A stretch of 64,000 nt of DNA from Octopus bimaculoides. Its lineage: Eukaryota. Made by a program: the position numbers and the translations under genes. How positions within the stretch are numbered: the stretch's first letter is position 1; every line of letters starts with the position of its first letter. Shown here piece by piece: positions 1 to 64,000 of the stretch. Where the stretch lies: contig NC_068998.1 in NCBI RefSeq assembly GCF_001194135.2, positions 13,721,846 through 13,785,845 of the forward strand, in the 5' to 3' direction. The notes beneath the pieces were generated by a model that was given only the letters and a program-made list of their open reading frames with translations, had not been told where the DNA came from and ran no database searches.

Positions 1-260
1 GTGAGTACAAGCACAGCTATGTGGGTAAGAAGTTTGCTTCATAATAATAATAATATTAATAATCTTGTTTCAGTTTTGATCCCATTGCACAATAATCTGG
101 GTAAGGGCAGGTAACTTCTATCATAATCTCAAGTAGACCAAAGACATGTGAGTAAAATTTGGAAAAACAGGAAACTGTACAGAAACCCCTCAGATGGAAT
201 GTATCTCCTGAATCTCAGTTGCCCCCTCCCCCCATCTCTCTCTCTCTCTCTTTCTCTTAC

Positions 261-395
261 ATAGGTTTTAGATTTTTCATTACAAAGATTATGGTTAATG
301 TTGCTCTTCTTCAATATAAGATGATTGAATGCAACTGATGATATGGCACAGATAATTAGACATTCAACTTGTTTTGGTGACAGAACATTTTGGCA
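261..395 (-). CDS. Candidate internal coding exon (135 nt, phase 0-0) of an unidentified minus-strand gene
   Basis: Acceptor (TG)n-TTTGTCTCCAG| and donor AT|GTAAGA. The length is a multiple of 3 and only one frame is open: CQNVLSPKQVECLIICAISSVAFNHLILKKSNINHNLCNEKSKTY. Confidence 0.6.
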
Positions 396-402
396 CTGGA
401 GA

Positions 403-447
<45 letters not shown>

Positions 448-649
448 CATGCCTGTGCAGAAATTTACATGCAAATAGAGAAAATGAGAGAGAAGGGTGA
501 GAGAGTGAGACATTACAAGCTATTAACTTAACACAGTTGGCATAAAGACTTCCCCTCTCCTCATATACATAGAAATATGCATACACACACAAAGAGAGAG
601 AGAGAGTACAATTTTATAATTGAACATGACTGACAAACACTTTCTCTGT

Positions 650-900
650 CCTCCGGGTGGCACATGAAATGCACCATTTTGAGCGTGGCCATTGCCAGTA
701 CCGCCTGACTGGCCTTTGTGCGGGTGACACGTAAAAGCACCCCCTACACTCTCTGAGTGGTTGGCGTTAGGAAGGGCATCCAGCTGTAGAAACTCTGCCA
801 AATCAGATTGGAGCCTGGTGCAGCCATCTGGTTTCACCAGTCCTCAGTCAAATCGTCCAACCCATGCTAGCATGGAAAGCGGACGTTTAACGATGATGAT
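650..900 (+). mobile_element. SINE 3' tail, young CpG-rich copy
   Basis: GAGTGGTTGGCGTTAGGAAGGGCATCCAGC...GGACGTTTAACGATGATGAT is an RTE-type SINE tail ending in a short GAT repeat. Confidence 0.7.
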
Positions 901-1077
901 GCTCACACACTCATAAACAGAGAAAGAGGGAGGAGAGCATTAATGAGACATTAAAGCATCTGATGTCAAATAAGACAGTATTGAATCAGTGACACCAAAG
1001 AGACAGCACCAAAACAGCAGAACCAAAACATCTTTATCTGCTCTTATTATGACACAACCATGGATTAAAACTAATAC

Positions 1078-1217
1078 CTTTAATCTATCTTGCTGAAAAA
1101 TAGTTGTCGTGTACCCTGCACACTTTTTGCTGTTAAACAGAGGAGATGGTGATAGGAACATTATTGAATCTACTCCGACTGTTCCTAGACATGTCAGGGT
1201 ATACAGAAATGAATTAT
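1078..1217 (-). CDS. Candidate coding exon (140 nt, phase 1-0)
   Basis: Long pyrimidine tract then CATAAGACAG| (alternative AAG acceptor at 1221), donor AAG|GTATTA. Open frame xNSFLYTLTCLGTVGVDSIMFLSPSPLFNSKKCAGYTTTIFQQDRLK joins in phase with the 261-395 exon. Confidence 0.5.
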
Positions 1218-1974
1218 CTGTCTTATGACAGAATGAATGCAGAAGGGAAAGAAAAAGGAAAAAAATAGATGGATGCTTTTGTTATGCAAAAGATTTGGAG
1301 GAAACAAAATGATCATTCAACACTTTTTTTATTTATTTGTGTTATACTTTCAATAAATCTTTTTTTTTTTTTTAGTATTTTTCATGTGATTGCATTCAAT
1401 GAATTTCAAGAATAAACTATTGTTCTGTATCCTTTAATAGCAAATAAATGAATAAATAAATAAAAATGTTCATAACATTGAAAATTGCATTACAAAAATA
1501 CTACTTGATCACCTCAATTTAAATTGCACAGGACAGCAGATAACATTTTATTTCTATTTGTTTCACTTCGTTGTTATAACAAAACACCAGCTGAACTTTG
1601 CAATGCATTTGTATTTATTCTTTATAAATCATTACATAACATAGGACACAATGCAAGGGGTTTTTTTTGTTTTTTTTTTTTTCTCATACAGGTACTAAAA
1701 AAAGCTAGTGTTTTGAATCAATATAAAAAAAAACCTGTTCACCTCAGTTCAGCTCCTGTTTCTATATTGTTAAGTGGAGAAAAGAAAACAAAAATGTTTG
1801 CTCTACTTAAAATAATAGTCCAGTAATTATAAGCCAATGAGGGAGTCTGTACATGGTCATTCAGCCTACTAGAAATAGCAGCAAAATCTCCTTCAAATCA
1901 CACCTTACTATCCGCTGTGTATGCCACACTTAGCTGGTTGCATTAAAGTAATATAAATTATCCAACCATAAGAT

Positions 1975-2190
1975 GGTGGGGTGGAAGCATGTGACTTGTG
2001 GTTTCGATTTCTGGAACACATGATGTATTGTGTCCTTGAGCAAGACACTTCATTTCATATTGCTCCAGTCCACTCAGCTGGCAAAAATGAATAACCCAGC
2101 AACAGACTCATGTCTCATCCAGGTGGGGAATATATATGCCATGAAACCAAGAAACTAACCCTTATGAATCAGTATGACTTGAGAAGGCAG
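1975..2190 (+). mobile_element. tRNA-derived SINE with GTGTCCTTGAGCAAGACAC core (related copy at ~12760-12980)
   Basis: Degenerate B-box GGTTTCGATTTC followed by the conserved core TGTGTCCTTGAGCAAGACACTT and GCTCCAGTCCACTCAGCTG. Confidence 0.65.
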
Positions 2191-2217
2191 CTAAAACAAA
2201 AGGTTGTGGGGCTAGGG

Positions 2218-2616
2218 GTATTGCAAAAGCCTGGTTGGAGGCCCAACATTCTGATTTCTTTTACAAGGCTTAGAAAAACTGAAGACCTGCTGTGAAAAGT
2301 GTGTGAATCTGAGAGGGGAATATGTTGAATGTAATCATAATTAACTGATCCTCCTGTATTTTCTTTTACCCAAAAATAGGAACTTTTCAGTACATCCTCA
2401 TATGTATAACAGAGAATGTGGTTTGTTTGTTTTTTAATTCTTTCCTCAAAGACATGAGCAAAACATGTGAAATGAAATAAAAGTTGTGGAATCAAACGTG
2501 AATCTTCACAGATCCAAATCATTTGGAATTTATCCTTACAGCATTTGTCATTTTCAGTTAATTCATGGTAGGATTGTATAAAATATATTTTAGATATTTT
2601 ACCAACGGCATATTTT
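2218..2616 (-). repeat. Left arm of a ~400-bp inverted duplication (partner 3743-4146)
   Basis: The reverse complement aligns along its whole length with 3743-4146. The ORF track shows the same peptide MIWICEDSRLIPQLLFHFTCFAHVFEER on opposite strands. Confidence 0.95.
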
Positions 2617-2642
2617 GAAAATATATTTACATAAATGTAAAC
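2540..2642 (-). CDS. Candidate coding exon (103 nt, phase 0-1)
   Basis: Acceptor TTCACTTTTATAG|G and donor GCT|GTAAGG. Open frame VYIYVNIFSKYAVGKISKIYFIQSYHELTENDKC, phase-compatible with both neighbours. Confidence 0.4.
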
Positions 2643-3955
2643 CTATAAAAGTGAATATGTGAAAAACAAAATAGGAATTTTGGAAAGAAGTTTCTATAAA
2701 ACTAGTTTTTAAACATCGAATGGCTATGGGGGTCCACTAGAATAAAATAGTAATCAAAGGGGTTCATAGATTTTTTTTTAAATGGTCGAGAACCCCTGAT
2801 CTAGTAGTTCTGCTAATTTACTACCTTAGATTGATACTTTTTACTGACCCCAAAAAGAAAAAACTGACCATCATAGGATTTGAACTCAGAACACAGAGAC
2901 TCAGAATAAGCACTGTGCTAATTCTCCACTTTATCCAGCCTAGAACACAAATAATCTACAGTAGATTTGAAATCATTATTTGTGAGCTGACACATAATCC
3001 AGTGTCTTATCTATTCAGCTATTTCACTACTGCCAAGTATTATAAATTACAGACGAAAATTCTCAATGATTTACTAGTATATCATATAAAACTTTATATC
3101 CTTTTTTAGCATAAAACTTTATATCCTTTTGATTAAATCCTCCAACTTCTCTTTTTTTTAATGAACTACAATCCATATAACTTATCAAAATGCTACTCTG
3201 TTGTTTCCAGCTAATGTTTTTTCGATTTTTCACTTTAATGAAATTTCATTTTTGTACTACAACATACTTCAATTTATTTCAAGTTTCATCCTCTTTATTG
3301 TATGATATATCTACATATAAACATTCTAATTTTCTTTTTGTTGTTGTTTGTAAATGTTCTTTATGTCGTAGCTGTTACTTCTATTTAAAACTTTCACTAA
3401 CGCATGGTTTCCACCATAAGTAATTTTGCAGTTTCATTTTTATCTTACTTAATATAGTTTCTCAAAATGCTACATTTGATATTCTATAGCTTTGGTTTTT
3501 GAAAATATATAATAATTTATCTTATCATCATCATTATCTTCTTATCATCATGCTGTTACATAGCAAAGTAGCAAAGACTTTCACTAAGAGATTCACTTAG
3601 ACTACCTCAGTTTATCTAACAAACTGTCAAGTTAGAACTACTTGCATTCATTTCATGATTGAGTTGTTAGAATTAGAGTAAGCTTATCCTTTTGTAAAAC
3701 AACAATTCAAACAATTTGCTATGCCATCAAGCATATAATGGTAAAATATGCCGTTGGTAAAATATCTAAAATACATTTTATACAATCCTACCATGAATTA
3801 ACTGAAAATGACAAATGCTGTAAGGATAAATTCCAAATGATTTGGATCTGTGAAGATTCACGTTTGATTCCACAACTTTTATTTCATTTCACATGTTTTG
3901 CTCATGTCTTTGAGGAAAGAATTTCAAAAAAGCAAACCACGTTCTCTGTTATACA

Positions 3956-4181
3956 TATGAGGATGTACTGTACTGAAAAGTCCCTGGTTTTGGGTAAAAG
4001 AAAATACAGGAGGATCAGTTAATTATGATTACATTCAACATATTCCCCTCTCAGATTCACACACTTTTCACAGCAGTTCTTCAGTTTTTCTAAGCCCTGT
4101 AAAAGAACTCAGAATGTTGGGCCTCCAACCAGACTTTTTGCAATACGCTTTAAGCCAGGAACTTTTCAGTACCCACTCATA
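3956..4181. mobile_element. Mariner-derived MITE (truncated second copy at 2218-2404)
   Basis: TA-flanked TIRs TA|TGAGGATGTACTG..AAAAGTCCCTGG and CCAGGAACTTTTCAGTACCCACTCA|TA. The interior encodes the mariner C-terminus AWLEAQHSDFF-QGLEKLKTCCEKCVNLRGEYVE. Confidence 0.8.
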
Positions 4182-4424
4182 TTTCCAATTATCAGACATA
4201 TTGCTTGACAGTAATTGTTCCCACTATGTTGCACTCTGAGCTCAAATCTCGCTGAGAACAACTCTGCATCCCATTCTTTTGAGTTTGATGAATTACAAGT
4301 TCTCTACTGAGGTGAACTCTTCTCTTTCTGTTCTCACTTATAGAATAAATCAGCTATAGCTAGACCTGAAGGCTGTTGGTACCCATTAGGTCTAAAAATG
4401 CCCCTGTTTGTTTTATTTAAGCCT

Positions 4425-5200
4425 TTCATTCCCTATGGAGCATAGGCCATAGATGACTTTTTTCCACTCTTTACAACTGTGAGCTGTCTTTTCGACTTTT
4501 CTCCAAAAGGATCTCAGCTTTTCCTATTCTACTTCAGTATCACTAGTTAAGGTTATCTCTACAGATTTTCTGAATAATAGAACACAGTATTGACTGATAA
4601 AAGTGTTGTAATAGCATTGCTAACATAATAGAACACAATATTGACAAATAACTGTAGAGATAACCTTAACAAATGATATAATAGCACTGCTGACACAATA
4701 GAACACAATATTGACTTTAAAAAAAAGTTTAATATACTTTGTAATATATTATGGTTGCATAATGAAATACAGTATCACTACACATCATTGATATTTTGGT
4801 ATCATGCCTCCAGTTATTTCAGAAAGGGAGTCAGTCTTATAGTTTCCCTTCAGATTTTGCTGCACCACCTCATATATTTCCCTGAGGGAAAGCCTCCCTC
4901 TCCCAGGTTTTGTTGGTTTTTGAATTGCCATTGATGCTTCTGCAACTTTGCTGTTGGCCCTACGCAGACTTAATTATATTTTTAGGAAGAGGTGATCCAT
5001 ATTAGTTTGCTCTCCGTCTCTTGACTTGTCTGACATGGGAGGCTCTACCAAGAGTTTGCACTACACTGGTGTAGCTCTCGGGGGTCACTGAAGAACATAA
5101 ACCAGTACACAACAGCAAGGCTTGGACATTGTGGTGGTAAAAATACTCGAGATACACTACCACTATAACTCCATTAAGAAGCTGGGCATCCAAAGCAAGA
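4425..5200 (-). mobile_element. RTE-LINE-derived bipartite element (5' region plus 3' end, interior missing)
   Basis: The 5' part (GGTAGAGCCTCCCATGTCAGACAAGTC; peptide SKVAEASMAIQKPTKPGRGRLSLREIYE) and the RTE-type 3' end TATGGCCTATGCTCCATAGGGA are homologous to 47040-47495. Confidence 0.6.
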
Positions 5201-6335
5201 GCAAATGATAAAAATATATATTTGAGTCAATTGTGATCTTGAATATGATGTAATCCTACCACTTTATGCAGCTAAGAACTAGTAACATATATTATTATCT
5301 TACATAATATAGCCACCAACTACTACCATAATTATTTATATTCTTTAAAAAAATCAGCATAAAATTCCTGGAAATTTTAAAACACATAAAACACAAAAAA
5401 GATTTTAAATAAATGACAAACAGTAAAACTACTATGGCTGCAGGGCAGAATTTTTTTTTTTTAAGTTATAATCTCTTAAATTAAATAATCACTTTTAAAC
5501 AAACATCACCAGCACGCTAACAGAATTATAAATTGCCATTGGCTGTATTCGCTATGTGTATGGTGTTTCATAGCCAGAAGCAATGAAGTGTGTACACTAA
5601 TAGTTAGATGCCTCGGGACTATTGCCTTCAGTATCTTCATTTCCACAAGTTCGTCATAGCATTTATTTTTCCCATTATTATTACACTCCCTTATTTGGAG
5701 TGTAATATTGCTTGAATAGACGGAATTTGTTGAGGTAGATTTTTCTACAGCTGATACCCATCCTATTCCTAACCCTCATCTGTTTACAGGCAAGCTTAAT
5801 ATTTCCCCATAGCCAAACATGCTTTCCAACAAAGATGGGAAATTAACAACCTCATTTGCATGATAGTGTCACTCATTTACAACTGTCACATGATATCTAG
5901 ACAAGGGTACACATAAGCATACATACATATACATGTGTGTGTGTGTGTGTGACAGACTTCTTTTTGGTTTCCATATACCAAATCACAAAGCTTTGATGGG
6001 CCTGGGACAATAGTAGAAGACATTTGTTTACGATGAGCAAAGTGGAACTGAATCCAAGACCTCAGTACCACATAGTTGGGAAGCAAGTGCTAATCAGATT
6101 GGTTATTGTAATTAAACCTATCTGTACATGTCACAACCCCACTCCAGCATATCTGGGCAAAAGTTACCAGCACAACACCAAGCTCCATTCTTTCTTAATA
6201 AGAGGTTATTGACCCCTGACATATAGAAATATAAGGTAAAGTGTAAACCAATGTTCTGCATATCTTACTTTCTTCTGTTTCAACACCCATATTTCAATTT
6301 ACATTGTATTAGCTTTTGAACAATTTTAACCTTAC

Positions 6336-6372
6336 AATCATTTCAGTTATGCCTTGAACAGTGAAAATATAA
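6336..6372 (-). CDS. Candidate coding exon (37 nt, phase 2-0)
   Basis: Acceptor TCTTTTTATTCTTTAG| and donor ATT|GTAAGG. The only open frame is YIFTVQGITEMI. Confidence 0.4.
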
Positions 6373-7139
6373 CTAAAGAATAAAAAGATTTTTGCATTCC
6401 TTTGCTTTTCCTTCTCTCTCTCTCTCTCTTTTCTTTTTTTTTCTATGCCACAATATGAATATATTTCATATGAGAAATGTCAACCTTCTTAGCCAATCAA
6501 ATTCTTTATACTGATATAAGAAAAGATATCTTGACTAAAACAGGGTATCCTATCTGTACAGCTGCTGCTGTTGCTGTTGGTTTTGTAGGTTATACACTTT
6601 TGTCAATTGTTAAAAGCTAAGAGAGAACGTAGTGTTAACATGACATGTTGGATAGATCATTTAGATAGTTAAAGTTTACGGTAGAGACTGTGGTTAGCAT
6701 GACATGTTTCCACAATAAGAATAGCTTTTTCAAACAACCACTTTCTTGAGTGAAATTGCAGAAAGTATGGCAGCTGATATGCATAGAATTAGTGCAAATT
6801 CTATTGCATTATGATCAACTAGTGCATCAACTCTTGTGTAAAATGGCTGAGACACATAAATGTAGAAGACCTCCTGTCAATAGCATAAATGTAGTCACAT
6901 GTTATTTCATTTATGTTTATTTTGTTTTCTTTTGTTTTGTTTTTACCTAGTGTTGTTTTTTTTTAAGCAGGCATATATTAATAGTAAATTAATATTGATT
7001 TCTTACATAGTCACAAGACCTCAAATATGGTGGGTGGATATACTCAATTAGACCAACTTCAACAAGATTTCAGTTTCAAACATGAAGAATGAAAATAATA
7101 GTAATAATAATGAGAAGAAGAAGAAGAAGAAGAAAGCAG

Positions 7140-7650
7140 AAGTTGTGGGGGAGCATCAGCACATTGTTTTGTCTTGGTATAAAAGAAGGGCTACAGCAAA
7201 TATCCTGCTCAATACCACAGATTTGCTTGTCAGTTGTTTGACTATAACCGGTTGAGCATGTTCCTTAATGGTTAACGATATGTGCATCTCTGATCATGAG
7301 CAGAAGTAGTGGGGGAGCATCATAACCATGTGTTGAAAGGAATTCTTTAGCGTTTGAATAAATTCACCTTTGGAAACATGGGCGTTTCGTTCAATATCCT
7401 TAAACAACCCTTATTCAGGGACCTTTTGAACAGGATGGGCTACTCAACCTGAAGAAAATTCTAACTGGGCCCCACCTGGAAGGTCACACACTGTTTATCT
7501 TGATATGAGATCACAATGTCATGCACATATGGTTATGATGCATGTGCCTGGTGTACCCTTATCAGACGGGTAGTCATGGTGGGTATACTGGGCTTCATAT
7601 ATTTTACCTCATTGTCACTTTGATGGCATGCACTGCTCTCTCACTCAATA
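7140..7650 (+). mobile_element. Retroelement 3' region ending in (AAT)n (second copy inverted at 61562-61770)
   Basis: 7430-7650 matches the reverse complement of 61562-61770. Both copies terminate in AAT microsatellites. Confidence 0.6.
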
Positions 7651-7836
7651 ATAATAATAATAATAATAATAATATTGGTTTCAAATTTTGGCTCAAGGCC
7701 AACAAGTTCAGGGAGGGGTTAAGTCGATTGTATTGATCCCAGTGCTAACCTGGTACTTATTTTATTGACCCTGAAAGAATGAAAGGCAATGTTGACCTTG
7801 GCAGAATTTTAACATAATAATAATAATAATAATAAT

Positions 7837-8005
7837 ATACATGGAACAAATAGGGGTGGCAATAAGGGTGGAGCACTTGCAGAAAACAGCACTGCTTGGA
7901 ACCGCTCCGGAAGGTGCTCGAAAAATAAGAGGTGTTACCTTAGTTCACTGGTAGTGAACAGCTGACACCGCAGTACATCTCCAGCATTAGAAGCTGTGCG
8001 AAGGC
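7837..8005 (+). mobile_element. 5'-truncated R4/Dong-like (RLE-type) LINE 3' end inserted in (TAA)n
   Basis: Encodes EQIGVAIRVEHLQKTALLGTA-RKVLEK*, the typical C-terminus of R2/R4-group ORFs, and has AAT repeats on both sides. Confidence 0.65.
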
Positions 8006-8027
8006 AATAATAATAATAATGATGATG

Positions 8028-8072
<45 letters not shown>

Positions 8073-8074
8073 GT

Positions 8075-8450
8075 TTTCAAATTTTGGCACAAGGCCAGCA
8101 GTTCCTGAGAGGAGGCAAGTCAGTTACATCAACCAAAGTGCTCTACTAATAATGACTTTATTGACCCCTGTAAGAATGAAAGGCACAGTCAACCTTGGTG
8201 GAATTTAGCAATAATAATAATTCTACTACTACTACTACTACTAATAATAATAATGGTTTCAAATTTTGGTAGAAGGAGAGGTTAGTGAATTACATTGACC
8301 CCGCCAGTCCTCAAGACTCTGAAAGGATGAAATAATGCAAATTCAACCACAGCAGGATTTGAACTCAGAACGTAAAGAGTTAGAAGAAATGCTGCTAAAC
8401 ATTTTGTCTGTTGCATTGACAATTGTGTCAGCTTGGCAGCTTACATGCTA
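8075..8450 (-). mobile_element. Cluster of CpG-decayed SINE copies (GCCTTTCATCCTTTCGGGGTCGATAAA-core family)
   Basis: Copies at ~7680-7812, 8075-8210 and 8255-8445 show CpG to TpG changes relative to younger copies at 23400-23780 and 53341-53574. Confidence 0.8.
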
Positions 8451-8514
8451 CAGCCCTAGGCCAACTAATGTCTTGTGAATAGGATCAGTAGACGGAAGCT
8501 AGGTGGAAACCTAT

Positions 8515-8955
8515 TATGTGTGTGTTTGTGCTAATGTGTGTTTGTGCTAATGTGTGTTTGTGCTAATGTGTGTTTGATTGTGTGTGTGTGTGTGTGTGCT
8601 TGTGTATGTGTGTGCTTGTGTGTGTGTCTGCGTGTGCATGAGCATGTGTGTGTGTCTGTGTCTGTGTGAGTGTGTGTTTGTCTGAGTGTGTGTGTGTGCG
8701 TTTGTGTGTGAGTGTAATGTCTGTCTGTCTGTGTCTGTGGGAGTGTGTGTTTGAGTCTGTGTGTGTGTGCTTGTGTGTGTTTGTGTGTATGTTTGTGTGT
8801 GTCTGTCTGTTTGCATGTGTGTGTCTATGTGTGTGCGTGTGTGTGAGTGTGTATGTTTGTATGTATGTGTGTGCATGTGTGTTTTTGTGTGAGTGTATCT
8901 GTGTGTTGTCAGTGTGCATTTGTCTGTGCGTGTTTTTATTTGTATGTTTGTTTGT
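8515..8955. repeat. Compound (TG)-rich microsatellite (similar tracts at 12445-12745, 15303-15710, 27930-28270, 36700-37200, 47780-48040)
   Basis: Directly visible low-complexity repeats. Confidence 0.95.
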
Positions 8956-9568
8956 GTGTTCACTTAACTGGCAAATATGAATTGTGCCTGTAATTCAAAG
9001 GGCCTGTCTTGTCACATTCTGTAATTCTGTGTTACACTGAATCTCCCTAAGATCTACATTAATGGTATGCATGTCTTTGAAGTGCTCACCCACTTGTACA
9101 TTAATTTCTCGAGCTGGCTGTTCCATTCATTGGATCAACTAGAATCCTCGTCATCGCAATTGGCAGAGCTCCAGTTTGTGTGTGAGAGTGAGAGAGAGAG
9201 AGAGCTGTGTGTGTGTGTGTGTGTAGATGTTGACATTGTGTGGCTTTGCTTATTACCGTCTAAGCAAAATGGTAATATGATGTTTGAATTTTTTGTTGAC
9301 CTTAAAACTGGTCTCCATGATTTCAAAAACCAGTAGAGTAAAACATTTTAAATGCTTTATTTGAAAAAAAACAGACAAAGCTTGCTGACAGGATGAGCAT
9401 CCTGCCATAAAACGCAGCCTCAAAAAAGTTCTCTTCTAACCCATCCTAACATTAAAAAAAAACCCAGATGTTAAGCAACAAATGTGTAACCTGAACACAT
9501 TTAGTCTTCCTGTGAAATGTGGGATCTTCCAGTAAGTTGAATTCTCATTTGAAGCTGCAGTGAACAAC

Positions 9569-9689
9569 AAACACCGTTTCTTAGCTCCATGGCCCTAGAG
9601 GTTGGGGGCCACATTCGCAGGAAGAATAAACACCGTTTCTTAGCTCCATGGCCTTAGAGGTTGGGGGCCACATTCGCAGGAAGAATAAA
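9569..9689. repeat. 2 x 59-bp tandem duplication
   Basis: AAACACCGTTTCTTAGCTCCATGGCC(C/T)TAGAGGTTGGGGGCCACATTCGCAGGAAGAAT occurs twice with one mismatch. Confidence 0.95.
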
Positions 9690-9942
9690 TATCGTTATCA
9701 TTTCACTTAGCATCCACTTTTCCATGCATTCATGGTTTAGAAAGAATTGTTTTAAGGCAGATTTCCACACTGTATGCCCTTTTTGTCATCAACTATTACC
9801 TGTTTCCAAGCAAGGTAATATTTTCCCATATCCAGATATATTTTTCTTCTCAGATGTCAGGAAATGAATGACATCATTTGTATGGTGTTGCTTATTTACA
9901 ACAGTTACACAACCTTAAGACAATTGTGTCCACAGACACACA

Positions 9943-9975
<33 letters not shown>

Positions 9976-11154
9976 TCAAAGACACACACACACACAAACA
10001 CACACATATGCATATATACACACGCACATGTATGCATATACACATACATTTATAATGGGCTTCTTTTAGTTTCTGTCAACCAAATCCACTCACAAGGCTT
10101 TGGTCAACTCAAGTGCCATCTAGTTGGATCGAACCCAAAACCATATGGTTTAGAAGCAACCCTCTTACCACACAGCTACATGTGTACCGCTATGTAACAG
10201 AATCAACAAAAATAAGTTGAATGCTTTTCAACTTCGTACTGATGTAATGATAATATTCTTTAAGAATAAGTTAATTAAAAAATAATTAAAATCTTAATTG
10301 CATTTTTTTTTTTAGCATTATCATGCAATATATAAGTTATTGATTATTTTATTCAACCAATTTACTCTAATTATAATAATAAATTTAAAAAGAAAAAGAA
10401 AACGATTCTGGGAGTTGAGAATAATACGGCAGACTATAACTAATACCTTAGGGAACAAATGAGGGAGTTGCCTACTTATTAGAAATAGCAGCCAAATCTT
10501 CTCTCTCTCAAATCGAAATCTATTGTTTAATGAGGAAAACAAAAAAAGGAAAGGATACATTGTATAATATTGTGTCTTATCTTTTAACTGTTTCAGTGAT
10601 TTGACTGTTGCCATGCTGGGGCTTCAGCTTGAAGGATTTTCAGTTGAACAAATTGACCCTTGGAATAATGTTTTAAGGCCTAGTACTAATTCTATCGATG
10701 AATTTTGCTGAACTGCTAAGTTATGGGGACATAAGCACACCAACACCATTTGTCAAGCAGAGGTAGACAGGGACAAACACAGACACAAGGACACAAACAA
10801 AGATATATACATACATGTGTGTGTGCGTGTGTGCATGCACGCATGTGTGTGTGTGTGTGTATATATATATTATTTAATTGACACATGTTTTTATGTGCTA
10901 CTAATAGTTTCATATTTTGAGAAATACCTCAAACATATTCATCAGGCACAAACCACATGAACATGCTTGAGGTGTTTCTCAAATTATGAAACTATTAATA
11001 GCACATAATAACATGTACTGTGTCTATTAAATAATATTTATCTCTCACTAGATGGAGTACCTTTTTGTTGATCTTACCATCATGGAACTTTACATATATA
11101 TATATATATATATATAGGTGAGAAAGTTGGTATGTGAAAGCACGTAGTTGGAAG

Positions 11155-11498
11155 TATAAAAGATAAACAAGAGTGAAAAATCTACAGAAGGCTTGTGTTA
11201 TATGGTTAAAGTATATATTTAAATCGTTATGTTAGAAAAATGTTATAAAATTTTGAGTATAGAAACATTTCTATCTAGAACCTTCCCCTATATAGAACTC
11301 CATATTTTACACCGTAGCGAAGATATGTTACGATACAGGTAGAGGAATTTGAAAAGAAAATACGAAACCGGTTATTTCTCCCAAAACAATGTTTCTATAC
11401 TCAAAATTTTATAACATTTTTCTAACATAACGATTTAAATATATGCTTTAACCATGTAACACAAGCCTTCTGTAGTTTTTTGACTCTTGTTAATCTTT

Positions 11499-11502
<4 letters not shown>
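11155..11502. mobile_element. Foldback/MITE with ~115-bp inverted arms inside (TA)n
   Basis: 11155-11269 is the near-perfect reverse complement of 11388-11502, with a ~118-bp spacer. Confidence 0.8.
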
Positions 11503-11533
<31 letters not shown>

Positions 11534-11599
11534 CTTTATACATACACACACATATACCTGTATACACACACACACACACACATATATACATATATAAAC

Positions 11600-12015
11600 A
11601 TATATATGAGGAGCTTCTTCCAGTTTCTGTCTACCAAATCAACACACGGTTTTGGTTGACCTGAGCCTATAGAAGAAGACACTTGCCCAAAGTGCCATAC
11701 AGTGGGAGTGAACCTAGAAGCATGTGGTTGGGAAGCAAGTTTCTTATTTCTTTATTGCCCACAAGGGGCTAAACATAGAGGGGACAAACAAGGACAGGCA
11801 AAGGGATTAAGTCAATTACATCGACCCCAGTGCATAACTCGTACTTAATTTATCGACCCCGAAAGGATGAAAGGCAAAGTTGACCGCGGCGTAATTTGAA
11901 CTCAGAACGTAACGGCAGACAAAATACCGCCAAGTATTTCGCCCGGCGTCCTAACGTTTCTGCCAGCTCGCCGCCGGTTGGGAAACAAGTTTCTTACCAC
12001 ACAGCCATTCCTATG
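11600..12015 (-). mobile_element. tRNA/CORE-type SINE head interrupted by a full second-family SINE (11745-11985)
   Basis: GGGAAGCAAGTTTCTT at 11730 and GGGAAACAAGTTTCTT at 11980 flank the nested copy. Confidence 0.75.
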
Positions 12016-12471
12016 GAGATTGCCGAAATTAGAACGTCGTCATTAATCGTAAACCTGCTCAACGAGGGCTTATCTGAAGCCAAACAACAACTATGTCACA
12101 TGTGCCCTTAAAGCAGAAATCCACTGGTCCTAAGCAGTAAATAACTGAAAGCTGTTATGGTATTCGTTTATCTTTGGTAGGAATCTAAAACGTGATCCAT
12201 TTCATATCAAAAGACTTCAGTACAAAGGCTTTAACACTAAAATATAAAGTGTCTATGGAGGTAAATGTTCAAAAAGGAAATAAGTTTCTAGTCTAAATGA
12301 ATTAAGCATCATGTTTGATGACAGCAATGTAGGCTTCATTATCACTTTTTCTTGGAACAAGAATAATTTTTAAATTGAATTTTTATATTATTATAGCTTC
12401 ACTTAATATTAATTATCTGGGATTTTAAAAGCATTGGTTTCACTTCTGTATTGTGTGTGTGTGTGTGTGAA

Positions 12472-12517
<46 letters not shown>

Positions 12518-12679
12518 TGTGTGTGTGTGTGTGTGTGTGTGTGCACGTATATATGTATATATATAAATATGTATACATATATATATGTGTGTGTATATAT
12601 GTGTGTGTATATATGTGTGTGTATATATATGTGTGTGTATATATATGTGTGTGTATATATGTATGTGTGTGTATATATG

Positions 12680-12746
<67 letters not shown>

Positions 12747-13583
12747 TGTATATCATGGAGGCTATGAGATCATGGTTTCAGTTCTCAAACCGGGCATTGT
12801 ATTGCATTCTTGAACAAAACACTCCATTTCATGTTGCTCTATGATCATTTCATCATCTGACATGTGGTATGATGAGCACCGATAGAGGTATTGTCGATTT
12901 ATTGAAGGAAGTGAGCTTATGTGAATACAAACATTTGGTCACTATCAACAAATCATGTGTATGGTTGTTCAACAAAAAATTGCAGAAGCCTCATACCCTC
13001 ATACATCATTTAATAATAGGAGAGTTCCTAATCGGGCCTCACAGGTATCGTGATGCAAGCATGGAAAATAGAACTCAAAATATGGGTTTATGTATAGTTC
13101 TAATAATATTTAGACGAAGCAACAGAGTGACTGAAGGGCCAAGATCCCGGAAAGGATGATAAGAAAAGTCGACCTAGGCGGAATTTGAACTCTGAACAAA
13201 AGGTCGGACGAAATGCCGCTAAACATTTGGACCGGTGTGCTACCAATTCTGCCATCTTGCCGCCTTACCCTTTTGTAATAATCCTTTGTACTGGAGGCAC
13301 AAGGCCTCAAATTTGTCGGGTGGGGACTAGTCGATTATATCGACCCCCGGAAGGGATGAAAGGCAGAGTCGACCTCGGCGGAATTTGAACTCAGAACGTA
13401 GCGACAGGCAAAACACTGCTAAGCATTTCGTCCAGCGTGTTAACGAGTCTGCCAGCTCACCACCTTTTCCCTTCTGCAATATTAAGGGTTAATATGTTTG
13501 TTCGTTTCTTTTTTCTTCTCTCGCTTTTTCATTCTCTCATTGTATTAAATTTGGAAGTGAATAACATTCTTTTTTTTTTTCAG

Positions 13584-13612
13584 AAGCCTTTATAATGCAT
13601 AGTATTGGAAGA
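13584..13612 (+). other. Candidate 29-nt plus-strand exon (UTR or first coding, ATG CAT AGT ATT GGA AGA)
   Basis: T-run-CAG| acceptor and GA|GTAAGT donor are both consensus. One frame is open. Confidence 0.4.
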
Positions 13613-14505
13613 GTAAGTCTGTTTGTGTGTCACAGTTCAGAACGAGAGATAGCATACATAGATGAGAGGCCATACAAACCAGCTAAAATTGTGAAAATTC
13701 CATTTGGTTGTGTTTGCTACAGTTGTGTACAAAGACTTGATTATAGTTATCATCAACAGTAGGATGATAAAAACGAAATATTAGTATGACAAAACTAAGG
13801 AGGAGAATATATGACAGGAATGTTAAATAATCGCTAAAAACTCTACTTGTAAATAGAAAAGAATAAAATGTGGAAATGTTCATAGAGGTGACATGTGAAA
13901 ATGCCTCACACTGTTTTATCATCAACAACAGTAGTAGCATCTACATCTGCAGTACCATCACCACCACAATTACAAACATCAAAATTGATCTTGAAGTTAT
14001 ATCATAACATTCATCATGACTAAAACGATTACTAGTCATAAAGATAGCTTCATTGACTCCTCCACTACGTATTCTTTCAACTAAAAATCCTTAATCCAAG
14101 ATGTCATTTTAGTATCTTTAATCAGTTGTCAATTTTTGAGTTGTCATTTCAGTATAGTATAAGAAGCAATCCTACATCTTCTCACTAAGCTATTAAACCA
14201 TAGCAATAAAGACAAGATAACCTGAAAACAACAACAACAATAATAATGGTTTCTAATTTTGCTACAAGGGCAGCCATTTTGGAGGAGGGGATAAGTCGAT
14301 TACAACGACCAATGTTTCATTGGTAATTAATTTATCGCACCTCCACCCCACACAAAGGATGAAAGGTAAAGTCGACCTCAGTGGAATTTGAACTCAGAAC
14401 GTAAAGACAGACGAAATGCCACTAAGCATTTTGCCTAGCGTGCTAATGATTCTGCCAGCTCGCTGCCTTAACTATGATGATTATAATAATAAATTTCAAC
14501 TATAT

Positions 14506-15302
14506 NNNNNNNNNNNNNNNNNNNNNNNNNNNNNNNNNNNNNNNNNNNNNNNNNNNNNNNNNNNNNNNNNNNNNNNNNNNNNNNNNNNNNNNNNNNNNNN
14601 NNNNNNNNNNNNNNNNNNNNNNNNNNNNNNNNNNNNNNNNNNNNNNNNNNNNNNNNNNNNNNNNNNNNNNNNNNNNNNNNNNNNNNNNNNNNNNNNNNNN
14701 NNNNNNNNNNNNNNNNNNNNNNNNNNNNNNNNNNNNNNNNNNNNNNNNNNNNNNNNNNNNNNNNNNNNNNNNNNNNNNNNNNNNNNNNNNNNNNNNNNNN
14801 NNNNNNNNNNNNNNNNNNNNNNNNNNNNNNNNNNNNNNNNNNNNNNNNNNNNNNNNNNNNNNNNNNNNNNNNNNNNNNNNNNNNNNNNNNNNNNNNNNNN
14901 NNNNNNNNNNNNNNNNNNNNNNNNNNNNNNNNNNNNNNNNNNNNNNNNNNNNNNNNNNNNNNNNNNNNNNNNNNNNNNNNNNNNNNNNNNNNNNNNNNNN
15001 NNNNNNNNNNNNNNNNNNNNNNNNNNNNNNNNNNNNNNNNNNNNNNNNNNNNNNNNNNNNNNNNNNNNNNNNNNNNNNNNNNNNNNNNNNNNNNNNNNNN
15101 NNNNNNNNNNNNNNNNNNNNNNNNNNNNNNNNNNNNNNNNNNNNNNNNNNNNNNNNNNNNNNNNNNNNNNNNNNNNNNNNNNNNNNNNNNNNNNNNNNNN
15201 NNNNNNNNNNNNNNNNNNNNNNNNNNNNNNNNNNNNNNNNNNNNNNNNNNNNNNNNNNNNNNNNNNNNNNNNNNNNNNNNNNNNNNNNNNNNNNNNNNNN
15301 NN
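14506..15302. other. Assembly gap (others: 16191-16378, 28385-28898, 35899-35908, 37678-38338, 38839-39615, 45858-46400, 49866-49875, 54350-54888, 55635-56221, 61999-62713)
   Basis: Runs of N, mostly bordered by microsatellites. Confidence 1.
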
Positions 15303-15876
15303 GCGTGTGTGTATGTGAGTGTGCATGCGTGTGTGTGTATGTGAGTGTGCAAGCGTGTGTGCTTGCATGCGTGTGTGTGTGTGCGTATGTGTGTGTGTGT
15401 GTGTGTATATGTCTGTGCGCGCGTGCGAATGTGTACGTGTGCGTGTGTGTGTGTGTAGGGGTATGTGTGTGCGTGTGTGTATGTGAGTGTGCATGCGTGT
15501 GTGTGTATGTGAGTGTGCATGCGTGTGTGTATATGTCTGTACGCGCGTGCGAATGTGTACGTGTGCGTGTGTGTAGGGGTATGTGTGCGCGTGTGTGTAT
15601 GTGAGTGTGCATGCGTGTGCGTGTATGTGAGTGTGCATGCGTGTGTGCTTGCATGCTTGTGTTCGTGCGTGTGTATGTGTGCGTATGTGTGTGCGCGTAT
15701 GTGTGATGCGGTGTAAGGTAAGCCTTTCTTTATAGCACGTTGGAAATATTGCTGTATTATGACAAATGTAATCAACACTTTTCCCCCCTCTATTTGTGGA
15801 CAGAAATAAAAAGGTTTGACTTGCAACACATAACAAAATAGTGTAGAAAACAAATATTGCTAAGTGTATAACATAC

Positions 15877-15920
<44 letters not shown>

Positions 15921-16727
15921 GCATTGTATTTGTATCTTTCTCTATAGTTTTATTTTACGTGAGCGAAAGTGCATTAAGAGAATGCGTGTGTATACACACA
16001 TATATAGACATGCATAGGCGCAGGCGCGTGTGTGTGGTAAGAAGCTTGCTTCTCAACAATATAATTCCGGGTACGATCCCATTGCGCTGCACTTTGGGCA
16101 TGTGCCTTCTACTAAAGCCTTGGACCGACGAAAGCCACGTGAGTGGATTTCGTAGACGGAAACTGAACGAAGCCCGTTGTTTTTATGTTTNNNNNNNNNN
16201 NNNNNNNNNNNNNNNNNNNNNNNNNNNNNNNNNNNNNNNNNNNNNNNNNNNNNNNNNNNNNNNNNNNNNNNNNNNNNNNNNNNNNNNNNNNNNNNNNNNN
16301 NNNNNNNNNNNNNNNNNNNNNNNNNNNNNNNNNNNNNNNNNNNNNNNNNNNNNNNNNNNNNNNNNNNNNNNNNNNNNNATATATAGGTGGTGGGGAGAGA
16401 TGTCTTTGTGTCTGCGTTTGTCTTTCCACCATCGCCATCACCCACCGCTCGACAACCGGTGATGGGGTGTTTGCGTAACCTAGCGGTTCGGACACCGATA
16501 GAATAAGTACCAGGCTTTAAAAACCATAAGTACTGAGATTGATACATTCGACTAAAACAATTCTTCCAGGTTGCAGCCCCAGCATGGCCGCAGTCTAATG
16601 TCTCAAACAAATAAAAGATAAGAGAGAGAGAGAGAAACACACATAAACATATATGAATATACAAACACATTACACATATATGCACACACATCTACATACA
16701 CTTATACACACATACATACACGTACGT

Positions 16728-16766
<39 letters not shown>

Positions 16767-17898
16767 CATACACACATACAACTGCTTCAAAACCTGCTAT
16801 TATTGTACTTTGATTATAAATTGATATTAACATCAATATTTATTAAGCAGTTACGACCTAAATGGCAATTTGGGAAAGTTGGGATTTTCAGGCAAAAAGG
16901 GAGACCAACTAACACGAACTTTACAGACACAACTTGCAAGTAGAACAATAAAACTGAGCAAGGCATTCTTGAGGTGCAATATGGAACAGTTGTTGTTATC
17001 AAACTCCAGTGATGAAGTATTACTTAGTGGGGAAAAAAAAAGAGCTCTCTCTTGCTGGGAAAGTTATTTATTCGACACCCGCTGTCGTTCGCCACCTGTT
17101 ACAAGTTTAATACACCTTTAATGCATGTTTAATGCACGAGAAAACATCATCAGCGTAAGCTGAAGGCTGACACCGAAATGTTATCATCTTTATCCTCGTT
17201 TAACGTCCTTCTTTCCATGCTAGGAACCGAACTTCAATGTCTGCTTTGGCATTGCTTCTACAGCTGGATGTACAAAGTGTGTACTGGGGGTATTTTACAT
17301 GGCACCAGCACTAAGAAGCTCACAAAGTAGTTGCAAGACAAAACTGGCCGAGTGAGTGGGGTATAATATTGAAGGAGAGGAAAGAATGATAGAGGGACAA
17401 CAACAGTTGTCTTGTTGAAGAAGAAATACGTGGCTTCCTCAGATAGAAAGAGAAATGGTGAGAACGTAGTGGATCTACAATAAAACTAATGAATTTTAAG
17501 TTTCAAGGTCTCTAATAGTGGAAGAACCTGAGAGACAACTTCATTTTAATTAACGATTGTTTTATCACCTCTCAGATTTGGTAGTACTTATACTGTTTTG
17601 AGTTATTGTTTTATAACACTTTTTTCCTCAAGAGAAGACCACATAATGAAGCTGAATAAATAAACAAACAAAAAAGTGTCCTCTGATCAAAGGAGGTAAA
17701 TTTCCAAGGGACTCCAGAAGAAAGCCGAAAATATTGACACTAAATTGAAATGAAATAAATAAGATGACGAAATGGAGGTACATTCCCCAAGAGATTCTTG
17801 TAGAGAGCCGAAAGTGCAAAAACAAGATGTAAACAAAATCAACGGTAACATACACAAAAGCAGAAATCAGAAACATCACTGAAAAAAATGCTGTTATG

Positions 17899-17929
<31 letters not shown>

Positions 17930-17974
17930 CTTCCTTCTATTTCTCCACGCACACCCATACTCGCTTTTCCCCAG

Positions 17975-19130
17975 CAGATAAGTAAGTATAACTCTTTATA
18001 AATTGACAAATTGACTCTTCTACCAGTACTTGATTGCAGGCAAATGATGGGTTCCAAACATGAGCAATATGCTGTTATTGAGTTCTTCCCGATGGAGGTC
18101 TTCAAGCTACCTTCCAGTGAAGGTCACGGTTTCTTTTTTAAAAAAACAAAGAGGCACTATTGACAAGAGCAATTTGGACAGTTGTACGGAGAAGTTTAAA
18201 AAAGGAAGACCACCGTTGACAACAAACCACACAGGAAACTATCAATTGGAAGTGGAAGAATTGATTCACGCGGAGAGACAAGTCACAATCCATGAGCTGG
18301 TCGCACAACTGGACTGTGGTTATAATACATTACAGAAGGCACCGGAAGATTAGATATCAGAAAAGTGTGTACGAAGTGGATACCTCTCCAGCTGATATCC
18401 GATTTGAAAGAATGATAGATGAAAGTTTGTTCTGATCTGTTGGACGTGCTGAAGTCTATAAAGACACAATTTTTTCCACTCTGGTGACAAGAGATGAAAT
18501 GTTGCTTTATAGTAATGATCTAGTATCGAAGGCTCAATCTACGGAATTGCGTCTATCCTCTTTGGCAAAGCTTAATAAGTTCAAGAGCTATTGATCGGCA
18601 CAGGCATCGTGATGACTGATTTTGGCGGATGTAAAAAAGGCATCGTTCTCCGTGATTTACTGGAATGTAACTATGCTGTGAAGGGTGAGCAGCAAATTAA
18701 GACACTCAAAATGTTCAGAGAAGCCATTGAGAAGAAAAGACCAAACTAAAATCTGACAACGATCCACATTCACCATGGGAATGCATGACCGAATGCAACA
18801 AATCAGGAATCGACAAATCAATTCGCTCAGTGTCGCCTCTCAACCGCACAGCCCATATCTGGTAACTTTCAACTTCAAACTGTGCAATCCAATGAAGAAC
18901 AGTCTTCGGACACAACAGACGGAGTAGAAGTAATTAAACCTGTACAAAACTGAATGTTTTCCAAGAGGACTCGAGAGTTGTGTTCACGATGGCGCAAATG
19001 CAGTGCTTGACATGGAGTCTACCTTAAATAGTACCTTTGTAGAGAAGAAGAGTTACTCTATTAACATGTAAAATTTAAACAACCCAATGAAAAAAATCTT
19101 CCCACTTGGCATTACTTCCAGTATAATCGT
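17975..19130 (+). mobile_element. Decayed mariner (DD34D) transposon
   Basis: Remnant motifs KHEQYAVIEF, VTIHELVAQL, VTRDE (~18485), HHGNA*P (~18770), SPYL-GNFQLQ (~18850) and RWRKC...GVYLK* (~19000), with many stops and frameshifts. Confidence 0.8.
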
Positions 19131-20949
19131 CATGCATGCACGCACGCGCACGTGTGTGAAGTTGTCATTTTTGTTGTTTTTTTTTGCTTTCAATCAGTAA
19201 TTTCGACTTCGTTTACGTTCAGATTCCCTTGTGAATTGTTTTTCTTTTGCATAACAGCCTATGAATCGACTAGTCCCCTCCACCAAAATTTCAGGCCTTG
19301 TACCTTCAGTAGAAAGGATTATCATTATTATTATTATTATTATGTATGATCAATAGTTGGATTTTTTTGTTTTGGTTTTTATTTACAGTTTTGTGCTGTT
19401 GGTTTAAGCTAAAACACACACGTACCCACACACACGTATACACACACACACACACACATTAAATAACTGTTATACTCAAAACACAGTTTCTTCTTGTGAG
19501 TCACAATTTACGTAAAACGGTAAGGAAATCATATTTTACAAATTTGCCAGACATGTTTTCTTAGCTGAGATCAAGTCTATCAGAAAATTCTCTGAATAGT
19601 CTTTGTTTTCCTTTAAGTTTACGTTTTTTATAATTCTTTACTTTTCTTCGAGGTATTTTCATTTTATTTTGGTTAAGCTAAACGTTTATTGAATGTAATT
19701 CAAATTAAAATACTATTTTTTATTTCTAATTTTAAGATCTTACTTTCACTTTTTTCTTCCTCTATATAAGGTTTGTCAATTAGTAATTATTCAAAAATAT
19801 TATTACAAAATATTAATGTTTTGAAACCGAAGATATTGTCGAAAAGAAATTACGATGTTGCACTTATTCTGAAACTCCACCTTGAGTAAAATATTGTTAA
19901 AGTGCCACCCCAGCAAATTTTGGAGCCCACTCGCTAGCATCAAAAACCTGGTCATGGGCCTTCTTGTAACACCAGTATGTGACACTGAATACATAGTGAC
20001 ACGTTTAGCACGAGTTCTTAGTTTTCTTAGTTATCATCTAAATTGAGCAACGGAGCGACCCCACTAGGTATAGTTTATCCTAATTAAAATCTTACGATAT
20101 TATAGTGGGCGATATACTTTTTTATAATAGTTAACCACTATGCCAAGTCTATATATGCTCAGCCTGCTTTTAAGGAACACTAAATATCTTCAATTAAATT
20201 GTATACACGAATTTTTGTGCCATACAAATATCTTGCGTAAGAAATGAACAAAATATTTTATTTAAATTTCGATTTAAACAGCTAGAACAAAGCCATTTCT
20301 ACAAACTAGTAATCACAGTACAGTTTTGGAGTGAATAACTTAAGGAGCGTTTCCTTTATTTATTTATTTATTGTATTTTGTAGGGTTGAATCTGATCCCT
20401 GATTTGAAGACTTGAATAAAAGTATTCTCTATATGCTTTGATCTTATTCACTCATCATTATCGAGGCTTATCCATCTGTGGTTAAGGAACTTTTCTTTGT
20501 TTTTATAAAGGTTAAGACCCTCGAGAGTTGACAATCGTTTAACTACAGTACTTAACTGGATGCCAAAATTCAAACTCAAGGTTGAAGCGATTTGATGAAA
20601 TTTCTAAATATCAAAAGCTATCAAACTACTTTATAAAATCTAACTTGCTGATATCTAAAGCCGAAAAAAAGTTAACCAAACACCAGCGGGGCTAGTAATA
20701 GTGCACAAACCATGTAAGCCCTTTTTAGCAATTTTAACACACTTATCACCGAAGTTAACATGAAAGTTCTGAGGAAGAAGAAGAGACATCAGAAAGAAAC
20801 AAATTTGGTGTGTTTACGTCCCCGTAACTTAGCGGTTCGGAAAAAGAGACCTATAGAAATAAGTACTAGTCGATTTGCTCGATTAAAGGCGGTGCTCCAG
20901 CATGGCCACAGTCAAATGACTGAAACAAGTAAAAGAGTATCTATGTATC

Positions 20950-23865
20950 TCGAATCTAGAACGGTACGCAATGAACAAAACAGATGTTGCTCAAATAAGT
21001 ATCCTGTAGAAAAACAAGAAGAATGAAATGGCCGGACTGCGTTGGGATCCTGATTAGTTTACTCAATGTGCAAAAGCCATATATACTCCTCTGTTTGCAA
21101 GCTCTTTTCTACATACCAAGCATTATTCACAAGTGAGGCTTGTTGACTGGACAAGCGTACTTAGAACTATGGAAAATCATGAGGACAGCATAGAACATAA
21201 TAGGACAGTATTGTGCAAGATAACAAGAAAAACAAATAGAAACACTGTGGATCAGAAACGTGAAGAACAATCGAAAAGAAATTTACGGTACTATTTTGAA
21301 GTACTGAAAAAACTTGTAACTGGAATAAAGGTTTTAAGTAAAAGGAGTTAGACATTTAGAAGTCACAAGAAGAGAAGAAATAAGGAAAACTTCGTGGGGA
21401 CTATTGAACTGATTTCAGGGTTCTACCCATTACTTTTTTTGCATAAGAAGCTAGAGAAATGTAACAATAAAAAAGTAAATACTACTTATTTTGCGAAAAC
21501 CATGTATAAAAAATAAATAGAAATCATTGGAAAACATGAGCAAGGTGAAATTGTAAATTGAATTAGCAACAAGACATCCATTAAGGATCACTATTATCCC
21601 TTTTAAAAAACAAATTATATTCTATCGTGATTGAAGAGTGCTTAAATTCAATATTCCTATTGCTTCTAGAAAATGGTATTACAACGAAGCTTCGAATGAC
21701 AAAATTGTGTATGAATATGTTGTTAGAAAGACGAAATATTGTATTTTGTAAATTGTGGTTCATGTAGAATGCATTCCAAAACCTGTTTGAAACTAAATAT
21801 TATATAAATTAAATATTATGTTTTATTTCAGGCATGCTTATAAATAATCACTAATTTTCATTCCCACATAACTTGAAAACTATACGTTATAGAATTTCTA
21901 TTCACACCAGTGATATTGAGATATGGAGTAACCAATTACAGCAATTGAAAATTAAAATCTAAGACGCACTGATTAAATTCTATTTTCTATCATTGTTGAC
22001 TCTACACCTAACCTCATACATGTTGACTAACTAGTGATTGTGATTCGATACTGTTATAATAACATAAAACCCTTGCGTTTACCAATGTAAAACCATTCAT
22101 CCATAACTTAGTTCAACAAAATACAAATCCTAAGTTAACCCTTTACTTGAAAATATTTGTAATTAACCCTACGATAACTGATCTACCGTGAAAGGCTCAG
22201 AGATAGGGACCGGGGCCTAGAGCCTAAGATATAAACGAAGAATTCTCTGTAGGCAAAGGTCATGAGCACGCATTGATCACGTCCCTGTCCTTTGTAAACA
22301 TCACCCGTCCCTACTACTGATTAAACAGTCCGGGGAGAACCTTGGATGTGGCCGTCGTCGGTGCATTCTCTGATGGTCCGCAGAAGAGTAGCGAACCCGA
22401 TTGTATAGAAGAAGAAAAAGTCGTAACAAACTTTAAAAATATTAATAAGCAGTCTTTAAAAAATATTAACAGTTTTGTAGACTAGGAACCATGTACAGCT
22501 CATTCTTTTCACTTTGTTGGAGAAAAGACAATGTCTGCTGTACCTGGAGTTGTTGAATATTTTGATATTTTGCAGGTGCTGTATATTTTTTTTTTCTAGA
22601 TCTCTACGAAGATAGGGAATTTTAAACAGAAAGAGCAGAAAGGCTTAAGTGTAACTAGAAGTTCTGCACACTACGAAGCAGTCTGAGCAATTACAAACGG
22701 TTACATGGTTATATTAAAGATTAGCAAATATATTTTTAAAACGAAGCAGAGAAGCTTCAATTTAAATGAGATACAAAGAATTTATACCACAAATTGGTTA
22801 CAGTTGGAATATATTGTTTCAGCAGTCGTTTGGGACAAGTCTTGGAGCGTTTCAACGAAGCAAGAAACTCAAAATATTTAAACTTTTGTTTGTTAAGAAC
22901 AACGAGAAAATTCAGATAAAATGATTGCATACTATCAACCAGAAGCAAAAGTTTTGTGTGAAGATATCACCTCAAGTTATTCTGGTGCTTCCGAACGCAT
23001 TGTTACAAAGAAATTTTCAGATAGAACAAGTGGTAATGCTCCTTTGAGAGAAACTAAGAATTTTAGAATAGAAGTTCTCAATCAATTCATTGATTGACTC
23101 ATAATCCAATTACGTAAGAGCATTGAGATAAATGAGCTGATTGCGGATAGGTTCAAGTTACTCTAAGAATTAATTAAAAAATTCTGAAACTGATGAAGAC
23201 AATATTAAACTTGTAATATCATATCACAAAAATGATATTTACCACAAATTGGTACACGAGTGTAAACAATTTAGAGAATATTTGTACCCAAGGAAATCCC
23301 AGAACACAGAATAAAATGCGCCGTCCAAAATGAAACACAGATATTCCTCAGTTTATTTGTGAGAACCGCCTCACTGAAGTGATCTTTAATACTGATTTCA
23401 AATTTTGGCACAAGGCCAGCAATTTCGAGGGCGGGGACAAGTCGATTACATCGACCCCAGCGTATAAACTGATACCTATTTTATCGACCCCGAAAGGATG
23501 AAAGGCAAAGTCAACCTAGACGGAATTTGAACTCATAACGTAAAGACGGACGAAATGCCGCTAAGCATTTCGTCCGTCTATTCTTTTCTACTCTAGGCAC
23601 AAGGCCCGAATTGTTGGTGGAAGGAGGCAGTCGATTAGACCTTCCCCAGTACGCAACTGGTACTTAATTTATCGACCCCGAAAGGATGAAAGGCAAAGTC
23701 GGCCTCGGTGGAATTTGAATTCAGAACGTTAAGACAGACGAAACACCGTTAGCGTGCTAACGTTTCTGCCAGCTCGCCGGTAGTGATCCTTTACATTACT
23801 ATTGTATATAAGCCGTATTTGACAGTGCCTTTTATGAGCTGTGAAGGGGAAAGAATTTCTCAAAC
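20950..23865 (+). mobile_element. Decayed hAT (ZMYM1-like) transposase with nested insertions
   Basis: TTF-type region DWTSVLRTMENHEDSIEH (21133-21351), SIIVDSTP (~21990), CTAHSFHFV (~22492), LSVTRSSAHYEAV (~22645) and LTVPFMSCEGERIS (~23820). SINEs are inserted at 23395-23780. Confidence 0.8.
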
Positions 23866-23866
23866 C

Positions 23867-24268
23867 TATCCTTTTCAGAGAACAAATTATATTCTATCGT
23901 GATTGAAGAGTGCTTAAATTCAATATTCCTATTGCCTCTAGAAAATGGTATTACAACGAAGCTTCGAATGACAAAATTGTGTATGAATATGTTGTTATAA
24001 AGACAAAATATTGTATTTTGTAAATTGTGGTTCATGTATGCTGCATTCCAAAACCTGTTTGAAATTAAATATTATATTAATTAAATATTATGTTTTATTT
24101 CAAGCATGCTTATAAATAATCACTAATTTTCATTCTCACATAACTTGAAAACTATAAGTTATAGAATTTCTATTCACACCAGCGATATTGAGATATGAAG
24201 TAACCAAGTACAGCAATTACAGCAATTGAAAATTAAAATCTAAGACGCACTGATTAAATTCTATTTTC
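23867..24268 (+). repeat. Second copy of a ~400-bp segment (first copy 21595-21987)
   Basis: Direct alignment with high identity. The ORF track shows twin peptides MNHNLQNTIF... Confidence 0.95.
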
Positions 24269-25224
24269 ATATTTTGTAGTAATCTGTCAGGGAACAAGGA
24301 ATTGCGGACGATAACAGCGGTTACCGAGAAATCATTGCTGATAGAAAGAAGCTCGCTGCAAGAATACATTTTTTAAAGACTTCTCCCTATCGCACCTTCC
24401 TCCACTCTTTTGGATAACATAGCCTTTCAGACTTTATTGGATGTTGCGTTATTGTTGCTGGTTGCGAAGGGACCCCCATAACAGTTCAATCTTCAGAGCC
24501 CCAAAAATGTCAGCGATGCGTGTGTATGTATGTGTGTATGGGTGCGCGCGCGTGCGTATGTGTGTTTGAGACACACATGTGTGTCTCACATGTGTTGTGC
24601 GTAACATGTAAACATCTCGTTTGCATACAAACAAAAACACAACAGAAACGTCCGTATGTTTATGGGGGCCATGTAGCTACATACAGCTTCTCATAGTAGA
24701 GACTTGTGAATTCTAAAAGCTTAATAAAACCGTGTTGGGGAGAAAAGAGGAAACTTCGACTTGATGCAGAGCAGGTTAATTTATTAGAGTCAATTCAATC
24801 CTTCTCAAATATTTCATTTATTTTTTATTTATCATTATTATTTTCTTTTTTTGTACATAGTTCTCTTAGTTACATTTACGTTACATTTGCATGACATGCA
24901 AATTCACACTGCATACAATCATGCATAACATGCAAAACAAGCACAGCATATAAATATGCATTACATTGTGCATATTACATATATTACAGTGTAACATATA
25001 TATAATGCATGCATCACATTAATTATATAAGTTCTATGCAGCACCTACCTACATTACAGTATATATATTCCATTATGTCCATTACATTGCATACATACAT
25101 TACACCGCGCGCGCGCGTTTAATTCTAGTTTTTAAATTTTGTTCCATGTAACTACATCATGGAGGCCAGAGTTCCCAAACACCAGACCGCTCAAAAAAAA
25201 AAAAATTATATTTTACTTCTGTTT

Positions 25225-26175
25225 TATTGACAGTCAATTTCTTTATTAGCCATGAGGTAGAGAAAAAGAGGGGACGATACGAGGACAGACAAAACAAACA
25301 TTGGGGTCAGGGGATCGAATGAGACGAAACGCATGAATAAACAAACAATTAAAATATATACAATTAAATGAGAATGAGTAATTTACACAAAATGAAGCGG
25401 AGGACGCGGTCGACCCCACAAACCACATATTCACACTGAAAACTTTGCTTTGTCCTTTTATTGGTTCTCGTTTTAGGTCGGTTTTTTCAATCGCAACATA
25501 CTTGCTACAGACTTCCATCTTTTACGAAACACACTTTGCGACAGACATTTCCTCTCCAGCTTTATTTTTCGTTTCATGTGGAAAACGAAAAAGTCGATTA
25601 TCTCGAGACTGGAGATGAACATGCCTGTTGCAATTCCTTTCACTCTCGTTTTCCATACTACCTCTTTCGCAACAGCAACTTCCGAGAGAAAACAGGCTCG
25701 CTCCTCTCTATTCAGGGAGGGCGGCGGAACGATCTTAATTACAGATTCGCTCGACAGTTGTACTCTTCTCGAATGCGCCAGCAGGTGTTCGACATAAGAC
25801 CAGAGTTCAGTCACCTTGGGACATTGCACAATCACGTGCAGGACACTTTCACTGTCCTGCTCGCATCTTGCACAAACCGGCGAAGGCGCCTATCGTTGAA
25901 AGGATTATATATGTATTATTCACGTAATAATTAAATCATAAATTATGTACTTTATTGTGTCATGTGCATGATCCCCCGGTCCATGAAACCGGTCAGTGAT
26001 GCGGGAAAAGATTGGGGATCGTTGATATACAATACATGAACATGCCTATAACCCGAACATAAATCGTGGGAGTTGGACGGTGGAGGAGTAATTTTGGACC
26101 TACTTTCGCATTTGGATTAAACCATTTATCAGCTCTACATGATCCGATGGACAACTACCTTAAGACCTACAACTT
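25225..26175 (-). mobile_element. L1/Tx1-clade LINE 3' fragment
   Basis: ORF2 C-terminal zinc knuckle CARCEQDSESVLHVIVQCPKVTELW (CCHC at 25821-25874), open to the stop at 25473, then a 3' UTR with AATAAA. Confidence 0.75.
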
Positions 26176-27233
26176 TTCTCCCCACATTCTCTTTTACTTG
26201 TTTCAGTCATTTGACTGCGGCCATGCTGGAGCACCGCCTTTAGTCGAGGAAATCGACCCCAGGACTTATTCTTTGTAGGCCTAGTACATATTCTATCGTT
26301 CTCTTTTTGCCGAACCGCTAAGTTACGGGGACGTAAACACACCAGCATCGGTTGTCAAGCGATGATGGGGGGACAAATACAGACACACAAACACACATAC
26401 ATATATACGACAGGCTTCTTTCAGTTTCCGTCTACCAAATCCACTCACAAGGCTTTGGTCGGCCCGAAGCTATAGTAGAAGACACTTGCCCAAAGTGCCA
26501 CGCAGTGGGACTGAAACATTATATATTTTTACGGTATATCCCGGAATTTAAACTCTGGAACATACTGTAAATAATTTCCTTATCTAATTGTTATTGGAAA
26601 AGCGAAATTTTACAAAAGTTTACTTATCTAATATCCTACAAGTACAGGCACCGCTTCTATTGTTCTATTGAATAAAGGCAAAATGAAAACAAAAACACGT
26701 ATACATACACATACTTTGGAAGGTTGCAGTCGAACAAATCGACTTCAGTTCTTAATTTTTAAGTCTGGCTGGCACCCATTTCATCGGCTCTCTTTTGACA
26801 AATAGCTAAGTTACGGGCACGTAAACAAGCCGACACTTGTCACACGGTGAGCAAGGGACAATCACAGACATATACACACATACACACGCGCACATATACA
26901 TATATGACGGGCTTTTTCAGTTAGGAACTATAACAGAAGTATGTATAACATACAGAAGGCACTTGACTAGGGCGCCGCGCAATAGGACTGAACCCGAAAC
27001 TATGAGGTCGCAAATCGAGCTCCTCAATCATGCATACGTACACATATGTAAGTCAAAACATAGATATACACACATACAGACGAAGAATTAAAGTAACAAG
27101 GAAGAAATCAGGTAAATTGTTCATTTTTGGCGATTCGGCCGTTCGATATTATTGATTGAATTAGTGTGTAAAGAGACTGAATATACCTTAGACATGTGAT
27201 CTTTGAATGTAAATCCTCAGAGAGAACTGTGAA

Positions 27234-27548
27234 GGATCTGTTCAGTTTGGCTCACAGATTTTATAATTAATTTTTTTTTAAGTAAACAGTTTGTTAGTTC
27301 GTATACTGGTGTAATTTCTCAAGCAGAACACGGTTTACTTTGGACATTTTTGACAAAATTTCGTATTTTAGAAGTTTATTTCGTGTTAATGATGTCGTAT
27401 TTGGGTAATTTCAACCAATCAACGACGTGTCAAAAATGTTGAAAGTAAACCGTGTTCTGCGTGAGAAATTATACCAGTATACGAAGTTTCAAACTGTTTA
27501 GTTAAACAAAATTAATCGAAAAATCTGCGTGCCAAACTGAACAGATCC
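27234..27548. mobile_element. MITE with ~115-bp TIRs starting GGATCTGTTCAGTTTGG
   Basis: The arms at 27234-27352 and 27428-27548 are reverse complements. The flanks ACTGTGAA / CCGGTGAA may be a degenerate 8-bp TSD. Confidence 0.8.
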
Positions 27549-27964
27549 CCGGTGAATGCGACACAGTGGGTGACAAGGTTGAATAGATGTGTTGCAGGTA
27601 CAATCCATCCGATGGGATTCCTCACAATTTCCGTCTAAATAATTCAGCTTACAAAATTCTTAGGTTAGCCCCGTGGCATCGTAAAAGACATTTTCCCCGC
27701 GCAGTGGGATTGAAAATTGAAACCTCATGATTTCGAAATGAATTTTGTTTATCAATTCAGTCATGCTGCATCCGCATCACTTATTTACACGATTAGGAAA
27801 TATACGTTTTACTCGTTAATGACTTGTATAAAATGTTATCTCTGTAGTTACACAATAAAGAGGGGGGGAAAGCATTGCAGAATATTAAATACACATTAAA
27901 AACATACTTCGTATACAAATGTACAAGAAAACACAGAGGCACACACACACACACACACAGAGAG

Positions 27965-27997
<33 letters not shown>

Positions 27998-29909
27998 AAA
28001 GCACACAGAGGCACACACACACACACACACACACAGAGGCACACACACACACACACACACAAAAGCGCACACAGGAACACACACAGGCACGCACACACGC
28101 ACACGCAGGCACACACACACATATACAGAGGTACATACACACATAGGTACTCATACACACAGAGGGACACACACACAGAGGCACGCTCACACACGTACGC
28201 ACATACCTACACAGGTACACACACACACACACACACACACATACCAGAGGCACACACATGTACACGCATACACCTACTCTTGTATAAATTTAGGAAAACG
28301 TGTCTCTCCTCTCTTTTCTCATACACTCATTCGTTCATTCATTCATTCGTTCATTCATTCATACGAAAGGAAGGAAAAGCAGAGNNNNNNNNNNNNNNNN
28401 NNNNNNNNNNNNNNNNNNNNNNNNNNNNNNNNNNNNNNNNNNNNNNNNNNNNNNNNNNNNNNNNNNNNNNNNNNNNNNNNNNNNNNNNNNNNNNNNNNNN
28501 NNNNNNNNNNNNNNNNNNNNNNNNNNNNNNNNNNNNNNNNNNNNNNNNNNNNNNNNNNNNNNNNNNNNNNNNNNNNNNNNNNNNNNNNNNNNNNNNNNNN
28601 NNNNNNNNNNNNNNNNNNNNNNNNNNNNNNNNNNNNNNNNNNNNNNNNNNNNNNNNNNNNNNNNNNNNNNNNNNNNNNNNNNNNNNNNNNNNNNNNNNNN
28701 NNNNNNNNNNNNNNNNNNNNNNNNNNNNNNNNNNNNNNNNNNNNNNNNNNNNNNNNNNNNNNNNNNNNNNNNNNNNNNNNNNNNNNNNNNNNNNNNNNNN
28801 NNNNNNNNNNNNNNNNNNNNNNNNNNNNNNNNNNNNNNNNNNNNNNNNNNNNNNNNNNNNNNNNNNNNNNNNNNNNNNNNNNNNNNNNNNNNNNNNNNTG
28901 TGTGTGTATATATATATATATATATATGATAGCCAGATAGATAAATATACAGACAGACAGATACATACATACATACATACATACATACATACATACATAC
29001 ATAAACACACACTCACACGCGTTATATAGGTATGCACCCACACGTTGCTGCAGACATGTGATTAACTACACTGGTGTGTGTAACCATCACACGTTACCAA
29101 GAACAACACTAAGAAGAATCACACCAACTCCAGCCCTACCATTACCAACAAACAACGACGTGTCTAGGTGGTCATCTGATCTGTTAGAAATAGCAGCAAA
29201 ATCTTCCTTTAAGCTCATACTTTGGCTGTCTTATTGAAAAGGATACAGTTGATAACCTGGTCCTAAATAAATTGCCTGAACGAAAAGGCGAGGTGGCCAC
29301 GTCTGAAATGTCTTTACTCAGTGACCTGCTTATTCGGGGAATACATTGGACTAACCTGCAATACGATCTCCACCGCCACCGTCACCACTACGACTATCAT
29401 CGGCAATCAACAAAGTGAAACTCTACGCTGTCGCTTTAACCATGTAGAAATAATAGTCAAAATCTTCTTCACATGGGACCCCTACTAGCTTACTAAAAAA
29501 GAGCATTTACATAAAAGTCCTTGGTACAGTGCCCGAATTAAAGACGAGATGGTTACGGTTGGAATGCCTTTGCTCAAAGGTCTGCTAATTCACATGTCAC
29601 CTCGTCTTTCACATCAGCACAATTATTATCCTCCTCATCATCATCATCAAAAGCAACAACCAGCGAGTAAGCATCTACATGGTCAATCGTCTTGTTAGAA
29701 ATAGCAGTCAAATATCTCTCAATACTTATGAAAAATGCGATGAATAACAGGTATTTCTTATTTGCATATAAGTACCTTAATTAATACGTACCGACAGCAG
29801 CTATAAATCATATACAATTGAGTATAGTCATACCTGCTACTCATTGTGTTTTGTGTAATTTATTGCTTTTAAGTTATTGTCAATCTTTGCAGAATAGATA
29901 AAGGCAAAT

Positions 29910-29951
29910 ATTCCTGATGAGTCGGTAAACACCATGCGAAACTAGTCGAGT
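29910..29951 (+). ncRNA. Minimal type-I hammerhead ribozyme motif
   Basis: ATTC-CTGATGA-GTCGGTAAACACCATGC-GAAA-CTAG-TC-GAGT. The core is complete, with a GUC site, a palindromic stem III (ACTAGT) and a 4-bp stem I. Confidence 0.7.
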
Positions 29952-30717
29952 TGTTCTTCAGTTTGTGTAGCAGAGAAAGAGAGTAAGAGAGAGAGAGGGG
30001 GGGGTCCCTGTCTTTTAACCAGGGTCTGTTTGCATAATGAAGTTTATTACAAGTACTCACTTATAAAATTATTTACAATGTGTGTTAGGGTTATGAAATT
30101 ATGAAGTTATAAACTACAAGCATTTACGTATGAAAGGAATCAATACACCCACAACACACACACACACACGCCCCTCCCCCACAACACACACACATGTATA
30201 GAAACTTACACGTGTTTGTGCACATGCAAGTGTGTAGGCGAATACAAAACTTCCATATAAAACCACTCCGGGTTATTAAAATGATCCAATCATCAGAAAG
30301 ACAAGTACATGATGCACACGCACATACACATGCACACACATACACATGCACACACATACACGAGAGAGAGAGAGAGAGAAAGAGAAAGAGAAAGAAAGAG
30401 ATGTACGCACATACACATATCAAAATTCCGACACAACTTCATACTGGAACACTAACAGTATACATCTCAAAGTTCGTTTTTGTATTTGGTTTGCAAAATT
30501 CTTAATGTGAACTCGTGTGTTTATTATTGACATAATGACACTCCCCAGATGTAACAGAACACTCTTCAATGTTTTTAAAGTTACACACACATTTACGTAC
30601 CAATAATTCTGGAAGTATTCCTATTTTTATTACTTGCTTGAACAGAATATTTCCAGCATTCCAGTTTATCCGTAAATCAGACGAGATAGACCCTTTTACA
30701 ACGGAGGTGATCTATTG

Positions 30718-31100
30718 TTGTTGGCACTCCGTCGCTTACGACGTCGAGGATTCCAGTTGATCCGATCAACGGAACAGCCTGCTCGTGAAATTAACGTGCA
30801 AGTGGCTGAGCACTCCACAGACACGTGTACCCTTAACATAGTTCTCGGGGGATATTCAACGTGACACAGTGCGACAAGGCTGACCCTTTGAATTACAGGT
30901 ACAACAGAAGCAGGAAGAAAGAGTGAGAGAAAGTTGTGGTGAAAGAGTACAGCAGGGTTCGCCACCATCCCCTGCCGGCGCCTCGTAGAGCTTTAGGTGT
31001 TTTCGCTCAATAAACACTCACAACGCCCGGTCTGGGAATCGAAACCGCGATCCTATGACCGCGAGTCCGCTGCACTAACCACTGGGCCGTTGCGCCTCCA
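30718..31100 (-). mobile_element. Full-length tRNA-derived SINE (tRNA-Arg-like head); tail also present at ~9050-9175
   Basis: Head GGAGGCGCAACGGCCCAGTGGTTAGTGCAGCGGACTCGCGG...GGTTTCGATTCCC has A and B boxes. Tail TTTCACGAGCAGGCTGTTCCGTTGATCGGATCAACTGG. Confidence 0.85.
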
Positions 31101-31699
31101 CAAACTCACTTTATAACCAAAACAATTTACACTAATACACGTGCATGTACCTTCCCTAGATATTATATTCAGCTTCACACTCTTTGCTGCTATTACTACC
31201 TGGTAAATAATTTCTCCAACTCTACCAACCAATTATCATCACAAAACATTCGTACATGAATGAAGGAGGCAAATGCAGTTGGACAAATTTCAAAAGAGTA
31301 CAACGAGGAAACCGTGTCAATGTTTTCAGAATTGAACAGCAGCAAAATCAGCAATGAAGAGATACTGCAATGCATAAATTCAACGAAATAAATTTGACAC
31401 TTCCAAATGACACATCCCGCACGGCAACATTGCAATACATTTTCAGTTACAGGCCAAAAATAGTCAATCTCGTAAAAACCAGAAATAACCGCAAGCAGCA
31501 TATGACACTAAAATCGAACGAAACTTTGAAAGACAACTCACCATCAAGCAACTGACAAAAATTCACACATACACTCACACATGAATATGTATATACATAC
31601 ATACGTATATACGTATATATTTACATTCATATATACATACACAGACAGACAGACAGACAGACAGACATACATGTCTTTTATATTTTTCAGTAGAGGCTG

Positions 31700-32435
31700 G
31701 GGCATCGTCATTCAGTGTGTTTGGGTTTCTTTTCTGTACTCCTTTTGGTGGAGTAACGAATTGGACGGAGCTGTTCTTTGTGTCTCCTGCAGAGATGTAG
31801 GTTCATCTGGTATTTCAGATAAAAATTCGCCCAGGCTCTTTAAAGACCACTACATCTACACCTGGCAAATCTCTGAGGTTGTTTAGCAGAATGCTGAACA
31901 AATGTAGATCCTTGGAACCCGAACTGTTACAGTACTGGGTCCTTATAGAGACGGAGAAGACAGTATTTTTGGTATTATGCATTGCCGTTCTGTGGTTGAT
32001 ATAGCTTTCAATTTCTGGGAGCCAGACATTCCAGGATCTTCAATATGTATATCATTGCATATCTGTCACGCCTTCTTTCTAGAGTTTCAATTACTTTAGA
32101 CTCTCTTTGAGTTCATCTGTTTCACCGAGTCAATTTTCTTTGTGTAATTGCGTTGGACTTCTGCAAGTTCCGGCAGCTGTTTGACGCTCTACAATGTTCA
32201 CAGCTGCCAACAGGAATCGAGACGACTGAGAACAAAAGTTTTCCTTGAGAGTAGCATGGTACCCTTTTTCCTGGTTCTGAATGATATCAGAATCCAGCCA
32301 GCTATACGTCTGCACAGTGATACCATCCAGGTAATATGCACATGGAATGTCGCACCATTACTCATGTGGATTGCCAGGTCGCGTACCGTCTCTGACTCTG
32401 GGATTGCACCATCCCCTGGTCCTATGTATTCCAAT
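31700..32435 (-). mobile_element. CR1/L2-group LINE 3' fragment
   Basis: VRDLAIHMSNGATFHVHI...GWILISFRTR...SRLDSCWQL followed by LERRRDRY-like motifs. Confidence 0.8.
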
Positions 32436-32439
32436 TGTA

Positions 32440-34030
32440 GTATCTTTTCTTCTTAGGGTCTACATTTAGGAATTCAGTGTTCTTCCTTTTCTTTGTATGT
32501 GTGGTTTCGACTTCTTGTAACGGTGTTGGAACCTGAAAAGTGTCATATAGCTAATCCATTGGTATTTCTACTCCTGTTGGTTCCTTTTCTATGACTCTTT
32601 CCTTAAGCTGATTTCTCTGTCTCCTTTCCATTCCATTTCTGCTTCTTACACCATACATCATTCTTCCTATGTATGTTACAATTCTTCTCAGTATTGTTTG
32701 CCATTTTTGTACATTCTTGCATATACCTTATCAGCGATTCTAAAGAATGTTGGCAAGTCTTTACTTGTACGTATTTTGTCTTCACTGGTAACAGTTTATC
32801 GAATAGTGACTTCACCTTTCTGGTAAACATTAATTCTCCTGGTGAACTTCCTTCTGGCGTATTTAGGTTCAGAGTTACCCTGTATACCCTTAAGAATTGT
32901 TGGATCGCGACCTCGTCCGGGCTTCTTTATTAGCTTTCTTTAAGGCTCTCTTAAAAGTGTTCACGAACCGTTCGGCCCTTCCATTCTATCTAGAGTGATG
33001 CGGTGCTATAGTTTTATGGTCTAACGTGAACATCTCGCAAAATCTTTTAAACACACAGGATACAAACTGTTCCTTTAACAGAGACAATTATATCCGGTAC
33101 ACCAAATCTTGCGAACGGCTCGCGTAAGAAGTGTATTACCGTATATGAGGTTAGTCGTTTACACCCCGCGACATCAGGCCATTTTGTGTAGCTGTCCACT
33201 ACTATTAAGTAATAATATCCATTTACCGGGCCTGCAAAATCGATATGCAATCTGGACCATGGTATTTTCACTTCCAGCCAAGGTCCACAATTTGTAGTAG
33301 GTAGTTTCACTGCCAGCGCACATCCCCTGCAGCCTTTTACCAGGTCTTCAACTTCTTTGTACATGTTTAGCTAACGTACGAAACTTCGCATCAGCGCTTT
33401 CATTCCAGAGATGCCTGGGTGTCCCACATGCAACTCTTTTAGCGTTCTCTTCTGTAATGTCTGTGCTATAACCACCCTCTGAGCGTACATTAGTACACCA
33501 TCACATATAAAGTACACGTTCACATCTTCGCGGTTATTTGCATCAGACCTTTCTTTATTTCCTTTTGCTGACCACAGTTCTCTTTTTGTCTCATTAATAA
33601 ATTTATCATTTCCCGCATTTCTTATTATTTCTTCCAAAATTACAGGTAGTTCTCGCACGATGTTCCATATCACGTTTTCATTTTTGTTTCAGTTCATCGA
33701 CCTCGTTCGACTACTCTGTTTACGCTGTTGCACAAAGCGTTTATGGATGTATCCCATAAATTAAACTTCTCCATACATTCGGTGCCAAAGAAATTCATGG
33801 ATTTTTTCAACACAAACATTCACTTTTTTGGTTCGACTTTTGACAATTATATTATAAACGCGTTCGCCCGTGAAATGAAATTTCGTTCCCGTAACACCGT
33901 ACGCTATTTTGTTTGAACTACATAATTTTGGTTTACCCATTTGTTCCCATGTTTTCTCATTTATGATTGTGATATCACTTCCCGTGTCTAATTGCATTTT
34001 GACACTAGTATTTTCAATTCTCACATTCAC
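32440..34030 (-). mobile_element. Ty3/Gypsy (K02A2.6-like) pol remnant: protease joined to integrase, RT/RNase H absent
   Basis: LDTGS protease (33761-34030), HHCC region LHVGHPG...CRGC, HIDFAGP, VVDSYTKWPD, FARFGVPDIIVS and NGRAERFVNTFK. Confidence 0.9.
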
Positions 34031-34039
34031 AAATTTTCT

Positions 34040-34163
34040 GTTTGATCAAAGGCGTTCGTAAACCGAGGTACTACTGTATTAAATGAGTAAATGAATATAA
34101 GAAAGACAAGAGATAAAGTACGATTTATTCGTGATCGGAGTTGTTCGAAAACCGAGGTTCTAT

Positions 34164-34165
<2 letters not shown>
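34040..34165. mobile_element. Two pogo/Tigger-like terminal sequences in the same orientation
   Basis: Minus-strand CAGTAGTACCTCGGTTTACGAAC and CAATAGAACCTCGGTTTTCGAAC. Confidence 0.45.
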
Positions 34166-34217
<52 letters not shown>

Positions 34218-34855
34218 TATATATACGCATATATATATACACATGATGGCATCGTCAACAACAACAAAACTTCCTATCTTTTCTTTTATCTTTTGCTTGT
34301 TTCAGTCATTAGACTTCGGCCATGCTGGGGCACCGCCTTGAAGAATTTCTAATCGAATGAACCGATCCCAGTACTTATTTTGTTGAACTTAATCCTAGTA
34401 ATTATTCTATCGGTCACTTTTGCGGGACCGCTAATGTTACGGGGACGTAAACTCACCAACAACAGTTGTCAAGCAGTGGTGGGGAACACACACTCAGACA
34501 CAAACACACACACACACACAATCATGGTATATTCTGTTAAGAACGTAATAGAGCACAGTATAAAGCTCGCCCACCTTCAGATTTTACCCTCTGCTATCCA
34601 GGAGTAATATGATATGTACTTGCAGGTTTGCGTTTGGGCATCTGTCATGTGTGGATAGATAAACGAGAAAACTGGAGTCAGCAAGAAGGAGTACGGTTGG
34701 ACATTTATTTTCAATCACTACAATCGTTTCTACGCAACGTAGTTGCATAATCAAGTACCTGCATGTCTGGAGAACTACGTTGCGTAGAAAAATTGTAGTA
34801 ATTGAAAATAAATGTCCAACGGTGTACCTTCTTGTTGACTCCAATTTTTTTTAAT

Positions 34856-34889
<34 letters not shown>

Positions 34890-35249
34890 CATACATACAT
34901 ACATACGACGGATTTCTTTCAGTTTGTGTCTACCAAATCCACTCGCAAAATTTTGATCGGCCCGTGGCTACAGTAGAAGTCCCTTGTCCAAGGTGACACG
35001 CAGTGGAACTGAACCCGGAACCATGTGGTTGGGAAGCAAGCTTCTTACCACACAGCCACACCTTTGCCTATGTAGACGAACTTCTCTAACTATTATCGAC
35101 AACTGCAAAGCTTACAACTCCGTTTTTCACTATCCACTCCTTACGAAAATAAAAAATGAAAAATGCTCAACATTTCCTTATGATTTACTATTAATATACT
35201 GAGAGTTAACAGTCTGTCAGTCCACTAACTCTATTTACTGTAAAGCCAC

Positions 35250-35470
35250 ACGTTTTCCCAGAATCTACACCATTACCAATGGAGTACCACAAGGATCAGT
35301 TCTTTCGCCGATACTTTTCAGTTTACACCTACACGGCCTTCCCACATATCTACAAAACATACAGCCAACCTCCTATGTAGATTATATCGCTCTCACATCC
35401 TACCACCATTCTCCAGATATCGCTGCAACACTCCGCCAGCCTTATTAGATTCACCTAGTAACCTGACTCC
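35250..35470 (+). mobile_element. Non-LTR reverse transcriptase fragment
   Basis: TITNGVPQGSVLSPILFSL...SYVDY (decayed YADD). Confidence 0.75.
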
Positions 35471-36432
35471 AAAAGCATACTGACACACATACAACCACAC
35501 AACACAAATCTACCTACACTTATACATCACCATACACACACACACACACAAACACACACACACTCGTACGCGCACACGCACACAAATGCCAACATTAACA
35601 AACGTACGCACAGACACATACCCATACATTTAGTAATACATATCCTCATACACACACCCACACACACACACACATACACAGACACCCACACACATACACA
35701 CACACATATATAGGCGCAAGCGTGGCTGTGTGCTTCCCAACCACAAGGTTTCGGGTTCAGCCAAACTGCGTGGCACCTTGGGCAAGTATCTTCTACTATA
35801 GTCCGGGGCCGACCAAAGCCTTATCAGTCGATTTGTTAGACGGAAACTGAAAGAAGCTCGTCGTATATATATATATAGATAGAATAGAGACAGCTGATNN
35901 NNNNNNNNTATTATATATATATATATATATGTATATATTTATATCTATGTGTTTGTCCCACCGCCGCCACTTGACAACCGGTGTTGGTGTGGTTGCGTCC
36001 CCGTAACATAGCGTTTCGACAAAATATACCGATAGAATAAGTACCAGGCTTATTCCGGTAGAATGAGTAGAATAAGTACTGGGGTCGAGTCATTCGTCTA
36101 AAAAAAAAAAAACTCAAGGCAGTGCCCCAGCATAACTGCAGTCTAAGGAGTGAAACAAGTAAATATGTAGGGGCCAACCAAAGCCTTGTGAGTGGATTTA
36201 GTAGAGGGAAACTGAAAAGAAGCCCGTCGTATATGTGTATGTGTGTGTCCCAATATCGTTTGACAACCGATGCTGGTGTGTTTACATCCTCGTAACTTAG
36301 CGGTTCGGCAAAAGAGACCCGATAGAATAAGTACTAGGCGGCTTACAAATAATAAGTCCTGGGGTCGATTTGCTCGACACTAAAGGCGGTGCTCCAGCAT
36401 GGCCACAGTCAAATGACTGAAACAAATAAAAG

Positions 36433-36467
<35 letters not shown>

Positions 36468-38429
36468 CAATGCATCTCCACAGACGCATATACGCTCGTA
36501 TCGCGCATACACCCCTACATACATACACTTACCTATAAGCGACACAGCACATAACAGGTGCCACCACATGGTCGCTCATGTTGCTAGAAATAGCAGCCAA
36601 AATCTCCCCAAAATTAGGACCTTTTGAAAATTTCGTAGCAACGTGATAGTCACGGATGCAATGTGTCAGGAAGGTATTTGCTTGATAAGAGCTGACTTGT
36701 ACCTAAACAGCGACGCATGCACCTACATACATCTACACATTGCACATATACCTCAGCACAGCTACACACCTACACGCTCGGGTGCACCTGGACATATACA
36801 CCTACAGTCACACACTGCGCACACACACACAAATAACTTTTGCATGCACATACGCACCTATGCATACGCCTACACACACACACAAGCAACCAATGCATAT
36901 ACATACGCCTTCACACACTCACACACAAGCAGCTTATGTATGCACATACGCACCTATGTATACGCCTACACACACACACACACACACACACAAGCAACCA
37001 ATGCATACACATACGCACCTATGCATACGCCTACACGCACACACTCACACAAGCAGCTTATGTATACACATACACCCCTATGAATACGCCTACAAACACA
37101 CACACACACGAGTAACTAATACATACGCCTACACACAGCACATATAGAGCACAGCACATAGAGCACAGCGCATATAGAGCATACACATAGAACACACACG
37201 TACGAATCCATCTCCATACGCATATCCGCATAGCTGACACACAGTTACTGTGTGAAACACGCCTATACGCAGACACGTGTCCCTAAACAACACGAATAAA
37301 TAGTCTCTGTAATACACCAACTTACGCGAGAGAAATACAGAGAGACTGAGAAAGAGAGACAGAAAGAGGCATTGTACGAAAGACAGATGCTGTATGAGTG
37401 ATATCTAAAGCGTAATGAAATTCAGCCAGTATGTTAACAGTTATCACACACCCAACTTTATCAAGAGAACGGCAGCAACAACAATAACAAAGTTAATTCA
37501 AAGCCAGAACGACTGTAACATATCTTGTTAATGTAAATGACAGCCGCTATAGTGAACTAACGACTGAATCTCTGTCTTTCTCATTCTCGTTCTCTTCCTC
37601 CTTGCCTCTCTCCTTCTCTCTCTCCCCCTCTATCTCTTTCTTTCTCTCTTTATATATATATATATATATATATATATNNNNNNNNNNNNNNNNNNNNNNN
37701 NNNNNNNNNNNNNNNNNNNNNNNNNNNNNNNNNNNNNNNNNNNNNNNNNNNNNNNNNNNNNNNNNNNNNNNNNNNNNNNNNNNNNNNNNNNNNNNNNNNN
37801 NNNNNNNNNNNNNNNNNNNNNNNNNNNNNNNNNNNNNNNNNNNNNNNNNNNNNNNNNNNNNNNNNNNNNNNNNNNNNNNNNNNNNNNNNNNNNNNNNNNN
37901 NNNNNNNNNNNNNNNNNNNNNNNNNNNNNNNNNNNNNNNNNNNNNNNNNNNNNNNNNNNNNNNNNNNNNNNNNNNNNNNNNNNNNNNNNNNNNNNNNNNN
38001 NNNNNNNNNNNNNNNNNNNNNNNNNNNNNNNNNNNNNNNNNNNNNNNNNNNNNNNNNNNNNNNNNNNNNNNNNNNNNNNNNNNNNNNNNNNNNNNNNNNN
38101 NNNNNNNNNNNNNNNNNNNNNNNNNNNNNNNNNNNNNNNNNNNNNNNNNNNNNNNNNNNNNNNNNNNNNNNNNNNNNNNNNNNNNNNNNNNNNNNNNNNN
38201 NNNNNNNNNNNNNNNNNNNNNNNNNNNNNNNNNNNNNNNNNNNNNNNNNNNNNNNNNNNNNNNNNNNNNNNNNNNNNNNNNNNNNNNNNNNNNNNNNNNN
38301 NNNNNNNNNNNNNNNNNNNNNNNNNNNNNNNNNNNNNNATATATATATATATATAAATAAGCAACACATACATATATATATACATTTATATATATACATA
38401 TATACATATATGTATGTATGTATGTATGT

Positions 38430-38460
<31 letters not shown>

Positions 38461-40418
38461 CACACACACATATATATATATATTCTTTTATTCTTTTTTT
38501 CTTTCATATGTTTCAGTCATTTGACTGCGGCCATGCTGGAGGACCACCTTTTATCGAAGAAATCGCCCCCAGGACTTATTCTTTATAAGCCTAGTATTTA
38601 TTCTATCGGGTCTCTTTTGCGGAACCGCTAAGTTACGGGGACGTAATCACACCAATATTAGTTGTCAAGCGATGGTGAAGGAACAAACACAGACACACAA
38701 ACATATACATACATGCGACAAGCTTCTTTCAGTTTCCATCAACCAAATCCACTCATAAGGCTTTGGTCGGCCCGAGGCTATAGTAGAAGACACTTGCCCA
38801 AGGTCCCATCCATATATATATATATATATATATATATANNNNNNNNNNNNNNNNNNNNNNNNNNNNNNNNNNNNNNNNNNNNNNNNNNNNNNNNNNNNNN
38901 NNNNNNNNNNNNNNNNNNNNNNNNNNNNNNNNNNNNNNNNNNNNNNNNNNNNNNNNNNNNNNNNNNNNNNNNNNNNNNNNNNNNNNNNNNNNNNNNNNNN
39001 NNNNNNNNNNNNNNNNNNNNNNNNNNNNNNNNNNNNNNNNNNNNNNNNNNNNNNNNNNNNNNNNNNNNNNNNNNNNNNNNNNNNNNNNNNNNNNNNNNNN
39101 NNNNNNNNNNNNNNNNNNNNNNNNNNNNNNNNNNNNNNNNNNNNNNNNNNNNNNNNNNNNNNNNNNNNNNNNNNNNNNNNNNNNNNNNNNNNNNNNNNNN
39201 NNNNNNNNNNNNNNNNNNNNNNNNNNNNNNNNNNNNNNNNNNNNNNNNNNNNNNNNNNNNNNNNNNNNNNNNNNNNNNNNNNNNNNNNNNNNNNNNNNNN
39301 NNNNNNNNNNNNNNNNNNNNNNNNNNNNNNNNNNNNNNNNNNNNNNNNNNNNNNNNNNNNNNNNNNNNNNNNNNNNNNNNNNNNNNNNNNNNNNNNNNNN
39401 NNNNNNNNNNNNNNNNNNNNNNNNNNNNNNNNNNNNNNNNNNNNNNNNNNNNNNNNNNNNNNNNNNNNNNNNNNNNNNNNNNNNNNNNNNNNNNNNNNNN
39501 NNNNNNNNNNNNNNNNNNNNNNNNNNNNNNNNNNNNNNNNNNNNNNNNNNNNNNNNNNNNNNNNNNNNNNNNNNNNNNNNNNNNNNNNNNNNNNNNNNNN
39601 NNNNNNNNNNNNNNNGTGTCACTATTTTTCTTAATCTCCATATCAACACACAAACACACGTTATCTCTTTCATTATACACGTTCATGTAGATTCTTTTTC
39701 TCTTTTCACACATGTACATCAAGCTCATACTCCACACATGTAGCCTCACCCTCTCTCTCTCTCTCTCTCTCTCTTCCTGTACACTTACACATCCTTCTCT
39801 TTCTCTCGCCACTCAATTTATCTGCACATCTACACATCTTCCTTTCTACTTCTCTGTCTATCTATTTATCTAGCTGCACATGCTGCACGTTACCACCCCT
39901 TTCTTTCTCTCTCCCTTCTGTCCCTCTCTGTCCCTCTCTCTCTCTCTCTCGACACTTCTACATACCCCCCTCTCCTCCTTCAGACAATGGCATGTGTCTT
40001 GATAAGGCAATTCTACAGTTAGATTTGCAATTTAGAGAATGTATAAATATAAATTAATAGGATTCACTTGTTGACAAGTTGCTTTTCATAACAAAAGACT
40101 CACATATATTCATATACATGCGGCATGTGCTTGTGAGTGAGTGTATATATGTGAGCATGTATGTATGTATGTATGTATGTATGTGAGAAAGAGAGGCAGA
40201 CAGACTGAGACAGACAGTCAGAGAGACAGTGAGAGACTGTGTGTGCTGGTTCAAAGATTGAAACAAGTTACAAACAAAGGAAAGAACTCAATACACAAAA
40301 GGATTGAATTTTAGAATATATATGTTACGTCATTCATAAACTTTCGAGAGAACGTGAAATAATTCTTTTTTGTAACAATGGCTCTTGAAGCACATAAAAC
40401 TATAAATAACAGCCTGCT

Positions 40419-40603
40419 CTTTTACTTGTTTCAGTCATTTGACTGCGGCCATGCTGGAGCACCGCCTTTAGTCGAGCAAATCGACCCCATGACTTATTCT
40501 TTGGAAGCCTAGTACTTATTCTATCGGTCTCTTTTGCCGAACCGCTAAGTTACGGGGACGTAAACACACCTCCATCAGTTGTCAAGCGATGGTGGGGGGA
40601 CAA

Positions 40604-40643
<40 letters not shown>

Positions 40644-40800
40644 GACGGGCTTCTTTCAGTTTCAGTCTACTAAATCCACTCACAAGGCTTTGGTCGGCCC
40701 GAGGCTATAGTAGAAGACACTTGCCCAAGATGCCACGCAGTGGGACTGAACCCGGGACCATGTAGTTGGTAAGCAAGCTACTTACCACACAGCCACTCCT
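40419..40800 (-). mobile_element. Full-length tRNA/CORE-type SINE, representative of more than 12 copies (e.g. 16010-16620, 26190-26515, 35710-36435, 38500-38810, 47690-48200)
   Basis: Head GGAGTGGCTGTGTGGTAAGTAGC...GGTTCAGTCCC, core TCTTGGGCAAGTGTCTTCTACTATAGCC and tail GGCGGTGCTCCAGCATGGCCGCAGTC. Resembles the Octopus OK/OR SINE group, but the exact family was not assigned. Confidence 0.9.
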
Positions 40801-41040
40801 AACTCTTCTCGACACAAGACGCAGGCTGTGCATGGGATACGAATCCATATTTCCCATTGACATAAAAGATATTCTCGACTTGTTTTTCTCCAAAAAGGTT
40901 TTTTCAACCCAATATTATTATTTGTAGCTTCATGCTCTTCAAGATCCACTGTTCCCAAAAAGGAAAATGTATGCATGTATTCATCCTTCACCCTAGTGGC
41001 AAATAAATGAAATCATCATCATCATCACCATCACCATCAC

Positions 41041-41079
<39 letters not shown>

Positions 41080-41559
41080 GGGGCAAGCTGGTAAAATCGT
41101 TAGCGCGCCGGGCGAAATTCTTAGCGGTATTTTGTCTATCTTCACATTCTGAGTTCAAATTCCTCTGAGGTCAACTTTGCCTTTCATCCTTTCGGAGTTG
41201 ATAAATTAAGTAGCAGCCAAGTACTAAGGTCTGTTTGATCTCCCCCCCCCTCCTCACAAATTTCAGGCCTTGTGCCTATAGTATTAAAGATTATTTTCAT
41301 CATCATTATCATCATCGTCATCATCATTATCATCATCGTTATTACTATTACTATTTAGCGTCTGTGTGTGAAGAATGAGAATGGGAAACTTACTCTATTT
41401 CCGTTTTTCACACAAAGACACAAACACCCTTACACACCAGAAGCAGGGATTTAGTGAGGGATCAGATTCGAAAATATGAATTAGTTCAAGTCAAGGTATT
41501 GAGCACTTGATCTTTCGCTTACTTTTACAAATTTATATAACTCAATCGAGTAGCTTCTA

Positions 41560-43460
41560 CAATCGTAGAAATTGTACTTTAATATGGAATAATATTCATT
41601 TATTCAACAAAGATCACACTGGAACCGTGGAAGAAGCTTTACGCTAAGCACCTCATCGAAAAAAAAAAAAAGATTGAATACATCATCAAGCGAATAGGAT
41701 GGATATCCTACTTCTTTGAAACTTACTCCACTGATACAATTATAGTTTAAGTTAAGAACCTCAAATTCCTCATCGCTGCAAGATCAAAAAACTTGAAACT
41801 GACCTAATCAGCCTGATTTTTAAAAGTTAAGGCTTAGACGCCATAGCTTCAAAATCCTCTTAAATATCTACGTAAAATCCGTTGAAGACACTCACAATAT
41901 CTGCATATTTTTCAACAAAGCAGAAAGACGTACTCCGAATTTCTATCAGACAATCAGACAACATTATTAAAACTTACGAAGACAGTTTCCCAATACTTAT
42001 AATCAGCCATGGACCATAAATATCATCTCAACTAAAACTAGGTAACAAGTTAGAACACCAAGCTATGAGTAATTCATACATCACATTAAAGAACCATAAA
42101 ACCATTTTGTTTTTCAGTTCCACTTATAGATTAAATAACCCCACTAAAATGAATAGCGAATAATTAACAAACAAATCTGTAATCTCGAATATGAAACACT
42201 ACGAAATTACCGCAATGGCTCGGTAGCGGAATGGTAATATCTTACCAAAATAGAACACAAGATATTATACATTCACCCAACACGACATTGTGGAATTTTA
42301 TCCATCAATTTCTAGACCCATCTGCAAAGCCTTAACAGCATTATAATGAGAGCCAGGATGACTTTTATTTAATGACGTTTCTTTATGGAACAACAAAAAA
42401 GGTGGGGTAAGGAACATTTCAATACTTATAGGGAGTGATTTGACTGGACGAAAATTTATGACCTAACTTGCTCTTTATATTTAAGATAACTTTGAGAATA
42501 AATTCTCCAAGTATATGAGTATATAAGTACGACAGCCTAACAGTTTTCCACGACGTGAAAGCTTATAGCAAGTTTAGGAAATATTTCGTATATTTAACAG
42601 AAATTGGTATTAACCTTCGAATTGTTAATTTTCTCAGACATCATGTTAGATTTAACAACAGACGATCACAACTATAAAAAGATCAAAGAAGATATAGTTA
42701 AAAAAAAAACCCAATTAACCCTTCCTACACTCTTGCAGTCATAAAACACGTGGTAGGCAATATATATGAGATTGTATCTAACGACACATTCAGCCGAGCA
42801 ACTATAACGGCACAATAACAAGCAACTTGTTTTCGTTATGAAAACAGAACAAGAGGAACATGTTTCACAAAACAGTAAAAATAGAAAAAGAAATGTCATC
42901 TACTTTATACCAGAGTCCAAAATATCCAATATCCGGCAATTTCTTGTCATATTAACTCTTTGTTAAAAACAATGGTAATGTTAACTAAAATCGTTTCATT
43001 AATAGCGCATCTCAAATATCCAACAACAACAACATTCGTACAAACAGAAAGGCGCAAAGTAACCGCTAGCATGCCATTACAAGAACGCCACGTCTTGTTC
43101 GCTTAATGACAAGGGCATCACAGATACACTTGTACACGTAGCAAAGATTATAACTGTAGATGATACCGAGAGGAAATAATTTGACTTCGCAGAAAATTCA
43201 TTTAAAACTAAATGCAAAAGAAAAAAAAACTCACTGCTTTACAATCATTTCCACCTCGCTATCAAAATAGAATTGAAGGTTAGCAAAATTAACATGAAAA
43301 GCTAGAGCCTCGCTCTAAATGCAATTTTATATTTAAATTTATCACAGGATATAACTTATGCTTTTCAAAAAAGTATATGTTGACTCAATGCGGTTGTATT
43401 TTTAAACAAAAATCCGTGGTGCTATCCGCGTGCGGCAATAAGAACAAATTTCTCGACTAA
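41560..43460 (+). mobile_element. Decayed Penelope-like element (RT plus GIY-YIG region)
   Basis: DIVEFYPSISR (42284), VNFL-DIMLDL-like (~42630), KNRKRNVIYFIP (~42880, cf. RKRNIIWFNPP) and a C-terminal NKNKFL-like motif (~43440). Confidence 0.7.
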
Positions 43461-43504
43461 ACCACGGGGTAGAGACATCCTACGACATCCCATAGTTGAG
43501 TTGT

Positions 43505-43719
43505 AAGGTGGCGAGCTGGCAGAAACGCTAGCGCACCAAACGAAACGCTCAGCAGTATTTCGTCTGCTGTTACGTTTGAGTTCAAATTCCGCTGAGGTCG
43601 ACTTTGCCTTTCATCCTTTCAGAATCGATAAATTAAGTACCAGTTGTGTATTGGTTCGATCTAATCGACTGGCCCCCTCCCACAAAATTTCGGGGCTTGT
43701 GCCTAGAGTAGAAAAGAAT
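43505..43719 (+). mobile_element. SINE with flanking direct repeat
   Basis: AAGGTGGCGAGCTGGCAGAA head and GCCTTTCATCCTTTC core. The 12-bp repeat ATCCCATAGTTG occurs at 43487 and 43720. Confidence 0.85.
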
Positions 43720-44033
43720 ATCCCATAGTTGTAGTTTCCCTCCATACAGTACAACAATGATATCTAGACTATCACTGACTCTCTAATAGTTGTCTCTATC
43801 TCACTCCTGTATAACTTACGGTCATCGTTTATACAGCTCTGCATTTCTGAACGCCTTATCAGCTGACAAAAGAAGACCAATAAAAATTAAACAATGTTTT
43901 TATTCCGTGAATCTCAAAATAAGCTCTGTTATTCATCTTTTTAGCGTTGAGGAATTGCAGGTACCGAGGAACAAAATAAAGACAAAGTAAAACAATATTT
44001 TCATGAAAGTGTATGTGTGTGGGTGGGTATATG

Positions 44034-44083
<50 letters not shown>

Positions 44084-45257
44084 TAATATCACCAGTTTTC
44101 ATTACATATATATAATAAAAACTGATGAATTTGATATTCATTCTTTATGTTTCAGTAATAACTCAGAAAAATATATGGAAATGCATCTATGTATTATAAT
44201 TATCATGAGAGATTTTACAATTAGCAGTACCGAACAATCGTAAACGTGAATAGATTGTGTGATGTAGTGTTGGGTACATTATACCTGAAAAAATATATAG
44301 GCGCGAGTATGGCTGTGTGCTCGTTTGTTTATGCCCCCTACAAAGGACCGATGGAATAAGCACCACACTTAAAAAAAAAAGTACTGGGGTCATTTGCTTC
44401 CCTAAAACCTTTTAAAGTGGTGATCCAGCATGGCCGTAGTTCAATTGCTGAAACGAGTAAAAGATAAATGGTGAAAAAAAAACCTGAGTAAATTGTAGAT
44501 ATAATGTTTCCTTGATCTGATAGAAATCTGCCTTAAACTACAAGCAACCGTCTTGAAAAAGAAAATAAAAGTTACTTTAGAAAATGTGATCCACGGTATA
44601 CAATTCCTGAAAAAAAATGTGGGCTGATCATGGGTTAAATGGTTAAATACCCTTTGTTATAAGTTTGTTCAATTAGGAAGGTCCTGGGGCTATACATTAA
44701 AAAAAAAGACTTTAATTAAGGTTCAATTTGAAAGTATACACAGTCCTGTTGTATCGCTCCAGGTGAGCTATGATTGAGCAAACGGTTCGCTGTAGCAGTC
44801 TGATAATTACATAGCCGTAGATACAACAACTGTAATTTCATCGCAAGGTCATTATATCGCGAGCCAGTATACCAATTGGTCGACTGATGAACCGATTAAA
44901 ATAATCGATTTGTTACTATGTTGACTAGATGATGATGGTATTTATGATAATAATCCTGTCTACTATAGGCACAAGGCCTGAAATTGTGGGGAAGGGGGTA
45001 AATCGATTATATCGACCCCAGTGTTTCACTGGTACTTAATTTATCGACACCGAAAGGATGAAAAGCAAAGTCGACCCCGGCAGAATTTGAACTCAGAACA
45101 TAAAGATAGACAAAATACCGCTAAGCATTTCGTCTGGCGTGCTAATTACTCTACCAGCTCGCCGCCTTAAATCATATTAATATTAATAATAATAATAATA
45201 ATAACAAGAAGAAGAAGAAGAAGAAGAAGAAGAAGAAGAAGAAGAAGAAGAAGAAGA

Positions 45258-45600
45258 ATGTCCAGAAGAAAGGGTGAGAGAGGTTTGACTAGTTTCCAGG
45301 ATTGTATCGAAACAGAGGAAAATAGCTTAGGATGGTATGCAAAAAATACCGTGGAACCATTGTTGAAACATGTGAAGAATTTGACAAATTAAGTAAATAT
45401 AAGGACCTAGAAATTGAAATACAAAAGATGAGGCATCTTAAAGCGAGAACTGTTCCTGTTATTGTAGGTGTCCTAGGTATGATAAAAAAAAAAGGATGTC
45501 AGAAACATCTAGATAACATCCCAGGAGCACCATATCTCAGAGAAATCCAAAAGATTGTGCTGCCGACGTCCTTAGAAAAACCCTATCCATTTAAATGTTT
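45258..45600 (+). mobile_element. Internally deleted R4/Dong-like LINE fragment next to (TAA)n(GAA)n
   Basis: RRKGERGLTSFQDCIETEENSL is joined to KLSKYKDLEIEIQKMRHLKARTVPVIVGVLGMI...EIQKIVL (RLE C-terminus). Confidence 0.75.
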
Positions 45601-46400
45601 GTATTGTATTACATGAAGACATTTCATTACAGCCCCTGCCACTCCCCCCTCCCCCCAGCTTTCAGTCATACTGTAACATCTCTTATCCTTCACTCGCCTT
45701 ACGACGCTGGGTAAGTCACGGCAAGTGATTGTAACAAAGATGCAGATTAAAAGTAAAAAATCATGATAATAATAACAATAAAAGTTTCAAATTTTGGTAC
45801 AGGGCCAGCAGTTTTTGAGGGGAGAAGTCAATTACATCTTCCTCAGTACTTGGCTGGNNNNNNNNNNNNNNNNNNNNNNNNNNNNNNNNNNNNNNNNNNN
45901 NNNNNNNNNNNNNNNNNNNNNNNNNNNNNNNNNNNNNNNNNNNNNNNNNNNNNNNNNNNNNNNNNNNNNNNNNNNNNNNNNNNNNNNNNNNNNNNNNNNN
46001 NNNNNNNNNNNNNNNNNNNNNNNNNNNNNNNNNNNNNNNNNNNNNNNNNNNNNNNNNNNNNNNNNNNNNNNNNNNNNNNNNNNNNNNNNNNNNNNNNNNN
46101 NNNNNNNNNNNNNNNNNNNNNNNNNNNNNNNNNNNNNNNNNNNNNNNNNNNNNNNNNNNNNNNNNNNNNNNNNNNNNNNNNNNNNNNNNNNNNNNNNNNN
46201 NNNNNNNNNNNNNNNNNNNNNNNNNNNNNNNNNNNNNNNNNNNNNNNNNNNNNNNNNNNNNNNNNNNNNNNNNNNNNNNNNNNNNNNNNNNNNNNNNNNN
46301 NNNNNNNNNNNNNNNNNNNNNNNNNNNNNNNNNNNNNNNNNNNNNNNNNNNNNNNNNNNNNNNNNNNNNNNNNNNNNNNNNNNNNNNNNNNNNNNNNNNN

Positions 46401-46480
<80 letters not shown>

Positions 46481-47039
46481 AATGAAAAATCATGAAACGA
46501 AATAATCGAATAGTAGATTGCCACCGTCACAGAAATTCTACCTTACAAAAAAAAAAGGAAAAAAAGAAACAAGAATAAACAGGAAAAGTAAAAGATTGTG
46601 TCGTAAGAATTCAACGCACTGTCAATGAATATCAACATCGCAAAAATATTGGCTTATTTAAGAGATATAGCTCATGATTTATCTTTTTTAAACGTTTCTT
46701 CCTCGAATCTAACTGCATTTTCATTTTTTTTTTTTTTTTTTTTCGTGTGAGTATGATTCTATTTTGGAAAGGTATCTGATTTATATTTTCATGTCTATAT
46801 TGAGAAAATTTGATATTAATAATATATTTTTGTCTTTGAATTTAGTTTTCTTTGTTAATGAAATGCGACGTATTTATTCTACGTATAAAAACTTCAAGCA
46901 AGCGAAATATTTACTCTGCGGATAAAATGTATGATGATGAATTTATCGATGTTGTATCAATAATGACCATGAATCTACCGTCCTACAATGTAATTACCAG
47001 CCAACATATTTACCGTGATGTAAAAAGCCATGATCCACT

Positions 47040-47495
47040 ACAAGCTCCAGTCCTTGTTGCAGTTTGGTGGTTTGTGTGCTTCAATGACCCTAAGAGTTCT
47101 GCTAGGGGAGCGCGAGCTCTTAGTAGGTCCTCCAATGCTGGACAAGGCATAAAGTCCAAACTAAAATGGACCACCTCTTCCTAGAGGTAAAAATAAGTTT
47201 GCGGTGTACCAACACCCCTACCTAGAAGAAAAGCAGAGTTACAGAAACATCTGTGACAATTCAAAACCAACAAGACCTGAGAGAAGAAAGCTTTCTCTCA
47301 AGGAAATATATGAACTCATAAGAGAAATGAAGGTGAGGACACTGTAAAAAAATATCTAGAGGCTGAATACAAAGGTAGAGCTGAAAAACCAGGGATCCAA
47401 CTGGGGAGTAGCAGAATAGACAGCCCAACGTTGAGAATAGTGTGGAAAAGTCGTCGATGGCCTATGCTCCATAGGGAGCGAATTAGTTTAAGTAA
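47040..47495 (+). mobile_element. RTE-derived bipartite element (second copy)
   Basis: Aligns with 4425-5200 in both the 5' part and the GATGGCCTATGCTCCATAGGGA 3' end. Confidence 0.6.
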
Positions 47496-47814
47496 ACAGA
47501 CACGGTAAATTTAGAGCTAAGAATTTACCAGACACTGAAACAGGCCTTTAATGCGTAGGTATTGTGGTTTCACCAAGTCCTCGACTAACAAAGGACCGTA
47601 CTGAACACCCTAATATGTAACAATGAAGAATCTATAGCATGCAATCTTGTAATCAAACGTTTGACCCTAATTCTTAATTTTTTTTTCTTTAAGTTTGGTA
47701 CTTATTCTGTCGGTCTCTTTTACCGAACTGCCAGTTTACGGGACGTAAATAAACCAACACCAATTGTTAAAACGGTGGCGACATGCACACACGTGTATGT
47801 ATTATTTATATATA

Positions 47815-47862
<48 letters not shown>

Positions 47863-47988
47863 CATATATACATATAAATATTTACATACATATAGATATA
47901 TACATATATATACATATATACATATAACTATATACATACATACACACATATACATATATACATATAACTATATACATACATACACACA

Positions 47989-48028
<40 letters not shown>

Positions 48029-48374
48029 CACACACATACTATGAGTTACCATTTAGTTTCCATCTACCAAATACAGGCATAAGGCATTGCTCAGCACGAG
48101 GTTATTATAGAAAACATTACATTTGCCCAAAGTGCGGCGCAGTGGGACTGAACCCTCATCTACGCAGTTGCAAAGCGAACTTCTTAACCACACAACCATG
48201 CATTCTCTCCACTGTTCAGTCTATTTCTGCACACCCGTCATTATCATATAACCCCAAGCCAATCCTGATTAAGCTGAATTACGATCAAAGACATGTCACC
48301 TTTTGCCAACCCTTTTTGGTGCTATCTAGGGCTACATTATCCAATGTTTTCTTTCCTTAAGAACAATAGGGGTG

Positions 48375-48485
48375 TACATTATTTACATTTGACAAATATT
48401 TGTCCTCATCTTGTTTGTTGTTAACACACCGCTTTGGCTGATATACCCTCAAACCTTCATCAGGTGTCTTGGTGAAATTTCGATC
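48375..48485 (-). mobile_element. Truncated copy of the hammerhead-bearing SINE tail (ribozyme motif 48423-48468, degraded)
   Basis: GACAC-CTGATGA-AGGTTTGAGGGTATATCAGCC-AAAG-CG-GT-GTGTT, homologous to 58560-58670. Confidence 0.8.
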
Positions 48486-49238
48486 CGTTTATGTGATTAC
48501 TCATCTTGTGATCAAAAATGAAGTGCAAAGGAGAAGAGGGTAGACAAACGAAGAATCAGAAGGCGCCCCCACAGACACATACAGATAAAACGACCAATGG
48601 AGAAGCCTCTGTACTTGGTCACTTGAACTACAAATAATTGCAGCCGAATCTTCTTCAACCTAACCACCTCTGCTGTCTTAAAATGGACACAGTGGTTTAA
48701 TATAATCAAATATGCATTATTTCAGAAAATAAGGTGAGATGGTCAGTACTTTAAATGACCTTTGTTCATAGACCTGCTTAATCGGAGCAGACTTGTTAAA
48801 TAATGAGAAAAAAACAATGTAGAAATCAAAGTAGAGATAAATAAGTAGAAAAGTATGTGTGTGTATGAGAGCGAAACAGAGAGAGAGAGAGAGAGAGAAA
48901 AGAGTGGGGGAAGGCGGGAGAGATAGAGAGGAAGTGTGTGTTTGTGTGATAAAAGTCATACAAGCAGGTGAAAGTTGAAGACTGATTTGATGAAGTAACG
49001 ATATATAACAGCTTGTGTATTATGGTGTTGTTCAAATGAATACATTAGAGAGACGGTGTTTCTGAAAGACGCAACAAATAGAGACGGTTAAAAGCGATGA
49101 TTTTGCAGACTGATTTATCGGTGCGGGTGTCCCGCTCACAGTGATGTATGAGAGAGAGACACAAGTTAAATATTTCGTTTTTGTATTTGGTTTGTAAGAT
49201 CTCTAATGTGAAGTTGTGTACTGAAACATATTTTGTTT

Positions 49239-49646
49239 TATCTTGGGAGGGTCATTATGTTAATAATAAACACGCGTTCTGGTTCTATTTCACTTCTTTA
49301 TAATTATTAGTCATTTGGTTACCCATTTAACCAATTAATTAATTGATTGCTTGATTTAATCGTTCGGCCAATCAATTGATCTGTTAGGTTTGTGAAAATC
49401 TTTTCGTCGACATTTGTGATCTCATCAATGACATACCCTCGCGAATGGCAACAAAAGGACTTTGACAACCCCGACTGATTAATTGATTGATTGATTGATT
49501 TACTGAACTATTAATCAAACAATCGATTAGTTAATTAGTTAAATAGTTATTGGTCAATAAAAATTAACCAAATAACTAATAAAGATAAAGAAGTGAAAGA
49601 AAATTAGTGGTGTGCTTATTGTTGACATAATGACCCTTCCAAGATA
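49239..49646. mobile_element. Tc1/mariner-type MITE (TA termini)
   Basis: TATCTTGGGAGGGTCATTATG...CATAATGACCCTTCCAAGATA, with imperfect ~80-bp TIRs. Confidence 0.75.
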
Positions 49647-50244
49647 CTAGTTAGATAGGAAAGTTATATTTAGTTGACTGCAGCAAAGCCGGCTAAAGGT
49701 ACCTACAGATGAGCATCGCAGGTAGTCGCCTAGGATGAAGGTATCACATTCTAAGGGATACTATAGCAAGTGCTCCAAATTCCAGCAGGAGGACAAATTA
49801 AATTCTTTGGTGATTTTGTCAAAGGAAAAATGACATTGTAATAAAAAAAAAAAATTTTTAACCTTNNNNNNNNNNAAAAAAAAAAAATTTTAACCTTCAA
49901 ATGCAGACAGGGACATATAAGCACAAGCTTGACTGTGTAGTTAGGAAGTTCGCTTTCCGACAAAGGGATTTTGAGTTTTAGGAAGACAGAAGAATCAGAA
50001 GACACTTCACACACACACAGAACAACAAATGAGTAAGCGTATATCCTTGATCTGATGAACTGTAAGAAAATGCAGCTGTATCTCCTTCAACTTATCACCC
50101 CCTACCGTCTTAAAATGGACACAGCAGTTAATATAGTCTGATATACATTATTTCAAAAAATAAGACGAGATGGTCAATACTTAATACTAACTTTTGATCA
50201 TAGACCTGCTTGATCAGAGAAGACTTGTTCCTGAATAATGACAA

Positions 50245-50619
50245 AAACAACATGAGAACTCAGAGAGCGCAAACCTCCGCCAAGGCAACACGAACGGCCT
50301 CCTAACGGTTAGCCGGAGATGATTTTTAAAATAAGAATATCTGAAATAAACTCGACTGCTCTCACAAACGAGAATACTAAAAATGAATCCGACCGCTCTC
50401 AAAAATTAAGTAAAAAATAAAAAAAAATAAAAATAATCCAGAATCCTTGTCTGATACCGGATCGATCCTAAAGTCTAATCAATTCGTATCAGTCACGTGG
50501 CTAAACATCCCTGAAAGTTTCATCCGAATCCATCCAGCGGTTCTTTAAATATCTTGTCCACGGACAAACAAACACGACTGAAAACAATACCTCCGCCTTC
50601 GCTAAGGCGGAGGTAATAA
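50245..50619 (+). mobile_element. Helentron-type non-autonomous element (HINE/DINE-1-like)
   Basis: 5' sub-terminal ACCTCCGCCAAGG (50272) and a perfect 12-bp 3' stem-loop TACCTCCGCCTT-CGCT-AAGGCGGAGGTA (50588-50615). Confidence 0.7.
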
Positions 50620-51002
50620 AGACATCAAATTAGAGAAAAATAAGCAGGTAAGTACGTTTATGTGTGTGAGAGAGAGAGAGGGGGGGGGTGGCATGAGCAA
50701 GAAAGAGAAAGGGAGAAAGAGAGAGAGAGAGAGCGAGAGAGCGTGTGTGTATTTAAGAGTCATATTGGCAGGTGAAAGTTGAAGAGTGATTTGCTGTATT
50801 AACAATCAATATTTAATTAGGAAGGGAGCCTTCAAAATTAAGCTACGCAATTGGGTTGTATTCTTTAATTTATAAGAAGAAGAAGAAAAATCGTAACATT
50901 TACCGTAACCTTTGCACTTTCTCTTCCGCTACATATTATTTCCTCGGTGTTTCTTACAAAAATGTATTTAAGATCATTAAATGAGAATACGATCCCTCTC
51001 CA

Positions 51003-51033
<31 letters not shown>

Positions 51034-51129
51034 ACACGCACACACACCACACACACACACTCACTCATAATTATATAATTGAAAAACAAATTAGAAATTT
51101 TGATGGTGTGATTGAATTGTTTCAATTAG

Positions 51130-52060
51130 ATTATTTTTTTAAATCATTTTAGTCGAGTGGAAACTCGATGTGCATGACCACTTCTAGCACATCCGTAACT
51201 AGAGGAAGGGAAAAAGGGAAGGAGATATCCAGAAACCTGTGGTCTGGCCTGTGGTCTTCCAACGGTGTGGACTCTGCTAAGAAGCATCCAATACGTTGGG
51301 TGGTCATGTAAGTTAAACGAAGACGTCAAATGAAGTCCACCATGCAAACAGGACACGGCGGTATTTTGATTTGTCACTAGAAAATGGTAGGGATTCACTC
51401 CCCTGCTTGTAATATATATCGGGTGCAGATTGCATCGATAACCAGCCACAGGAGACGTCTTTTTTAGGTTAAAAACAAAACAGTAGTAACGTCGGTTTGT
51501 ACGGAACAGCCATGTTGAAGTGGAGACAAACATTACTTCTCAGTATAGTTACTACTTGCATCTCTTATAGAGGTTTTCTAACTAACTAATTTGCTTGTTA
51601 CAAAATCTGGAACAAAAATAATAACTGGTCTGATTGTTTTACTTCGGGAGTAGAACTTCAACCACTTCCATTCCCGAAAGGATCACTTAATTCCAAGATC
51701 TACAATTTTTCTCTTCGGGAAAAATTTAAAACCCTACCAAAACATATAAGGGCGCCGGAATTCAGCTTATCTTGGATGATAGCAAGCCCTGAGCAAGGGC
51801 TTCTAGACAAATTTTGGAAGGCAGATTGATGCTGCTTTCGATCCTCGCTTGCCAGAAATTCATGGGACTCCTTCCTTGGATTTCTGGGTCTTCCCTTGGA
51901 TTGTGTCTTTCTTTGACGAGAGGTTCAAGAATCCAGTCTCAATTGGTAACAGACGTCAAATTTGTCATTACAGGGCACTCGACCATCGAGATGATTTTTG
52001 TACTACCGGATAAAAAAATCACCTATGATAGGTGTGAAGTCACTACCAACTCTAAGGAAG
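51130..52060 (-). mobile_element. Possible LTR-retrotransposon 3' end (pol tail plus LTR starting TGTAACA at ~51602)
   Basis: GC-richer block with a TGTAACA start and a weak RLLPIE-like motif. The second LTR end was not found. Confidence 0.25.
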
Positions 52061-52362
52061 ACAAGTCTTGTCTTATTAATATAATAAATCATTTATAATC
52101 ATATATAAAATAAAATGTTCAGTTAAAATGAGTCTCATAAATGTGTATATTGTTAACAAAATAATTACTCTGATTTTAAGTTATAATTATGAATAATTGA
52201 TTAGCATAAATGAATTCTGAAAAGTGTGAATTTGTCTGTCTCTTTCATAGTTAATAATAAGTTCGGTCGGCTCGGTGAAGTTTTTATAGCTGACCTAAAG
52301 TAGAATACTAATTTGTGTTGCGAATACCATAGGGTAGGGCTTTTTTCTCTTTCTCTATTCAG

Positions 52363-52377
52363 AAGTTCTACTAACTG
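52363..52377 (+). other. Candidate 15-nt microexon (phase 1-1, EVLLT-)
   Basis: TTTTTTCTCTTTCTCTATTCAG| acceptor and CTG|GTAAAC donor. Confidence 0.25.
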
Positions 52378-52869
52378 GTAAACATCAAACTCTGAGTAGC
52401 AACAGAGAAAAGATGTTTCAGCTCTATAATATTTACGCTGTTTTGAGTATTGAGTACTTTTTCTTCATGTATGTGCGTGTACATGAGTGTTTGACAGCGA
52501 CAGGAGGACAGAAGGAGAGAAAGACACAGGAAGAGAGAAGGAGTGAGAGAAGGAGAAAAGGGGCAATGAGAAGAGAGAGACAGAGAAGGAGTGAGAAAAG
52601 AGAAAAGGAGAAAGAGAAGCGAGAGATAGAGAGAGGCAGCGCAAGAGAGAAAGAAGAGATGGAGGGAGAGACTGGGAGGGAGAGAGGGGGGAGTTGAAAC
52701 GGAGAACAATTGGAAAAGTTGGTCTCCAACTTTTGCTATATGTTCGATCAACAGGTAAGGCAGACAGATTAGAGAAATTTGCCGATCGTTTGTTTCGATT
52801 TGTGCATTTGTCGTGTCGTATATGCGTGTGTACGTTCGCGTATATATAAAAATATATATAAATGACTGT

Positions 52870-52907
<38 letters not shown>

Positions 52908-53340
52908 ACATCGTTTAGTCTGAAAAATCAATTTGGTAGTATCGATCACACTAGAAAGTGCTTTCTTAGGCAACTTATGATAGTAATCACTGAACGCTTT
53001 GCTGTTTTCACTTGACTTATTTTTTATTCTTTCTCTTCTGCATATTCACCTACATATTCTGTAACCATTGACTTAGTAGAAACATGCTCTGACATGGTTA
53101 AAAAATCATGCTTTCTACCCGAGGGATTCAGGTGTTCCTTCCCCCACCCCCGGACAGAGGCGGGCCGCTGTACAGTCTTTTCTCCTTACCACCTTTACTT
53201 ATTTCGTTTAACGCTGTCTGTGTGTCTATAAAATGATTTGTAATACGGGGAAATAAGCACACGCACAAACCACACGCGCCCACACTATCATACATATACT
53301 TCAAACGAATCACCACACACACACACACACACACATATAT

Positions 53341-53574
53341 AAGGCGGCGAGCTGGCAGAAACGTTAGCACGCCGGGCGAAATGCTTAGCAGTATTTCGTC
53401 TGCCGCTACGTTCTGAGTTCATATTCCGCCGAGGTCGACTTTGCCTTTCATCCTTTCGAGGTCCATTAAATAAGTACCAGTTACGCACTGGAAGTTGATA
53501 TAATCGACTTAATCCGTTTGTCTGTCCTTGTTTGTCCCCTCTGTGTGTAGCCCCTTGTGGGTAGTAAAGAAATA
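53341..53574 (+). mobile_element. Full-length young SINE (GCCTTTCATCCTTTCG core, alternative tail); related copies at 13290-13465, 14250-14470, 41080-41290, 44960-45170, 58900-59105, 61770-61965, 62900-63115
   Basis: AAGGCGGCGAGCTGGCAGAAACGTTAGC head, B-box GAGTTCATATTCC and tail AGCCCCTTGTGGGTAGTAAAGAAATA. Confidence 0.9.
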
Positions 53575-53588
53575 ACACACACACACAC

Positions 53589-53629
<41 letters not shown>

Positions 53630-54211
53630 ATCGCACACGTTTATGTACATATCCATAAAATTGACTATCTATACTTCAGTTCACGGGCGTGTGTAACCAT
53701 TATTCTTTTTATATGTCTTTACCCGTATTTAATGTATATAGTAACCGTATAAGAGTTATACGTGTGTGTGCGCGCTCACTCGTATTACACAAATTCATAT
53801 ACATGTGCATGACTATATATATATGTGTGTATATGTATATAGCACTAACACGCTATCATAATAATAGTATTTGGCCAGTGACATGGGCTTTGATAGAGAT
53901 TATTTAGTGGTTTAGTGTATAAATATAATGTATAGATTCATTAAACGTACAATATACGGGGATACATTAAACGTAAAATGTACACAATTCATTACACGTA
54001 CGCTATACATGAAATGTATATCTACACAACACAGTAATACTACACTGAAACTATTTATGTACTTATGCGTAATATCTAACTGTCCGCAAACTTTAAAGTC
54101 AGGAAGCTTACTAAATGTATAAGGCGAACAACAAAATATTTTCAGGTATGCATATGTAAAATCATGCATATTTATTTATATGCCCGTGACTTATTCGTCT
54201 GTGTACATACA

Positions 54212-54263
<52 letters not shown>

Positions 54264-54888
54264 CAGATTTATTTTTGCTTATATATTGTACACTGGGTGA
54301 CATCTTGGCAATCAGCTGCAGAATGACAAACGGAAACAAAGCTAGCTTANNNNNNNNNNNNNNNNNNNNNNNNNNNNNNNNNNNNNNNNNNNNNNNNNNN
54401 NNNNNNNNNNNNNNNNNNNNNNNNNNNNNNNNNNNNNNNNNNNNNNNNNNNNNNNNNNNNNNNNNNNNNNNNNNNNNNNNNNNNNNNNNNNNNNNNNNNN
54501 NNNNNNNNNNNNNNNNNNNNNNNNNNNNNNNNNNNNNNNNNNNNNNNNNNNNNNNNNNNNNNNNNNNNNNNNNNNNNNNNNNNNNNNNNNNNNNNNNNNN
54601 NNNNNNNNNNNNNNNNNNNNNNNNNNNNNNNNNNNNNNNNNNNNNNNNNNNNNNNNNNNNNNNNNNNNNNNNNNNNNNNNNNNNNNNNNNNNNNNNNNNN
54701 NNNNNNNNNNNNNNNNNNNNNNNNNNNNNNNNNNNNNNNNNNNNNNNNNNNNNNNNNNNNNNNNNNNNNNNNNNNNNNNNNNNNNNNNNNNNNNNNNNNN
54801 NNNNNNNNNNNNNNNNNNNNNNNNNNNNNNNNNNNNNNNNNNNNNNNNNNNNNNNNNNNNNNNNNNNNNNNNNNNNNNNNNNNNNNNN

Positions 54889-54938
<50 letters not shown>

Positions 54939-55076
54939 AAGAGAGAGAGAGAGAGAGATGTGTGTGCTTGTGTGTGTGTGCATTAAATTAGTGGCACCAG
55001 TTCTCTGAAGCTACAAGATTTGGCGTATATATAAACCGATTAGTTACTTATTTCTCTAGGATTGGTCAAATGATGT

Positions 55077-55124
55077 ACACCTCTGATGAGACTCCAATAA
55101 GGGTCGAAAATCAAGTAAGGCTGT
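55077..55124 (+). ncRNA. Minimal type-I hammerhead motif (slightly degenerate)
   Basis: ACACCT-CTGATGA-GACTCCAATAAGGGTC-GAAA-ATCAAG-TA-AGG(C)TGT, with a 5-bp stem II and a bulged 6-bp stem I. Confidence 0.6.
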
Positions 55125-55391
55125 TCGTCATTTTATCATTCTACTGAGAATTTAGTAAGTTTGACGTGCTTGTATATTATGTAGGTTTGTATGCGGAGAG
55201 AGAGAGAGAGCTATTCTGAGGGTGCTTGACCTGTCAGAAAGAGTAGTGAAATCCGTTGAATCACATTTGCTTTACAAAAGGAAGTACAGTCTGGACAATG
55301 TCGTCCTTGATATGCAAAAAGAAAAAATGTAACAAGTGAAATTTGGAACACTTTTGATCTTAGTTTGCTGAATGATCAATCAGGGCAGGTC

Positions 55392-55578
55392 TACTGGCTT
55401 AGCTAGAATGTGTGTCACCAGGGGCAGCCCTTAAATTAGCAATTAGCTGCCCCCATCTGCCCTCCCCACCACACCCCTAAAAAAATGCAGCGTACAACCC
55501 AACAAAATACGACCCAGAACTGCCACCCCTATAAAATCGTCGACCGGGATGGACCACCGACTCCTAGCTACGCTGCTG
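55392..55578. mobile_element. hAT-type MITE (related fragment ~57240-57420)
   Basis: Termini TACTGGCTTAGCTAG / CTAGCTACGCTGCTG resemble CAGTGGCGTAGCTAG TIRs. Confidence 0.45.
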
Positions 55579-56449
55579 GGTGGGCCTAGGGTTAAATAAC
55601 AACAACACACACAATATATACATACATATATATANNNNNNNNNNNNNNNNNNNNNNNNNNNNNNNNNNNNNNNNNNNNNNNNNNNNNNNNNNNNNNNNNN
55701 NNNNNNNNNNNNNNNNNNNNNNNNNNNNNNNNNNNNNNNNNNNNNNNNNNNNNNNNNNNNNNNNNNNNNNNNNNNNNNNNNNNNNNNNNNNNNNNNNNNN
55801 NNNNNNNNNNNNNNNNNNNNNNNNNNNNNNNNNNNNNNNNNNNNNNNNNNNNNNNNNNNNNNNNNNNNNNNNNNNNNNNNNNNNNNNNNNNNNNNNNNNN
55901 NNNNNNNNNNNNNNNNNNNNNNNNNNNNNNNNNNNNNNNNNNNNNNNNNNNNNNNNNNNNNNNNNNNNNNNNNNNNNNNNNNNNNNNNNNNNNNNNNNNN
56001 NNNNNNNNNNNNNNNNNNNNNNNNNNNNNNNNNNNNNNNNNNNNNNNNNNNNNNNNNNNNNNNNNNNNNNNNNNNNNNNNNNNNNNNNNNNNNNNNNNNN
56101 NNNNNNNNNNNNNNNNNNNNNNNNNNNNNNNNNNNNNNNNNNNNNNNNNNNNNNNNNNNNNNNNNNNNNNNNNNNNNNNNNNNNNNNNNNNNNNNNNNNN
56201 NNNNNNNNNNNNNNNNNNNNNGGGAATGAACCCGGAACCATGTGGTTGGTAAGCAAGCTACTTACCACACAACCACTCCTGCGCCTATATATAAGATAAC
56301 GGCCAACCACATACGCATATGCATATGTAGAGTACACGAACAAAATACAGTTAAATAACGTTGTAGAATGATGTCTATTGATCTATTGATTAATACATAG
56401 ATTGACATATATAACCAGTACACATGTATGCATATAAATATGTGTGAGT

Positions 56450-56487
<38 letters not shown>

Positions 56488-56645
56488 GTGCATGCTCACT
56501 CATGCATATGTGCACACCTTGCACATTCGTAAATACAGACGTACATAAACATTTCCACAAACATATCCAAGTCCTAACAAACACGCATACATACATATAA
56601 TACATACATAGATGCATAAACATGGTCACACATACGTTCCTAAAG

Positions 56646-56681
<36 letters not shown>

Positions 56682-57026
56682 TCATAGACAAATACATATT
56701 ATTTTCATCGATACGTAGATAACGTTCATAAACGCGCGCGCGAACACACATATACACACATGGATGCACGCAAACACAATGCATGTATATTTATTTATTT
56801 ATAGACACATACAAACATATATATTTAGAAGTATGCACGTATGCATTCGGTTGCATCAACAGAAATAAGTGAACCGTGTCTTATGTTTTGTTATTTTTTT
56901 TTTCTCCTCCTATTCGAGAAACCGGCTTTTATTCTTTTCAAAATCTAGAAAGTATGAAGAACACTTCATAAGTACACGTGTGTGCGTGCGCGCGCGCGCG
57001 CGTGTGCGTGTGCGTGTGCGTGTGTG

Positions 57027-57059
<33 letters not shown>

Positions 57060-57961
57060 TTGTGGGTCATAGACGATGTCTACAGATACAGGTGTATCGT
57101 GCAAACATATGTACAAACTGGGGCCTCTAATCCACTGATTCCAAATTTCCTCTATAGCATTCTAGTGCGTAAGTCGCTGAGGGTAACCTTACGTTTCCCA
57201 CATTCTTCTCCCTCTCCCTCCACCCACCACAAAAAATTTGGCTTATACACTAGACCCAGAAGGGCCGCCCTCATAAAAGCCTCGCTCGGGGAGGACTGAC
57301 TAGCTATGTGTGCCGCCAGGGGTAGCCCTTGAGTTTGCCGCAATATTCCGTTCCGAAGCCCTAAAAAGATAACTGCTTATACAGCCGACCTCCAAAATGA
57401 CGCCCTAATAAAAAAAACATCACTCGAGGGGGATCGGTTCTCCCTTTTAATTCTGCAATTGCCTGCATCCCCGGGAAGTCTTTGATTAATTTCTGCACCC
57501 TCTACAAATTGAAAATGAAAATGAAAAAGTCAATTTTCTAACAACTTGAACTCTATTGAGATCTGTGGACAAATACAGTTCTTGGTGGGTTTAATAGAAC
57601 TAAACTAACCCAGTAGAACTCAGTATTGGCTTATAAAGCGCTAATGTACTTTGTAGCATATATTATGGTAGCATAACGAAATACGGTATCCCTACAAGTC
57701 ATTGATAAAACTAATTTGTTTATGGAACAAGGTTGAGAAACAAATTTACTTAATAATTTTATTCTGAAAAGCGATTTTAATAAGATTAATACTTTTCCTC
57801 TTTTTCACATTTCTTGTAATACTATTTCGCACTCTCTAAGAATGCTGATAACCACTGGGCTATTGCACCTCCACCATCGGTACAGTACCAGGGTTCAAAA
57901 GTACCTGAAAATTACTGACCTCCACCATACACCTATTTTTTCTACGTAATATACTAAAAAA

Positions 57962-58258
57962 ATTGTCTGTTCCTTCTCGAGCCATGCCTGGCTCGTAAAG
58001 GCCGGTTTCCCGGTTTCATTGGCGTATAGGTTCCCCACCTGGACGGGACGCCGGTCAGTCGCAGGTGAGCTGCTAGATGAAGGAGGAAAGAAAATTGTAG
58101 CGAAAAAGTCAGCGGAAGTTCACCATTACCTTCTGCCGGCACCGCATGGAGCTTAGGTGTTTCGCTCATAAACACACACACATTGCTCGGTTTGAGATTC
58201 GAACCCGCGATCCCTCGACCACAAGTCCGCTGCCCTAACCACTAGGCCATGTGCCTAC
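57962..58258 (-). mobile_element. tRNA-derived SINE with the same head as 30718-31100 but a different tail
   Basis: Head GGCCTAGTGGTTAGGGCAGCGGACTTGTGG...GGTTCGAATCTC. Tail CTGCGACTGACCGGCGTCCCGTCCAGGTGGGG. Confidence 0.8.
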
Positions 58259-58509
58259 ACATATTGAAACATTGCGATTATATAAATATGAGACCTCTCT
58301 AAAATTAATCAAACTTCACTAGAAGGGTTACTCTAGCTGAGCAACCAACCTGAGAGAGAGAGAGAGAGAGAGAGAAAGTGAGAGGAGAGAAAAGAAAGAG
58401 AGAGAGAGAGCGAGAAAGGGAGAGACAGAAGAGAGAAGGAGGAACTTGTTACTTGTAAGTGTAGTAGGGATAGTGCTGAGTTAGGTATGGCTCAACAAGC
58501 TAAAGCTTA

Positions 58510-58832
58510 CAATTGTATATTTAAAAGATGAGGAATTATGTGCATTATTTACACAATTTACATTATTTACATTCGACGGATATTTGTCTTCATCTTGTTT
58601 GTTGTTAACACAACGTTTCGGCTGATATACTCTCCAGCCTTCTTCTGGTGTCTTGGGGAAATCTCGAACCTGGGTTCTCATTCCTAAGATATTTTTCGAT
58701 GTTATTATTATTATTGTTCAGGTCACTGCTTGGAATCAAACTCGGAATCGTGGGGTTAGTAGCCCACGCTCTTAACCACTACGCCATATACCCACGGGCA
58801 TATGGCGTAGTGGTTCAGTTGAGTACATAACT
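58510..58832 (-). mobile_element. tRNA-headed SINE carrying a hammerhead motif (58607-58652), with a 13-bp TSD
   Basis: A-box TGGCGTAGTGG, B-box GAGTTTGATTCC, anticodon-like arm GTGGG-CTACTAA-C-CCCAC. Ribozyme motif GACAC-CAGAAGA-A-GGCTG...CAGCC-GAAA-CG-TT-GTGTT. AAGCTAAAGCTTA occurs at 58497 and 58833. Confidence 0.8.
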
Positions 58833-59747
58833 AAGCTAAAGCTTAGTTATGTACTCAATAGGCTAAAACTTAATGTTTCACAAACAGCAGGCATCTCAAA
58901 ATAATATTGATTTCAAAGGCCGGCAGTTTTTTGGGGGGAGTTGGGGGTAAGGCCATTGCAACGACCCCAGAACTCAACTGGTTCTTATTTTATCGACCCC
59001 GAAAGGATTAAAGGCAAAGTTGACCTCGGCGGAATTTGAACTCAGAACGTAAATACCGCTAAGCATTTCGCCTGGCGTGCTAACGTTTCTGCCAGCTCGC
59101 CGCCTTAGACCTCAAGATGATATTTTTAAAAAAAATATGGAATACATGTTCTCAATTTTTGTGAAACTTTCTGATGTAATTTTTTAAACAAATGGCATCG
59201 AAGTTCATTAAGTCTAAAACCGACATACGGTAGAGGTATTTGATTGAAATCGAACTAGATTATCATAAATTTGCAGATATAAGTGATCGCAATTGTACAA
59301 CGACATTCATGTATTTCTTGAAAAGTGTTAATCGTGGAAGTGGAAATAGAGAATATGGCTTGAATCAGCTCCAACTAGGTTTTAAAACTTGTCTTTTTAA
59401 TCCATCAAACGAATGAGAATAATGTGTGCTTCTAATTGTGATTACTCCTCTCTTCGCTGAGGAACCTGCTATAATATGTAAGTAATTAATTATAAAGGAC
59501 TCGTATTGCTAGGTGGTTAATCAGTTGCACGACTGTGCTAAATACACATTTGATCGAAATCCGTTTCAGAATCGTGTCAAAAGTGAAAGTAGAATTTTAC
59601 AATCAACAGGTTGTCTTGTTTGCATGGTTATCTTCCATCAGTGACTAATTAATTTTTTACGTCATACAACAAACGAACAAACAAACAAAAGCAAAGTTAC
59701 GTTGCGATGAACTTCGTATTTTAATATGTATATTACTTTTATTATTA

Positions 59748-60999
59748 CTAGCAGTATCCCGATTGAACGGTCTTGCTCTCAGCGTGCGCCAGTAGATTGA
59801 GGAAAGAGGATGAGGAGAGGGCACTTGCCAAGTGTTCAGAGTGACCATAGTATTGTAAGGCTTCCACGTGCAGCCGTCGTAAGTCTCCTCCCTTTTGGAG
59901 AATTTTTTTCTTGTTTAATGTTTCTTATTTCTTTGTTTTTGTTATTTAACTTTTTACACGCATTCACGTCCTCGCATTATACTGTCTCACTCTGCGCTGT
60001 TCTTGCTCTTTGTGTACACCCCTAGTGGTCAATAAAAAAATCATTATTATCAGTATTCCCCGTGGAAATTCCGTGGCTCATTTTGTGGTACAGTGTCAGC
60101 CATAAACATTTCCACACTCGATGATAATAATATCCTATCATTTCTTTCATAATCCTTTGATTAATTTCTAGAAAATCTTGTCTGTTCTCTTCGGTCATGT
60201 TTTCTCTTCCAGCATGTTTTCTCATTCTGGTTTATTCCTAATAATATTCTTGCTTATCATCGTCGTTCATATTTTGCTTTTCTTTCTTGATTAACAATTC
60301 TCGTTCTTTTCCTATTAACTTCAGCTTCGTTGTGCATCAAACGATACCTTCTAGCTTCATTTCTTGCATTTATTTCAATTCTATCCTCCTAAATTCCCAT
60401 CGTTCTTAAATTTTCCTCTCTATCCTCCTAGAAAATAACGATAGCGAGGGACATTCCACAGTTGAATTAGAACAGTCACAAACAGTGAAAGAAGACATGC
60501 ACCCAACACCAGAGCTGAAGACACCTCCGAAAGGGGGTGGCCCCGCCACGTCAAAACGGTGGAGGAGTAGGGGCCGAAACCGGACGTGGTTCCTCCTGAT
60601 GATGTCTTGAGCTAACTGGATCCTATAAAGGAGCTGTTGTGGTAGCAGATCACGAAACGGTTGAAATTCCTCCAAATTCTTTTTGTTTTTTTTTCTTTGC
60701 TCTTTCCCTAATCGTCCCTTGTATCTTCTCTGCCTCTCCCGATTCAATTCTCGCTGTCGCATTCTCTGTTCATTGTCTATCACAGTACACCAAACTCTGT
60801 TTCGGTAATAATATACTTTAGGAAGCACTTAATATTATATTGTTGGTAATGTCTCTACATAGGATGTACAATTACACAACTTTTACGAAGAAAGAAAGAT
60901 GGTTATTAATATACAGATGGTTGGAAAAGAATCTGCATCTAGGACATATCGTCACAAATATCTTACGAAGGCAGTTAAGAACAGGATTTTTAACATAGA
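59748..60999 (-). mobile_element. Non-autonomous Helitron (~1.25 kb)
   Basis: 5' A|TCTATGTTAAAAATCC and 3' CCGTTCAATCGGGATACTG-CTAG|T (A/T target, weak hairpin). The interior holds a decayed charged ORF (RQRELNRERQRRYKGRL). Confidence 0.6.
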
Positions 61000-61092
61000 T
61001 AATAGAATAGAATAGAATAGAATAGATAGATAGATATTCAATCTTCACGACAGTGACTTGCTTTGAGATGCATGCATTAAATTGTCAGGTAA

Positions 61093-61152
<60 letters not shown>

Positions 61153-61361
61153 TCAAGCAAACGTTACTTGCACGTACACCCATACACACGCTTACACAAA
61201 TAGCAACGGTAATGGCGTTCTCATAAATACACAGATCCCCGCTTCTTCACTCCCTCACATACTTACATACACAGTAATTGCCACCTGTGTGTATGTATAC
61301 GAGTGCGCGCCAGTAGCGTTTGCATGTGTTCGTGTGTACACGTGCCAATAGCGTTTTTCTG

Positions 61362-61399
<38 letters not shown>

Positions 61400-61517
61400 T
61401 CTCACTCTCCCACACACATACACACACACGCACTTTTACCATACCTTTTCCACACCCTGACATATTTTTACACCACAGGAATCTTTCCTTAATATTATTG
61501 TGCCTATAGTAGAGAAA

Positions 61518-61562
<45 letters not shown>

Positions 61563-61962
61563 GAGAGAGAGCAAGCATGTCATCTAAGCGACACTGGGAT
61601 ACAAATATACGAAGCCCAATATATCCATCATGGTTACCTGTCTGATAAGGGCAGACCAGGCACATGGATCACAAGAAAATGTGCGCGATATGGTGATCAC
61701 ATATCAAGATAAACAGAGCATGACATTGCAGGTGGGGTTCAGAATTTTCTTCAGGTCAAGTAGCACATCCTGCTGGTAGAATTGTTAGCACGCTGCACAA
61801 GATGCATAGCCGTACTTCGCCCGTCGCTACGTTCTGAGTTCAAATTGCGCCGAGGTCGACTTTACCCTTCATCCTTTCGGAAGGTCCATAAATTAAGTAC
61901 CAGCTGAGTAATCGACTATCCCCCTCCCCCGAATTTCAAACCTTGTGCCTATAATAGAAAAG

Positions 61963-61998
<36 letters not shown>

Positions 61999-62819
61999 NN
62001 NNNNNNNNNNNNNNNNNNNNNNNNNNNNNNNNNNNNNNNNNNNNNNNNNNNNNNNNNNNNNNNNNNNNNNNNNNNNNNNNNNNNNNNNNNNNNNNNNNNN
62101 NNNNNNNNNNNNNNNNNNNNNNNNNNNNNNNNNNNNNNNNNNNNNNNNNNNNNNNNNNNNNNNNNNNNNNNNNNNNNNNNNNNNNNNNNNNNNNNNNNNN
62201 NNNNNNNNNNNNNNNNNNNNNNNNNNNNNNNNNNNNNNNNNNNNNNNNNNNNNNNNNNNNNNNNNNNNNNNNNNNNNNNNNNNNNNNNNNNNNNNNNNNN
62301 NNNNNNNNNNNNNNNNNNNNNNNNNNNNNNNNNNNNNNNNNNNNNNNNNNNNNNNNNNNNNNNNNNNNNNNNNNNNNNNNNNNNNNNNNNNNNNNNNNNN
62401 NNNNNNNNNNNNNNNNNNNNNNNNNNNNNNNNNNNNNNNNNNNNNNNNNNNNNNNNNNNNNNNNNNNNNNNNNNNNNNNNNNNNNNNNNNNNNNNNNNNN
62501 NNNNNNNNNNNNNNNNNNNNNNNNNNNNNNNNNNNNNNNNNNNNNNNNNNNNNNNNNNNNNNNNNNNNNNNNNNNNNNNNNNNNNNNNNNNNNNNNNNNN
62601 NNNNNNNNNNNNNNNNNNNNNNNNNNNNNNNNNNNNNNNNNNNNNNNNNNNNNNNNNNNNNNNNNNNNNNNNNNNNNNNNNNNNNNNNNNNNNNNNNNNN
62701 NNNNNNNNNNNNNTCGCCCGGTCCAGGAATCGAAACCACAATCTTACGATCATGATGCTGATACCCTAACCACTAAGCCACGCGCCTCCACATTATTATT
62801 ATTATTATTATCATTATTA

Positions 62820-62887
<68 letters not shown>

Positions 62888-63110
62888 TTTAGGGCTGTAG
62901 GATAGCAGAATAGTTAGAGTGTGGTAATAAATGTTTCGTGGTATTTCCTCTGGCTCTTCTCGTTCTGAGTTCAAATCCCACCAAAGTCAACTTTATCTTT
63001 CATCATTTTTAGGGGCTCGATAAAATGAGTGTCAGTTGAACATTGGGATCGACATTATAAAGCTAACCACCTCCCTGAAAATGTCAGGCCTTGTGCCTGT
63101 AGTAGAAAGG

Positions 63111-63143
<33 letters not shown>

Positions 63144-63899
63144 TAAGCGATAGAAGTCGGCGACCAAGCATGGTCATAATTCACTGTCTGAAACAACTAA
63201 AAGAAGGACTTGCTATGTAGTTGCTCCATTTGCTAGAAACAGCAACCAAGCTCCCCTCAAAATACACCATACTATATTTTAAGAATATAGCGGGACCCGC
63301 TGTCGATTATTCAATACAGTACCAATACTCTTTAGATAATTGAAAGAAAAACGTGTATTCAAAGCTTTTGACCATGAAGTCTGCTTTATCAAAGATGAAC
63401 TCGTGCTAAATACCACGAAGACAAGAACGACTAGTTCAAGAGTCCCAAGGTTCTTAGTTCGAATCCTTTCTAAGCCGACTTGAGATCCCTAGCCGTCAGT
63501 AAAATTTTAAAAAAATATAATGGAGCATTAGCAATTTATACGGCGACTCTAAAGCAACCGATTTGACATATTCGCCTTGCAACGAGGGAACTTCTACGCA
63601 AAAACTTGACCCACAAGAAACAGCAACCAAATATCGCAGAAATCACATGCAAGATTGAAATAAAGAAGGACGGGTTACAGGAAGTCGTCATTGATGCGGA
63701 TACAAACTAATATATGTGTGTGTGTAAATATATGTGTGTGTGTGTGTGTGTGTAAAGAAGGATGAACCGGTTCGAAACAGCAACAAACGCTATAACAATC
63801 CAACCTTTTCATTAGAGAAATAAGTTTTGGGATGTGCAAGTATTAGACACACACATACACAACTATGAGTTACAGTCACTTACACATATCACACACGCA

Positions 63900-63937
<38 letters not shown>

Positions 63938-64000
63938 AACATTTAGATATATGAGAGGAGAGAGTGAAAGAGTAGGAGAGAGAGAGAGGGAATCTTAGTA

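What the first reader, a model, noticed from the sequence alone, without database searches (positions are those of the whole stretch)
2218..4181. 400-bp inverted duplication that would base-pair with a candidate exon in pre-mRNA (possible ADAR editing substrate)
The arms 2218-2616 and 3743-4146 are highly similar and 1.1 kb apart. They include ~210 bp of non-MITE flank, so this is a local inverted duplication rather than two MITE insertions. The left arm covers most of candidate exon 2540-2642 and its 5' splice site. The pre-mRNA could form a long duplex over the exon. Coleoids are known for extensive ADAR A-to-I recoding, so this could drive editing or exon skipping.
Basis: partly seen in the sequence, partly recalled or inferred. 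Interest (0 to 1): 0.7.

Follow-up and report, generated by a model that had tools for sequence, protein, structure and literature searches.

The report
Inverted duplication carrying a mariner MITE
The 400-bp inverted repeat is real, but it is a decaying local duplication of AT-rich non-coding octopus DNA plus a dead mariner transposon fragment. Nothing supports an exon there, and such hairpin-forming repeats are common in octopus genomes.

Summary
Observation confirmed. Bases 2218-2616 and 3743-4146 are reverse complements, 95.3% identical over 405 columns and 1,126 bp apart. They are the only inverted pair above 90% identity within 5 kb in the window.

Anatomy: the outer ~183 bp of each arm is a mariner-derived MITE. 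The right copy (3958-4179) is complete, with both terminal inverted repeats and TA duplications. The left copy lacks its last 33 nt. The inner ~215 bp of each arm is unique AT-rich sequence. Homology stops sharply at all four arm ends, and none coincides with a transposon end. Both copies have since decayed about equally.

The functional reading is not supported. The "exon" 2540-2642(-) is one of 21 motif-level candidates in the window and has 22% G+C. Its only open frame has no true homologue among 1.84 billion representative proteins. Transcription and editing cannot be tested with the tools here.

If the locus is transcribed, the arms would form a ~390-bp near-perfect duplex (MFE -890 versus -402 kcal/mol for shuffles). 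That is a generic hyper-editing substrate. About 0.44% of the Octopus bimaculoides genome lies in comparable structures. Ordinary; low interest.

The parts
2218..2616 (.). Left arm of the inverted duplication, inferred to be the derived copy
   Evidence: blastn 95.3% over 405 columns to 4146-3743; alignment. No significant homology continues beyond either end.
3743..4146 (.). Right arm of the inverted duplication, inferred to be the source copy
   Evidence: It continues outward into the intact end of the MITE (4147-4179), which the left arm lacks.
3958..4179 (-). Complete mariner-derived MITE (222 bp). It is flanked by TA at 3956-3957 and 4180-4181. The transposase-sense strand is minus.
   Evidence: 21-nt terminal inverted repeats at 3970-3990 and 4152-4172, 90% complementary. 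The whole element matches L001 394-606 at 77%. Its two ends match the two ends of a ~1.3-kb mariner in L003: 607-766 at 88.8% and 1872-1901 at 90%. The sense translation keeps the mariner transposase C-terminus QGLEKLK..CEKCVNLRGEYVE*.
2218..2400 (+). Truncated copy of the same MITE (183 bp) with TA at 2401-2402. The last 33 nt, including one terminal inverted repeat, are missing.
   Evidence: 84.5% to L003 768-588 and 77.7% to L001 558-377. It has the same internal deletion junction as the right copy. 2177-2217 versus rc(4147-4187) scores no better than shuffles: 6.0 against a mean of 6.1.
2403..2616 (.). Non-MITE part of the left arm: unique AT-rich sequence (28.5% G+C)
   Evidence: No other copy in the window. 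No homology to L001-L003 beyond chance. No protein homologues.
3743..3955 (.). Non-MITE part of the right arm
2617..3742 (.). Spacer or loop (1,126 bp, 28.5% G+C), containing short decayed repeat fragments
   Evidence: (weak hits of 2854-2909 to SINE-like sequence elsewhere in the window). No long terminal repeats of its own.
2540..2642 (-).
   Evidence: Pyrimidine-rich YAG acceptor and GTAAGG donor, with one open frame. It is one of 21 such segments in the window. 22% G+C. No homologue.
2172..2642 (-). 157-codon stop-to-stop open frame spanning the flank and the antisense of the MITE; judged non-coding
   Evidence: Third longest in the window. Reached by 3 of 300 shuffles of 8.5 kb. Its only real protein hits (P0001, P0002) cover the MITE-antisense part. 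The frame is broken by indels in the right arm.
3964..3968 (.). 5-bp tandem duplication (GTACT) next to the MITE end, present in the right copy only
   Evidence: Absent from the left copy and from L001 and L003, so it arose after the duplication.

Best explanation
A segment of about 400 bp was copied once, in inverted orientation, about 1.1 kb away. The segment held about 215 bp of unique AT-rich non-coding DNA and most of an adjacent, already inserted mariner-derived MITE. The event was a non-transposon process such as template switching or break repair.

The right copy is the source. It alone keeps the complete MITE, with both terminal inverted repeats and TA target-site duplications. The left copy stops 33 nt short of the MITE end. 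Both copies have since accumulated changes at similar rates, which points to neutral decay. Neither encodes protein.

The only predictable activity is structural. If the locus lies inside any transcript, on either strand, the arms pair into a ~390-bp nearly perfect duplex. ADAR would then hyper-edit it promiscuously, as it does the very many neighbouring inverted repeats in octopus non-coding RNA.

Shown: the repeat, its anatomy, the mariner origin of the MITE, the sharp boundaries, the balanced decay and the in-silico duplex. Inferred: the direction and mechanism of the duplication, the lack of specific function, and any editing.
For: - Repeat: 95.3% identity over 405 columns.
- The MITE is defined by 21-nt terminal inverted repeats and TA flanks (sequence).
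- Mariner origin: its ends match the two ends of a ~1.3-kb element in L003. That element's ORFs hit PF17906 HTH_48 (7.6e-12) and PF01359 Transposase_1 (7.9e-7), both above their cut-offs. The window copies retain the transposase C-terminal codons.
- Same MITE, same TA, same flank in both arms.
- Beyond 2218/4146 and 2616/3743, alignment scores equal those of shuffled sequence.
- MITE and flank diverge at rates that do not differ significantly (4.9% versus 2.8%, p = 0.31).
- With L001 and L003 as outgroups, 4 changes are derived in the right copy and 5 in the left.
- No Pfam, Rfam or tRNA signal in the arms. No true protein homologue of the non-MITE frame.
- Duplex: MFE -890.5 kcal/mol, against -402 +/- 14 for shuffles and -429 with one arm flipped. 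Perfect helices reach 181 bp.
- Commonness: in O. bimaculoides, 4.4e-3 of random 50-mers have a >=95% inverted match within 2 kb, and most hyper-editing lies in such non-coding pairs (PMC5625713).
Against: - Genome-wide copy number of the 215-bp flank could not be measured. No cephalopod genome is searchable here, so a low-copy composite repeat family is not excluded.
- The differences are unevenly spread: 14 events in 2218-2435 against 1 in 2436-2616. The longest clean run is 149 bp (P = 0.016). That hints at later arm-to-arm gene conversion or at constraint.
- Loss of the left MITE end could also be a later deletion, which would leave the direction of copying open.
- No junction microhomology that would identify the mechanism was found.
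- Transcription status is unknown.
Confidence: 0.6

Rival explanations
1. The two arms are separate insertions of one composite repeat family, an element X that carries a nested MITE. An example would be 5'-truncated retroelement copies that share a 3' end at 2616/3743, with the left copy truncated at 2218.
For: Both arms share one exact boundary (2616/3743) and differ at the other, which is the pattern of 5'-truncated retrocopies. The window is packed with SINE, LINE and LTR debris.
Against: No third copy of the flank exists in 64 kb. There is no tail or target-site duplication at the shared end. No reverse-transcriptase or other transposon domain lies in the sequence that would be the body of X, right of 4182. 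Two members of an apparently low-copy family landing 1.1 kb apart is unlikely. The two MITE copies are closer to each other (~95%) than to L003 (85-89%).
Confidence: 0.15
2. The whole 2218-4181 unit is a non-autonomous Tc1/mariner element with about 400-bp terminal inverted repeats (Tc7-like or foldback-like), and its left tip has been lost.
For: The right outer end is a genuine mariner terminal repeat followed by TA. The long arms are inverted, with the mariner ends pointing outward.
Against: The left outer end has no terminal repeat and no TA; the score equals that of shuffles. The inner half of the arms is not mariner sequence. No other copy is seen.
Confidence: 0.07
3. One reading: the left arm overlaps a real minus-strand exon, and the right arm acts as an editing-complementary sequence that drives ADAR recoding or exon skipping.
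For: Splice-like motifs and one open frame at 2540-2642(-). A very stable predicted duplex covers 75% of it and the donor site. The taxon is an octopod. The inner 181 bp, which contains the candidate, is the best-conserved part of the arms.
Against: There are 21 equally good motif candidates in the window. The candidate has 22% G+C. The frame continues through the donor site into MITE antisense. There are no homologues in 5.8 billion or 1.84 billion protein sets; the three hits are tandem-repeat artefacts at 23-32% identity. There is no Pfam match. Long perfect duplexes give promiscuous hyper-editing rather than selective recoding (PMC5625713).
Confidence: 0.05
4. Assembly artefact: one arm was wrongly placed or duplicated by a short-read assembler or gap closer.
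For: The scaffold is a gap-ridden draft with 11 N runs totalling 5,341 N. The inner 149-181 bp are identical between arms, a situation that is hard for de Bruijn assemblers.
Against: The arms differ at 15 positions, including 3 indels, so they are two distinct sequences. Changes are derived on both copies. There is no gap within 10 kb.
Confidence: 0.05
5. The locus is a hairpin-RNA (hpRNA) gene processed into endogenous siRNAs.
For: The architecture of ~400-bp arms and a ~1-kb loop resembles Drosophila hpRNA loci (own knowledge). The predicted hairpin is very stable.
Against: No promoter or transcript evidence. The arms derive from a MITE and anonymous AT-rich DNA, not from a target gene. No relatives were found.
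Confidence: 0.03

Closest known systems
Neighbouring inverted repeat pairs that form intramolecular dsRNA and are hyper-edited by ADAR (inverted Alu pairs in primates; inverted repeats in Octopus bimaculoides; Porath et al. 2017, PMC5625713)
   Same: Two inverted copies at 95% identity lie within 2 kb. The predicted duplex is long and nearly perfect. The context is non-coding and rich in repeats.
   Different: Here the pair arose by duplicating a segment that includes unique flank, not from two insertions of one repeat family. Transcription and editing have not been shown.
Mariner-derived MITEs such as human MADE1 from Hsmar1 (own knowledge)
   Same: A short internal-deletion derivative keeps both terminal inverted repeats and TA duplications. 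A full-length parent type with HTH_48 and Transposase_1 domains was found in L003.
   Different: This MITE keeps about 30 C-terminal codons of the transposase. It is only the passenger in the duplication, not its cause.
Caenorhabditis elegans Tc7, a 921-bp non-autonomous element with 345-bp inverted repeats whose tips match Tc1 (own knowledge)
   Same: Long inverted arms with a Tc1/mariner-type tip at the right outer end.
   Different: The left tip and its TA are absent. There is no evidence of mobility or of other copies.
Intronic editing-complementary sequences (for example the GluA2 Q/R site) and Drosophila hpRNA loci (own knowledge)
   Same: An inverted copy lies about 1 kb from the sequence it would pair with.
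   Different: Those pair with proven exons or genes and are conserved across species. Here the exon has no support and conservation could not be tested.

Membership tests
Tc1/mariner-derived MITE (outer half of each arm) | Terminal inverted repeats at both ends | tested here: met
   Right copy: 3970-3990 and 4152-4172, 21 nt, 90% complementary. The core motif occurs 4 times against 0.15 expected. The left copy keeps only one end.
Tc1/mariner-derived MITE (outer half of each arm) | TA target-site duplication | tested here: met
   TA at 3956-3957 and 4180-4181 flanks the right copy. TA at 2401-2402 lies at the retained end of the left copy. The exact tip is uncertain by a few bases because the flanks are AT-rich.
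Tc1/mariner-derived MITE (outer half of each arm) | Derivable from an autonomous element by internal deletion | tested here: met
   Window 3974-4132 matches L003 607-766 (88.8%) and 4143-4172 matches L003 1872-1901 (90%). About 1.1 kb of transposase gene lies between them in L003. The L003 ORFs hit HTH_48 and Transposase_1 above their cut-offs.
Tc1/mariner-derived MITE (outer half of each arm) | Many dispersed copies in the host genome | not testable with these tools
   Only the two copies occur in the window. Related copies exist in three contigs from other data sets. No cephalopod genome is searchable.
Segmental (non-transposon) inverted duplication | Duplicate boundaries do not coincide with mobile-element ends, and homology stops abruptly | tested here: met
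   The outer boundary lies 33 nt inside the MITE and the inner boundary lies in anonymous sequence. Flank alignments score the same as shuffles.
Segmental (non-transposon) inverted duplication | All parts of the duplicate are the same age (uniform divergence) | tested here: inconclusive
   MITE versus flank is not significantly different (p = 0.31), but a 149-bp clean run has P = 0.016.
Protein-coding exon (2540-2642, minus strand) | Open frame bounded by splice motifs | tested here: met
   Met, but not specific: 21 such segments occur in 64 kb.
Protein-coding exon (2540-2642, minus strand) | Homology to a known or predicted protein | tested here: not met
   No hit covers it. The exhaustive HMMER search gave only tandem-repeat artefacts matching residues 46-79, outside the exon's 34 codons. 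No Pfam match.
Protein-coding exon (2540-2642, minus strand) | Spliced transcript evidence | not testable with these tools
   No RNA-seq access. Look-ups of the arm ORFs in assembled public runs found nothing.
ADAR hyper-editing substrate | Long, nearly perfect intramolecular duplex | tested here: met
   About 390 arm-to-arm pairs and perfect helices of 89-181 bp. MFE -890 versus -402 kcal/mol for shuffles, z = -36. This is an in-silico result only.
ADAR hyper-editing substrate | Both arms on one transcript, with clustered A-to-G mismatches in RNA | not testable with these tools
   No expression data are available.
Long-inverted-repeat Tc1/mariner element (Tc7-like) | Transposase-binding tips and a TA duplication at both outer ends of the unit | tested here: not met
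   The right tip is present. The left tip is absent: 2177-2217 versus rc(4147-4187) scores at shuffle level.

The most novel reading that the evidence does not exclude
The near-identity of the inner 181 bp (2436-2616 / 3743-3923; 1 difference against 14 in the outer 218 bp) is maintained by selection for a hairpin within a neural transcript. Such a hairpin could mask a small exon or splice site, or act as a regulated ADAR or siRNA substrate. That would make this a young, lineage-specific structural RNA switch built by inverted duplication.
Probability: 0.04. Interest if true: 0.55.

Novelty: new member of a known kind. Interest (0 to 1): 0.15.

Why it matters
It matters little on its own. It is one well-resolved example of how octopus genomes gain hairpin-forming inverted repeats. 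Here the route was segmental duplication of a piece that happened to include a mariner MITE, not two transposon insertions. Such loci feed the very large pool of hyper-edited non-coding dsRNA in cephalopods. It would become interesting only if RNA data showed that the locus is spliced or is specifically processed.

Tried and rejected
- Exact-product look-ups of both arm ORFs in public assemblies found nothing on record.
- Rfam (E <= 1) and tRNA scans over the region gave only two sub-threshold chance hits outside the arms.
- Extending homology beyond the arm ends: the weak 71% pair 2198-2228 / 4136-4166 and the MAFFT-aligned outer flanks are no better than shuffles. Rejected.
- A lax-scoring BLAST suggested that L001 shares about 130 bp of flank with the window. 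Flank-only Smith-Waterman scores are within the shuffle range: 15 against 11.2 +/- 1.6, maximum 17. So L001 shares only the MITE. Rejected as an orthologous locus.
- The 157-codon open frame as a gene: no Pfam match, its hits fall only on MITE antisense, and it is frameshifted in the right arm. Rejected.
- The three hits for the non-MITE frame in the representative search are summed weak matches to 18-residue tandem repeats or unrelated domains. Rejected.
Selected ORFs right of the right arm show no transposon domain.
- Searching for host-gene exons: nothing gene-like appeared among G+C-rich or motif-bounded ORFs. I ran no further search on a 5-kb concatenate of junk ORFs.
- Looking for the sources of L001-L003 in the literature found nothing.

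Full report
**1.
- blastn of 2100-4300 against the window returns one strong reverse-complement match. It pairs 2218-2616 with 4146-3743 at 95.3% identity over 405 columns.
- The repeat finder reports the same pair as three gapless blocks of 93-96%.
- The pairwise alignment shows 12 substitutions and 3 indels.
- The spacer is 1,126 bp.
- No other copy of either arm occurs in the 64-kb window.
- In a self-comparison of the whole window, this is the only inverted pair within 5 kb that exceeds 87% identity. The others are SINE pairs at 70-87%.
- The window is a draft eukaryotic scaffold with 11 N runs, about 34% G+C, microsatellites, SINEs and retroelement debris.
- An LTR-retroelement integrase ORF has its best named hits in Octopus bimaculoides and O. 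sinensis. The "coleoid" premise is therefore reasonable.

**2. Anatomy of the arms.**
- The outer half of each arm is a mariner-derived MITE.
- In the right arm, a 21-nt inverted repeat (GTACTGAAAAGTCCCTGGTTT / AAGCCAGGAACTTTTCAGTAC) lies at 3970-3990 and 4152-4172.
- With a few more matching bases, this delimits a 222-bp element at 3958-4179, flanked by TA on both sides.
- A protein search with the long open frame of the left arm found two predicted ORFs. They match only this part.
- Their contigs show the relationship:
  - L001 and L002 contain the whole short element at 77% identity.
  - In L003 the same two ends (88.8% and 90%) bracket about 1.1 kb of transposase gene.
- The L003 reading frames hit the Mos1-type HTH_48 domain (7.6e-12) and Transposase_1 (7.9e-7), both above Pfam's cut-offs.
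- Read on the sense strand, both window copies still show the end of the transposase, QGLEKLK..CEKCVNLRGEYVE followed by a stop. L003 has QGLEKLKVHCHKCVNLRGEYVE.
- The inner half of each arm (2403-2616 and 3743-3955) is AT-rich sequence (28.5% G+C). It has no relative in the window, in L001-L003, or in the protein databases.

**3. One duplication, not two insertions.**
- Both arms have the same MITE at the same TA in the same flank, with the same internal deletion junction.
- Homology ends sharply at all four boundaries. Local alignment of the sequences beyond 2218/4146 and beyond 2616/3743 scores no better than shuffled controls.
- The outer boundary lies 33 nt inside the MITE. The right copy is therefore a complete element, and the left copy lacks one terminal repeat. 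This makes the right copy the likely source and the left copy the derived one.
- Divergence of the MITE part (4.9%) and the flank part (2.8%) does not differ significantly (p = 0.31).
- With L001 and L003 as outgroups, 4 changes are derived on the right copy and 5 on the left. That is what neutral decay of both copies after a single event predicts.
- I found no junction microhomology that identifies the mechanism. Template switching or break repair is an inference.

**4. Rival structural readings.**
- *A composite repeat family.* A retroelement 3' end carrying a nested MITE would also give one shared boundary and one variable boundary. Against it:
  - there is no third copy in 64 kb;
  - there is no tail or target-site duplication;
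  - there is no transposon domain in the presumed body to the right;
  - two members of a rare family are unlikely to land 1.1 kb apart.
  
  It cannot be excluded without a genome-wide copy count.
- *A Tc7-like long-inverted-repeat mariner element.* This fails the test that both tips carry the terminal repeat and TA.
- *Misassembly.* This is unlikely because the arms differ at 15 sites, with derived changes on both. There is also no gap within 10 kb.

**5. The exon.**
- The segment 2540-2642 on the minus strand has a pyrimidine-rich YAG acceptor, a GTAAGG donor and one open frame.
- A simple filter with those criteria finds 21 such segments in this largely repeat-derived window.
- The segment has 22% G+C.
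- Its open frame does not stop at the donor. It continues for 157 codons through the flank and into the antisense of the MITE. An ORF of that length is reached by 3 of 300 shuffles of the local 8.5 kb.
- The frame is broken by indels in the right arm.
- It has no Pfam match.
- In the word-indexed search of 5.8 billion proteins, only the MITE-antisense part has hits.
- An exhaustive HMMER search of 1.84 billion representatives with the 80 non-MITE residues gave three hits. On inspection these are summed weak matches (23-32% identity) to tandem 18-residue repeats or unrelated proteins. They fall outside the 34 codons of the proposed exon.
- I conclude that nothing supports the exon beyond splice motifs.

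**6. What the structure could do.**
- Folding 2200-4200 as RNA gives -847 kcal/mol on the plus strand and -890 kcal/mol on the minus strand.
- About 390 pairs join the two arms, and perfect helices reach 149-181 bp.
- Shuffles give -402 +/- 14 kcal/mol. Flipping one arm gives -429 kcal/mol.
- Any transcript that includes both arms would therefore carry a long, almost perfect duplex. That is the classical substrate for promiscuous ADAR hyper-editing.
- Porath et al. (PMC5625713) reported three relevant points:
  - Most editing, even in cephalopods, lies in non-coding regions.
  - It is mostly driven by neighbouring inverted repeats.
  - In O. bimaculoides, 4.4e-3 of random 50-mers have a >=95% inverted match within 2 kb, the highest value among the species they studied.
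- Zhang et al. (PMC9989829) treat the same pairing of nearby inverted repeats as the conventional source of editing substrates.
- The locus is thus one of a very large class.
- Site-selective recoding in coleoids is associated with local, imperfect structures in and around exons rather than 400-bp perfect hairpins. This last point is from my own knowledge; the paper was not held.
- Transcription, editing and exon skipping cannot be tested with the tools available.

**7. Loose ends.**
- The differences between the arms are unevenly spread: 14 events in 2218-2435 against 1 in 2436-2616. The longest clean run is 149 bp (P = 0.016 under random placement). Arm-to-arm gene conversion is the simplest explanation. 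Selection for the duplex is the most novel reading that I cannot exclude.
- AAAATAT occurs both just after the left arm (2618-2624) and at the start of the right arm (3743-3749). Removing 2625-3749 would leave a spacerless palindrome centred on G2617. By a post-hoc estimate this has about a 0.002 chance, and I did not resolve it.

**8. Verdict.** The inverted duplication is real and cleanly defined. The exon and editing interpretation is unsupported. The object belongs to a known and abundant kind, so interest is low.

Noticed in passing
window 21595-21987 and 23867-24268: A direct repeat of about 400 bp at 93.5% identity, with starts 2,272 bp apart and two SINE copies between the repeats. Its size and identity are much like the inverted pair. 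It could be the LTRs of a small element or another local duplication.
   Followed up: partly
window 2618-2624 and 3743-3749: The heptamer AAAATAT follows the left arm after a single G, and it also starts the right arm. Deleting 2625-3749 would make the arms abut as a spacerless palindrome. This could be the footprint of a 1.1-kb insertion with a 7-bp duplication, or chance in AT-rich DNA.
   Followed up: partly
window 2436-2616 / 3743-3923: The inner 181 bp of the arms differ at one site only, while the outer 218 bp carry 14 events. The longest clean run is 149 bp (P = 0.016). Possible arm-to-arm gene conversion.
   Followed up: partly
window 3964-3968: A 5-bp tandem duplication (GTACT) lies at the MITE tip in the right copy only. 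The resulting TACTGTA resembles a mariner excision footprint (TA + 3 nt + TA) but is equally explained by slippage.
   Followed up: no
L003 603-1901 (ENA ERZ17095642 contig): A nearly full-length Mos1-type mariner lies in an AT-rich microsatellite context. It has several frameshifts, and its HTH_48, DDE and C-terminal pieces sit in different frames. It is the parent type of the window's MITE. The contig ends at the right terminal repeat.
   Followed up: partly
window 4538-4569 / 4647-4678 and 4576-4751: A small 32-nt inverted repeat (88%) with a 77-nt loop lies beside three degenerate ~55-nt direct repeats, about 400 bp right of the right arm. It may be another short hairpin-type element.
   Followed up: no
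window 1965-2192: A SINE-like element abuts the left arm 25 nt from its outer end. It has weak relatives at 57972-58049 and 12798-12839. It may have been involved in the loss of the left MITE tip.
   Followed up: partly
window 18048-18350 (+), 25476-25889 (-), 33047-33673 (-), 45332-45616 (+): Fragments of other mobile-element ORFs. By eye these are a mariner-like N-terminus, a LINE C-terminal zinc-knuckle region, and a retroelement tail. The LTR-retroelement integrase is confirmed by hits at up to 75% identity to Octopus proteins carrying PF00665 and PF17921. No convincing host-gene exon was seen anywhere in the window.
   Followed up: partly
window 14506-15302 and ten further N runs: Eleven assembly gaps (5,341 N), mostly next to CA/TA microsatellites. 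The scaffold is a short-read draft, so local structures need long-read confirmation.
   Followed up: no
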